Shown here: in pieces, positions 1 through 4,692 of the stretch
Layout of the letters: each line of letters starts with the position of its first letter
Position numbering within the stretch: position 1 is the stretch's first letter
Virus record (IMG/VR): IMGVR_UViG_2563366929_000001
Coordinates: 1-4,692 of that record
DNA from: a virus
Taxonomy: Duplodnaviria > Heunggongvirae > Uroviricota > Caudoviricetes
Length of the DNA: 4,692 nt
Strand: one strand, 5' to 3'
The notes under the pieces: generated by a model
Told to the model about the DNA's origin: nothing
Databases searched by the model: none
What the model saw: only the letters and a program-made list of their open reading frames with translations
Made by a program: the position numbers and the translations under genes

Positions 1-41
1 CGTTGACGGACTTCGGGGGAAAAACGAGTATTTTTAGTCAT
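1..41 (-). CDS. IS3-family transposase OrfA, 5' partial (first 13 codons; remainder lies outside the window)
   Basis: ATG at 41..39 on the minus strand preceded by AGAGG; translation MTKNTRFSPEVRQ matches the IS629-type OrfA N-terminus as I recall it. Mirror image of 4652-4692. Confidence 0.7.
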   Translation of the reverse strand, partial: MTKNTRFSPEVRQ

Positions 42-95
42 CCTGTTTACCTCTTTCTCAGGAAGTTTAGTCTCCAGGATTCCCGGGGCGGTTCA
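1..95 (-). mobile_element. IS3-family insertion sequence (IS629-like), inward-facing orfA-proximal end; element continues beyond the window start
   Basis: Positions 1-95 are the exact reverse complement of 4598-4692 (checked base by base). Read on the minus strand the terminus starts TGAACCGCCCCGGG at position 95, followed by a Shine-Dalgarno and ATG at 41..39. I recognise the terminus and the MTKNTRFSPEVRQ N-terminus as IS629/IS1203-type from memory; no database search was run. Confidence 0.85.
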
Positions 96-134
96 GAGGG
101 TCATTATGGTGAATATGCTGGCTTGCTGGTGGGC

Positions 135-149
135 TATTCCTGCTCTTTA
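135..149. repeat. Direct repeat copy A: TATTCCTGCTCTTTA
   Basis: 15/15 identical to 393-407 on the same strand. Flanks add similarity (GG before, C-TTGC after), giving roughly 27 bp with a few mismatches. On the minus strand it reads KEQE plus a stop codon (TAG). Confidence 0.8.
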
Positions 150-391
150 ACATTGCCATGCCGCGATGTTTTCCAGGTATGCGACCCCATTTTTGTGTGC
201 CTGTACTCTTTAAGGAATTTCTCAAGGACAAACGCACAGGGCGCGAATCTGTCTGACTCATGCTCGTACGCTATCTTTCTGCGCTGTCTTTTCCGTGCCG
301 GTGATGGTGTATTGGTTGATTCTTTGTTGGTCATGGCGCTGCCCTGTAAAATAATGCACCGTAGTTCCTCACACCACGGCACCTATAGTGG

Positions 392-697
392 TTATTCCTG
401 CTCTTTAGCTTTGCGCCGCTGGAGTTCTTCACGCGCGACGGTGACGAGTTGCCCGATTTCCTCGGCAGCTTTGACTCCGATTTTTTCCACCTGCGCTAGG
501 GCATCGAGCGAAGAAACCAGGGGATTTTCTCCGCTTCCTTCTGCCTGGCGGCGGGCGATTTCACCGCGAACGGCTGTAATCACGAAAGCGGCTATTGTTT
601 CCCCTTCCGTTTTCGAATTTTCCATTTCCTCGATTACATCATGGGGGAAGCGGATATTTTTCATTTGCGATCTGCTGTTGATGTTTCCTGTTGCCAT
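392..697 (-). CDS. Small putative DNA-binding regulator, possibly ribbon-helix-helix (Arc/CopG-like); 101 aa, or 90 aa if translation starts at the ATG at 664
   Basis: Intact ORF divergent from the rightward operon. The segment NIRFPHDVIEEMEN followed by GETIAAFVITAVRGEIARR has the strand-then-helix pattern of Arc/Mnt-type proteins (compared from memory). Neither candidate start has a strong Shine-Dalgarno, so the start is uncertain. Fold assignment is inference. Confidence 0.5.
   Translation of the reverse strand: MATGNINSRSQMKNIRFPHDVIEEMENSKTEGETIAAFVITAVRGEIARRQAEGSGENPLVSSLDALAQVEKIGVKAAEEIGQLVTVAREELQRRKAKEQE
393..407. repeat. Direct repeat copy B: TATTCCTGCTCTTTA, overlapping the last codons of the 392-697 minus-strand gene
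   Basis: 15/15 identical to 135-149. On the minus strand it encodes the C-terminal KEQE of the regulator gene; the TAA stop is at 394..392. Confidence 0.8.
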
Positions 698-718
698 CAG
701 AATGTCCGGTTATTTTGA

Positions 719-737
719 GGTGTGTACACATTACACC
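719..737. repeat. Operator-like palindrome 1 (GGTGTGTACACATTACACC), core TGTGTACACA perfectly palindromic
   Basis: Seen directly; GGTGT at 719-723 and ACACC at 733-737 flank the 10-bp palindrome. Overlaps a candidate leftward extended -10 (minus strand TGgTGTAAT, plus coordinates 730-738). Confidence 0.5.
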
Positions 738-759
738 AAAAGGTGTGTTGATAAAACAC

Positions 760-789
760 TTGACACTGTAGCACACTTAAATTTAATTT
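760..789 (+). promoter_or_regulatory. Candidate sigma70 promoter for the rightward operon: -35 TTGACA (760-765), 18-bp spacer, -10 TAATTT (784-789)
   Basis: Perfect -35 consensus. The -10 matches the consensus T, A and final T positions only. Prediction by eye, not experimentally supported. Confidence 0.35.
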
Positions 790-821
790 GTATATACACC
801 AATTGTTGTGGTGTATATACA
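789..821. repeat. Operator-like palindrome 2: 12-bp perfect inverted repeat TGTATATACACC (789-800) / GGTGTATATACA (810-821), 9-bp spacer
   Basis: Exact reverse-complement arms; sits over the predicted -10 and start region of the rightward promoter. Confidence 0.55.
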
Positions 822-887
822 GCAACGCCCCGCAGTGGTGGCACACATGCAGGGCGTCTAACCAAACCGTTAAACGAGGTAACGATT

Positions 888-1253
888 ATGGCTGGAACAC
901 AGCATACCCAAACTCACCCTAAATTTATATACACCTTCCTGGCGGTGCACCGTGATTGCATTGCTGACGGTAAAAACACTGTACACGTAGCCGCCGATAC
1001 GCTGGTTGATGCCTGCGAGATGCTCAATGACATGGGCTATATCTCGGCAACATGGAAAGGGCGCGAAGAAAACACGCTGTTTATTCAGAAATGCGAAAAC
1101 AATTTTATCTGGCGTTTTATCGCCCTGAGTACGGCACAACCGCGCGTGATTCACATCGAGGCCACCAGCGAACAGGAAGCACGCCAGCAATCTCCTGATG
1201 GCTGCGTGATGGTATTCGCTGCCCGTATTCGCCAGGAGGTGGAGCATGTGTAA
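888..1253 (+). CDS. Hypothetical protein (121 aa), first gene of the rightward operon
   Basis: ATG at 888 with GAGG 8 nt upstream (876-879). The stop TAA (1251-1253) overlaps the next gene's ATG (1246) in the 8-nt pattern ATGTGTAA. The 3..1253 ORF in the track is the same frame, but only the part from 888 is credible. No family recognised. Confidence 0.65.
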   Translation: MAGTQHTQTHPKFIYTFLAVHRDCIADGKNTVHVAADTLVDACEMLNDMGYISATWKGREENTLFIQKCENNFIWRFIALSTAQPRVIHIEATSEQEARQQSPDGCVMVFAARIRQEVEHV

Positions 1254-1470
1254 TGCAACATGGCCTGATGCAGCGGTAGACGCTATCAAAACGCTGATGG
1301 ATTCACTTATTGAGATTTCTGCTATCGCTGGTGTGGCGCATAAACACGCAGCCAGAGAATCAGAATGCATCTCCCATTATTTAGCATTTGTGCAGCTAAA
1401 AGCCGATCAGGCACTGGATAAGGCCGGAAAAATTATCATGGCTGATGTGCAGGAGGTGCACCATGCATAA
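1246..1470 (+). CDS. Hypothetical small protein (74 aa); C-terminus (DVQEVHHA) resembles that of gene 4
   Basis: ATG at 1246 with AGGAGG (1234-1239) 6 nt upstream; 8-nt overlaps with both neighbours. Confidence 0.65.
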   Translation: MCNATWPDAAVDAIKTLMDSLIEISAIAGVAHKHAARESECISHYLAFVQLKADQALDKAGKIIMADVQEVHHA

Positions 1471-1828
1471 CCTGTCAATTTCTGACCTTAACAGCATTCA
1501 GTTTGACGAGAAATTTACCGGGCAGTTGCTGGTCAATGTGGAGAACGGGCGCATAGTGCGTAATTACCACCTGCCGGATGGTGCAATTGCCGGAAGCGTT
1601 GAAGCATTGCTGGAGCTGGCGGAACGTGCGCGACTGATTAAGCCGTCAACGTGCCATCACGATGATGATCTGCATTTTACCGGGTGTATGGTGAGTCACT
1701 ACGAAAACGGCGTTGAAGTATCCTGCGAACGTCTGCGTGATGATTGCTGTTTCGGCACACTGCCGGAATTTATCGAATTGCTGACCAGTTGCGGTTATCA
1801 GGTCATTCAGGGGGGTAAACATGCGTGA
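1463..1828 (+). CDS. Hypothetical protein (121 aa) made of two tandem copies of an FTG-motif domain; the C-terminal copy is Cys/His-rich
   Basis: ATG at 1463 with AGGAGG (1451-1456) 6 nt upstream, preferred over the track's ATG at 1445, which has no Shine-Dalgarno. Internal repeat FTGQLLVNVENGRIV / FTGCMVSHYENGVEV. Stop TGA at 1826-1828 overlaps the next ATG at 1821. Confidence 0.65.
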   Translation: MHNLSISDLNSIQFDEKFTGQLLVNVENGRIVRNYHLPDGAIAGSVEALLELAERARLIKPSTCHHDDDLHFTGCMVSHYENGVEVSCERLRDDCCFGTLPEFIELLTSCGYQVIQGGKHA

Positions 1829-2054
1829 TGATCGTTTTAATTCCCTGAAACAGGAGTTTGATGGCGCACCGGAAGATACATCGGGCGCATTGTTGAGCAT
1901 TGCTGACATGATGAAAGCTGCATATTTTCTTATCAATACCAGTGGCTACAAGTCAGAGGGTGAAATGATTCTTAGTATTGCGTCGGACTATGCTGAATAT
2001 GTGGCAGAGACGCGTTACAGAAGAAAATCTCTGGAGGATGTAAGCCATGCATAA
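1821..2054 (+). CDS. Hypothetical small protein (77 aa); C-terminus (LEDVSHA) resembles that of gene 2
   Basis: ATG at 1821 preceded by GGGGGT (1811-1816); 8-nt overlap ATGCATAA with the next gene. Confidence 0.6.
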   Translation: MRDDRFNSLKQEFDGAPEDTSGALLSIADMMKAAYFLINTSGYKSEGEMILSIASDYAEYVAETRYRRKSLEDVSHA

Positions 2055-2247
2055 TCATGAAGCGCATGTACCCGTAGTGCTTAATGTGCCAGATGATTTC
2101 ACCGGACGCGTGCTGGTTTACCTGGATAAAGGGAAAGTGAAATCACAATGCCGACTGAAAAGTAATGAGATTGTTGGTTCTCCTGAATTTTTTTCTGAAC
2201 TTTGTATTCGTGCGGAAATAAAACCGGAACTGCTGACAGGAAAATAA
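2047..2247 (+). CDS. Hypothetical small protein (66 aa), single-copy FTG-motif domain paralogous to both halves of gene 3
   Basis: ATG at 2047 with GGAGGA (2033-2038) 8 nt upstream. By-eye alignment to the gene 3 N-terminal domain gives about 40% identity over ~44 residues (FTGRVLVYLDKGKV..., ...ELCIRAEIKP versus ...ELAERARLIKP). Confidence 0.65.
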   Translation: MHNHEAHVPVVLNVPDDFTGRVLVYLDKGKVKSQCRLKSNEIVGSPEFFSELCIRAEIKPELLTGK

Positions 2248-2251
2248 AACC

Positions 2252-2542
2252 ATGAAAAAGAAATATTCTGGCTTTACTGCCAGCGGCCTCTCTCGGCCTG
2301 AAATCCGCCCCGGTGATATTTTCCGGGACACCAGACGCGGGGGACGGGTGGTTATTCGTCACGTTACGCCAGGCAATATCACCTACCGCCGTGAGGCTTA
2401 CGAATATGACTGCGTAATGCCGCGCCGTCAGTTTGAGCGTGATTTTATTCTGGTGGAAAACAAACAACAGGCAGTGGCGAGACGTGCAGCCACGAATATT
2501 AAAAAAATCCGGGCAATGTTGGTTGCGGGAGGTAAGAAGTGA
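2252..2542 (+). CDS. Hypothetical basic small protein (96 aa); loosely reminiscent of DUF4222-type prophage proteins (low confidence)
   Basis: ATG at 2252, 4 nt after the previous stop, with only a weak Shine-Dalgarno (AGGA about 11 nt upstream). Stop TGA (2540-2542) overlaps the GTG start of the replication gene. The family hint comes from a remembered RPGD...RRG...V pattern, not a search. Confidence 0.55.
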   Translation: MKKKYSGFTASGLSRPEIRPGDIFRDTRRGGRVVIRHVTPGNITYRREAYEYDCVMPRRQFERDFILVENKQQAVARRAATNIKKIRAMLVAGGKK

Positions 2543-4344
2543 AAAACGCACCGAATTTAAAATATCAGCCGAAGGATAAATTCACCGAGGTAATCATTTT
2601 TGCCGGGACGGATGCTTACGCCCATGCTCAACACTGGATTGAAAGCGAAGGACGAAAACACGGCGATAACGTGCCTCCTGTTTACCTGGGGCCAAAGCAA
2701 CTGGCAGACCTGGCGAATATCCGCATTGTCGACGATGAACGCCGCTTTGCGCGTGTCTATCTCGCGGGGGAGATAGAGCCAATCCAGATCAATGCTATTG
2801 CTGAAAAGCTGGCGCTGGCTGGTGTACAGGACGCGAAATTATACAAAGGTATCACCGACCGGGAGCCGGAAAACTGGCGCGACTACCTGCAACGGATCCG
2901 CGAACAGGCAGAGAGTGGGGAAGTTTCAGCGATGAAATTAGCCACAAAAAATATTGACCTATCCAGGCCAGCACTAAATCAGATGGGAGCCAGCCAGAGA
3001 GGGGAAGTGTTACTTGAATATTATGGAAGAGCACTGGCTATAAATGATGATTCTGATGTAGTTCACCATTACAACGGAATTGTCTGGGTGCCTGTATCTG
3101 ATAAGGAACTCCAGCGGTCTATGGCGAAGATTTTTATTGATGCTGGAATCAGTTATTCGCAAAACGCCATTAAATTTGCCGTAGACACAATGAAATTGAG
3201 CCTGCCTGTTATGGGCGGGGCAGACAGGAATCTTATTGGATTCAGTAACGGGGTATTTGATACCCGGACGGGAAATTTTCGGGAGCATAACAAAAATGAC
3301 TGGTTGTTAAATGCCAGTGAATTACCGTTCAGCCCACCAGCAGAGGGGGAAACGCTGGCAACACATGCGCCGAATTTCTGGAAGTGGCTGCGTCGTTCGG
3401 TGGCAGATAATGATCGTAAAGCTGATCGCGTACTGGCGGCATTATTCATGGTACTGGCGAACCGGTACGACTGGCAGTTATTCCTTGAGGTAACAGGCCC
3501 AGGCGGAAGCGGTAAAAGTGTGATGGCTGAGATTTGTACCATGCTGGCGGGTAAGGCCAACACAGTATCGGCAAGCATGAAGGCTCTGGAAGACGCAAGG
3601 GAACGCGCGTTAGTAGTTGGCTTTTCGCTGATTATCATGCCGGATATGACTCGCTACGCTGGCGATGGTGCAGGAATTAAGGCAATTACTGGCGGCGACA
3701 AGGTGGCAATTGATCCGAAACATAAAGCCCCCTACTCCACACGTATTCCGGCAGTAGTGCTTGCGGTAAACAATAACGCCATGTCATTCAGTGACCGAAG
3801 CGGGGGGATCTCGCGTCGTAGGGTGATATTTAATTTCTCTGAGGTCGTACCGGAGAACGAACGCGATCCCATGCTGGCGGAAAAGATAGAAGGCGAACTG
3901 GCGGTAGTGATTCGCCATTTGCTAACACGATTTACCGACCAGGACGAAGCTAAAAGACTACTTTATGAGCAGCAAAAATCAGAAGAAGCGCTGTTGATAA
4001 AGCGCGAAGGTGATTCACTGGTGGACTTTTGCGGCTATCTGATGTCGTTGGTTAAATGTGAAGGAATGATGGTGGGCAATGCGGAAATAGTGCCATTTAG
4101 CCCGAGGCGATACCTGTATCATGCTTATTTAGCCTATATGTCAGCGCATGGCCTGGGAAAACCAGTATCACTGACACGCTTTGGTACTGATATGCCAGGA
4201 GCTATGGCGGAATACGGAAAGGAGTATAAGCGGGCTAAATGCACTAAAGGCCCGGATAAAGGGCGAGTGATAACAAATGTTCTGTTAGATGATGATGCTG
4301 ATGGCTGGTTGCCAGCAGCTACAGGGATTAACGACAGAACATAA
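2539..4344 (+). CDS. Replication protein with P4 alpha / D5-type SF3 helicase (NTPase) C-terminal domain; putative primase-helicase/replication initiator of the element (601 aa, GTG start)
   Basis: Walker A motif GPGGSGKS (nt 3496-3519). Downstream ITGGDKVAIDPKHK (from nt 3685) followed by VVLAVNNN resembles the conserved motifs of the phage/plasmid primase P4-family C-terminal domain as I recall them. GTG at 2539 with GGAGG (2528-2532) 6 nt upstream; the first in-frame ATG is ~130 codons downstream, so GTG is the likely start. I did not recognise a canonical Toprim EGxxD motif in the N-terminal ~320 aa. Confidence 0.85.
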   Translation: MKNAPNLKYQPKDKFTEVIIFAGTDAYAHAQHWIESEGRKHGDNVPPVYLGPKQLADLANIRIVDDERRFARVYLAGEIEPIQINAIAEKLALAGVQDAKLYKGITDREPENWRDYLQRIREQAESGEVSAMKLATKNIDLSRPALNQMGASQRGEVLLEYYGRALAINDDSDVVHHYNGIVWVPVSDKELQRSMAKIFIDAGISYSQNAIKFAVDTMKLSLPVMGGADRNLIGFSNGVFDTRTGNFREHNKNDWLLNASELPFSPPAEGETLATHAPNFWKWLRRSVADNDRKADRVLAALFMVLANRYDWQLFLEVTGPGGSGKSVMAEICTMLAGKANTVSASMKALEDARERALVVGFSLIIMPDMTRYAGDGAGIKAITGGDKVAIDPKHKAPYSTRIPAVVLAVNNNAMSFSDRSGGISRRRVIFNFSEVVPENERDPMLAEKIEGELAVVIRHLLTRFTDQDEAKRLLYEQQKSEEALLIKREGDSLVDFCGYLMSLVKCEGMMVGNAEIVPFSPRRYLYHAYLAYMSAHGLGKPVSLTRFGTDMPGAMAEYGKEYKRAKCTKGPDKGRVITNVLLDDDADGWLPAATGINDRT

Positions 4345-4371
4345 TACGAAATTTATAAGCTGAAACGTAAA

Positions 4372-4572
4372 GGTAGACGGTTGGTAGACAGATTCACTTA
4401 ACCCTCTACCAACCATCTACCAATTAATATTTTGAATTATAAAGATATTTTCAATGTGGTAGAGAGGTAGACAGTTATTTCTATATTCCTAAACCACGGG
4501 GGGTATATAAAAAACAGATAGTTAAGGGGGCATTTTTTAAATTTCTCTTTTAACTGTCTACACTGTCTACCA
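4372..4572. repeat. Iteron array and AT-rich tracts directly downstream of the replication gene; candidate origin of replication (P4 crr/ori analogue)
   Basis: GGTAGA(C/G) in forward orientation at 4372, 4383, 4458 and 4466 (two as GGTAGACAG). Reverse-complement copies at 4405-4410, 4416-4421 and a tandem 9-mer pair ACTGTCTAC at 4553-4561 and 4562-4570. Several pairs are spaced 11 bp apart, about one helical turn. AT-rich stretches at 4421-4457 and 4476-4553. Confidence 0.6.
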
Positions 4573-4597
4573 TTTAGTAAAAATCATTAATTATCAA

Positions 4598-4692
4598 TGA
4601 ACCGCCCCGGGAATCCTGGAGACTAAACTTCCTGAGAAAGAGGTAAACAGGATGACTAAAAATACTCGTTTTTCCCCCGAAGTCCGTCAACG
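4598..4692 (+). mobile_element. IS3-family insertion sequence (IS629-like), inward-facing orfA-proximal end; element continues beyond the window end
   Basis: TGAACCGCCCCGGGAATCCTGGAGACTAAACTTCC... begins at 4598, with Shine-Dalgarno AGAGG and ATG at 4652. Exact reverse complement of 1-95. Confidence 0.85.
4652..4692 (+). CDS. IS3-family transposase OrfA, 5' partial (first 13 codons)
   Basis: ATG at 4652; translation MTKNTRFSPEVRQ, then the window ends. Confidence 0.7.
   Translation, partial: MTKNTRFSPEVRQ

Follow-up and report, generated by a model that had tools for sequence, protein, structure and literature searches.

Two IS629 copies in the replication module of a satellite-like thrW island of Escherichia coli, very probably the result of separate insertions

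IS629 (isoforms IS1203 and IS3411) is an IS3-family insertion sequence prevalent in Escherichia coli O157:H7 and Shigella. Members of the family move by a copy-out-paste-in pathway with a circular intermediate, and adjacent deletions are known for IS629 (bioRxiv 10.1101/2023.06.07.543989; PMC3219604). Its target duplications are 3 to 4 bp long and are kept at only 21 of 47 O157 sites, the other 26 having no duplication (PMC3271280), and it prefers prophage-like elements (PMC3271280; bioRxiv 10.1101/2023.06.07.543989). In compound transposons such as Tn10/IS10 and Tn5/IS50, a segment is bracketed by two inverted copies of one IS. Satellite phage P4 and Gram-negative PICI of the EcCICFT073 type have their integrase beside a tRNA att site, encode AlpA and place an iteron origin after the pri-rep gene (Fillol-Salom et al. 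2018, PMC6092414). The VAT pathogenicity island lies at thrW, according to Parreira and Gyles (2003) as cited in PMC7545054.

Here, we analyzed a stretch of 4,692 nucleotides (the window) in which a replication module stands between two IS629 ends. The window is very probably one contig with the control and replication part of a satellite-like thrW island, interrupted by two IS629 copies that arrived separately. Its features are as follows.

1-95, minus strand: left IS629 copy, inverted; IRL terminus from 95 back to about 71, then the first 41 nt of orfA, with the ATG at complement 41-39
96-98, no strand: GAG, inner copy of the left-insertion target-site duplication (scaffold compared with genome L001)
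134-334, minus strand: 66-aa hypothetical ORF (WP_071603613.1 in the L001 annotation; phrog_21027, function unknown)
392-697, minus strand: YlcI/YnfO family protein, 101 aa (NCBIfam NF041551, 64 bits, cut-off 30; L001 annotation)
698-887, no strand: divergent intergenic control region, with a 13-bp inverted repeat TGTATATACACCA...TGGTGTATATACA at 789-821
888-1253, plus strand: Icd-like (host cell division inhibitor-like) protein, 121 aa (NCBIfam NF033153, 80.6 bits, cut-off 25; PHROG 6196/1743)
1246-2247, plus strand: four small overlapping ORFs of unknown function, 1246-1470, 1463-1828, 1821-2054 and 2047-2247 (ORF list; PHROG 340/2512/5146/24341)
2252-2542, plus strand: DUF4222 protein, 96 aa (Pfam PF13973, 69.9 bits, cut-off 27)
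2539-4344, plus strand: P4-alpha-family replication protein, 601 aa, with D5_N, DUF5906 (SF3 helicase P-loop) and a C-terminal P4 origin-binding domain
4345-4597, no strand: proximal part of an iteron-type origin, six GGTAGA(C/G) half-sites, truncated by the right IS
4598-4692, plus strand: right IS629 copy; IRL terminus, then the first 41 nt of orfA, with the ATG at 4652; the contig ends inside the repeat

A repeat search of the window showed that arms 1-95 and 4598-4692 are perfect reverse complements over 95 nt (100% complementary), which chance cannot produce. As the preliminary description had reported, each arm carries an IS terminus and the start of orfA: the left end of IS629 plus the initial 41 nt of the gene, which point outward and cover only its first 13 codons. 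The right arm reads TGAACCGCCCCGGGAATCC...ATG ACT AAA AAT ACT CGT TTT TCC CCC GAA GTC CGT CAA CG, and the IS629 terminal inverted repeats beginning TGAACCGCCCCGGG are found from 4598 onward and on the complement of 95 back to 1. Both arms match, base for base, the initial 95 nt of a complete IS of 1310 bp in L001 (19503-20812), which has 99.5% identity to a feature annotated 'IS3 family IS629' in LC567824.1. The IS3-family transposase (programmed frameshift) annotated in L001 starts at the position matching window 4652, and the same site in genome L002 is also annotated 'IS3 family transposase, programmed frameshift'. Comparison with L001 and LC567824.1 bears out two inverted IS629 copies whose IRL, orfA-proximal ends face the enclosed DNA. 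The IRR ends of both copies are readable in the source scaffold; the two terminal repeats are near-identical (IRL TGAACCGCCCCGGGAATCCTGGAGA, IRR TGAACCGCCCCGGGTTTCCTGGAGA). The closest genomes each have 13 to 21 matching places.

The length of the arms comes from the assembly. The window is the reverse complement of positions 5643-10334 of scaffold KE137004.1 (GCA_000408305.1; L012 below), part of a draft E. coli genome, and forms the contig between two N-gaps, one adjoining each IS arm. Since the IS is present more than once in the genome, assembly broke off 95 nt inside each copy, and this left the contig with a perfect terminal inverted repeat of 95 nt. The exact length of the arms is an artefact of the assembly, which broke the contig inside the repeat; the vat-side neighbour contig likewise stops exactly 95 nt inside the IS. 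We presume that the figure of 95 nt might reflect K=96 of ALLPATHS-LG. The interiors of both copies are scaffold gaps of 1065 and 1025 N, and the sequenced ends (95+218 nt and 95+95 nt) are all identical to the L001 copy. The IS spans on the scaffold, 1378 and 1215 bp, agree with a single IS of 1310 bp at either place; going by these gap-size estimates, both copies are probably full length and intact.

The interior (96-4597) occurs at full length and 100% identity in seven complete E. coli chromosomes. Its YlcI/YnfO gene diverges from the replication operon, a position that makes the product a candidate regulator, and the 13-bp inverted repeat at 789-821 is a putative operator. The Icd-like gene opens the rightward operon. 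Among the small ORFs, 1463-1828 and 2047-2247 are paralogues (BLASTP 34% identity, E 2e-07), no mutual similarity was detectable between the 74-aa and 77-aa ORFs, and neither Pfam nor NCBIfam gave a function for these ORFs. In the window, a consensus scan for promoters and terminators returned nothing above shuffled expectation, and a tRNA scan returned no tRNA.

The preliminary description had further placed a replication protein gene and a putative origin in the enclosed DNA, which does encode a replication protein, with iterons after it. The protein contains a P4 alpha-type SF3/D5 helicase core and a C-terminal origin-binding winged-helix domain: it matches D5_N (PF08706), DUF5906 (PF19263) and Pox_D5 (PF03288) in Pfam as well as phrog_864, DNA primase (E 1e-156), and residues 491-592 match PDB 1KA8, 'P4-specific DNA primase' (E 6e-19). 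Residues 1-133 have phrog_2850, of unknown function, as their sole match; no primase-domain family was detected, and TIGR01613 scored 95.8 bits, its cut-off being 108.7. The half-sites downstream lie on both strands in pairs 11 bp apart with AT-rich spacers, and exact GGTAGAC occurs five times, compared with 0.25 expected. In E189, which is IS-free here, four further half-sites and an 85% AT stretch follow past the IS site.

Judging by gene order, the enclosed 4.5 kb lies in its native place, an island of ~16.8 kb at tRNA-Thr (thrW), next to proA, whose content includes int, AlpA, AntA, YlcI/YnfO, Icd-like, the P4-alpha-type helicase-primase and iterons. In the seven complete chromosomes, the interior sits between antA and an IS3-family transposase, and the island starts with tRNA-Thr, integrase, a hypothetical gene, AlpA and AntA. 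The gene order of L012 is identical, with tRNA-Thr, integrase, AlpA and AntA directly left of the window; the AlpA gene (65 aa, PF05930 Phage_AlpA) is two genes left of it in L012 and relatives. Outside the window, tRNA-Thr is followed by the integrase in L001, L003, L004 and L012; in L003, 19 bp from the 3′ end of the tRNA recur 16.8 kb downstream. The absence of an integrase, att site and tRNA from the window, remarked on earlier, is accounted for by two independent insertions interrupting a larger element; all of these were located just outside. A relative of the module, accompanied by int, AlpA and a capsid/protease fusion, is found on a circular record of 10.8 kb, the only hint of helper-phage induction, excision, replication and packaging. 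By its gene content, we class the parent island as a PICI/P4-like, phage-satellite-like island.

At the left copy, the scaffold reads TTTAACTGAG/IRR..IS..IRL/GAGGGTCATT, with GAG on both sides, and L001, which is IS-free at this site, reads TTTAACT GAG GGTCATT, with a single GAG. The site is intergenic, between antA and the 66-aa ORF. The left copy came in by simple insertion and duplicated 3 bp of its target, GAG, the expected product of IS3-family copy-out-paste-in transposition. The left junction (window 1-420, IS plus interior) was covered nowhere in 5426 complete E. coli genomes. This copy would be the younger one, a strain-specific arrival that inserted in the opposite orientation and left a normal 3-bp duplication.

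The right junction, ...TTATCAA/TGAACCGCC (also given as TTATCAA/TGAACC), is the same as that of the complete IS in L001 and L002, and its site is common to at least seven complete E. coli genomes, which are without the left copy. No duplication is seen in the flanks of the right copy (CAA and TGT in L001; CAA and AAC in the source strain). Past this site, IS-free E189 and PD23 have four more GGTAGAC sites, ProQ/FinO and PerC. The right copy would be the older one, shared with a lineage of complete genomes and inserted in the iteron origin that directly follows the replication gene. The island sequence that it has replaced there, ~1.36 kb, comprised the distal iterons, one ProQ/FinO-like and one PerC-like gene, and a 380-aa gene in its 5′ part. 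In the source strain, the IRR end of this copy joins L001 position 31309 inside vat, skipping 10,496 bp, and the truncated vat toxin gene abuts the IS. This IRR-vat junction was not found in the 5426 complete E. coli genomes. The 10.5-kb deletion could be an IS-adjacent deletion or the result of recombination with a lost second copy in vat. The complete E. coli collection contained no genome with IS629 at the same vat site, so recombination with a pre-existing vat-borne IS629 cannot be shown; in APEC E19019 (L002), vat carries an IS629 elsewhere in the gene, flanked by an ACC duplication.

The preliminary description had favored a composite transposon. On this reading, both inverted IS629 copies and the replication module would have moved here as a 7.1-kb unit via the outer IRR ends. 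The geometry, with one IS present twice in inverted orientation and its terminal repeats near-identical, would fit this and has stood up, but the outer flanks (...AACTGAG and AACCAAAG...) differ, GAG against AAC, with no shared duplication and therefore no sign of movement as a unit. The only duplication surrounds the left copy, which places one of its repeats inside the supposed unit. The segment is moreover colinear with antA, AlpA, int and tRNA-Thr as in the IS-free relatives, where the locus is contiguous, and the seven complete genomes carry the right copy, not the left. Every locus inspected had the module in the thrW island, and a search of 72,556 plasmids gave partial, diverged matches only, with neither a full-length module match nor an IS-flanked unit. 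In IS911 and IS2, abutted IRR-IRL circle ends form a strong junction promoter; an IRR-IRR junction would be without the IRL half of it. We regard movement as a unit as extremely unlikely, and the alternative that had been set beside it, two independent insertions in a larger element, is the one that the left GAG duplication, the IS-free relatives and the island context favor.

Somewhat less remote, though still very improbable, is that inversion of the segment gave rise to the pair or took place afterwards, the route being homologous recombination between the inverted copies or an intramolecular replicative transposition by the right one, so that the module would be flipped or exist as two isomers. 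Inverted repeats of 1.3 kb with 4.5 kb between them offer a substrate for inversion by RecA, which is possible in principle, and all four junctions are identical in either isomer. The deposited scaffold, however, has the contig in its native orientation, as far as the depositor's scaffolding can be relied upon for the contig's orientation relative to its neighbours, and the IS3 family moves by copy-out-paste-in rather than Shapiro-type replicative transposition (bioRxiv 10.1101/2023.06.07.543989; PMC3219604). This orientation and mechanism also make it unlikely that the left copy originated through intramolecular replicative inversion. Nor do we give any real credence to the terminal repeat being purely an assembly artefact, with one IS copy or none beside the segment. 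The assembler did set the arm length and both IS interiors are N-gaps, but four distinct IS/flank junctions, two IRL and two IRR with different flanks, are readable, the right junction is confirmed in finished genomes, and the left junction pair has a textbook 3-bp duplication.

Taken together, these data point to two separate insertions, and the events are ordinary ones of already known kinds. Target-site duplications and IS-free relatives tell a composite transposon from two independent insertions, and the short contig with its perfect terminal inverted repeat illustrates clearly what results when an assembler halts in a multicopy IS. The locus documents IS629-driven decay of a satellite-like island (split origin, lost defence-like cargo, truncated vat) in one extraintestinal-type E. 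coli strain, which is consistent with known IS629 behaviour toward prophage-like elements and of little import beyond bookkeeping. It is very improbable that the inverted pair renders the 4.5-kb control-and-replication cassette invertible or transposable. If it did, flipping would uncouple the cassette from the int-alpA-antA side, and transposition via the outer IRR ends would be a second, integrase-independent form of mobility for a P4-alpha-type replicon.

The window copies share termini and the orfA start with IS629, and the complete L001 copy at the same site resembles it in length (1310 bp), in orfA/orfB and in the programmed -1 frameshift. As described for IS629, there is a 3-bp duplication at the new insertion and none, plus adjacent deletions, at the older one, and the location is a prophage-like element; the strain, however, is not O157 but an E. 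coli with vat and a thrW island, and both copies are partly sequenced. The bracketed segment looks like Tn10/IS10 or Tn5/IS50, but the unit is without an outer-end duplication, one copy has its own, the context is ancestral and no second occurrence is known; IS629 also belongs to a copy-out-paste-in family, not to the cut-and-paste IS4 family. Like PICI and P4, the parent island (~16.8 kb) has its integrase by a tRNA att site, AlpA and a replication gene followed by iterons, is without lysis or tail genes and has cargo resembling anti-phage defence genes, and its replication protein has the P4 alpha origin-binding domain. Unlike them, it showed no P4 sid, delta or psu genes and no capsid-related genes, and in the source strain it has decayed, its origin split and the distal two thirds deleted. 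The VAT pathogenicity island shares the thrW hotspot, with vat directly distal to the satellite-like island in L001, whereas the window has no VAT-PAI sequence and vat of the source strain is cut by the IS-associated deletion.

The window is closed at both ends by a perfect 95-nt inverted repeat (1-95 and 4598-4692), which we recovered in a repeat search. The right arm starts with TGAACCGCCCCGGGAATCC and continues from 4652 as ATG ACT AAA AAT ACT CGT...; the left arm mirrors it exactly. A complete 1,310-bp element in L001, a finished E. coli chromosome (19503-20812), opens with the identical 95 nt; it is annotated there as an IS3-family transposase with a programmed frameshift, whose start lies at the position matching window 4652, and it is 99.5% identical to the feature 'insertion sequence: IS3 family IS629' of the Stx2a phage record LC567824.1. 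The preliminary description of the arms as IS629-like, each carrying IRL and the start of orfA with the orfA-proximal ends facing inward, was correct: they match the start of this 1,310-bp IS629 element. A query containing the IS end found 13-21 matching places per genome in the closest finished genomes, and the IS is thus multicopy in the lineage.

A look-up of the 66-aa ORF beside the left junction gave ten places in public assemblies, one of them the source-strain scaffold KE137004.1 of GCA_000408305.1. The whole window is identical to the reverse complement of positions 5643-10334 of this scaffold, with N runs of 1,025 and 1,065 at its two sides, which shows it to be a single contig from a scaffolded assembly of short reads. 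Since the neighbor contig on the vat side likewise ends exactly 95 nt inside the IS, the arm length represents an assembler overlap within a multicopy repeat rather than a biological boundary. The inverted repeat itself is confirmed; the assembly accounts for its striking exactness. The scaffold spans of the two IS copies are 1,378 and 1,215 bp with unsequenced interiors, each compatible with one 1,310-bp IS. An integrase, att site, and tRNA are missing from the window, as had been noted, because the contig stops at the IS; all three are located 0.5-4 kb further left on the same scaffold.

In window orientation, the scaffold around the left copy reads ...CTCTATGTTTAACTGAG joined to TGAACCGCCCCGGGTTTCC (IRR, inverted IS) and, at the other end, (IRL) GGGGCGGTTCA joined to GAGGGTCATTATGG..., while the corresponding IS-free site in L001 reads ...CTCTATGTTTAACT GAG GGTCATTATGG..., with one GAG only. 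The left copy is a simple insertion that generated a 3-bp duplication (GAG) of its own, and IS629 duplications are 3-4 bp long (PMC3271280). Its target was the 459-bp spacer that separates antA from the 66-aa ORF, so the insertion left all annotated genes intact. The left junction was covered by none of the places searched in 5,426 finished genomes, so this insertion is recent or strain-specific.

It had been proposed that the two IS copies and the module between them moved as one composite transposon, but the tests proposed along with that reading, once applied, go against unit movement, and it is not supported. The outer flanks are unlike (GAG versus AAC), the left copy has its own duplication, the passenger DNA is colinear with its ancestral neighbors, and the locus is contiguous in IS-free genomes. 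In addition, the right copy is present without the left in related genomes, and we found no second occurrence of the IS-module-IS unit in finished genomes or on plasmids. The differing flanks, the left duplication, and the IS-free loci instead support the alternative also raised in the preliminary description, namely, two independent insertions in a larger element. IS3-family elements transpose by a copy-out-paste-in route via a circle (PMC3219604; bioRxiv 10.1101/2023.06.07.543989), which yields exactly such a simple insertion as the left copy shows. Two IS copies in a satellite-like island are ordinary IS629 biology. Recombination between the inverted copies could in principle have inverted the enclosed segment, as all four junction sequences are unchanged whichever isomer is present, and what counts against inversion is the depositor's scaffolding alone, which gives the native orientation. 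Future mobilization from the two IRR ends is conceivable, but nothing points to it.

The enclosed DNA (96-4597) is found at 100% identity over its full length in seven finished E. coli chromosomes and at 99.5-99.6% in four more. It is organized as follows.

Window left part, minus strand: 66-aa ORF and YlcI/YnfO-family gene
Between the minus- and plus-strand genes: divergent control region of 190 bp with a 13-bp inverted repeat
Plus strand: operon of tightly overlapping genes, comprising an Icd-like gene, four small ORFs, a DUF4222 gene, and the gene for a 601-aa replication protein

The 13-bp repeat, TGTATATACACCA(N7)TGGTGTATATACA, is a candidate operator; it is perfect and lies at 789-821, with the YlcI/YnfO gene to its left and the Icd-like operon to its right. 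Within the operon, a 23-nt motif, GCAGGAGGTGcAcCATGcaTAA, is common to three gene junctions (1231-1253, 1448-1470, and 2032-2054) and holds a Shine-Dalgarno sequence and an ATG that overlaps the upstream gene, whose stop follows 4-5 nt further on (ATGNNTAA). This arrangement points to translationally coupled genes and to a gene cassette duplicated in tandem. Two of the four small ORFs, at 1463-1828 and 2047-2247, are paralogous with 34% identity, and the former has the domain twice.

The replication protein has D5_N, DUF5906, and Pox_D5 domains, and its residues 491-592 match the structure of the P4 origin-binding domain (1KA8, E 6e-19). Profile searches with PHROG and NCBIfam detected no primase catalytic domain at its N terminus; residues 1-133 (window 2539-2940) match solely a function-unknown PHROG, and the database name is 'DNA primase family.' Downstream of the gene are iterons, with five exact GGTAGAC copies versus 0.25 expected, and six GGTAGA(C/G) half-sites at 4345-4597, paired 11 bp apart and on both strands. 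With a P4-type replication protein followed by GGTAGAC iterons, 'replication module with putative origin' was a fair description.

The window and the genome group of L001 and L002 (APEC E19019) have an identical right junction, ...TTAATTATCAA joined to TGAACCGCC, which marks the right copy as an older, shared one. No duplication flanks it (CAA versus TGT in L001). Alignment with the IS-free strain E189 showed that it replaced ∼1.36 kb of the island, including four further GGTAGAC half-sites with an 85% AT stretch (E189, L003 16277-16610), a ProQ/FinO-like gene, a PerC-like gene, and the 5′ end of a 380-aa gene. Because the distal half-sites were replaced, the window origin amounts to no more than the proximal portion of the ancestral iterons, and the module, its iterons split by the right IS, may lack a working origin.

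The right copy of the source strain has its IRR end joined to AACCAAAGCTG..., a sequence that lies within vat at L001 position 31309. This strain has additionally lost 10,496 bp, which held the remainder of the island, an integrase remnant, a MarR gene, and 2 kb from the 3′ end of vat. The deletion may have been IS-adjacent or may have arisen by recombination with a second, lost IS629 copy; both processes are documented for IS629 (bioRxiv 10.1101/2023.06.07.543989). The 5′ part of vat alone remains, adjoining the IS (KE137004.1, 2416-4523), and IS629 was found at this vat site in no finished genome. In APEC E19019, vat (29285-34502) is interrupted by an independent IS629 at a different site with an ACC duplication, so vat was hit twice by IS629 in related strains.

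In finished genomes and on the source scaffold, the island starts directly after tRNA-Thr (thrW), downstream of proBA. The thrW gene is a known integration hotspot and the VAT island site (PMC7545054); vat is just distal to the island in L001. An integrase, a hypothetical gene, an AlpA-family gene, and an AntA/AntB gene precede the window genes. Beyond the iterons, the IS-free strains E189 and PD23 carry the ProQ/FinO-like, PerC-like, and 380-aa genes, several small genes, and, in the distal island, a methyltransferase/DUF262/HEPN trio; in E189, the island ends 16.8 kb downstream, where 19 bp of the tRNA 3′ end recur. The distal cargo differs by strain (L003 21276-24374; L010 and L014 1-963), with a DNA methyltransferase, a DUF262/GmrSD_N gene, and a HEPN nuclease in some and an OLD-like AAA_15/TOPRIM protein in others. 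It resembles a variable anti-phage defense slot and is wholly deleted in the source strain. In CP164873.1, the stretch that separates the island integrase from the chromosome holds two more IS3-family transposase genes (14430-17864), oppositely oriented, another sign of IS build-up in the thrW region of this lineage.

NZ_CP148328.1 (1-10790), deposited as an E. coli plasmid, is a circular record of 10.8 kb that contains a diverged relative of the module with ∼85% identity to portions of the window. It carries int, AlpA, YlcI/YnfO, Icd-like, DUF4222, and primase-like genes and a ClpP-protease/major-capsid fusion, and resembles a PICI-type satellite that was excised and then assembled as an episome. 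We regard the thrW island as PICI/P4-like, with putative helper dependence, and do not call it a proven PICI. Gram-negative PICIs are defined by gene content such as integrase, AlpA, and pri-rep plus origin (PMC6092414), and the island is like them in having these genes, in carrying no lysis or tail genes, and in its similar size (PMC6092414).

Follow-up and report, generated by a model that had tools for sequence, protein, structure and literature searches.

A long-form YlcI/YnfO protein as the predicted autoregulated repressor of the replication operon in a PICI-like island at thrW of Escherichia coli

How is the replication operon of a satellite-like island kept under control, and does the small gene that faces away from it have a part in this? 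The question is raised by a 4692 nt stretch of viral DNA, here called the window (IMG/VR record IMGVR_UViG_2563366929_000001, positions 1–4692). The original prediction, made from the letters of the sequence, was of a leftward gene for a protein of approximately 90–100 aa with a possible ribbon-helix-helix (RHH) N-terminus, divergent from a replication operon and acting as an autoregulated switch on palindromes located over both promoters. The explanation we favour, with a probability of about 0.7, is that this gene encodes an autoregulated RHH repressor that would act at operators over both promoters and shut off the icd-like-to-primase operon of a PICI-like island at thrW. Sequence comparisons are the basis on which we infer binding, the oligomeric state, autoregulation and a repressing rather than an activating effect.

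Several E. coli chromosomes were found to be 100% identical to the window over positions 100–4560. In the intact copy (locus L001, strain FDAARGOS_1301), the segment lies inside an island at the tRNA-Thr gene thrW, adjoining proA. The ends of the window, 1–95 and 4598–4692, are inverted copies of an IS3-family end, and the left junction at 95/96 is not present in L001. The L001 island begins with genes for an integrase, a hypothetical protein, a 65 aa HTH (AlpA-like) protein and an AntA/B antirepressor. These are followed by two leftward genes, a small ORF and a YlcI/YnfO-family gene, and then by the rightward icd-like gene, small ORFs, DUF4222 and a gene for a 601 aa D5_N/DUF5906/P4-type primase-helicase. 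Accessory and defence genes lie beyond the primase-helicase gene, and then a MarR-vat island. In the window, the rightward genes span 888–4344 and comprise icd-like (888–1253), four small ORFs (1246–2247), DUF4222 (2252–2542) and the primase-helicase gene (2539–4344), all on the forward strand. In keeping with the replication operon that had been proposed, they make up a single rightward operon ending in the D5/P4-type primase-helicase, with six of the seven genes joined by overlapping start and stop codons. A literature search on Icd-like and DUF4222 proteins, and on RHH repressors in PICIs, found no functional study.

Gram-negative PICIs have been described as unidirectional and AlpA-activated. 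Their hallmarks, an integrase with a dedicated att site, an alpA gene, pri-rep and a 3′ origin, are present in L001 and in a second island at thrW, L024, and no phage structural genes were found in either. However, the island is not unidirectionally rightward and free of a divergent regulator, as both the regulator gene and the small ORF that follows point leftward. EcCIMP1, a characterised PICI at thrW, works through AlpA (PMC11773190). The island shares with it the tRNA-Thr site, a near-identical integrase and the same neighbourhood, and resembles both EcCICFT073 and EcCIMP1 in having an AlpA-like gene, an AntA/B gene, a primase and origin-like 3′ iterons and in being without structural genes. 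In contrast to the island with its divergent regulator, EcCIMP1 is unidirectional and has no YlcI-like gene, and its primase is of the TOPRIM-DUF927 rather than the D5/P4 type. The iterons in the window are eight copies of GGTAGAC in an A+T-rich cluster at 4369–4574, 3′ of the primase gene, which is the usual position of the PICI origin. We therefore rejected a replication origin within the region between the regulator gene and the operon.

The regulator gene is the ORF at 392–697 on the complementary strand and encodes 101 aa, in line with the predicted size. The protein matches the NCBIfam model NF041551 (YlcI/YnfO, formerly DUF3950) at 64.2 bits against a cutoff of 30, with the whole 42-position model aligned to residues 9–50. 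RefSeq also annotates it as YlcI/YnfO, and it matches PHROG 6522 with an E value of 9e-49. Both families are without known function, and a literature search found no functional study of YlcI/YnfO/DUF3950. An AF2 model of the monomer, built from 25 homologues and with a mean pLDDT of 80.5, has residues 12–18 extended and helices at residues 19–28, 35–54 and 59–100, and so includes the beta-alpha-alpha fold of the RHH (CopG/Arc/MetJ) superfamily. Judged by this model, the regulator is an RHH protein, in our reading a sequence-specific one, with its beta-alpha-alpha domain at residues 12–54 or thereabouts, and the RHH N-terminus that had been suspected is supported by both the family and the fold. 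The conserved helix at residues 59–100 is long and amphipathic (pLDDT 82–94) and probably joins RHH dimers into a higher oligomer. A weak match to the helix-hairpin-helix of Hef in residues 45–86 (E value 0.012) was deemed spurious, as the model shows a single continuous confident helix.

Searches with the protein sequence placed it close to no characterised RHH protein. No Pfam RHH model scored above threshold, the best being PF07704 (Rv0623-like antitoxin) at 18.8 bits against a cutoff of 28.3, and a PDB sequence search found no RHH protein at E < 1. The strand motif KNIRFPHDV is in register with FNFRMPMEV of phage P22 Mnt, the sequence of which was verified against 1mnt. There is nonetheless no significant sequence relationship to P22 Mnt or Arc, as the Pfam Arc model was not matched, and hhalign aligned the regulator with Mnt over 13 columns with a non-significant probability of 1.7%, the N-h-R-h-P strand motif being all that they have in common. 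Arc carries the same strand motif (FNLRWPREV).

Alignment of the homologues, which occur across Enterobacterales, revealed a two-part protein. Residues 45–101 are nearly invariant, whereas residues 2–40 are found as discrete variants in which R16 and P18 are invariant. Codons 1–44 (566–697, complementary strand) thus form a variable RHH DNA-binding cassette and codons 45–101 (392–565) a highly conserved helical C-terminal part, with a mosaic boundary at approximately 566. The family is small, with 82 representatives at 50% identity among 1.84 billion proteins. Most are the short form of 55–65 aa, and full-length long forms account for approximately 10 of the 82. Compared with the short form typical of lambdoid prophages, the regulator has an extra conserved helical C-terminus of 55 aa, and the context of the long form is a satellite-like island. 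A YlcI-type gene was found in 654 of 5426 complete E. coli genomes, among them Nissle 1917, as well as across Enterobacterales.

A strict sigma-70 consensus scan of 698–887 found no promoter, and the promoters were therefore defined from conservation between loci. The comparison included 28 loci, made up of E. coli loci, loci in other genera and contigs. The first 21 were from E. coli, Salmonella, Enterobacter, Erwinia, Pantoea, Xenorhabdus, Photorhabdus and others, and seven further E. coli loci were added later. The rightward promoter, PR, has a −35 TTGACA at 760–765, and TTGAC-N recurs at a constant distance from the regulator start codon in 23 of the 28 loci. Its −10, TAATTT at 784–789, follows after an 18 nt spacer (or, alternatively, TTAATT at 783–788 after 17 nt). 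A TAnnnT hexamer is located 18 nt past the −35 in all eight loci of the window's class (see below) and 17 nt past it in nearly all of the other loci. On the complementary strand, the candidate leftward −10 is TAATGT at 733→728, with an extended −10, TGgTGTAAT at 738→730, as the alternative; no recognisable −35 was found for this promoter. All but one of the 28 loci have a leftward TAnnnT at this offset, and in most of them it is TATACT, TATAAT, TATATT or TATAGT in place of the TAATGT of the window. Both −10 hexamers in the window are weak, matching the consensus at three of six positions.

Around these promoters, GGTGT or ACACC occurs at 719, 733, 742, 796 and 810, and 5 of the 12 GGTGT copies in the window lie within 719–814. 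The heptad GGTGTRT was observed seven times in the window against 0.74 expected, a number reached in none of 200 shuffles, and four of the seven copies lie within 719–816. The two palindromes of the original prediction are both real and non-random. GGTGT(719)...ACACC(733) and ACACC(733)-N4-GGTGT(742) are both present, and TGTATATACACCA-N7-TGGTGTATATACA (789–801/809–821) is an inverted repeat with 13/13 complementary positions. However, the pattern that is conserved is not a pair of palindromes but a set of four to five phased units. In the window there are five pseudo-palindromes of approximately 10 bp (GTGTRYAYAC-like, with the core GGTGTRT), with centres about 23 bp (21–24 bp) apart. U1 (GGTGTGTACAC, 719–729) lies just past the leftward −10, where leftward transcription is likely to start. 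U2 (GGTGTGTTGAT, 742–752) is in the leftward promoter spacer and 8 nt upstream of the PR −35. U3 (TGTAGCACACT, 767–777), which is imperfect (reverse complement AGTGTGC), is inside the PR spacer. U4 (TGTATATACACC, 789–800) and U5 (GGTGTATATACA, 810–821) lie in the arms of the perfect 13 nt inverted repeat at 789–821, which covers the predicted PR start (about 795–797) and the first 25 nt of the transcript. The conserved leftward TAnnnT is situated between U1 and U2, and the repeats do overlie core elements of both divergent promoters, as had been claimed. For PR, a palindrome over both the −10 and the start had been proposed; the start is covered, but the 13 nt repeat begins right after the −10. 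A LexA box in 805–822 was rejected by eye, as CTGT-N8-ACAG does not fit.

The 28 loci share a common layout. Starting from the regulator start codon, the first and second units flank the leftward TAnnnT, an A-rich 8-mer and TTGAC-N come next, and the third and fourth units lie on either side of a TAnnnT that is 17 or 18 nt past the −35. Then follow hairpin 1, a G+C-rich hairpin 2, CTAACCA, hairpin 3 with the Shine-Dalgarno sequence and the first rightward gene. When the first 21 loci were searched de novo for 7-mers, the commonest word was usually found at about −40, −15, +6 and +30 from the PR −35. The class consensus words in these loci are at −41/−39, −18/−16, +6/+11 and +28/+34, and often at approximately +50 too; the seven further E. 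coli loci have the same units. Within the window's class, which includes eight loci from at least five genera, the units and the promoter hexamers are conserved and the sequence between them drifts. The U1 GGTGTGT is kept at −41 in seven of the eight, U2 at −18 in loci of this class and U4 at +34 in seven of the eight. At the U3 position, loci of this class have GCACACC or ACACACT at +11, and other classes have their own units at +6. A unit at about +50 was found in six loci belonging to four classes. The conserved half of the unit is oriented > > | < < in the window's class but alternates as > < > < in others, which makes the binding geometry uncertain.

Six classes of unit correspond to six classes of residues in the predicted beta strand, without exception in the 28 loci. 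GGTGTGT, the unit of the window's class, goes with the strand KN[IV]R[FIV]P, TGTGATTC (the class of L002) with ISIRIP, TATATCAC with TT[IL]RVP, TGTAAGAC with LTARIP, TGTGTTTCA with TTVRVP and GGGATTCA with INARFP. The cross-matrix of unit words is diagonal save for words with a common TGTG core, and pairings of unit and strand found in E. coli recur unchanged in Xenorhabdus or Photorhabdus and in Enterobacter. The most direct comparison is between L001 and L024. The integrase, AlpA-like, Icd-like and ORF74 proteins of these islands are identical and their DNA is 93–100% identical, except across window positions of approximately 566–855, which hold regulator codons 1–44 and the control region. 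There the repeats are wholly different, with GGTGTRT units in one and TGTGATTC units in the other. As the same four proteins coexist with different repeats, we conclude that none of the four reads them, and the AlpA-like and Icd-like proteins were ruled out as readers.

The strand residues 12, 14 and 16 (here M-N-R, motif N-I-R-F-P) and the unit sequence thus appear to be exchanged together as a cassette, and this exchange would create at least six specificity classes among related islands. Linkage alone could explain some of the covariation, the N-terminal cassette and the repeats being situated within 130 bp. The region is not one indivisible block, since the type of loop in hairpin 2 is independent of operator class, as seen in the pairs L003/L034 and L004/L005. 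For the same reason, the hairpin 2 loop was rejected as a part of the specificity cassette.

What the analysis shows in silico is the fold, the repeats and where they lie with respect to the conserved promoter hexamers, together with the covariation. In the mechanism that we propose, the regulator would be made from the weak leftward promoter and would bind the five-unit array. With U3 and U4 bracketing the PR −10 and U4–U5 covering the start, occupancy would exclude RNA polymerase, and the operon from icd-like through DUF4222 to the primase-helicase gene would be silent while the island is integrated. Such silencing makes sense for an operon that begins with an Icd-like division inhibitor and ends with a primase-helicase. 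U1 and U2, which bracket the leftward −10, would provide negative autoregulation. For the lifting of repression there are two candidates. The invariance of the C-terminal part suggests a protein inducer, and a helper-phage or island protein might bind there. In many loci the alpA gene is convergent on the regulator gene, which suggests read-through or antisense interference as another route, such that AlpA-driven transcription would converge on the regulator gene and read into the operon.

The alternative that survives best, though we consider it unlikely, is that the regulator binds the repeats but is an activator, or a Cro-like or late modulator, and that AlpA is the sole master switch. In EcCICFT073 and EcCIMP1, AlpA has been demonstrated to be the master activator, an AlpA-like gene was found in the compared islands, often convergent with the regulator gene, and U2 is just upstream of the PR −35, a site used by activators. 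However, the PR spacer and the start, where units are located, are classic repressor positions. Further, the near-consensus PR −35 does not give PR the look of an activator-dependent promoter, and the first gene under control, for an Icd-like division inhibitor, needs tight silencing.

Downstream of the PR start, the repeats have to be considered as RNA as well. The sequence from 789 to 887 folds into three hairpins with a ΔG of −43.1 kcal/mol (z = −3.9), better than 200/200 shuffles. The inverted repeat at 789–821 also folds, as the 13 bp 5′ hairpin of this leader. A hairpin starting at the CACC of the last unit is present in all classes, and as U4–U5 coincide with it the 13 nt palindrome may be partly selected as RNA. 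Hairpin 2 (825–857, forward strand) has a G+C-rich stem, ACGCCCCGCA/TGCAGGGCGT, with an inner stem-loop, and the conserved CTAACCA is at 858–864. In 19 loci, its outer stem is invariant and its inner stem exhibits compensatory changes. Hairpin 3 (868–884, forward strand; CGTTA-AACGAGG-TAACG) carries the icd-like Shine-Dalgarno sequence, GAGG, in its loop, and compensatory double changes were found in four of its five pairs across these loci. The same leader is found in phage mEp460 with a truncated icd-like ORF. We conclude that the leader probably adds a post-transcriptional layer.

An icd-like first gene after a structured conserved leader recalls the P1, N15 and P4 immI-type icd-ant operons, which have C4/CA/CI antisense RNAs. 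Unlike them, the window has a candidate protein repressor. It lacks a match to Rfam C4 (RF01695) or to any other known family for the leader at E ≤ 10, whether the whole window or 690–960 (271 nt) was used as the query. The only nearby match, to R1162 antisense, was non-significant at 17.9 bits against 55, and no conserved complementarity of 7 nt or more was found between the leader hairpin and nearby sequence. A C4/CI-type antisense RNA ahead of icd was therefore ruled out. The folding of the leader, the hairpin at the last unit in all classes and the compensatory changes in hairpins 2 and 3 would also fit palindromes that act mainly in RNA, forming a 5′ stem-loop or an attenuator in the icd-like leader, or that are recombination scars, with the job of the regulator unrelated to them. 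We regard this as rather less likely still, as U1–U3, which precede the predicted start, cannot belong to a leader RNA, class-specific units lie at fixed positions on both sides of the −35, and, with the −35 where it is, the 13 nt arms reach back approximately 6 nt beyond any plausible start.

Directly downstream of the regulator gene, and possibly co-transcribed with it, is a small basic ORF on the complementary strand (134–382; phrog_21027) of 82 aa from a GTG at 382, or 66 aa from an ATG at 334 as annotated. This position, the conservation of the ORF in several E. coli loci and the weak Pfam match to the Rv0623-like antitoxin family raise the possibility that the regulator is an RHH antitoxin autoregulating a two-gene operon, with the small ORF as the toxin and the adjacent replication operon incidental. 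We consider this improbable. In tblastn comparisons the small ORF was found only in L001, L002, L004–L007 and L024 (7 of 27 loci compared), and in L018, L020 and L023 the regulator gene is followed directly by a convergent AlpA-family gene. Family scans found no match of the ORF to a toxin family, and half of the units are over the divergent promoter, where a toxin-antitoxin module would have no need of them. With the partner ORF not conserved, a toxin-antitoxin module was rejected.

That the repeats, for instance as an origin or an AlpA box, are read by another protein (AlpA-like, Icd-like, primase or host) is the least probable explanation, even though repeats near replication genes are often iterons and AlpA proteins bind upstream of PICI operons, because L001 and L024 have different repeats with identical candidate readers, the iterons form a separate cluster at the usual origin position and six repeat classes are beyond what a host factor can explain.

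The preferred explanation, an autoregulated RHH repressor, has several precedents. In P22 immI (Mnt and Arc; Pmnt/Pant), a small RHH repressor is likewise divergent from the operon that it silences and the operator overlaps the promoter core, where the window has predicted units. Mnt also resembles the regulator in architecture, with an N-terminal RHH and a C-terminal helical oligomerisation domain (PDB 1mnt, 1qey). In contrast, P22 has one compact operator of 17–21 bp rather than four to five units approximately 23 bp apart, the operon controlled is ant rather than replication and icd-like genes, and the window is without a second, Arc-like repressor. NikR, CopG (pMV158) and omega (pSM19035) are RHH proteins whose dimers read short repeats, as proposed here. 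CopG acts on a replication-initiator operon by repressing its promoter, omega accepts non-palindromic heptads whichever way they are oriented, and in NikR two RHH dimers are joined via a central domain. The half-sites of the NikR operator are about two helical turns apart, like those in the window, at 21–25 bp. By analogy, this spacing and the long C-terminal helix suggest a tetramer of two RHH dimers, as for Mnt or NikR. The regulator differs from these proteins in that it has no ligand-binding domain, its units are non-contiguous, unlike the omega heptads, and its gene is divergent from the regulated operon and not inside it.

A likeness to the master repressors of satellites had also been suggested. 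In SaPIs and other Gram-positive PICIs, the gene for the repressor Stl (Rpr) faces away from the satellite excision and replication operon (stl-str), as it does in the window, and allelic diversity of repressor specificity is expected in both. Stl proteins are not known to be RHH proteins. No family scan of the regulator (Pfam, NCBIfam, PHROG) suggested Stl; the regulator appears unrelated to it, and the likeness is a functional analogy only.

In the PICI literature, the global repressor of Gram-negative elements has been called "unclear". The logic of the switch described here is textbook, and what would be new is a repressor role for the uncharacterised long form of YlcI/YnfO. The more far-reaching reading, that long-form YlcI proteins are the missing master repressors of a large Gram-negative PICI-like branch with at least six immunity groups, we put forward tentatively and consider rather doubtful at present. 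Under that broader reading, the invariant C-terminal helix would sense either a helper phage or the AlpA/antirepressor circuit of the island itself or, in an excludon-like arrangement, converging AlpA-driven transcription would silence the regulator gene and read into the replication operon. The present analysis provides a concrete candidate repressor, with predicted operators, for Gram-negative PICI-like islands, a testable code of recognition in which the sequence of the unit depends on beta-strand residues 12, 14 and 16, and naturally occurring specificity-swap pairs for use in experiments. It bears on an open point in satellite biology and is directly testable. If true, it would be the first functional hypothesis for the YlcI/YnfO family, and one would expect satellites to fall into immunity groups in the way that lambdoid phages do.

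The region directly upstream of the icd-like gene, from 789 to 887, forms a leader that is both conserved and structured. It includes three hairpins, at 789-821, 825-857 and 868-884, with the sequence CTAACCA (858-864) lying between the second and the third, and the Shine-Dalgarno sequence is found in the loop of hairpin 3. Comparison of 19 loci revealed compensatory changes in hairpin 3 and in the inner stem of hairpin 2. The leader did not match any family in Rfam. The same leader, made up of hairpin 2, CTGACCA and hairpin 3, is present in the lambdoid phage mEp460_ev081 (1470-1580), where it is accompanied by a truncated icd-like ORF of approximately 14 codons. Neither is annotated, and both precede a hok/sok-type locus, in which sok scored 115 bits. 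Similar matches were found in a Morganella phage and in a 106 kb Klebsiella phage.

Additional copies of GGTGTAT occur beyond the control region, at 306-312 and 929-935. The second is part of TTTATATACACC (924-935), which is within the icd-like gene and shares 11 of its 12 positions with operator unit U4. As an island with another operator class carries an identical icd-like gene, this resemblance is probably due to chance, though the copy could still be a distal site.

Residues 45-86 of the regulator (440-565 in the window) gave a weak helix-hairpin-helix-like match to the HhH domain of the Hef nuclease (E = 0.012). As the AF2 model predicts a single continuous helix for these residues, the match is probably spurious. 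Downstream of the regulator gene, the small basic ORF (134-382, minus strand) is conserved in just a subset of the E. coli loci, and a terminator-like hairpin (356-382, minus strand) is found between the two. The small basic ORF and the regulator gene have identical 15 nt ends (135-149 and 393-407; TATTCCTGCTCTTTA, encoding ...KEQE-stop), which resemble a scar left by duplication or recombination.

The primase-helicase gene is followed immediately on its 3' side by an origin-like cluster (4369-4574) of eight GGTAGAC-type iterons, which are in both orientations and separated by A+T-rich spacers. The ends of the window, 1-95 and 4598-4692, are inverted copies of one end of an IS3-family insertion sequence, which we take to be IS629-like. 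The left junction (95/96) is absent from the otherwise identical copy in E. coli FDAARGOS_1301. Therefore, either an additional IS copy in the source genome splits this module off from int, alpA and ant, or the end of the contig arose as an artefact of assembly.

The module 3' of the switch is also mosaic, as seen when loci L004 and L006 are compared with the window, and in L018 and L020. The Icd-like protein varies in length between 66 and 121 aa, and in some loci an Ash-family gene is the first gene of the module. Two kinds of replication protein occur, a D5/P4-type primase and, alternatively, a RepA-family helicase. In many islands, including L020, L023, L032 and similar loci, an alpA-family gene faces the regulator gene head-on, with no gene between them. 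This convergent arrangement could favour interference between the two transcripts, or transcription that reads on into the replication operon.

Follow-up and report, generated by a model that had tools for sequence, protein, structure and literature searches.

An IS-damaged regulatory and replication module, most probably of an EcCICFT073-type Gram-negative PICI

EcCICFT073 of E. coli CFT073 is the prototype Gram-negative PICI, and its pri-rep-ori segment has been shown by experiment to replicate autonomously (PMC6092414). Two iteron sets around an AT-rich region 3' of rep are a PICI hallmark, and the origins of SaPIs and other Gram-positive PICIs are built alike, immediately 3' of the gene for a Rep helicase that loads itself (PMC6092414). 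P4-type integrases and AlpA/Vis proteins are also common to PICIs (PMC6092414), while the P4 core used by SatelliteFinder comprises int, psu, delta, sid, alpA, epsilon and alpha (PMC10085698). EcCIMP1, a PICI of E. coli MP1, has been mobilised experimentally, with Kapi1 as its helper phage (PMC11773190).

Here we compare these systems with a 4,692-nt stretch of viral DNA (IMGVR_UViG_2563366929_000001:1-4692, hereafter the window). Judging from sequence comparisons, the window very probably represents the regulatory and replication module of an EcCICFT073-type Gram-negative PICI, and this core is only distantly related to P4. The original prediction had seen a P4-like satellite early region; an early regulation and replication region of phage-satellite type it appears to be, but the family that fits is the Gram-negative PICIs and not P4. 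The element is an ordinary one of a described kind, common in E. coli and here damaged by IS copies.

Gene order and the divergent control region

Opposite a leftward YlcI/YnfO gene, seven ORFs form a translationally coupled rightward operon; its last gene encodes a 601-aa replication protein of the SF3 helicase type (Rep), and GGTAGAC iterons in AT-rich DNA come next. All four components that had been predicted (regulator, small early genes, SF3 helicase and iterons) were located where they had been placed:

134-334, minus strand: conserved 66-aa ORF, downstream of ylcI/ynfO on the same strand and annotated in identical relatives
392-697, minus strand: YlcI/YnfO-family protein, 101 aa, transcribed divergently from the replication operon
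698-887, no strand: putative divergent control region with promoter-like elements, a palindrome and a hairpin
888-1253, plus strand: Icd-like protein, 121 aa, first gene of the operon (NCBIfam NF033153, 6e-23)
1246-1470, plus strand: small ORF, 74 aa (phrog_5146; 35% identity to the colinear EcCICFT073 ORF)
1463-1828, plus strand: small ORF, 121 aa (phrog_340; no EcCICFT073 match)
1821-2054, plus strand: small ORF, 77 aa (phrog_24341/2512; 53% identity to the colinear EcCICFT073 ORF)
2047-2247, plus strand: small ORF, 66 aa (phrog_340; no EcCICFT073 match)
2252-2542, plus strand: DUF4222 protein, 96 aa (Pfam PF13973, 1.3e-19), overlapping Rep by 4 nt
2539-4344, plus strand: Rep, PICI-type Pri-Rep initiator-helicase, 601 aa, with D5_N, DUF5906 and Pox_D5 domains

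Seven of the nine ORFs run rightward, and the two leftward ones are the same two as in EcCICFT073. There, gene order and orientation are identical, i.e., a leftward hypothetical gene, leftward YlcI/YnfO, Icd-like, small ORFs, DUF4222, Pri-Rep and iterons, and 7/9 window ORFs have colinear homologues at 35-74% identity. These include the C-terminal part of the Icd-like protein (74%), the 66-aa leftward ORF (67%) and the DUF4222 protein (52%), each against its colinear counterpart; the 121-aa and 66-aa phrog_340 ORFs have no counterpart in EcCICFT073. Upstream of Rep, the small early genes amount to six ORFs (888-2542, plus strand), and four of the ORF junctions are 8-nt ATGnnTAA/TGA overlaps, each with a GGAGG-type Shine-Dalgarno sequence ahead. 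The four overlapping small ORFs at 1246-2247 fall into PHROG families that are all of unknown function, and PADLOC returned zero matches for them.

Direct reading of the control region reveals a promoter-like pair, TTGACA (760-765) and TTTAAT (782-787), separated by a 16-nt spacer. It is followed by a perfect 13-14-bp palindrome bearing ACACC/GGTGT (788-822), a conserved hairpin (825-857) and an invariant TCTAACCA. The TTGACA, the ACACC...GGTG, the hairpin arms and TCTAACCA are all kept in an alignment with EcCICFT073, the pZ1323 circle and the E123 relative, and the RNA fold of the region scores z = -3.85. The YlcI/YnfO protein, with its RHH-like N-terminus and long C-terminal helix, is a candidate DNA-binding regulator.

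Replication protein and predicted origin

Rep matches the Pri-Rep of EcCICFT073 over its full length (44% identity over aa 1-591, E 1e-175). Its Walker A motif, GPGGSGKS (aa 320-327), is that of an SF3 helicase, and it is framed by a TOPRIM-like domain at the N-terminus (aa 1-130), in which the catalytic Glu is missing, and a C-terminal winged-helix, the predicted origin-binding domain (aa 491-592). The N-terminal domain is common to the EcCICFT073 Pri-Rep and missing from P4 alpha, whose own primase domain (aa 1-320, Zn-ribbon/TOPRIM) is replaced in Rep by this short TOPRIM-like one. Residues 232-434 match PDB 7OLA, titled 'DNA primase', which we take to be a SaPI Rep. The helicase part is slightly nearer to P4 alpha (49%) than to EcCICFT073 (43%), and identity reaches 86% with a Morganella protein that carries the annotation 'toprim domain-containing'; these two findings together point to a replicase pool common to several satellite families.

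Directly 3' of rep lies the predicted origin:

4345-4597, no strand: predicted replication origin, proximal part only, cut at 4597 by an IS
4372 and 4383 (plus strand), 4405 and 4416 (minus strand): iteron starts 5' of the AT-rich stretch at ~4422-4456
4458 and 4466 (plus strand), 4556 and 4566 (minus strand): iteron starts 3' of the same AT-rich stretch

This segment has 31% GC and contains six of the seven exact GGTAGAS sites of the window, where 0.46 would be expected and at least seven were reached in 0/200 shuffles. With two degenerate copies included, the origin holds eight GGTAGA(C/G)-type iterons. In an intact relative, two further GGTAGACNGTTGGTAGACAG pairs follow beyond the cut point, around a 57-nt spacer of ~80% AT, and in EcCICFT073 the corresponding place, directly 3' of pri-rep, is occupied by 11 GGTAGA hexamers. 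The layout of a PICI origin, i.e., iteron sets around AT-rich DNA just 3' of rep, is therefore present in the window, its distal set lost to the IS.

By homology to EcCICFT073, we postulate that a helper phage would turn on alpA, which adjoins the integrase outside the window, in the intact island. AlpA would activate rightward transcription at the promoter at ~760-787, and the coupled operon (Icd-like protein, small ORFs, DUF4222 and Rep) would be expressed. Rep could bind the GGTAGAC iterons via its P4-alpha-like winged-helix C-terminus, melt the neighbouring AT-rich DNA and load itself as an SF3 hexameric helicase, so that the excised circle would be replicated under Rep drive. Given that the TOPRIM-like domain lacks the catalytic glutamate, priming is probably performed by host DnaG. 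Local control would probably come from the divergent YlcI/YnfO protein and the conserved palindromes over the promoter.

Intact relatives, genomic context and IS damage

Copies of the module that are identical or 96% identical reside in 16.5-16.7-kb islands at tRNA-Thr (thrW), with the order int, alpA, antA, module, ProQ/FinO, PerC and defence genes; a 380-aa protein is also encoded in the island, besides ProQ/FinO and the defence cargo. All ten contexts with an identical Rep are int-alpA islands. Nine of these contigs run proA, int, a hypothetical gene, AlpA, AntA and the module, then ProQ/PerC or an IS, and the remaining one has a different integrase, sited between abgR and smrA. The loci L001 and L005 also carry tRNA-Thr. 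Direct repeats of 23 nt are spaced 16.7 kb in L002 and L005; in L001 the spacing is ~16.5 kb and the repeats differ at one position. Following the Gram-negative PICI criteria used by Fillol-Salom 2018 and Hackl/Williams (PMC10111431), we found an integrase with an att site, and alpA downstream in the same orientation, in the relatives (L001 and nine further contigs), whose AlpA matches PF05930 (2e-19). As predicted, integrase and att site lie outside the window, in which no tRNA, integrase or att repeat was found; the int, alpA and att evidence is that of the relatives' loci, the source genome being visible only up to the two IS copies.

The E123 island contains no recognisable capsid-morphogenesis, terS or rpp gene (RppA, no homologue, E 0.06), no lambda cosN and no lambda or P2/P4 cos; the nearest to a capsid or terS family match is a weak one of 42 aa, of HTH type, to phrog_57 (5e-6). 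Since a packaging/interference module is missing there, SatelliteFinder logic would rank the intact thrW island no higher than a 'Type C' PICI, defined by int, alpA and primase; the authors of the tool regard this class as uncertain, and P4-like elements fall into it as well (PMC10085698). The experimentally proven EcCIMP1 is a SatelliteFinder 'Type C' too.

An intact island without recognisable packaging genes would also fit a plasmid or a non-satellite integrative replicon (IME, ICE or phage-plasmid) carrying a P4-alpha-type helicase by chance, and by tblastn 71 plasmid records do contain a homologue of Rep, with identities of 75-86% in some of them. We nevertheless consider this origin extremely unlikely. 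Of the best 'plasmid' records, one is a 4.9-Mb chromosome under a wrong label and the other a 10.8-kb circle with int, alpA and capsid genes; identical Reps occur in int-alpA islands in 10/10 cases, and genes for a relaxase, a T4SS or partition are missing from the intact island. The plasmid or unrelated-island setting that the original prediction had named as evidence against itself was not seen, as the chromosome accounts for 2178 of the 2181 nucleotide matches in E. coli.

Descent from an ordinary temperate prophage, of which the window would be a decayed remnant, is hardly credible. The YlcI/YnfO, Icd-like, AntA and DUF4222 families do occur in lambdoid and P1-type prophages as well, all of them match PHROG, and the window copy is IS-damaged; however, the relatives form a conserved ~16.7-kb island bounded by direct repeats and devoid of tail, lysis, portal and terminase genes, with a gene order as in experimentally proven PICIs. 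No structural or lysis families were detected in the window or the E123 island (Pfam, PHROG), and none of 50,697 phage records gave a nucleotide match to the window. The PICI module that we favour over these readings is bounded on both sides by the same IS:

1-95, minus strand: left end of an IS3-family element (terminal inverted repeat and orfA start), facing the module
4598-4692, plus strand: left end of another copy of this IS3-family element

The two 95-nt inverted ends are 100% reverse-complementary, and the same sequence is annotated in L001 as an IS3 family transposase with programmed frameshift; we take the element to be IS629/IS1203-like. Positions 96-4692 equal L001 14996-19592 at 100% identity, and in that locus the IS (19498-20807) stands in place of 1355 bp of island. 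The right junction (4597/4598) is identical in strain FDAARGOS_1301, and the left one was found in 0/5426 complete E. coli genomes. Insertion on the right deleted 4/11 iteron hexamers, about a third of the origin at its distal end, together with proQ, perC and a portion of the gene that follows, and the second, inverted copy sits on the int/alpA side, between the module and int-alpA-antA. Owing to the loss of the distal origin and of proQ/perC and to the separation of the module from int-alpA-antA, the window copy is probably crippled and no longer a self-sufficient mobile replicon. The caution that the locus might be a degraded remnant was thus well placed for this copy.

Comparison with P4 and other satellites

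The parallel that had been drawn with the P4 left operon stands by homology at two positions, although not as to family. Residues 141-592 of Rep (helicase and winged-helix) align with P4 alpha aa 322-769 at 49% identity, with the C-terminus matching 1KA8, the origin-binding structure of P4 alpha, and the Icd-like ORF that heads the operon corresponds to an unannotated one ahead of epsilon in P4 (NC_001609); P4 homology within the window is limited to these two. Both also have small ORFs ahead of the replicase and iterons directly 3' of it, in P4 those of crr. Outside the window, the E123 relative encodes an integrase 43% identical to P4 Int and an AlpA 37% identical to P4 orf88/Vis.

These likenesses would fit a divergent P4-like satellite whose sid, delta, psu and epsilon have diverged past recognition or lie outside the window, a reading that we hold to be very unlikely and already largely refuted. 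With all P4 proteins as tblastn queries, the complete 16.7-kb relative matches only int, vis and the C-terminal part of alpha; in the whole 17.2-kb E123 locus sid, delta and psu give nothing below E 0.3 at the sequence level, nor any Pfam or PHROG match of their types, and the window is likewise free of homologues of these three. No homologue of epsilon or orf151 was found in the window or the intact relative (BLASTP, tblastn, E > 0.09), orf106 is likewise missing, and only 3/7 of the SatelliteFinder P4 core genes are present. C4/CI RNA immunity upstream of the left operon is established P4 biology, although not a SatelliteFinder core item. An RNA scan that detects C4 (74.9 bits) and isrK (60.8 bits) in P4 found neither of them in the window or in E123, EcCICFT073 and the pZ1323 circle, and a search of E123 and the window for the P2/P4 cos GGCGAGGCGGGGAAAGCAC, with as many as 4 mismatches allowed, gave no match. 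The primase domain is swapped for the one shared with EcCICFT073, the iteron is GGTAGAC against TGTTCACC in the P4 type-I ori/crr, and a single iteron cluster was seen in the thrW island, against ori plus crr in P4. That iterons and small proteins do not resemble those of P4, as had been remarked, is borne out by BLASTP/tblastn and by the repeat comparison.

Among the PICIs, to which we assign the module, SaPI origins have no meaningful sequence identity to the window, and SaPIs have the Stl repressor in contrast to the AlpA activator. EcCIMP1 occupies the same thrW/proA site, adjoins the same MarR/vat island, has an integrase gene 92% identical at the nucleotide level and carries AlpA, AntA, DUF4222, Icd-like and PerC genes; it differs in its 918-aa TOPRIM/DUF927 replicase and P22-like ejection protein genes, and has almost no sequence similarity to the window genes.

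Full-length relatives of Rep occur in vB_KppS-Ant (LR881103, 73% identity) and in pZ1323HEC0475-3 (NZ_CP148328, 78%). The former, 16.5 kb long and entered as an 'induced prophage', has genes for int, primase, capsid, portal and terminase and resembles a capsid-forming PICI. The latter is a 10.8-kb circular record with int, alpA, YlcI, Icd, DUF4222, primase and capsid genes; it represents an excised circle that runs from int and alpA to capsid, and no other small 'plasmid' has the module. Both have the layout of int, regulator, small ORFs and primase; unlike the thrW island, they encode capsid, portal and terminase or a protease-capsid fusion downstream of Rep. The presence of related Rep modules in an 'induced prophage' record and a 10.8-kb circle is the sole support, and an indirect one, for helper-dependent induction, excision, replication and high-frequency transfer. 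EcCICFT073 itself has its att site in the roxA-phoQ region instead of thrW, with a different integrase, and has capsid, decoration and rppA genes and a lambda-type cos, whereas no cos was found in the thrW island; in both EcCICFT073 and the intact thrW relatives, PerC is encoded downstream.

Layout of the window and its kinship to EcCICFT073

The unique segment of the window comprises 4502 of its 4692 bp (96-4597) and is bracketed by two inverted 95-nt left ends of an IS3-family element, which are 100% complementary to each other.

Features of the window, with identity to EcCICFT073, the prototype Gram-negative phage-inducible chromosomal island (PICI) of E. coli CFT073, where a counterpart was aligned
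134-334, leftward: 66-aa ORF; 67% identity
392-697, leftward: YlcI/YnfO-family protein, 101 aa (NCBIfam, 8e-18); 45% identity
190 bp between the YlcI/YnfO gene and the rightward block: control region
760-765 and 782-787, control region: promoter-like TTGACA and TTTAAT, 16-nt spacer
788-822, control region: perfect 13-14-bp palindrome with ACACC/GGTGT
825-857, control region: second hairpin, then TCTAACCA
888-4344, +: rightward block, seven closely spaced ORFs
888-1253, +: Icd-like protein (NCBIfam, 6e-23); 74% identity
Rightward block, +: 74-aa ORF; 35% identity
Rightward block, +: 77-aa ORF; 53% identity
Rightward block, +: DUF4222 protein (Pfam, 1e-19); 52% identity
Rightward block, +: 601-aa replication protein, Rep (D5_N, DUF5906, Pox_D5; Walker A GPGGSGKS); 44% identity over aa 1-591
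4345-4597: non-coding region, 31% GC

Within the rightward block, genes overlap by 8 nt (ATGnnTAA/TGA) behind GGAGG-like sites at four of the six junctions and by 4 nt (GTGA) at one more, which makes the block a translationally coupled operon. Its four small ORFs other than the Icd-like and DUF4222 genes match only PHROG families of unknown function, and a PADLOC search with all nine window proteins returned nothing credible. Two of these ORFs, of 121 aa (1463-1828) and 66 aa (2047-2247), both match phrog_340, have similar starts (MHNLSISDLN... and MHNHEAHVPV..., respectively) and look like paralogues inside the operon; EcCICFT073 has a counterpart of neither. A 25-nt direct repeat (88% identical) at 132-156 and 390-414 spans the 3' end of each leftward ORF, so that both proteins end in ...KEQE, and suggests a small duplication or a common 3' signal. 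A 416-aa ORF at 3-1253 (+) was rejected as an artefact, as its frame crosses the IS end and the two leftward genes on their antisense strand before entering that of the Icd-like gene; similar gene-caller errors occur in relatives, e.g., the 512-aa call in loci L013 and L017.

Gram-negative PICIs share int, alpA, and pri as conserved essential genes, are transcribed mostly in one direction, have immediately 3' of pri an origin composed of two iteron sets around an AT-rich region, frequently carry PerC alleles as cargo, and are distantly related to P4 only in Int, AlpA, and Pri-Rep (PMC6092414, PMC10111431). EcCICFT073, found in CFT073 between roxA and phoQ, is arranged as int, alpA, a leftward hypothetical gene, a leftward YlcI/YnfO gene, an Icd-like gene, four small ORFs and DUF4222, followed by a 584-aa primase-family protein, a non-coding region, a hypothetical gene, SSB, PerC, capsid, decoration, and rppA. 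Colinear homologues exist in this island for seven of the nine window ORFs, and its pri-rep is followed by 11 GGTAGA hexamers, which share the iteron core of the window. Three further relatives were recovered: EcCIMP1, a PICI mobilised by phage Kapi1 (PMC11773190), which occupies the same tRNA-Thr site (thrW) with an integrase gene 92% identical at the nucleotide level but has a replicase different from Rep; vB_KppS-Ant, a 16.5-kb record labelled 'induced prophage', in which a 73% identical Rep is followed by capsid, portal, and terminase genes; and a 10.8-kb circular 'plasmid' record encoding int, AlpA, YlcI/YnfO, an Icd-like protein, DUF4222, a primase, and a protease-capsid fusion. Based on the colinearity with EcCICFT073, the common iteron core and these relatives, the window contains, as judged by sequence comparison, a PICI regulatory and replication module, and the thrW island family is best called, by gene content, an uncharacterised SatelliteFinder-style 'Type C' PICI. 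In EcCICFT073 the pri-rep-ori segment drove autonomous replication, alpA is switched on by helper phages, and over-expression of AlpA led to pri- and int-dependent replication (PMC6092414); the iteron, replicase architecture, and control region of the module can be read directly from this validated model.

Rep, the origin and the control region

Rep is 49% identical to P4 alpha (aa 141-592 vs aa 322-769, E 3e-156) and its residues 491-592 hit the solved structure of the origin-binding domain of P4 alpha (1KA8, 6e-19), whereas its first 140 residues have no P4 counterpart and are 47.5% identical to EcCICFT073 Pri-Rep. FAGTDA of Rep aligns by eye with P4 EGYATA, which we take to be the P4 primase motif, with the catalytic Glu changed to Ala, and the DxD position holds ExE in Rep and Y-x-A in the functional EcCICFT073 protein. 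Owing to these changes, the N-terminus would be a non-catalytic TOPRIM-like domain and priming would be left to the host. Homologues of this domain are annotated in some cases as DUF927 and in others carry AAA_25 domains, and the Rep helicase cassette is 86% identical in a Morganella protein annotated 'toprim domain-containing'; domain swapping near residue ~140 is evidently common among the proteins compared, and satellites are built from common parts, one helicase cassette being joined to different N-terminal domains. The putative target DNA of the C-terminal domain (aa 491-601) is GGTAGACNG.

Six of the seven exact GGTAGA(C/G) sites of the window fall in 4372-4571; 0.46 would be expected in the whole window, and seven were reached in none of 200 shuffles. 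Including two degenerate copies there are eight iterons, in pairs, direct and inverted, that surround an AT-rich stretch. In APEC E123, which carries an intact, IS-free relative of the island with its origin at 793,253-793,640, the origin extends past the point equivalent to window 4597, with two further GGTAGACNGTTGGTAGACAG pairs on either side of a 57-nt, roughly 80% AT spacer, and 4 of its 11 hexamers lie beyond the IS insertion point.

The operon leader (788-857) has two strong hairpins, with a fold z of -3.85. EcCICFT073, E123, and the circular 'plasmid' record pZ1323HEC0475-3 (NZ_CP148328) retain the -35 box, ACACC...GGTG, TCTAACCA and, with changes, the hairpin arms. The second hairpin, GCCCCGC...GC(A/G)GGGC, recurs with altered sequence in four islands (four sequences compared), each time followed by an unchanged UCUAACCA. 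Equivalents of the leader hairpins lie at 18730-18815 of locus L007 and about 2800-2880 of locus L008. The second hairpin occupies the position of the C4 antisense RNA system in P4 and P1 and matches no Rfam family; Rfam searches of the whole window (E <= 1) and of 690-900 alone (E <= 10) returned no C4/isrK-type RNA. The highest-scoring Rfam matches, of the iteron palindrome to a plastid 3'UTR motif (30.5 bits vs a gathering score of 52.7) and to the R1162 antisense RNA (17.9 vs 55), were taken as chance.

Whether Gram-negative PICIs have a local repressor was left open in the 2018 description (PMC6092414). It is conceivable, though rather unlikely, that YlcI/YnfO represses the replication operon via the ACACC/GGTGT palindromes overlapping the promoter. 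EcCICFT073, the thrW island, and the pZ1323 circle all have the gene in the same place, together with the operator-like repeats; the match of its fold to an RHH DNA binder is weak, and no functional study of YlcI/YnfO/DUF3950 turned up in the literature. In function, such a repressor would correspond to Stl/Rpr of Gram-positive PICIs, and it would stand in for the C4-type immunity RNA of P4.

The thrW island and its damage by IS elements

Among 5426 complete E. coli genomes, the unique segment gave 90 near-full-length nucleotide matches and partial matches in 1689 genomes, with 2178 of 2181 places being chromosomal; a nucleotide search of the phage collection gave no match. In FDAARGOS_1301 (100% identical over window 96-4692, right IS junction included) and APEC E123 (96% identical, without the IS), the module lies within an island adjoining tRNA-Thr and proA, bounded in E123 by 23-nt direct repeats 16,672 bp apart, and the same proA-side (thrW) context was seen in 9 of 10 inspected contigs with an identical Rep. 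From the integrase side, the island encodes a P4-type integrase, a hypothetical protein, AlpA (PF05930), AntA/B, and the window module, then ProQ/FinO, PerC, a 380-aa unknown protein, several small unknown proteins, and variable defence cargo. An intact island is carried, for example, by NZ_CP126955 (784,900-802,100). No packaging module was recognisable in the island family, and comparison of RppA with a 175-aa HTH protein from the intact island showed no significant similarity. The distal end is a variable cargo slot (14652-16250 of locus L005 vs 24224-27322 of L001, FDAARGOS_1301) holding GapS1 in APEC E123 and a DNA methyltransferase, a DUF262/GmrSD-like protein, and a HEPN nuclease in FDAARGOS_1301 and others. 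Given this variable anti-phage cargo and PerC, mobilisability of the island bears on how defence and virulence regulators spread. A MarR/vat island behind a truncated second integrase adjoins the cargo slot, making a tandem array at thrW.

The replication module is swapped among integration modules, one replication module occurring with at least two integrases and one thrW integrase with at least two replicases. Locus L012 (GCA_035792855.1, JAMWJK010000001.1, 876624-898429), inserted between abgR and smrA, has an identical Rep, the small genes, and ProQ/PerC behind a different, 409-aa integrase.

FDAARGOS_1301, identically to the window, has a 1310-bp IS in place of 1355 bp that held four distal iterons, proQ/finO, perC, and the 5' end of the 380-aa gene. 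The other side of the module has another IS end, inverted, at window 95/96, placed between the leftward 66-aa ORF and antA; none of the 5426 complete E. coli genomes has this junction. PGAP calls the IS of the identical relative 'IS3 family transposase, programmed frameshift', and we presume the window element to be IS629/IS1203-like. The left ends of both copies (1-95 and 4598-4692) face the module, an arrangement compatible with either independent inverted insertion or IS-mediated inversion, and the whole could be a composite-transposon-like unit or an inversion product. With its origin cut and proQ/finO and perC lost to the IS, the window copy is unlikely to move by itself; the suggestion of a degraded remnant fits this copy, though not the island family. 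IS elements thus provide a route to inactivation of PICI-type islands.

Comparison with P4 and EcCICFT073

The original prediction likened the order of regulator, small early genes, SF3 helicase, and iterons to the left operon of satellite phage P4 (NC_001609). All four elements lie where predicted, with iteron statistics and family matches in agreement, and the clustering of iterons at 4372-4571 beyond chance confirms that observation. The expected differences from P4 also hold, as no window protein besides Rep matches an annotated P4 protein and the P4 type-I repeat is TGTTCACC, that of the window GGTAGAC. An integrase beside a tRNA, one of the proposed hallmarks, was found in the relatives as the P4-type integrase at tRNA-Thr and proA. 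The other P4 hallmarks fail: among all P4 proteins searched by tblastn against the complete relative of the island, only Int (43%), Vis/AlpA (37%), and the alpha C-terminal part matched, with nothing resembling psu, sid, delta, epsilon, orf151, or orf106, and neither lambda cosN nor P2/P4 cos was found in the intact island. C4 (CI) and isrK-like RNAs, which Rfam detects in P4, are absent from the window, the intact relative, and EcCICFT073.

The parallel with the P4 left operon is nevertheless real and partly homologous, in the Icd-like ORF and the helicase part of Rep. An unannotated 65-aa ORF lies at P4 8170-8364 (minus), directly upstream of epsilon and within the obsolete 'cI gene product' CDS. 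With the NCBIfam Icd-like model it gives 76 bits (1.6e-21), and it may be eta of the P4 literature. The P4 left operon, like PICI operons, thus starts with an Icd-like gene. Of the proposed divergent P4-type satellite, the satellite early and replication region stands, while the lineage is that of PICIs rather than P4. The chief value of the comparison is correct filing: the module looks P4-like and belongs with the EcCICFT073-type PICIs.

Follow-up and report, generated by a model that had tools for sequence, protein, structure and literature searches.

Gene organization of the locus

The window (the whole 4,692-nucleotide stretch that was analysed) carries six open reading frames (ORFs) of 66–121 aa, placed head to tail at 888–2542, together with a primase/helicase gene and an origin-like region, as follows:

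O1, 888–1253, plus strand: 121 aa, first gene of the operon; tandem double Icd-like (P4 Kil-like) protein
O2, 1246–1470, plus strand: 74 aa; orphan, phrog_5146
O3, 1463–1828, plus strand: 121 aa, ATG at 1463; two O5-type domains, phrog_340 in two stretches
G6 run, 1810–1815, plus strand: at the O3/O4 junction, serving as the Shine-Dalgarno sequence of O4
O4, 1821–2054, plus strand: 77 aa; acidic, predicted helical; phrog_24341 and the C-terminal half of phrog_2512
O5, 2047–2247, plus strand: 66 aa; single O3/O5 domain, phrog_340
O6, 2252–2542, plus strand: 96 aa; basic, pI 10.95; DUF4222, RgdR family
Primase/helicase, 2539–4344, plus strand: 601 aa; D5_N, DUF5906 and Pox_D5; last gene of the operon
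Origin-like region, 4370–4575, unstranded: about nine GGTAGAC-type iterons in both orientations; about 35% GC

The six ORFs had been described in an earlier note on this DNA, and their coordinates are confirmed by the NCBI annotation pipeline (RefSeq), which calls the six CDSs at identical coordinates in complete genomes. A Shine-Dalgarno (SD) sequence before each ORF, weak for the sixth, had also been described and is found as GAGG for O1, GGAGG for O2, O3 and O5, the G6 run for O4 and AGGA for O6. The junctions are tighter than that description suggested: 8-nt overlaps (ATGnnTAA or TGA, that is, ATGnnTRA) join O1 to O2, O2 to O3, O3 to O4 and O4 to O5, O5 and O6 are separated by a gap of 4 nt, and O6 overlaps the primase gene by 4 nt. 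The earlier note had allowed that conservation might speak against translation of the small ORFs; comparison with divergent alleles points instead to purifying selection in all six, with dN/dS below 1 throughout and overall values of 0.1–0.6 (O1 0.21–0.26; O2 0.20; O3 0.10–0.18; O4 0.27–0.61; O5 0.31–0.50, where 0.31 is based on two substitutions only; O6 0.22–0.50). Each of the six ORFs matches a PHROG family, and the number of contigs with the exact O1–O6 protein sequences ranges from hundreds to more than 1000. On these signatures the six ORFs are genuine coding genes, and their junctions mark them as translationally coupled. It had further been stated that none of them belongs to a characterised family, which holds for the orphan families O2 and O4 but not for O1 (Icd-like) or O6 (DUF4222/RgdR). 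By homology, two of the six genes fall in partly characterised families, one that of a cell-division inhibitor and the other that of RgdR, a regulator, while O2–O5 are without assigned function.

The first gene and the likeness to P4

O1 scores 80.6 bits over aa 73–116 against the NCBIfam Icd-like model NF033153, whose curated cutoff is 25 bits, and P4 orf137 (the kil/eta frame) scores 73.9 bits against the same model, so the two proteins carry the same domain. O1 also aligns twice to the single-domain Icd-like protein of EcCIMP1, over aa 1–42 (E 1e-5) and aa 70–120 (E 5e-7), and its AF2 model (pLDDT 69) contains two beta-beta-alpha-beta units; as judged from these alignments and this model, O1 is a tandem duplication of the Icd-like domain. 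The Pfam family Phage_ASH gave no match in O1, whereas P4 orf137 does match it, and the N-terminal half of O1 is a second Icd-like copy at the place where P4 Eta has its Ash domain. Against P1 Icd the tblastn match is weak (43% over 42 aa, database E about 3), and the weak O1 matches in P1, P7, SJ46 and RCS47 all land on the icd gene. By alignment, P4 Kil/Eta is a homolog of O1, and P1 Icd may be a distant one. A protein search of the phage collection with O1 returned the satellite vB_KppS-Ant as its sole match. The PHROG label of O1, "transcriptional repressor", was considered and rejected; it derives from an obsolete "cI protein" annotation of P4 orf137, with no functional evidence behind it. 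It has been reported in the literature that P4 Kil inhibits division or kills on expression; similarly, loss of the Icd-like gene in ECOR61 abolished cell death triggered by orf24 (10.1101/2023.04.06.535777). By analogy, O1 of the window may be toxic as well.

The block had been likened to the small early genes upstream of alpha in P4, and this likeness is borne out by the Icd-like domain in the first ORF, the 8-nt coupled junctions and the satellite context. In the left operon of P4 (eta/kil orf137 – epsilon – orf151 – orf106 – alpha), the first gene likewise carries an Icd-like domain, whose tail encodes GGAGGTG and the next start codon and gives 8-nt overlaps, and a run of small genes precedes a D5/P4-type primase/helicase. 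In the window, the C-terminal tail of O1 encodes the SD and ATG of O2, and the junction after the Icd-like gene reads GGAGGTGgagcATGtgTAA, compared with GGAGGTGtcccGTGcgTAA in P4. The likeness does not extend to the remaining small genes: O2–O6 are unrelated to P4 epsilon (PF25738), orf151 and orf106 (DUF5375), the best blastp E being not better than 0.2, and they gave no matches to the Pfam/PHROG families of these three P4 proteins, which match their own.

The middle genes O2–O5

The O2 family is rare, with only 18 representatives among 1.8 billion proteins. O5 is 34% identical to the N-terminal half of O3 (E 1e-7), and a low-confidence model gives the secondary structure of O3 as two beta-beta-beta-alpha-beta units; O3 is, on this similarity, an internal duplication of the domain that forms O5, and O3N, O3C and O5 are homologous. 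The G run at 1810–1815 varies among alleles: with G5, O3 and O4 are read as one protein of 196 aa, present on more than 130 contigs, and in one locus (L026) the run is 3 nt longer with the frame kept. Natural fusions join O4 either to O3 or to O2-like proteins. Two further relationships were tried and rejected. An arrangement of O2–O3 and O4–O5 as a duplicated two-gene cassette is contradicted by an hhalign probability of 0.2% for O2/O4, with only O3N, O3C and O5 homologous; the O3/O5 domain has a predicted secondary structure similar to that of the Icd-like domain, but hhalign gives a probability of 1.7% for a distant relationship between them.

As for co-occurrence of the six genes, a census of 89 loci sharing the operon leader has an O1-family gene first in 87, a DUF4222 gene in 75 and O2 in 43, with variable middle genes. 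Co-occurrence thus applies to O1 and O6, which are almost always kept, and not to O2–O5, which are swapped for other cassettes. O2, O3, O4 and O5 are each missing from some natural variants, and for this reason the six genes do not form one obligate complex. The earlier idea of a multi-protein system is therefore only partly upheld, its other side being that a sibling module acts as a cell-death system in ECOR61. O2–O5 may be viewed as interchangeable accessory cassettes whose most likely target is the helper phage or the host.

A more specific proposal, building on the earlier note, is that O2–O5 interfere with or derepress the helper, or counter host defences, each factor being specific to one helper phage or defence. 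Variable gene content of this type typically consists of genes in conflict with phages or host defences, and between O1 and O6 at least seven recurrent cassette families are found; the O2–O5 families have a narrow taxonomic range and evolve fast, and they hold the slot that epsilon, the factor for helper derepression, occupies in P4. However, O2–O6 are without similarity to epsilon, orf151 or orf106. In sequence searches of solved structures with O1, O2, the O3–O4 profile, O6 and the divergent regulator, no match was found, so that O2 and the O3–O4 profile have no sequence-related solved structure to speak for this proposal. The AF2 model of the natural 196-aa O3–O4 fusion (pLDDT 50, pTM 0.28) was too poor for a fold search, and the phage collection contained no nucleotide match to the window and no protein match to O3. 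PADLOC 2.0, a library of defence systems only, likewise gave no match at E ≤ 0.1 for O1–O6 and the primase. The proposal is conjectural and falls short of an even chance.

O6, RgdR and the replication genes

O6 matches Pfam DUF4222 with 69.9 bits over aa 16–68 (gathering score 27 bits) and aligns over its full length with RgdR (ECs1581), with 49% identity and 64% positives over 100 columns (E 8e-26); by this alignment it is a full-length homolog of the RgdR family. According to published work, RgdR is a pleiotropic regulator that binds DNA weakly and without specificity, acts in trans on chromosomal promoters and has an RGD motif, at residues 20–22, that is important for LEE activation (PMC3378721). 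In O6 the corresponding motif is IRPGDIF, compared with FMRGDIY in RgdR, the RGD of residues 20–22 being replaced by RPGD. In Sakai Sp7, the RgdR gene ECs1581 overlaps the primase gene ECs1582 by 4 nt and thus holds the same position as O6. Sp7 and EDL933 CP-933C (OI-51) resemble the window in gene order: an Icd-like gene comes first, small coupled genes follow, and a DUF4222 gene precedes a primase gene with the 4-nt overlap. The upstream region of Sp7 is of the same type, with promoter, repeats and hairpin. Sp7 differs from the window in its single-domain 65-aa Icd-like gene, its ECOR61-type cassettes and its capsid genes. A further RgdR ortholog is C1493 of CFT073, which is placed in EcCICFT073 by locus-tag order only.

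The position of O6, always immediately upstream of the replicase with the 4-nt overlap, raises the question of whether the small proteins, and O6 especially, are replication accessory factors for the primase/helicase, such as origin-binding or loader proteins. O6 is basic and its homolog RgdR binds DNA non-specifically; in addition, where the body of the replicase is of the AAA_25 or DUF927 family (L007, L023–L025), the first ~130–146 aa of the replicase are 86–91% identical beside a 98%-identical O6. A 98%-identical O6 is, however, also found beside replicases that are 55% identical over their full length, N-terminal region included, and O6 stands beside three replicase families, so there is no strict co-variation of O6 and replicase. 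The action of RgdR in trans on chromosomal promoters and the dispensability of O2–O5 in natural variants also count against such a role, which is on balance somewhat unlikely. The iteron region at 4370–4575 may function as an origin, by analogy with the known PICI layout (PMC6092414).

The upstream control region

Upstream of O1, the following elements are present:

Regulator gene, 392–697, minus strand: divergent, 101 aa, YlcI/YnfO family; NCBIfam NF041551 with 64 bits (cutoff 30)
Candidate sigma-70 promoter, 760–787, plus strand: −35 TTGACA at 760–765, 16-nt spacer, −10 TTTAAT at 782–787; read from the sequence
Candidate operator, 789–821, unstranded: perfect 13-bp inverted repeat TGTATATACACCA-N7-TGGTGTATATACA, 100% complementary, over the predicted transcription start
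5′ leader hairpin, 825–857, plus strand: conserved; 10 pairs in RNAalifold
Small stem CGTTA/TAACG, 868–884, plus strand: SD of O1, GAGG (876–879), in the loop

The automatic promoter scan accepts only −10 hexamers with A as the second base and for that reason did not call the candidate promoter. When 8 divergent upstream regions are aligned, conservation is seen at both the −35 and the −10 positions. At the operator position, each promoter variant carries a repeated motif of its own, and in sibling loci the N-terminal strand region of the regulator changes with the operator repeats while its C-terminal half is constant. The regulator has a weak Pfam match to a ribbon-helix-helix (RHH) family, and regulators of other operator types match HicB-RHH (25.4 bits, cutoff 21), DUF3950 and, weakly, Arc. 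It is likely that the YlcI/YnfO regulator is an RHH repressor of the O1 operon.

In the leader hairpin, 95.3% of cells are paired, compared with 31–47% with slid partners; compensatory changes occur in 4 pairs, and the covariation score was reached by 0 of 500 shuffles. No Rfam family matched the hairpin. The small stem at 868–884 is invariant and lies inside the locus search pattern, so its conservation is unusable as evidence. The RHH-type regulator and the covarying leader hairpin probably control the operon together. P4 has a CI/C4 immunity RNA where the window has the divergent RHH-type protein instead, and a permissive Rfam scan (E ≤ 1) for C4/CI-type immunity RNA (C4, isrK) found no match in the window; regulation therefore differs from that of P4 and P1. 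The layout is like that of the SaPIs, which are Gram-positive PICIs (Stl and str-xis-pri-rep): there, a small repressor gene diverges from an operon whose last elements are replicase and origin; this is a likeness of arrangement with no sequence relationship, and the repressor role in the window is putative.

Satellite context and distribution

In complete genomes with an identical segment, the order is tRNA-Thr, integrase, a hypothetical gene, an AlpA-type HTH gene, AntA/B and the segment of the window; the tyrosine integrase and AlpA lie outside the window. The insertion site, tRNA-Thr next to the MarR/vat island, is that of the experimentally mobilised EcCIMP1 (Pick, Stadel and Raivio 2025, PMC11773190), whose tRNA-Thr site is flanked by proA and the MarR/vat island. 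EcCIMP1 has a near-identical integrase and also carries AlpA and AntA/B. The annotation of one such island (L001) includes no structural or lysis genes. By its gene content and site, the island is an EcCIMP1-like Gram-negative PICI at tRNA-Thr, a phage satellite of E. coli. Helper-dependent excision, replication and transfer have been shown experimentally for EcCIMP1 only (PMC11773190). The early operon of EcCIMP1 is put together differently from that of the window: besides DUF4222 and a single Icd-like gene, it has a broken Ash gene, a TOPRIM-DUF927 primase and six small genes unrelated to those here. Of 5426 complete E. coli genomes, 1689 match part of the window by megablast, and the order of an Icd-like gene, 2–7 small ORFs and a replicase gene was found at 11 loci in ten genera of Enterobacterales.

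Relation to the ECOR61 cell-death module

In a bioRxiv preprint, Silas et al. reported cell death in ECOR61 triggered by the phage accessory gene orf24 (10.1101/2023.04.06.535777). In some loci, an 86%-identical 121-aa O1 precedes a 186-nt gene with an 8-nt overlap and then a 192-nt gene with a 1-nt overlap, the exact coordinates of the ECOR61 suppressors; this link to ECOR61 is based on identical gene lengths and overlaps and not on sequence alignment to ECOR61. Loci with this signature (366, 186 and 192 nt) share with the window the leader, the 121-aa double Icd-like O1, the DUF4222 gene and the primase. They differ in their middle genes, of 61, 63 and 73/80 aa in place of O2–O5, and in L053, the sole ECOR61-type locus with a full-length primase call, the primase is 44% identical to that of the window. 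By this comparison of gene content, the window is a cassette variant of the ECOR61 module and not the same system.

The block and the primase could be read as primarily a dedicated abortive-infection (superinfection-exclusion) system, in which the small proteins detect a phage protein and set the Icd-like toxin free, with satellite replication as a secondary role. Death triggered by orf24 was reconstituted only with all six linked ECOR61 genes, primase included, and the transposon suppressors lay in the Icd-like gene and the next two small genes (10.1101/2023.04.06.535777); the window shares the leader, the O1 type, the DUF4222 gene and the primase with that module. Transposon hits in promoter-proximal genes may, however, be polar on the genes downstream, O2–O5 are each dispensable in natural variants, and PADLOC gave no match. 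Moreover, the replicase lies in the same operon, an iteron origin adjoins it, integrase and AlpA accompany it and siblings carry capsid genes, and for these reasons the operon is taken as the early operon of the satellite itself. A primarily abortive function is therefore unlikely.

That the six ORFs are decaying or spurious frames of a degraded island is highly improbable: IS ends flank the segment in the source strain and an IS insertion lies downstream of the primase in the islands of many genomes, but all six ORFs have dN/dS below 1, frames and junctions are intact over hundreds of contigs, and both capsid-bearing satellites and an island of E. ruysiae have kept the ORFs.

Proposed mechanism and significance

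The explanation considered probable is that the six ORFs lie nearest the promoter in the early (replication) operon of an EcCIMP1-like Gram-negative PICI, an operon that would work in the following way. In the resting state, the sigma-70 promoter at 760–787, overlapped by the 13-bp inverted repeat, would be held off by the divergent YlcI/YnfO RHH-type protein; a phage-derived cue would then allow transcription through the structured leader into O1. Because the C-terminal tail of O1 contains the SD and start codon of the next gene, ribosomes would be handed along the 8-nt overlaps to O6 and the primase/helicase, which would fire the iteron origin immediately downstream. O1 would stop the host from dividing or growing, an effect reported for P1 Icd, P4 Kil and the ECOR61 module, and O6 would serve as an RgdR-type small basic DNA-associating cofactor. 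O2–O5 would be swappable cassettes that are dispensable for the core cycle and are most likely directed at helper phage or host.

Gram-negative PICIs have been reported to be activated by AlpA, the one regulator established for them by experiment, and the existence of a repressor has been described as "unclear" (PMC6092414). A bolder version of the proposed mechanism, speculative and distinctly improbable at present, is that this class of Gram-negative PICI has its missing "Stl-like" master repressor in the RHH-type protein, that phage accessory proteins such as orf24 are anti-repressors, that derepression fires the O1 operon and that the O2–O5 cassettes set which phage is sensed or attacked. 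If so, these satellites would encode a modular switch from phage sensing to growth arrest and replication, with the leader RNA as a second layer of control.

For the early operon of the satellite as proposed here, the meaning is that one modular unit links the virulence regulator RgdR of EHEC, the ECOR61 cell-death module and the PICIs EcCIMP1 and (by locus-tag order) EcCICFT073, three lines of work, on RgdR, the ECOR61 module and PICI satellites, that were previously reported separately. It yields a candidate repressor/operator pair for elements whose repressor has been described as "unclear", and a candidate leader hairpin. Related operons occur across Enterobacterales, and the swappable set of small genes may decide the specificity between satellite and phage.

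Coding Status and Coupling of the Six Genes

The cluster at 888–2542 is of a known kind, forming the front part of an early operon in a phage satellite of the P4-like or PICI type. Its six small genes (O1–O6) lie head to tail exactly where the earlier note had placed them, and RefSeq annotates the same six coding sequences in complete genomes with an identical segment.

888–1253 (+), O1, 121 aa
1246–1470 (+), O2, 74 aa
1463–1828 (+), O3, 121 aa
1821–2054 (+), O4, 77 aa
2047–2247 (+), O5, 66 aa
2252–2542 (+), O6, 96 aa
2539–4344 (+), primase/helicase, 601 aa, 3′ of O6

At four junctions in a row the genes overlap by 8 nt (ATGnnTAA or ATGnnTGA), with GGAGG or a G-run directly 5′ of each overlap; a gap of 4 nt separates O5 from O6, whose end overlaps the primase start by 4 nt, and the weak Shine–Dalgarno sequence reported for the sixth gene is borne out, as O6 has AGGA only. 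Against divergent alleles, dN/dS is below 1 for every ORF (O1 0.21–0.26; O2 0.20; O3 0.10–0.18; O4 0.27–0.61; O5 0.31–0.50, the lower value reflecting two substitutions only; O6 0.22–0.50; primase about 0.15); all six are under purifying selection. O1–O6 are real genes, because RefSeq calls them, dN/dS stays below 1 and the exact proteins occur on hundreds to more than 1000 contigs.

Core Genes and Interchangeable Cassettes

The census query was the 34-nt leader directly 5′ of O1, found in 30 metagenomic and 39 IMG/VR contigs, and arrangements were counted in 89 leader-bearing loci. An O1-family gene stands first in 87 of the 89, and a DUF4222 gene is present in 75.

Gene arrangements and approximate number of loci
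O1-O2-O3-O4-O5-O6 (window type), ~38
O1-O3-O5-O6, ~13
O1, 61-aa, 63-aa and 73/80-aa genes, O6, ~11
O1, unrelated 74-aa gene, O6, ~8

Further arrangements are O1-O2-O3-O6 and an O2-like–O4 fusion followed by O6. From these arrangements it follows that O1 and O6 are the core and O2–O5 interchangeable cassettes; the swapping of O2–O5 among natural loci speaks against an obligate six-protein machine, one form of the multi-protein system raised in the earlier note. The replicase 3′ of O6 belongs to one of three families (D5_N/DUF5906, DUF927 or AAA_25). Its N-terminal ~130–146 aa, without a Pfam match, are 86–91% identical (window 2539–2930, aa 1–130) where the body is AAA_25 or DUF927 (L007, L023–L025); since this identity persists despite a body from another family, the N-terminus there moves together with the small genes rather than with the rest of the replicase. 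Where the replicase is a 582-aa D5_N/DUF5906 protein, identity over its whole length is only 55%. The layout of an Icd-like tail, two to seven small overlapping ORFs and a replicase was found in eleven loci from ten Enterobacterales genera.

Among the cassettes, O3 is an internal duplication of the O5 domain (34% identity, E 1e-7; both phrog_340), and O2 (phrog_5146) and O4 (phrog_24341) are orphan families, a set of 1.8 billion proteins containing just 18 representatives of O2; members of the O3 and O4 families occur only in Escherichia and Salmonella. Profile comparison showed no kinship between O2 and O4, and none between the O3/O5 domain and Icd-like. O2–O5 showed no resemblance to P4 epsilon, orf151 or orf106 and matched no PADLOC model, and a sequence search of solved structures with O1, O2, an O3–O4 profile and O6 returned nothing related; the AlphaFold2 model of a natural O3–O4 fusion (pLDDT 50) was too poor for a fold search. 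This fusion arises at the O3/O4 junction, where a G6 homopolymer (1810–1815) loses one G, and the resulting G5 alleles encode a 196-aa O3–O4 protein on more than 130 contigs; the G-run may act as a switch or simply be a hot spot for mutation. Natural O2-like–O4 fusions (phrog_2512) are joined across a GGG junction, and an E. ruysiae allele has three extra in-frame G's at the O3/O4 junction. Chimeras joined inside the repeated domains were also seen (P0159, O3 N-terminus with O5; P0130, O3N to O3C; P0154, O3C to O4 at 'RDD'), which suggests that the repeats recombine frequently, and some chimeras could be assembly artefacts.

The Core Proteins O1 and O6

The earlier statement that none of the six genes has a characterised family stands for O2–O5 and fails for O1 and O6. 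O1 scores 80.6 bits against the NCBIfam 'Icd-like' model (cutoff 25) and aligns twice to the 64-aa single-domain Icd-like protein of EcCIMP1, a PICI at tRNA-Thr (aa 1–42, E 1e-5; aa 70–120, E 5e-7). Its AlphaFold2 model shows two successive beta-beta-alpha-beta units (pLDDT 69; N-terminal domain 82–87), and the double alignment and two-unit model make O1 a tandem double Icd-like protein. In a permissive tblastn search, the C-terminal domain gave weak matches (43%, 42 aa) exactly at the icd genes of P1, P7 and relatives.

P4 orf137 (the kil/eta frame, once annotated 'cI protein') carries the same Icd-like domain 3′ of an Ash domain. The O1 families PHROG 6196, 1743 and 6928 are labelled 'transcriptional repressor', a label rejected here as inherited from the obsolete 'cI protein' annotation; it has been reported that P4 immunity is RNA-mediated via CI RNA and that the orf137 frame is eta/kil (PMC10111431). 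In all family members the domain tail '...QEV.H.' is coded by GGAGGTG, a few bases and cATG, and so also supplies the following gene with its ribosome-binding site and start codon. The same arrangement occurs at the P4 orf137/epsilon junction, and a second 8-nt overlap at epsilon/orf151, so the comparison with P4 made earlier is upheld by both the shared domain and the coupled junctions. P4 Kil is reported to kill cells, and translation of eta to block termination and so let the genes downstream be read (PMC10111431). In contrast to P4 and P1, the window lacks a C4/CI-type RNA. Some Ash-type relatives (P0246, P0252, P0255, P0260, P0283; alignment A5) contain a partial Icd-like segment, an Ash domain and a full Icd-like domain.

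Silas et al. reported that in ECOR61 the phage accessory gene orf24 leads to cell death; transposon suppressors mapped to QOYT01000045.1 at 9309–9675 (Icd-like), 9131–9317 and 8940–9132, the phenotype was rebuilt only with all six linked genes, the primase among them, and it was lost when the Icd-like gene was removed (bioRxiv 10.1101/2023.04.06.535777). Gene lengths computed from these coordinates are 366, 186 and 192 nt, and the overlaps 8 and 1 nt, exactly as in the O1-61-63-73/80-O6-primase loci; O1 in those loci shares 86% identity with the window's O1. From this exact match of gene lengths and overlaps, we infer that the window operon is a cassette variant of the ECOR61 module.

O6 scores 69.9 bits against Pfam DUF4222 (cutoff 27). 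The one member studied, RgdR (ECs1581) of E. coli O157, is basic and 99 aa long; it activates LEE1 and type III secretion and represses motility, and its DNA binding is weak and non-specific (PMC3378721, PMC10877973). Full-length identity between O6 and RgdR is 49% (E 8e-26), but the RGD motif, important for RgdR activity, reads RPGD in O6. In Sakai, 'prophage Sp7' has the order integrase, 247-aa gene, 65-aa Icd-like gene, 186-, 192- and 243-nt genes and ECs1581, followed by the primase (4-nt overlap with ECs1581), SSB, PchE, and head, protease and portal genes. Given this order and overlap, RgdR holds in a capsid-forming satellite the position that O6 has here. Some sibling loci also contain lambda-type capsid genes.

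Control Region and Probable Origin

392–697 (−), YlcI-like gene, a divergent small regulator of the YlcI/YnfO family, ribbon-helix-helix type
760–765 and 782–787 (+), candidate promoter, −35 TTGACA and −10 TTTAAT, 16-nt spacer, both positions kept in divergent relatives
789–801 and 809–821, perfect 13-bp inverted repeat upstream of O1
4370–4575, candidate origin just 3′ of the primase, about nine GGTAGAC-type iterons in both orientations, ~35% GC

In almost all loci a small regulator gene is transcribed divergently, and the place of the inverted repeat is taken by a repeated motif specific to each promoter variant. The N-terminal strand region of the regulator varies in step with the promoter repeats (392–697 (−) and 718–821; L037–L105), and the C-terminal half of the YlcI type is constant across loci; regulators of other operator types match the HicB family of ribbon-helix-helix proteins (above cutoff), DUF3950 and, weakly, Arc. 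Regulator and inverted repeat would form a putative repressor/operator pair, and the sets look like immunity types. The Gram-negative PICI repressor is called 'unclear' in published work, and no paper describing such a repressor was found in the literature.

Between promoter and O1, a leader hairpin (825–857) is 95% paired across 17 distinct variants (slid partners 31–47%), with compensatory changes in 4 of 10 pairs and a covariation score reached by none of 500 shuffles; no Rfam family matches it. The hairpin lies outside the leader search pattern; conservation of the invariant leader 3′ of it is no evidence, because that part lies inside the pattern. Sakai Sp7 has a similar hairpin and TTCTAACCAA leader (L106 22430–22480). 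The iteron region is probably the satellite origin; a weak, sub-threshold Plastid-psbM Rfam match there reflects a 17-bp inverted repeat (4372–4421).

Genomic Setting

Window 96–4596 is 100% identical to chromosomal DNA in several complete E. coli genomes, with partial segment matches in 1689 of 5426 genomes. The order there is tRNA-Thr, tyrosine integrase, a hypothetical gene, an AlpA-type HTH gene, an AntA/AntB antirepressor gene and the window segment, with a MarR/vat island beyond. EcCIMP1, whose induction and transfer by phage Kapi1 have been demonstrated experimentally (PMC11773190), shares the insertion site and left-end gene set but differs in its own operon (DUF4222, a broken Ash gene, a single Icd-like gene, six unrelated small genes and a TOPRIM-DUF927 primase).

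Window 1–95 (−) and 4598–4692 (+) match each other perfectly over 95 nt as inverted copies of an IS3-family end. The complete genomes examined have only the right-hand copy at this spot, and the left junction 95/96 is unbroken; therefore, either the source strain has the regulator-to-origin module between inverted IS copies or the contig merely ends in repeats. A 66-aa ORF at 134–334 (−), 3′ of the YlcI-like gene, is phrog_21027 and labelled hypothetical in RefSeq. Outside the window, near the far end of the same island, a DNA methyltransferase, a DUF262 protein and a HEPN-like nuclease (L001 23229–26327) look like defence cargo. Sibling islands (L006–L025) carry a ProQ/FinO-like and a PerC-family gene 3′ of the origin, downstream of the primase, and the window's lineage has an IS3-family element directly 3′ of the origin. 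With a ProQ/FinO-type RNA binder and a structured leader in one element, a joint test may be worthwhile.

Proposed Mechanism and Significance

Partly characterised families account for two of the six genes (Icd/Kil for O1, RgdR/DUF4222 for O6); O2–O5 are genuine cassettes, for which helper or host manipulation is the leading guess. In the most likely mechanism, the operon would be kept repressed, with its genes translationally coupled, until derepression by a phage cue; O1 would then arrest the host and the satellite would replicate. The value of the finding is that RgdR, the ECOR61 cell-death module and the PICI satellites are linked, and that the repressor, operator and leader are offered as testable candidates.

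Follow-up and report, generated by a model that had tools for sequence, protein, structure and literature searches.

Why should four successive gene boundaries of one small operon be built in the same way? The window (the whole 4,692-nt stretch of viral DNA that was analyzed) carries on its plus strand five genes, g1 to g5 (888 to 2247), which are joined by four start/stop overlaps of exactly 8 nt each, all of the form ATGNNTRA. In the order 1/2, 2/3, 3/4, and 4/5, the overlaps read ATGTGTAA, ATGCATAA, ATGCGTGA, and ATGCATAA. The first-pass annotation, which had described these junctions together with the paralogy of two of the genes, took them as a sign that a two-gene module had been duplicated in tandem (g2 plus g3 and g4 plus g5) and read the overlap geometry as implying coupled translation at a fixed stoichiometry. 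The question raised is whether the junctions mark the edges of a duplicated module or are themselves the element that is shared.

Gene content of the window and the element that carries it

The features of the window, in order of position, were as follows.

392 to 697, minus strand (divergent): g0, YlcI/YnfO-family protein, 101 aa (NCBIfam NF041551, E=8e-18; RefSeq annotation of the identical copy)
888 to 1253, plus strand: g1, Icd-like protein, 121 aa, first gene of the operon (NCBIfam NF033153, E=6e-23; phrog_6196, phrog_1743; PGAP)
1226 to 1253, plus strand: junction linker 1/2, ATTCGCCAGGAGGTGGAGC followed by ATGTGTAA, comprising the Shine-Dalgarno (SD) sequence, the spacer, the g2 start, and the g1 stop
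1233 to 1241, plus strand: left copy of the 9-bp direct repeat CAGGAGGTG that flanks the g2 cassette
1246 to 1470, plus strand: g2, 74 aa, separable cassette (phrog_5146)
1450 to 1458, plus strand: right copy of the 9-bp direct repeat CAGGAGGTG, also the SD sequence of g3
1463 to 1828, plus strand: g3, 121 aa, two tandem FTG domains (residues ~1-62 and 63-121; phrog_340)
1810 to 1815, plus strand: G6 tract, the SD sequence of g4
1821 to 2054, plus strand: g4, 77 aa, predicted three-helix protein (phrog_24341; AF2 pLDDT 81)
2047 to 2247, plus strand: g5, 66 aa, single FTG domain, paralogue of g3 (phrog_340)
2252 to 2542, plus strand: g6, DUF4222 protein, 96 aa (Pfam PF13973, E=1e-19)
2539 to 4344, plus strand: g7, P4-alpha-type primase/helicase, 601 aa (D5_N, DUF5906, and Pox_D5; Pfam, NCBIfam, and PHROGs)

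The match of g1 to NF033153 (80.6 bits over residues 73 to 116, the curated cut-off being 25) makes it a putative member of the Icd-like cell-division inhibitor family. For g2 to g5, searches of Pfam, NCBIfam, and PADLOC yielded no family or defence-model match, and PHROGs returned families of unknown function only. The AF2 model of g4 showed three helices (pLDDT 81), and no hit with E<=0.001 emerged when it was compared by Foldseek with PDB and with BFVD. In the model of g3 a hairpin-plus-helix unit occurred twice, at a low confidence (pLDDT 59) that was considered too weak for a fold search; for its part, the FTG profile found no match among the PDB sequences. The FTG family turned out to be narrow, with 16 representatives among 1.8 billion proteins, its members coming mainly from Escherichia and some from Salmonella, and a search of genome contigs with the FTG alignment profile gave a single locus, in E. 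ruysiae.

The small size of these proteins, the fact that they belong to no Pfam family, and the alternative upstream ATG of g3 at 1445 are what would be expected if some of the small ORFs or their starts had been wrongly assigned, in which case the overlaps would not be true gene boundaries. Against this, the ORFs were kept at the protein level down to ~50% identity across many contigs, each of them belonging to a PHROG family, and the N termini MCN, MHN, and MRD were conserved, each with an SD sequence 6 to 9 nt upstream. Furthermore, the ATG at 1445 is missing where g1 precedes g3, and the RefSeq/PGAP annotation of an identical copy of the window agrees with the starts and stops of g1 to g5. 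An annotation artefact is in our judgment highly improbable.

Sequence and surroundings place the window in a phage-inducible chromosomal island (PICI) of the EcCIMP1 type located at the thrW site of E. coli, of which it forms the early/replication operon. A DNA match of 100% was found in E. coli FDAARGOS_1301, where RefSeq places proA, tRNA-Thr (thrW), an integrase, an HTH regulator, and an AntA/AntB antirepressor on the 5' side of the identical copy. On its 3' side there are an IS3-family element and defence genes, beyond which lie MarR and vat. The IS3-family element interrupts the island copy of FDAARGOS_1301 directly 3' of the primase. In an uninterrupted relative the primase is followed by ProQ, PerC, and an AAA-ATPase/DUF4435 pair, and structural genes are absent. 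In the L001 and L147 context, the order was thrW, integrase, HTH, AntA/B, YlcI, Icd-like, primase, ProQ, PerC, and defence cargo, and no phage structural genes were found. This is the gene content expected of a PICI, for which an integrase beside a tRNA gene or att site, a regulatory module, and a primase/replication module would occupy ~10-15 kb, with neither structural nor lysis genes. No DNA-level match of the operon was found among deposited phage genomes. The site and gene content are as described for EcCIMP1, a PICI for which excision, replication, and packaging dependent on a helper phage have been demonstrated with phage Kapi1 (PMC11773190).

Junction geometry and the duplication of a two-gene module

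The four 8-nt overlaps, with each ATG placed 5 nt before the upstream stop, could be read directly in the sequence, in agreement with the PGAP coordinates. As the first-pass annotation had noted, g1 to g4 all end in His-(Val/Ala)-stop, their tails being EHV (RQEVEHV in g1), HHA, KHA, and SHA, each followed by the stop. At every overlap an SD sequence, either GGAGG or the G6 tract, lay inside the upstream ORF, 5 to 9 nt 5' of the ATG. Both copies of the 10-mer CCATGCATAA that had been reported at junctions 2/3 and 4/5 were located, at 1461 to 1470 and 2045 to 2054, respectively, each preceded by a GGAGG (1452 to 1456, with a spacer of 6 nt, and 2033 to 2037, with a spacer of 9 nt). The downstream junctions were unlike these, since g5 and g6 are separated by a 4-nt gap and g6 and g7 share a 4-nt GTGA overlap. 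The ATGNNTRA 8-mer as such showed no enrichment across the window, where 9 copies were counted and 6.7 were expected. Its placement at four successive gene boundaries is non-random; by our own codon-probability estimate, a stop at the exact alternative-frame codon has a chance of ~5% if unconstrained.

Consensus scans of the plus strand detected no terminator-like sites between 888 and 4344 and no promoter-like sites inside the operon. When the RNA folds of six junctions were compared with those of shuffled sequences, no excess stability was observed (z from -0.65 to +0.75), and such unremarkable folds give no support to an occlusion of the starts when the upstream gene is not translated. From the arrangement of the overlaps translational coupling is plausible, and initiation could also occur independently at the strong SD sequences. 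The fixed stoichiometry that had been deduced from the geometry was an over-reading, and fits poorly with the free presence or absence of cassettes described below.

According to the duplication proposal, a module consisting of a helical gene and an FTG gene would have given rise to both g2 plus g3 and g4 plus g5, the identical junctions being the boundary of the module. In accordance with it, g3 and g5 are paralogous, g2 is about as long as g4, the model of g4 is helical, the 10-mer is common to junctions 2/3 and 4/5, and in some relatives g2 is followed by a single-domain FTG gene (e.g., g1-g2-g5-X1-g6). The paralogy of the FTG genes was borne out, with BLASTP E values against g5 of 2e-7 for the N-terminal domain of g3 and 0.005 for its C-terminal domain, and with hhalign probabilities for the family alignments of 99.6% (g3N-g5), 96% (g3C-g5), and 60.5% (g3N-g3C). 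In contrast to these FTG controls, no similarity was detected between g2 and g4, for which BLASTP returned nothing at E<=100 and hhalign gave a probability of 0.1%, or 0.2% with enlarged alignments (40 and 74 sequences). At the DNA level, no repeat linked the junctions beyond a 23-nt block extending from the SD sequence to the stop, and this block is also found at junction 1/2, where the upstream gene is the unrelated g1.

Regarding the likeness claimed for g2 and g4, the similarity in size held, whereas the resemblance of their C termini (QEVHHA and EDVSHA) does not indicate homology, since it is imposed by the SD sequence, spacer, and ATG of the following gene. Tails of the same junction type were also observed in the unrelated g1 (QEVEHV) and in g3, g5, and X5. 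In the same way, the shared 10-mer is accounted for by the fact that both FTG paralogues begin with Met-His-Asn. Relatives carrying the module in a single copy had been suggested as a check, and what appeared in the 86 regions described below was a free assortment of every cassette; the combinations g1-g3-g5, g2-g4-g5, and g3-g4-g5 and the g2'-g4' fusions all speak for independent assortment. The duplication reading holds for the FTG genes only, and a tandem duplication of the whole module appears very unlikely.

Cassette assortment and junction grammar among the relatives

With g3 and g6 as probes, 147 loci were collected from IMG/VR and RefSeq, from which 86 distinct Icd-to-DUF4222 regions were obtained. 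The small genes were found in at least 30 arrangements among these 86 regions. Besides the window type, g1-g2-g3-g4-g5-g6, there were islands with g1-g3-g5-g6, g1-g2-g3-g5-g6, g1-g3-g4-g5-g6, g1-g3-g6, and g1-g2-g4-g5-g6, together with g1-g2-g5-X1-g6, g1-X1-g6, and g1-g5-g5-X1-g6, and the additional families X1, X3, and X5 were present.

In islands without g3, a g2-like gene and a g4-like gene were adjacent, and at least six distinct sequences contained an in-frame fusion of the two (...ADCENGGV-MRDDRFN...); the natural fusions measure 150-155 aa. In view of these neighbouring and fused arrangements, g2 and g4 would probably be partners rather than paralogues, and independent support for joint action, read from these fusions, would be limited to this pair. 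The g2'-g4' fusions also account for the 154-aa profile phrog_2512, whose N-terminal half corresponds to g2 (plus part of g3) and whose C-terminal half corresponds to g4. This profile was considered as evidence of homology between g2 and g4 and rejected as such; in our reading, the family was assembled from proteins in which g2' is fused to g4' or g3 to g4.

Two loci, L049 and L065, were equal to the window minus exactly 217 bp, corresponding to g2, and retained a single copy of CAGGAGGTG; the two copies of this repeat (repeat family D1) are spaced 217 in the window. Other events fell within genes. Thus, in-frame deletions between the two FTG domains of g3 were observed in relatives (P0117, P0120, P0123, and others), and P0150 is a g3::g5 hybrid joined at FTG. 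In the comparison of the window with L003, the right breakpoint lay at the g3/g4 junction and the left one inside g2, near position 1360. The idea that mosaic breakpoints always fall at junctions was ruled out by this left breakpoint.

The junctions themselves followed a common grammar. Among the 260 small-gene junctions of the 86 regions, which are mutually related so that the counts do not represent independent events, 195 had an 8-nt overlap, 38 had an 11-nt overlap, and 5 had a 4-nt overlap, and ~90% belonged to the 8- or 11-nt classes regardless of the neighbours. These two classes were used by 24 of the 26 types of small-to-small family pairs. Entry into g6 always occurred through a gap of 4 to 6 nt, never through an overlap, in the 86 regions, and the g6/g7 junction of the relatives was always a 4-nt overlap.

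The downstream genes start with M-x-N or M-x-D, and their second codon ends in T (CAT, ATT, TGT, CGT, AAT, GGT, GAT, or CCT), which places the TAA or TGA of the upstream gene in codons 2 and 3 of the next one. Where the second codon was TGC or CAC, a back-up TAA lay one codon further on, resulting in the 11-nt overlap. A C directly preceded the ATG in 65 of 73 distinct junction sequences, and this C gives rise to the penultimate His of the upstream protein.

The tail of a protein varied with the gene that follows it. The tail QGVRHVQ-stop was found before the g2'/X2 cassette whether the upstream gene was g1, g3, or g5, and the tail EVHHA-stop was found before g3 whether this was preceded by g1, g2, or X5. 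Conversely, g3 ended in GGKHA before g4, in GVNHG or GVHHG before the g5' allele, in GVRHVQ before g2', and in SKTQE before g6. At the DNA level, the sequence ATTC(NNN)CAGGRGGTG-NNNC-ATG terminated genes of five unrelated families, and a second connector type, GGAGGATGTAAGCC-ATG, was found with the g4 family.

These regularities could in principle result from convergence only, if selection for coupling acted on the SD sequence, the spacer, the ATG, and an early stop, with shuffling by illegitimate or intragenic recombination taking place anywhere and the connector having no role in recombination. The core of the similarity is indeed the anti-SD complement AGGAGGT, the intragenic breakpoints and the recombinants inside the FTG domains (the P0150 hybrid and the in-frame deletions) show that exchange is not confined to junctions, and the -8 spacing is generally enriched in prokaryotes (PMC12548453). 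Moreover, if recombination were random, selection among its products would likewise be expected to leave the cassette boundaries at the ends of genes. However, the similarity reaches past the SD sequence (ATTC upstream and GTG..CC downstream), identical 7-residue tails occur after three different upstream genes, and the insertion or deletion of g2 ends exactly in the 9-bp repeat. Convergence without any recombination role is, in our opinion, unlikely.

The G tract ahead of g4 deserves separate mention. Its length ranged from G6 to G10 among the relatives, the window having G6. With G6 or G9, the 8-nt overlap is formed; with G7 or G10, a 2-nt gap is left; and with G8, g3 and g4 are fused in frame. 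Accordingly with the last outcome, g3-g4 fusion proteins of 196 aa formed large clusters. Polymorphism in tract length that alters the reading frame was present among close relatives, although for individual contigs a homopolymer sequencing error is possible.

The proposed connector and its relation to known systems

The explanation that we consider likely is that a portable connector joins independently assorting small-gene cassettes in the early operon of these PICIs, with translational coupling, and a preferential use of the connector in recombination, being inferred. The string of cassettes is bordered on one side by the Icd-like gene and on the other by the DUF4222-primase pair. The connector, of ~20-30 nt, reads ATTC(NNN)CAGGRGGTG-NNNC-ATG-NNT-RA or, after g4, GGAGGATGTAAGCC-ATG. 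Read in the frame of the upstream gene, it encodes the last 4 to 7 residues of the previous protein plus a stop located in codons 2 and 3 of the next gene, while as mRNA it provides a strong SD sequence and the start of the following gene. Any cassette that follows in this way brings the stop of the ORF before it, 5 nt past the ATG of the cassette, and the terminating ribosome would most likely reinitiate at the overlapping ATG, as the geometry suggests. In a further step, which we put forward only tentatively, the connector may act as a plug-and-play interface and a preferred site of crossover in the exchange of small accessory genes between PICIs; since it carries both the upstream tail and stop and the downstream SD sequence and start, any swap would then restore both frames together with the coupling, and its poly-G version ahead of g4 would add a strain-variable switch between separate, overlapping, and fused products.

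If the connector is reusable, it would explain how tiny accessory genes are frequently shuffled in satellites without breaking the expression of the operon, and it would offer a natural design rule for translationally coupled synthetic operons. The small accessory genes are probably helper-phage or host-interaction factors; among them, g2 and g4 stand out as a probable two-subunit, sometimes fused, protein and the FTG domain as a narrowly distributed and fast-rearranging satellite family. The results also carry a warning for annotation, given that similar C-terminal tails in adjoining small genes may be imposed by the junction and do not necessarily reflect homology.

Among known elements, EcCIMP1 shares with the island studied here the proA-thrW site beside a MarR-vat island, the integrase, antirepressor, primase, and PerC genes, and the lack of structural genes. 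The likeness to EcCIMP1 (OR778291) described here is one of site and gene content, and the EcCIMP1 publication does not analyze the stretch of small ORFs that separates the regulatory region from the primase. A distant, cfPICI-like relative carries its own capsid genes, the Icd-DUF4222-primase backbone being common to it and the window.

The poly-G tract resembles homopolymeric-tract contingency loci, where slipped-strand mispairing causes phase variation, in that its length at the g3/g4 (or g2'/g4') boundary varies by strain and changes the frame. Contingency loci, however, are ON/OFF switches, whereas here all three frames are usable, giving an overlap, a small gap, or a fusion, and the tract of the window is only G6.

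Regarding coupled overlaps, termination-reinitiation has been demonstrated at E. coli gene pairs with 4-nt overlaps (PMC6728339), the -8 start/stop spacing is an enriched coupling class (PMC12548453), and an intragenic SD sequence together with an overlapping stop is an architecture that supports such coupling (PMC12548453, PMC6728339). The junctions described here have in common with the known forms (-4 ATGA, -1 TAATG, and the minor -8 NTGNNTGA) the same-strand arrangement, a start 5 nt before the stop, and the SD sequence within the upstream ORF. They differ in that the rarer -8/-11 form is used nearly exclusively across non-homologous small genes, whichever their neighbours, the -4 form being restricted in this operon to the DUF4222/primase boundary.

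Finally, phage recombinases are known to favour the recombination of diverged repeats with one another (PMC2327257, PMC3945230). As in the mosaicism of lambdoid phages and satellites, which evolves through recombination at short or diverged homologies, gene-sized cassettes were present or absent between conserved flanks, with short shared sequences at their boundaries. The difference is that the boundary is here a coding connector, comprising an upstream tail and stop and a downstream SD sequence and start, and because of this double role an exchange would preserve both the reading frames and the overlap geometry. The finding is a modest variant of two known themes, overlap-mediated coupling and the mosaic evolution of phages and their satellites.

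Variation of the poly-G tract and of the FTG domains

Two parts of the small-gene region varied among the relatives of the island. The poly-G SD that precedes the small gene g4 (window 1810-1815) ranged from G6 to G10 across relatives (L040, L047, L050, L068, L111, L123, and L148), and these changes in length toggled the junction: the upstream gene and g4 overlapped by 8 nt or by 28 nt, were separated by 2 nt, or were fused in frame (g3-g4 or g2'-g4', g2' being the g2-like gene of other islands). Large protein clusters (P0089 and P0091) were made up of 196-amino-acid fusion proteins.

The second part concerns g3, which carries two FTG domains, and its single-domain paralogue g5. Among the relatives of window 1463-2247 (P0117, P0120, P0123, P0124, P0127, P0128, and P0150), many variants of g3 carried in-frame deletions between its two FTG repeats, and a hybrid, g3::g5, had its junction at the FTG motif and lacked all the sequence between both genes. 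Taken together, the deletion variants and the hybrid are signs of frequent recombination between paralogous FTG domains. As for the family itself, the precomputed annotation of P0104 and P0105, two g3 homologues from Salmonella/metagenome sources, gave Pfam accession PF27490, and neither protein matched the local Pfam copy; the FTG domain family may already be defined in a newer Pfam release.

Candidate operator and origin sequences

The intergenic region (718-857) between the divergent YlcI/YnfO-family gene g0 and the Icd-like gene g1, the first of the operon, contained the following element:

789-801 / 809-821, perfect inverted repeat of 13 bp

Further repeats, of the form ACACC/GGTGT, were present within the same region, and all of these repeats are operator candidates for the regulator of the island. 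No sigma-70-like promoter was found in this region by a consensus scan.

At the other end of the operon, the motif GGTAGAS occurred six times, in both orientations, within positions 4372-4571, while only 0.46 copies would be expected over the whole window. This AT-rich cluster, located directly 3' of the primase gene, looks like an iteron-type replication origin of the island.

Window ends and gene content of related islands

Both ends of the window (1-95 and 4598-4692) form a perfect 95-nt inverted repeat, which is the terminal part of an IS3-family element and takes in the beginning of orfA (MTKNTRFSPEVRQ). In complete E. coli genomes, the contiguous match to the window covered only positions 96-4692, with one IS, on the right side; thus, the left copy is either an additional insertion or an edge of the assembly graph.

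In L002, a related satellite (2697-14616) was inserted within the major capsid gene of a lambdoid prophage, which is annotated as two partial halves flanking it. This satellite encodes an integrase, AlpA, YlcI, an Icd-like protein, one small gene product, DUF4222, primase, and SSB, as well as a major capsid protein and a decoration protein of its own.

Comparison of the uninterrupted relative L147 with L001, the copy identical to the window, points to the site downstream of the primase as a defence-gene hotspot of the island. There, L001 (20625-23723) carries genes for a DNA methyltransferase, a DUF262 protein, and a HEPN-like nuclease; at the same position, L147 (19186-21142) carries a PARIS-like AAA ATPase and DUF4435 pair, which has an 8-nt overlap of its own.

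Follow-up and report, generated by a model that had tools for sequence, protein, structure and literature searches.

Genes 3 and 5 of the viral DNA analysed here (a stretch of 4,692 nucleotides, hereafter the window) encode three copies of one small domain, which belongs to the family of the small antirepressors FsoA and Rem. The initial annotation had described this FTG domain as one that it did not recognise, but it is the FsoA/Rem small-antirepressor domain, represented by phrog_340 and by the Pfam family PF27490 'Rem'. Profile phrog_340 matched gene 3 in two stretches (E 2.3e-28), gene 5 (E 2.2e-20), Rem of Escherichia coli K-12 (E 4.4e-21) and FsoA of Salmonella phage Fels-1 (E 1.1e-26). 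The domain family is thus already known, and the tandem-domain form is a conserved variant of it. On the strength of this kinship, the three domains of genes 3 and 5 are probably antirepressor modules and bind prophage repressors of the non-cleavable CI type, a function carried over from relatives across about 30–40% identity in a domain of 45–60 aa. The most likely role of the FTG proteins would be to switch on resident prophages rather than to bind metal.

The open reading frame of FsoA was pinned at 3497–3730 on the minus strand of the Fels-1 locus (L015) from the primers in the authors' paper. FsoA matched the FTG-family profile with an E-value of 8.7e-28 and was aligned by BLASTP with gene 5 (34% over 50 aa, E 3e-8) and with both domains of gene 3 (N-domain, E 2e-6; C-domain, 42% over 50 aa, E 3e-5). 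FsoA (Lemire, Figueroa-Bossi and Bossi 2011, PMC3121763) resembles the FTG proteins in being an early-operon product of a mobile element and in having the phrog_340 domain, with both the NFTGRVVLYIENG hairpin and the F.E.A..AG helix; unlike them, it is a single 78-aa domain of a complete temperate phage, whereas three copies, two of them fused, are present in a satellite-like island here. In Rem (Ragunathan et al. 2023, PMC10448788), also a member of phrog_340, the C-terminal 45–50 aa align with the whole FTG core, whereas the N-terminus differs and has an additional helix and ENG hairpin where the leader-FTG segment would be. Comparison of the FTG-family and Rem-family profiles in hhalign yielded a probability of 97.35% and an E-value of 1.6e-11 over 49 columns. 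The small single-domain size of the family (~65–90 aa) is kept by gene 5 with 66 aa, while the 121-aa tandem of gene 3 departs from it. The mobile-element setting of the family also fits, with int, an AlpA-like HTH gene, AntA and a P4-alpha-like helicase at a tRNA-Thr gene.

Database records capture this relationship only in part. PF27490 is on record for every Rem homologue and, among the homologues of gene 3, for P0067 and P0068; P0117 and P0171 have a faint match. Most homologues of genes 3 and 5 have no recorded match and therefore lie at the edge of this family. No family in Pfam or NCBIfam matched gene 3 or gene 5; the Pfam copy scanned did not contain PF27490, and Rem itself yielded no family in it. 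A tblastn search with gene 5 had no match in the phage collection at E ≤ 0.01 although FsoA is part of the collection; so short and divergent a domain is beyond the reach of database-wide tblastn. A profile search of genome contigs with a narrowed alignment led to two loci only.

The threefold occurrence of a domain of about 45–60 aa, as noticed initially, was borne out by pairwise, shuffle and profile statistics and by the predicted fold. In BLASTP, the N-terminal half of gene 3 shared 34% identity with gene 5 over 61 aa (E 2e-8) and 34% with its own C-terminal half over 38 aa (E 1e-5); the C-terminal half shared 34% with gene 5 over 32 aa (E 2e-3). Smith-Waterman scores of the N-domain were not reached by any of 5000 shuffles, neither against gene 5 (z = 13.3) nor against the C-domain (z = 7.7). 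An island-wide search with the family profile detected exactly three domains, at aa 1–63 (i-E 2.5e-19) and aa 71–118 (i-E 6.9e-19) of gene 3 and in gene 5 (1e-25). Formal alignment, which had been proposed as a check, thus revealed significant similarity; the identities of about 40% (N-domain) and 30% (C-domain) to gene 5 estimated by eye were slightly high, the core values being 31% and 24%. The weakest pair, C-domain and gene 5, reached z = 3.3 with 49 of 5000 shuffles attaining the score, and this is the value that would suit a similarity by chance or composition among segments of ORFs that are not real genes. Such a reading, of negligible probability, is already refuted by the statistics of the other two pairs and of the profile. 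It is further contradicted by 97 family representatives across the Enterobacterales, by identical predicted folds in all copies and by the Shine-Dalgarno motifs and coupled junctions at genes 3 and 5.

AlphaFold2 predicted the same β-hairpin followed by a helix for all three copies, in line with the shared fold that had been asked about. Strands at residues 21–27 and 30–37 and a helix at 46–55 were predicted for gene 5 and the N-terminal half of gene 3; the corresponding elements of the C-terminal half were strands 75–81 and 84–91 and helix 100–109. The model of gene 5 had a pLDDT of 89.7, and the two-domain model of gene 3 a pTM of 0.39 with a linker pLDDT below 50. Searching PDB sequences retrieved only spurious designed-armadillo-repeat matches for gene 3 (E > 0.008) and none for gene 5. 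The hairpin 'pFTGxxxxYYENGxxxS' looks like a single MORN_2 repeat (PF07661, YwqK-type), and the FTG profile matched several MORN_2 proteins by way of numerous short segments. Only the hairpin matches, however, not the helix, with one repeat-like hairpin per domain, and a Pfam scan found no PF07661 in genes 3 and 5 at E ≤ 0.1. The likeness to MORN probably reflects a structural motif in common rather than membership of the family.

The coordinates of all features are given in Table 1. The longest ORF of gene 3 begins at 1445; the start annotated by PGAP was preferred since homologues open with MHNLS or MINLS and an AGGAGG motif lies upstream. Both the gene 2/gene 3 and the gene 4/gene 5 junctions share the 8-nt start/stop overlap ATGCATAA, by which three of the identities between the gene 3 N-domain and gene 5 (MHN) are forced. 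Direct DNA repeats among the three domain copies are limited to microhomologies of 9–12 nt, so the duplications are old.

Table 1 Features of the window around the FTG-domain genes
Feature	Position	Strand	Description	Basis
YlcI/YnfO-family gene	392-697	-	divergent from operon	
Divergent control region	698..887	.	perfect palindrome with 13-bp arms at 789-821	sequence scan
Icd-like gene	888..1253	+	first gene of rightward early operon	NF033153 E 6e-23, PGAP
Gene 2	1246..1470	+	74 aa, small and helical, translation coupled to that of gene 3	phrog_5146 E 1.7e-48
Gene 3	1463..1828	+	121 aa, two FsoA/Rem-type antirepressor domains in tandem	ORF and PGAP annotation, phrog_340
Gene 3 N-domain	1463..1651	+	aa 1-63: leader, FTG aa 18-20, β-hairpin 21-37, helix 46-55	family profile, AlphaFold2
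Gene 3 C-domain	1673..1816	+	aa 71-118: FTG aa 72-74, β-hairpin 75-91, helix 100-109; Cys-rich in this lineage only	family profile, AlphaFold2
Gene 4	1821..2054	+	77 aa, interleaved small gene	phrog_24341 E 7.5e-47
Gene 5	2047..2247	+	66 aa, FsoA/Rem-type, single domain, FTG aa 18-20	phrog_340, BLASTP against FsoA, AlphaFold2
DUF4222 gene	2252..2542	+	constant downstream neighbour of FTG genes	PF13973 E 1.3e-19
P4-alpha-like replicative helicase ('DNA primase family protein')	2539..4344	+	D5_N, DUF5906 and Pox_D5 domains	

The C-terminal part of gene 3 is rich in cysteine and histidine, much as the initial annotation stated: residues 63–121 contain 6 Cys and 5 His, compared with none or few in the other copies and no Cys in the N-terminal half. 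The gain of a metal-binding or redox function after duplication, which had been read from this composition, is unsupported and very improbable. Three of the cysteines, C95, C96 and C110, are retained among close homologues, but only among those of more than 70% identity; the tandem homologues P0117–P0119 have H, Y, L, V or S in their place, and no Cys is conserved in tandem homologues of other genera. Among 22 homologues of gene 3, Arg replaces C75 in 15 and C88 in 16, and C64 is variable. The family has no conserved CxxC or HxxH motif, H2 and H120 are by-products of the overlapping ATG and stop codons, and neither Pfam nor NCBIfam gave a metal-binding family match. As the cysteine enrichment is specific to the lineage, the idea of metal binding was rejected on conservation.

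The tandem architecture of gene 3 is conserved in Cedecea- and Serratia-type homologues. Its N-domain is orthologous to the N-domains of tandem homologues, with 42–44% identity to these and 23–29% to the C-domains. N groups with N and C with C across genera, and the tandem form is therefore old and retained. FTG domains also form the C-terminal part of antirepressor-type proteins of the Bro-N and AntA kinds (phrog_2379, phrog_4792): P0146 matched phrog_2379 'anti-repressor' from end to end, and P0098 combines AntA with an FTG domain. Genes 3 and 5 differ from these proteins by having no N-terminal Bro-N or AntA, and the AntA protein of the island is encoded separately, upstream of the window. 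Members of the gene 2 family are fused to FTG domains elsewhere, in the order FTG, gene 2-like, FTG in P0171 and as FTG plus gene 2-like in P0112. A DnaG-type CHC2 zinc ribbon fused to an FTG domain recurs in Citrobacter koseri (16 cluster members). Two long repetitive matches of the profile, P0120 and P0135, were set aside as artefacts of low complexity.

The window is part of a P4/PICI-like, phage-satellite-like island at the tRNA-Thr gene thrW, which carries int, an AlpA-like HTH gene, AntA, the Icd-like gene, genes 2–5, the DUF4222 gene and the P4-alpha-like helicase in this order. Residues 141–592 of the helicase are 49% identical to residues 322–769 of P4 alpha (E 3e-156), and the Icd-like gene product has a weak similarity to the product of the P4 'cI' ORF. 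The region between the Icd-like and YlcI/YnfO-family genes probably serves as promoter/operator for the operon of genes 3 and 5. No CI-type repressor gene adjoins genes 3 and 5 on the island. Gene 4 has no relationship to gene 2 and is missing from some island alleles; in E. coli 55989 the Icd-like gene, gene 3, gene 5 and the DUF4222 gene follow each other without genes 2 and 4. The adjacency of FTG gene and DUF4222 gene is repeated in that strain and in the loci L011 and L012, and further loci, among them one in Pectobacterium and a Serratia-like one, share the order int, AlpA, FTG gene, (DUF4222), primase/helicase, with additional genes after AlpA. EcCIMP1, an experimentally validated PICI at the same site, has no FTG domain, which is hence not essential to such islands.

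The prophage repressors inactivated by the two characterised relatives are GtgR of Gifsy-2 for FsoA and DicA of Qin for Rem; both are of the CI type, short and non-cleavable. FsoA is expressed from the early left operon of Fels-1 without LexA control and derepresses Gifsy-2 in trans, with no part in the induction of its own phage (PMC3121763). Rem of the cryptic E. coli K-12 prophage Qin derepresses the dicB promoter, which is under DicA control, and increased dicBp expression 165-fold (PMC10448788); the evidence for its action on DicA is genetic. The Gifsy antirepressors GftA, GfoA and GfhA have been linked to FsoA and Rem in the literature by alignment and PSI-BLAST. They have a similarly small size and the same mode of action, with GftA in register with the hairpin-helix core, but they are only weakly similar to the FTG profile (hhalign 28%, E 6e-4) and belong to a different family, phrog_4847. 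Their genes adjoin dinI under LexA control, whereas the island has no dinI, and the only LexA box (CTGT-N8-ACAG) found was a site with one mismatch inside gene 3, no more than expected by chance. Among the Gifsy proteins, binding of GfoA or GftA makes the repressor dimer leave its operator, and the antirepressor-repressor complexes are approximately A2B2 (PMC3121763). The earlier idea that gene 3 is an intramolecular dimer mimicking a gene 5 homodimer would fit this stoichiometry.

An equivalent early-operon position, upstream of an alpha-type replicase, is taken in P4 by epsilon (Ash family), in the gene order cI, epsilon, orf151, orf106, alpha. Epsilon derepresses the helper prophage by inactivating its repressor, the P2 C repressor. 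There is no sequence similarity between epsilon and the FTG proteins: the FTG profile had no match among the P4 ORFs, and neither epsilon nor Tum of phage 186 was similar to the FTG or Rem profiles. Placed between the Icd-like gene and the DUF4222 and helicase genes, the FTG modules lie in the slot that epsilon has in P4. The early operon of the island would fire first; its three modules would then bind the repressors of resident lambdoid prophages, either helper or cryptic, which would become derepressed in trans. Different modules would probably confer different or broader repressor specificity. A bolder proposal, which we regard as tentative, is that the satellite swapped the epsilon function for an FsoA/Rem-type battery of three modules and would profit by inducing lambdoid helpers with non-cleavable repressors of the DicA/GtgR type. 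Gene 3 might then be a single-chain heterodimer acting on both subunits of a repressor dimer, or a bridge between two different repressors, and serve as a multi-specific 'master key'.

The gene order also invites a role in replication. The FTG genes of all satellite-like loci examined are immediately followed downstream by DUF4222 and a replicase; in P4, copy number is controlled by orf106/cnr, just upstream of alpha; and the zinc-ribbon fusion of C. koseri is of the DnaG type. The FTG proteins could on these grounds regulate island replication like P4 Cnr, through the helicase/primase or the DUF4222 protein and not through a repressor. We consider this unlikely. The targets of both characterised homologues are repressors, and neither gene is near a replicase: fsoA belongs to the early left operon of Fels-1 and rem to Qin. 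The other FTG fusions are with antirepressor-type Bro-N and AntA. The replicases next to FTG genes are non-orthologous (P4-alpha type versus Toprim/DUF927), which argues against a specific replicase partner.

Slightly less probable still is an action on the circuit of the island itself, in which the FTG proteins would relieve a silencer such as the YlcI/YnfO-family protein instead of inducing helper prophages. The divergent gene and the palindrome at the head of the operon are compatible with such a circuit, and Rem acts on the repressor of its own prophage (PMC10448788). YlcI/YnfO, however, is not an HTH repressor of the DicA/GtgR type, and FsoA provides a precedent for action in trans (PMC3121763). 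As genes 3 and 5 lie inside the operon to be derepressed, they could exert only a positive feedback on it.

If the FTG proteins act as antirepressors on resident prophages, enterobacterial satellites besides P4 would encode inducers of helper prophages, directed at lambdoid prophages whose repressors are non-cleavable. This would open a route of satellite-prophage crosstalk around the SOS response. A small system for the study of how antirepressors encode their specificity is available in the conserved tandem form and in natural hybrid and deletion alleles. Family phrog_340 is labelled 'unknown function', and the link to FsoA and Rem gives its genes on the island a testable one. The region is at least partly present in 1005 of 5426 complete E. 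coli genomes; genes 3 and 5 are annotated as 'hypothetical' in about a thousand of them.

Genes 3 and 5 carry three copies of one domain, two in gene 3 and one in gene 5, as the initial annotation had proposed; BLASTP, shuffled sequences and a profile scan agreed on this. Pairwise matches were significant for the N-half of gene 3 with gene 5 (34% identity over 61 aa, E 2e-8), for the two halves of gene 3 (E 1e-5) and for the C-half with gene 5 (E 2e-3), and local alignment scores compared with 5000 shuffles gave z values of 13.3, 7.7 and 3.3, respectively. Scanned with a profile of 60 family members, the 28.6-kb island locus yielded just three domains (i-E 2.5e-19, 6.9e-19 and 1e-25), and none beyond those in genes 3 and 5. 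The suspected common fold was also borne out by AlphaFold2, which predicted a beta-hairpin (21-27, 30-37) followed by a helix (46-55) for gene 5 with confidence (mean pLDDT 89.7) and the same elements twice for gene 3 (21-27/30-37/46-55 and 75-81/84-91/100-109). With a linker pLDDT below 50 and a pTM of 0.39, the gene 3 model gives no relative placement of its two domains.

The C-half of gene 3 is indeed rich in Cys and His (aa 63-121 include 6 Cys and 5 His), from which a metal-binding or redox function gained after duplication had been suggested. A conserved metal site was considered and rejected: C75 and C88 are replaced by Arg in most gene 3 homologues, C64 is variable, and C95, C96 and C110 are kept only in close homologues, with none of the three present in tandem proteins from other genera. 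Since the Cys residues are not conserved beyond close relatives, a metal or redox role of the C-domain is highly improbable; the initial interpretation is thus right in part, in the repeated domain and its common predicted fold. H2 and H120 of gene 3 are products of the ATGCATAA and CATGCGTGA start/stop overlaps. Such 8-nt overlaps couple genes 2/3 (1463-1470, ATGCATAA), 3/4 (1821-1828, ATGCGTGA) and 4/5 (2047-2054, ATGCATAA), and this arrangement dictates that many family members begin with 'MHN' and end with '...HA'. The 23-nt junctions 1448-1470 and 2032-2054 are 78% identical to each other.

The local Pfam and NCBIfam libraries returned no family for genes 3 and 5, and in PHROGs gene 5 and two stretches of gene 3 matched phrog_340, labelled "unknown function". 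An exhaustive HMMER search with the domain profile over 1.84 billion representatives recovered 97 representatives at E <= 1e-3, a small family of proteins mostly 60-90 aa long, with the consensus ..FTGRvlv.vENG.v.s...L.d.e.v.tl..F.ElA..AGy.V. All members from named organisms belong to the Enterobacterales (Escherichia, Salmonella, Citrobacter, Dickeya, Pectobacterium, Sodalis, Cedecea, Serratia). The hairpin (pFTG....YYENG...S) is similar to one MORN_2 (PF07661) repeat, and several MORN_2 repeat proteins were caught by the profile via many short stretches (P0160, P0174, P0175, P0176, P0190).

The domain had been described as unrecognised; Rem, FsoA and domain fusions place it in an antirepressor family. 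Precomputed Pfam annotation assigned PF27490 "Rem" to two gene 3 homologues, "faint" to a third, and to all homologues of E. coli K-12 Rem (b1561, Qin prophage), which itself matches phrog_340 (4.4e-21). The FTG and Rem family profiles aligned with 97.35% probability (E 1.6e-11) over 49 columns spanning hairpin and helix. Rem is an experimentally supported antirepressor whose expression raised the DicA-repressed dicB promoter 165-fold and caused filamentation dependent on DicB/DicF (PMC10448788). Rem (L003:4652-4903, K-12 rem locus) shows a partial internal duplication, with an extra ENG hairpin AVCVENGNLVSHYRI at aa 18-32 ahead of the full hairpin-helix domain at aa 39-78. In Fels-1, the FTG profile produced a single hit (E 8.7e-28), the 78-aa ORF L015:3497-3730(-). 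Published primers for fsoA::3xFLAG and PBAD-fsoA map exactly to its 3' end and start codon, which identifies it as FsoA, the antirepressor by which Fels-1 inactivates the repressor of Gifsy-2 in trans (PMC3121763). Like genes 3 and 5, FsoA falls into phrog_340 (1.1e-26); it matched gene 5 (34% identity, E 3e-8) and each of the two domains of gene 3 (E 2e-6 and 3e-5; C-domain 42% identity). Antirepressor-type proteins with Bro-N or AntA domains carry the FTG domain as their C-terminus, as in the AntA-FTG protein P0098, and P0146 is a full-length match to phrog_2379 "anti-repressor". The Gifsy antirepressor GftA, confirmed as the GTG-start ORF flanked by dinI and irsA, aligned weakly with the FTG domain, though in register. 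Solved structures were found for none of gene 3, gene 5, Rem, FsoA and GftA. Judged by sequence, the FTG domain belongs to a family of antirepressors that is known but poorly annotated; gene 3 represents a conserved tandem variant, and gene 5 an ordinary new member.

Across genera, gene 3 N-domains share 42-44% and C-domains 36-43% identity with their counterparts but only 21-29% with the opposite half, indicating an old duplication. Retention of both halves since then argues that the two-domain form is functional. As Gifsy antirepressor-repressor complexes are reported to be ~A2B2 (PMC3121763), the covalent pair could plausibly provide both antirepressor subunits. Natural deletion and hybrid alleles have junctions on short direct repeats (1514-1522/1676-1684; 1596-1607/1710-1721). 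Missing from P0092 (67 aa) are aa 21-74, with breakpoints at two TTTACCGGG (FTG) sites spaced 162 nt apart; in P0086 and P0087 (83 aa), aa 48-85 are missing, with breakpoints at 12-nt repeats 114 nt apart; and in P0025 the leader of gene 3 continues into the body of gene 5, with the junction at the FTG motif. Fusions to FTG domains also occur in the family of gene 2 (1246-1470, phrog_5146), as FTG, gene 2-like, FTG in P0171 and as FTG and gene 2-like in P0112, and phrog_2512 (154 aa) resembles a fusion of parts like gene 2 and gene 4 (1821-2054). Genes 2-5 may form a single functional cassette of shuffled small domains.

The window is a piece of Escherichia coli chromosome; its positions 96-4692 matched several complete genomes at 100% identity, and in strain AHB12 the segment lies within a ~16-kb island inserted at tRNA-Thr, adjoining proA.

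Gene order of the AHB12 island, with window coordinates of the two FTG genes
Order	Feature	Window position	Product length
1	Tyrosine integrase		
2	Hypothetical gene		
3	HTH gene, AlpA-like		65 aa
4	AntA/AntB antirepressor-family gene		
5	Leftward pair: hypothetical and YlcI/YnfO-family gene		
6	Rightward operon: Icd-like, gene 2, gene 3, gene 4, gene 5, DUF4222, "DNA primase family protein"		
	Gene 3	1463-1828	121 aa
	Gene 5	2047-2247	66 aa
7	IS3 insertion		
8	Small hypotheticals and methyltransferase/DUF262/HEPN cluster		

Most interesting in this case are the putative satellite context and the apparent parallel to P4 epsilon. The window "primase" (2539-4344) aligns only with residues 322-769 of P4 alpha, at 49% identity. 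The P4 left operon is ordered cI, epsilon (helper derepression), orf151, orf106, alpha; with an alpha-like helicase 3' of them, the FTG genes hold the epsilon slot, although their sequences are unrelated to epsilon. The primase domain of P4 alpha lies within its first ~320 residues. The protein encoded at 2539-4344 lacks a counterpart to that part and may be a helicase/origin-binding protein only. Distant relatives repeat the order int, AlpA, ..., FTG gene, (DUF4222), replicase, even with a non-orthologous Toprim/DUF927 replicase. One metagenomic locus (L011:5217-8295) encodes, in this order, AlpA, an FTG-g2-FTG protein, DUF4222 and a DUF927 replicase; next come tail-type genes (Dit_like, Pam3_gp18, E217_GP41, Apex), an unusual cargo for a satellite-like element. 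In Citrobacter koseri, P0138 and its cluster are recurrent 132-134-aa fusions of a DnaG-type CHC2 zinc ribbon with the FTG domain, encoded (L009:412-816, L010:2421-2825) within a satellite-like operon that consists of small genes and includes AlpA. This fusion and the adjacency of the FTG genes to the replicase would fit a role of FTG proteins in replication control, which we regard as unlikely.

The analysis established three homologous hairpin-helix modules, homology to FsoA and Rem, a satellite early operon and a conserved neighbourhood; a sequence search found no LexA box for the island early operon. Under the antirepressor mechanism we propose, the targets of the three modules would be dimeric, non-cleavable CI-type repressors (DicA/GtgR class) encoded by resident lambdoid prophages, which on binding would come off their operators, so that switching on the island early operon would induce a helper or cryptic prophage; the divergence of the modules might broaden or combine repressor specificities. 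That the FTG modules serve to derepress the island itself appears quite improbable.

EcCIMP1, a PICI validated by experiment (PMC11773190), shares integration site and integrase with the island. No FTG domain was found in EcCIMP1, which marks the FTG module as accessory. Among 5426 complete E. coli genomes, region 1463-2247 is mosaic: 157 contain at least 80% of it and 1005 a part. In E. coli 55989, gene 3 directly adjoins gene 5, and genes 2 and 4 are missing.

Both window termini (1-115 and 4600-4692) are ends of IS3-family elements. Thousands of records have IS3-family transposase regions that match the initial ~115 nt, and the unique island match begins at position 96; this accounts for the thousands of partial hits obtained with the entire window. 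In the best-matching genomes, an IS3 element with a programmed frameshift begins directly after the helicase gene. The intergenic region 698-887, which separates the YlcI/YnfO gene from the divergently oriented Icd-like operon, contains a perfect inverted repeat whose arms are 13 bp long (TGTATATACACCA-N7-TGGTGTATATACA, 789-821), with TTGACA just upstream (760-765) and GGTGTGT/ACACACC-like motifs at 720-760. The repeat looks like a candidate operator of the operon with genes 3 and 5. In the Icd-like protein (888-1253), the Icd-type motif is apparently present twice: aa 3-22 resemble aa 75-94 of the P4 'cI' ORF product (E 4e-5) and aa 73-116 match NF033153. Related families are labelled 'transcriptional repressor' in PHROGs.

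Follow-up and report, generated by a model that had tools for sequence, protein, structure and literature searches.

The replication origins of Gram-negative phage-inducible chromosomal islands (PICIs) lie directly 3' of the pri-rep gene and consist of sets of iterons that flank AT-rich DNA; those of the E. coli islands have two iteron sets around an AT-rich region (PMC6092414). The rep-ori segment of EcCICFT073 maintained a thermosensitive plasmid at the restrictive temperature, where deletion of rep abolished plasmid maintenance and deletion of ori significantly reduced it (PMC6092414). The same study (Fillol-Salom et al. 2018, ISME J; PMC6092414) defined the gene constellation of these islands. 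The alpha protein of P4 combines primase, SF3 helicase and a winged-helix domain (PMC2777425). The Reps of the SaPIs are self-loading helicases with a C-terminal winged helix that binds the iterons; their binding curves agree with one hexamer to either side of an AT-rich centre, and the conserved feature of their origins is that this centre is flanked on both sides by at least two iterons of opposed orientation (PMC9371898).

Here we describe an array of GGTAGA repeats that follows the replication gene in a stretch of viral DNA of 4692 nucleotides (the window), and which an initial annotation had put forward as a candidate origin. That prediction is supported by a 1KA8-type domain in the replication protein and by arrays after the stop codons of nearly all homologues. 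From sequence comparison, and by analogy with the systems above, the array very probably represents the rep-proximal two-thirds of an E. coli PICI replication origin. Judged by its sequence, this is an origin of a kind already known and published, a second allele beside the GGTAGA core of EcCICFT073; it would be an ordinary PICI origin and opens no new category.

The island and its replication protein

Over 96-4692, the window is a 100% match to seven complete E. coli genomes. In the islands L001 and L002 the integrase adjoins tRNA-Thr, an AlpA regulator is present (PF05930, E 2e-19), nearly all genes are on one strand, and no lysis or tail genes are annotated. The island also carries antirepressor-family, YlcI/YnfO, Icd-like and several small genes, followed in order by a DUF4222 gene, the gene for a 601-aa "DNA primase family protein", a 383-bp gap, and ProQ/FinO-family and PerC-family genes. 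The array is in the middle part of the island, ~8 kb away from the attachment site. Because this constellation (integrase with attachment site, AlpA, mostly rightward transcription) matches the definition in PMC6092414, we class the element, by its gene content, as a Gram-negative PICI rather than a P4-type satellite. The two features of the published origins are likewise present: the array is immediately 3' of pri-rep, and its iterons (four pairs in the window) flank AT-rich tracts of 77-89% AT. The P4-like layout initially suggested for the element is replaced by this assignment and by the single array. A DNA relative among phages was also sought, with no blastn match in the phage collection. 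A 16.5-kb relative, vB_KppS-Ant, the Rep of which is 73% identical, was deposited as an induced prophage.

The initiator-helicase gene pri-rep (2539-4344, + strand; "DNA primase family protein" in RefSeq) encodes 601 aa. The protein is identical in L001 and L002 (WP_001526656.1) and matches phrog_864 "DNA primase" (E 1e-156). Its Pfam domains, D5_N (residues 156-285), DUF5906 (SF3 helicase, 319-427) and Pox_D5 (490-567), are those of P4 and poxvirus D5-type SF3 proteins, and its helicase core (residues 301-480) is 64% identical to that of P4 alpha. In a phmmer search of the PDB, residues ~491-592 matched 1KA8, the origin-binding domain of P4 alpha (E 4.1e-20), which by homology places a winged-helix origin-binding domain at 4009-4314 (+ strand). 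The suggestion that the C-terminal domain binds the array, as in P4, is consistent with this match. Aligned with 1KA8, Rep has a 5-residue insertion in the presumed wing. In the winged-helix topology the beta-hairpin wing comes after the recognition helix, and from the alignment together with this usual topology we infer that the insertion sits in the beta-hairpin wing. A single-sequence structure model of the C-terminal domain had a mean pLDDT of 42 and was unusable.

The N-terminal domain of Rep is unrelated to the primase domain of P4 alpha (12.5% identity in the alignment), and residues 1-154 gave no family match in Pfam and NCBIfam. Residues 1-140 (window 2539-2958) move independently of the rest of the protein. 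For example, the N-terminal domain of the L004 Rep is 94% identical to that of the window and the remainder 37-54%. The N-terminus is longer in the Reps of L014 (784 aa overall) and L028 (792 aa).

Immediately upstream, the DUF4222 gene (2252-2542) overlaps the start codon of the replication gene, and in related islands a DUF4222 gene is found in this position before replication genes of the primase type and of the RepA type alike. Cnr occupies that position in P4; DUF4222 as its counterpart was considered and rejected, there being no similarity (E 0.48). Further upstream, the small genes at 1445-1828 and 2047-2247 both match phrog_340, and those at 1246-1470, 1445-1828 and 1821-2054 all match phrog_2512. 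The small genes of 1246-2247 are mutually related, which suggests a duplicated family.

The iteron array in the window and in intact relatives

Counting both strands, GGTAGA occurs eight times in the 4692-base window, with seven of the occurrences within 4372-4571. In 200 dinucleotide-preserving shuffles of the whole window the expectation was 1.19, and eight was never reached; for GGTAGAS there were 7 matches against 0.46 expected. In the array we read eight iterons, four forward and four reverse, of which six are exact GGTAGA(C/G) and two (GGTAGAT and TGTAGAC) are one base off. The initial annotation had listed at least eight copies of GGTAGA(C/G), four in each orientation, in closely spaced pairs with periodicities of 11 bp and 8-9 bp; the count and the orientations stand, two copies being one-base deviants, and the measured within-pair spacings are 11, 11, 8 and 9 bp.

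The first iteron begins 28 bp past the rep stop codon (4344), at the same position as in L001, L005 and L033-L037. Pair 1 (4372-4389, + strand) consists of GGTAGAC at 4372-4378 and again at 4383-4389, 11 bp apart. Pair 2 (4404-4421, - strand) consists of GGTAGAG (4404-4410) and GGTAGAT (4415-4421), with the same spacing, and together the two pairs form a 17-nt inverted repeat that is 94% complementary. AT-rich tract 1 follows (4422-4457, 88.9% AT), and then pair 3 (4458-4472, + strand), with GGTAGAG at 4458-4464 and GGTAGAC at 4466-4472, 8 bp apart. A central spacer (4473-4555) separates pair 3 from pair 4, which faces it (4556-4571, - strand) and is a direct repeat of TGTAGAC (4556-4562) and GGTAGAC (4565-4571), 9 bp apart. 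The spacer has G-runs (GGGGGG and GGGGG), A/T runs, a stretch of 77.1% AT at 4505-4552, and two arms, GTAGACAGTTA and TAACTGTCTAC, that are 100% complementary; it is a candidate melting region. Last comes AT-rich tract 3 (4572-4597, 88.5% AT), which is cut by an insertion sequence (IS). As noted at the outset, the stretches between the repeats are AT-rich (77.1-88.9% AT, against a window mean of 52.3%) and the region is essentially without coding capacity: the sole ORF that touches it is a 43-aa minus-strand frame (4285-4416) overlapping the end of the rep gene, and none of the RefSeq relatives examined has a CDS annotated in this intergenic region.

The left end of an IS3-family insertion sequence, annotated in full and with a programmed frameshift in L002, truncates the array (4598-4692, + strand). 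It begins at 4598, 26 bp beyond the last repeat as originally read; its first two bases, TG, are also found in the target, which places the junction at 4597-4599. The suspicion that the array had been truncated proved correct. In IS-free relatives, the DNA past window position 4599 continues with the rest of AT-rich tract 3, pair 5 (GGTAGACCGTTGGTAGACAGT), a fourth AT-rich tract and pair 6 (GGTAGACAGTTGGTAGACAGT), which ends ~17 bp before the ProQ/FinO start codon; two iteron pairs and two AT-rich tracts are added. The intact array has 12 iterons in six pairs that alternate with AT-rich tracts, of which the window retains eight, and it fills the 383-bp gap (L001 12046-12428) between pri-rep and the co-directional ProQ/FinO-like gene. 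Its iteron is ~10 bp long, (T)GGTAGACAGT. The seven complete genomes that are identical to the window have lost 1355 bp beside the IS3 element (L002 9299-10608 versus L001 12301-13655), and with them the distal origin, ProQ/FinO, PerC and the first 278 bp of the next gene. Through the IS event, the island of this strain has lost a third of the origin together with its ProQ/PerC genes.

The IHF consensus WATCAANNNNTTR has two matches in the distal AT-rich tracts (L001 12293-12305 and 12372-12384; 0.08 expected from shuffling), both of which are kept in all nine aligned array variants. The IS insertion point of the window falls within the first match, and the IS removes both. We regard these matches as a lead only. 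No DnaA box was found in the array, and a promoter and terminator scan of the intact intergenic region gave nothing above shuffle expectation. A structured RNA was considered since a ProQ/FinO gene follows, and Rfam returned only sub-threshold chance matches in the intergenic region. Amongst nine distinct E. coli versions, 16 of 84 iteron columns (19.0%) were variable versus 63 of 299 spacer columns (21.1%), which gives no support for purifying selection on the iterons within this array type (Fisher p = 0.76).

L033 (within 2546-2940) has an exact extra 11-bp unit, GGTAGACAGTT, in the last iteron pair, and hence 13 iterons; iteron copy number therefore shifts by whole units. Across 24 kb of L001 there is no cluster of GGTAGA or GTAGAC besides the single array. 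Outside the origin, L001 has a single close pair, two forward copies of GGTAGA (6280 and 6313) that are 33 bp apart and just upstream of alpA; it may be due to chance. At the other end of the window, positions 1-95 are the exact reverse complement of 4598-4692, i.e. both ends are the same IS3-family end, inverted. A left IS copy adjoining window position 96 was found in 0 of 5426 complete E. coli genomes. The window may be a short-read contig bounded by the repeat; alternatively, its source strain may carry another copy of the IS upstream of the replication module.

Iteron type and the C-terminal segment of Rep

Comparison of the repeats in homologous elements was a check named in the initial annotation. 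The homologue set comprised 23 loci from a scan of species-representative genomes, supplemented with E. coli variants, EcCICFT073, the induced satellite vB_KppS-Ant and P4. In 25 of the 28 loci the gene is followed by an array, the top 6-mer within 350 bp after the stop codon being more frequent than in any of 300 shuffles. The same 6-mer test on the final 350 bp within rep gave no such word in the 28 loci. Equivalent arrays follow homologous genes in many genera. The most distant homologue, that of Erwinia rhapontici (L028; 50% identity, 792 aa), has no clear array. At L028 4500-4980, only a terminator-like hairpin and two GAACA words were seen.

The arrays fall into six iteron types: GGTAGACAGT, GGTAGACACT, GGTAGATAG, GGTGAACACT (the P4 type), GGTGGAGAGT and GGYGGACAGT. 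The GGTAGACAGT type is found in L001, L005, L006 and L021, the window protein being of the same type; GGTAGACACT in L010, L014 and L015; GGTAGAYAG in L004, L025, L026 and EcCICFT073; GGTGAACACT in L007-L009, L011-L013, L023, L024 and vB_KppS-Ant; GGTGGAGAGT in L017, L022 and L027; and GGYGGACAGT in L018-L020. The alignment used for the co-variation test also includes the window protein, P4 alpha and L016, which has a degenerate array of the GGTGAACA type. The octamer annotated in P4, TGTTCACC, is the GGTGAACA motif on the other strand, and had been given correctly in the initial annotation.

The Rep homologues are mosaics in which the N-terminus and the extreme C-terminus have been exchanged between lineages. 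Their helicase cores are 52-100% identical between pairs, and 78-95% identical to that of the window protein in most scanned loci. For each of 28 proteins, we identified the nearest neighbour by each segment and scored whether it shared the iteron type. The neighbour by the wing and tail (residues 556-601; window 4204-4341, + strand) did so in 27/28 cases and that by residues 481-555 in 25/28. The corresponding values were 18/28 for residues 141-300, 17/28 for the N-terminus (residues 1-140) and 13/28 for the helicase core (residues 301-480). For both C-terminal segments, the observed within-minus-between identity was not reached in any of 2000 label permutations. Since such permutations take no account of common descent, three natural chimeras are the stronger evidence.

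Residues 1-555 of the L027 Rep are 95-100% identical to those of L023 and L024, which have GGTGAACACT-type arrays. Its last 46 residues are like those of L017 and L022, and its iterons are theirs too (GGTGGAGAGT). In the L010 Rep, residues 1-480 are 92-100% identical to L009 (GGTGAACACT), the C-terminal domain is that of L014, and the iterons are GGTAGACACT. In L014, the same helicase core as in L012 and vB_KppS-Ant (GGTGAACACT) is joined to the C-terminal domain of L010, and the iterons are again GGTAGACACT. The wing of P4 alpha clusters with those of the GGTGAACA-type proteins, and the annotated type-1 repeat of P4 is the same motif. The C-terminal domain of the EcCICFT073 Rep is only ~37-41% identical to that of the window, yet the GGTAGA core is the same; the relation of wing to motif is thus not one-to-one. 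The check for co-variation of repeat motif and replication protein was positive, and the expectation of a specificity different from that of P4 is supported: the motif tracks the last ~46 residues and not the core, and the chimeras agree.

We propose from these comparisons that the origin recognised by a Rep is set mainly by its last ~46 residues (the wing), which would travel with the array as a single recombining unit. A bolder version, to which we would give slightly less than an even chance, is that wing and array form one exchangeable cassette, with at least six specificities on a near-constant helicase, and that the wing insertion switches P4-type recognition. Recombination inside the winged-helix domain would then move wing and origin together, and the 5-residue insertion would change recognition from GGT-GA-ACA (P4 type) to GGT-AG-ACA. 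If this were so, the chimeras L027, L010 and L014 would amount to a readable protein-DNA recognition code for initiators of the P4-alpha type. They might further account for the way in which co-resident satellites avoid or exploit activation of one another's origins, the orphan arrays of L003 and L004 included. The comparative set itself narrows the likely specificity determinant of these initiators to the last ~46 residues. In the literature on PICI pri-rep specificity we found nothing later than Fillol-Salom et al. 2018.

Probable origin function and alternative explanations

In CFT073, EcCICFT073 is located beside roxA; its gene order and architecture are those of the island here (int, alpA, Icd-like, DUF4222, pri-rep, origin, PerC). 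The two arrays both start right after the pri-rep stop codon, both have iterons in two orientations around AT-rich DNA, and both have the GGTAGA core. That of EcCICFT073 has 11 copies of GGTAGA(C/T)AG in the 288 bp after pri-rep, against 383 bp for the intact array here, and the iteron flanks, number, order and spacing differ. Its Rep is 33-55% identical by segment (the C-terminal domain being the ~37-41% given above) and is without the wing insertion. That of EcCICFT073 is the sole experimentally tested PICI origin in E. coli; the window copy is cut by the IS.

The likeness to P4 lies in the protein, alpha being homologous in the helicase core and in the winged-helix domain, and in crr, an array directly after the gene with short repeats in both orientations and a spacing of 9-11 bp. 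The initial annotation had both crr and ori following alpha: crr does lie directly after the gene, but ori is on its other side. The differences are several. The P4 iteron is GGTGAACA and that here GGTAGACA, with two central bases changed; P4 has an ori and a crr several kb apart whilst L001 has a single array across 24 kb; crr has two 120-bp direct repeats, which the window array does not; alpha has an N-terminal DnaG-type primase domain, to which the Rep here has no match; alpha is without the 5-residue insertion in the presumed wing; and the gene content of the elements also differs. The window system therefore shares with P4 the SF3 helicase and the 1KA8-like C-terminal winged helix, and lacks the alpha-type primase domain, the TGTTCACC octamer and the separate ori and crr.

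With the SaPIs, the likeness of the array is in layout only: six to twelve iterons immediately after rep, an AT-rich centre and opposed iterons. Here, pairs 1/2 and 3/4 are inverted around 4422-4457 and 4473-4555. SaPI Reps also recognise iterons through a winged helix and have no separate loader. They are from other helicase families, with iterons of 5-6 nt (PMC9371898), whereas the Rep here is of the SF3 P4-alpha type with a ~10-bp iteron.

The origins of iteron plasmids (R6K, pSC101, F, P1) have repeats that are initiator sites beside an AT-rich unwinding region. The array here likewise sets initiator-site repeats against AT-rich DNA and has IHF-consensus matches. It differs in being without a DnaA box and in having iterons in both orientations rather than one direct-repeat series. 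The initiator here is itself a helicase, and so no DnaB loading step is expected.

The working of the predicted origin can be outlined by analogy with P4, SaPI and EcCICFT073, from which the binding, melting and self-loading steps are inferred. A helper phage would induce the island, which would excise. The 601-aa Rep would bind the iterons via its C-terminal winged helix, with the 11-bp-spaced pairs on one face of the DNA. Opposed iteron pairs would set Rep assemblies on both sides of an AT-rich tract, and the tract would melt. The SF3 helicase part of Rep would then load itself as a hexamer, without a separate loader, and primers would come from the Rep N-terminal domain or from host primase. 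The array marks a predicted cis site for building or disabling replicons from this Rep allele.

Other functions for the repeats can be weighed against this. They could be mainly operators, through which Rep or another island protein controls transcription of the ProQ/FinO-like and PerC genes or read-through from rep. The array does occupy the entire gap between two co-directional genes, with the last iteron pair of intact relatives close to the ProQ/FinO start codon (~17 bp), and initiators of iteron replicons often regulate transcription too. We nevertheless consider this unlikely as the main role: the promoter and terminator scan of the intact region gave nothing above shuffle expectation, arrays follow rep whatever the next gene (a capsid gene in vB_KppS-Ant, a hypothetical gene in CFT073), and deletion of the EcCICFT073 equivalent lowers plasmid maintenance (PMC6092414). 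A regulatory side-role beside that of an origin is possible. Less probable again is an enhancer of replication in cis like P4 crr, with the true start elsewhere in the island. Rep is an alpha homologue, and crr sits directly after alpha with the same kind of octamers in both orientations, but the 24 kb of L001 hold no second GGTAGA/GTAGAC cluster, the two 120-bp direct repeats of crr are missing, and the EcCICFT073 rep-ori segment alone maintains a plasmid (PMC6092414). That the repeats are a product of chance or composition, or belong to the IS target or to the integrase system, has only the nearness of the IS in its favour. We give it next to no credence, and it is refuted by the enrichment far above shuffles, by the presence of a longer array in IS-free relatives and by equivalent arrays after homologous genes in many genera (25/28 loci); the mid-island position, ~8 kb from the attachment site, also argues against it.

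A different question is the state of the window copy. The IS3-family element has deprived it of the last four iterons and of two AT-rich tracts; the window copy is thus incomplete and may be weakened or dead. That the truncated origin is silent, a remnant in a decaying, IS-ridden island with deletions, is a real possibility, although we lean somewhat against it. The IS removes 4/12 iterons, two AT-rich tracts and both IHF-consensus matches, the 1355-bp deletion removes ProQ/FinO and PerC in seven identical complete genomes, and a second IS end lies at window 1-96. Conversely, Rep is intact and has the same sequence as in IS-free islands, and four iteron pairs in both orientations remain with two AT-rich tracts. 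What is left also keeps the feature conserved in SaPIs, at least two opposed iterons on each side (PMC9371898). A dead copy is compatible with the array being a PICI origin. One limit applies to the origin assignment itself: arrays of this type persist in L003 and L004, the resident replication proteins of which are of another kind, and the presence of an array is thus not by itself proof of its use.

Tandem replication modules are present in L003 (6997-9430) and L004 (6600-9430). In L003, a RepA-type helicase (AAA_25) and the AAAGTGAGGA iteron array that belongs to it are followed by a ProQ 5' fragment, a 3'-end remnant of the primase gene and an orphan GGTAGAC array. Several cores of that array looked mutated, and decay under relaxed selection was considered; this was dropped because the array is identical to that of L037, where the cognate Rep is present. 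In L004, a primase-type Rep of 582 aa with GGGTAGATAG iterons precedes a RepA fragment, after which comes the orphan array also found in L003. The tandem modules of both islands look like scars of module replacement.
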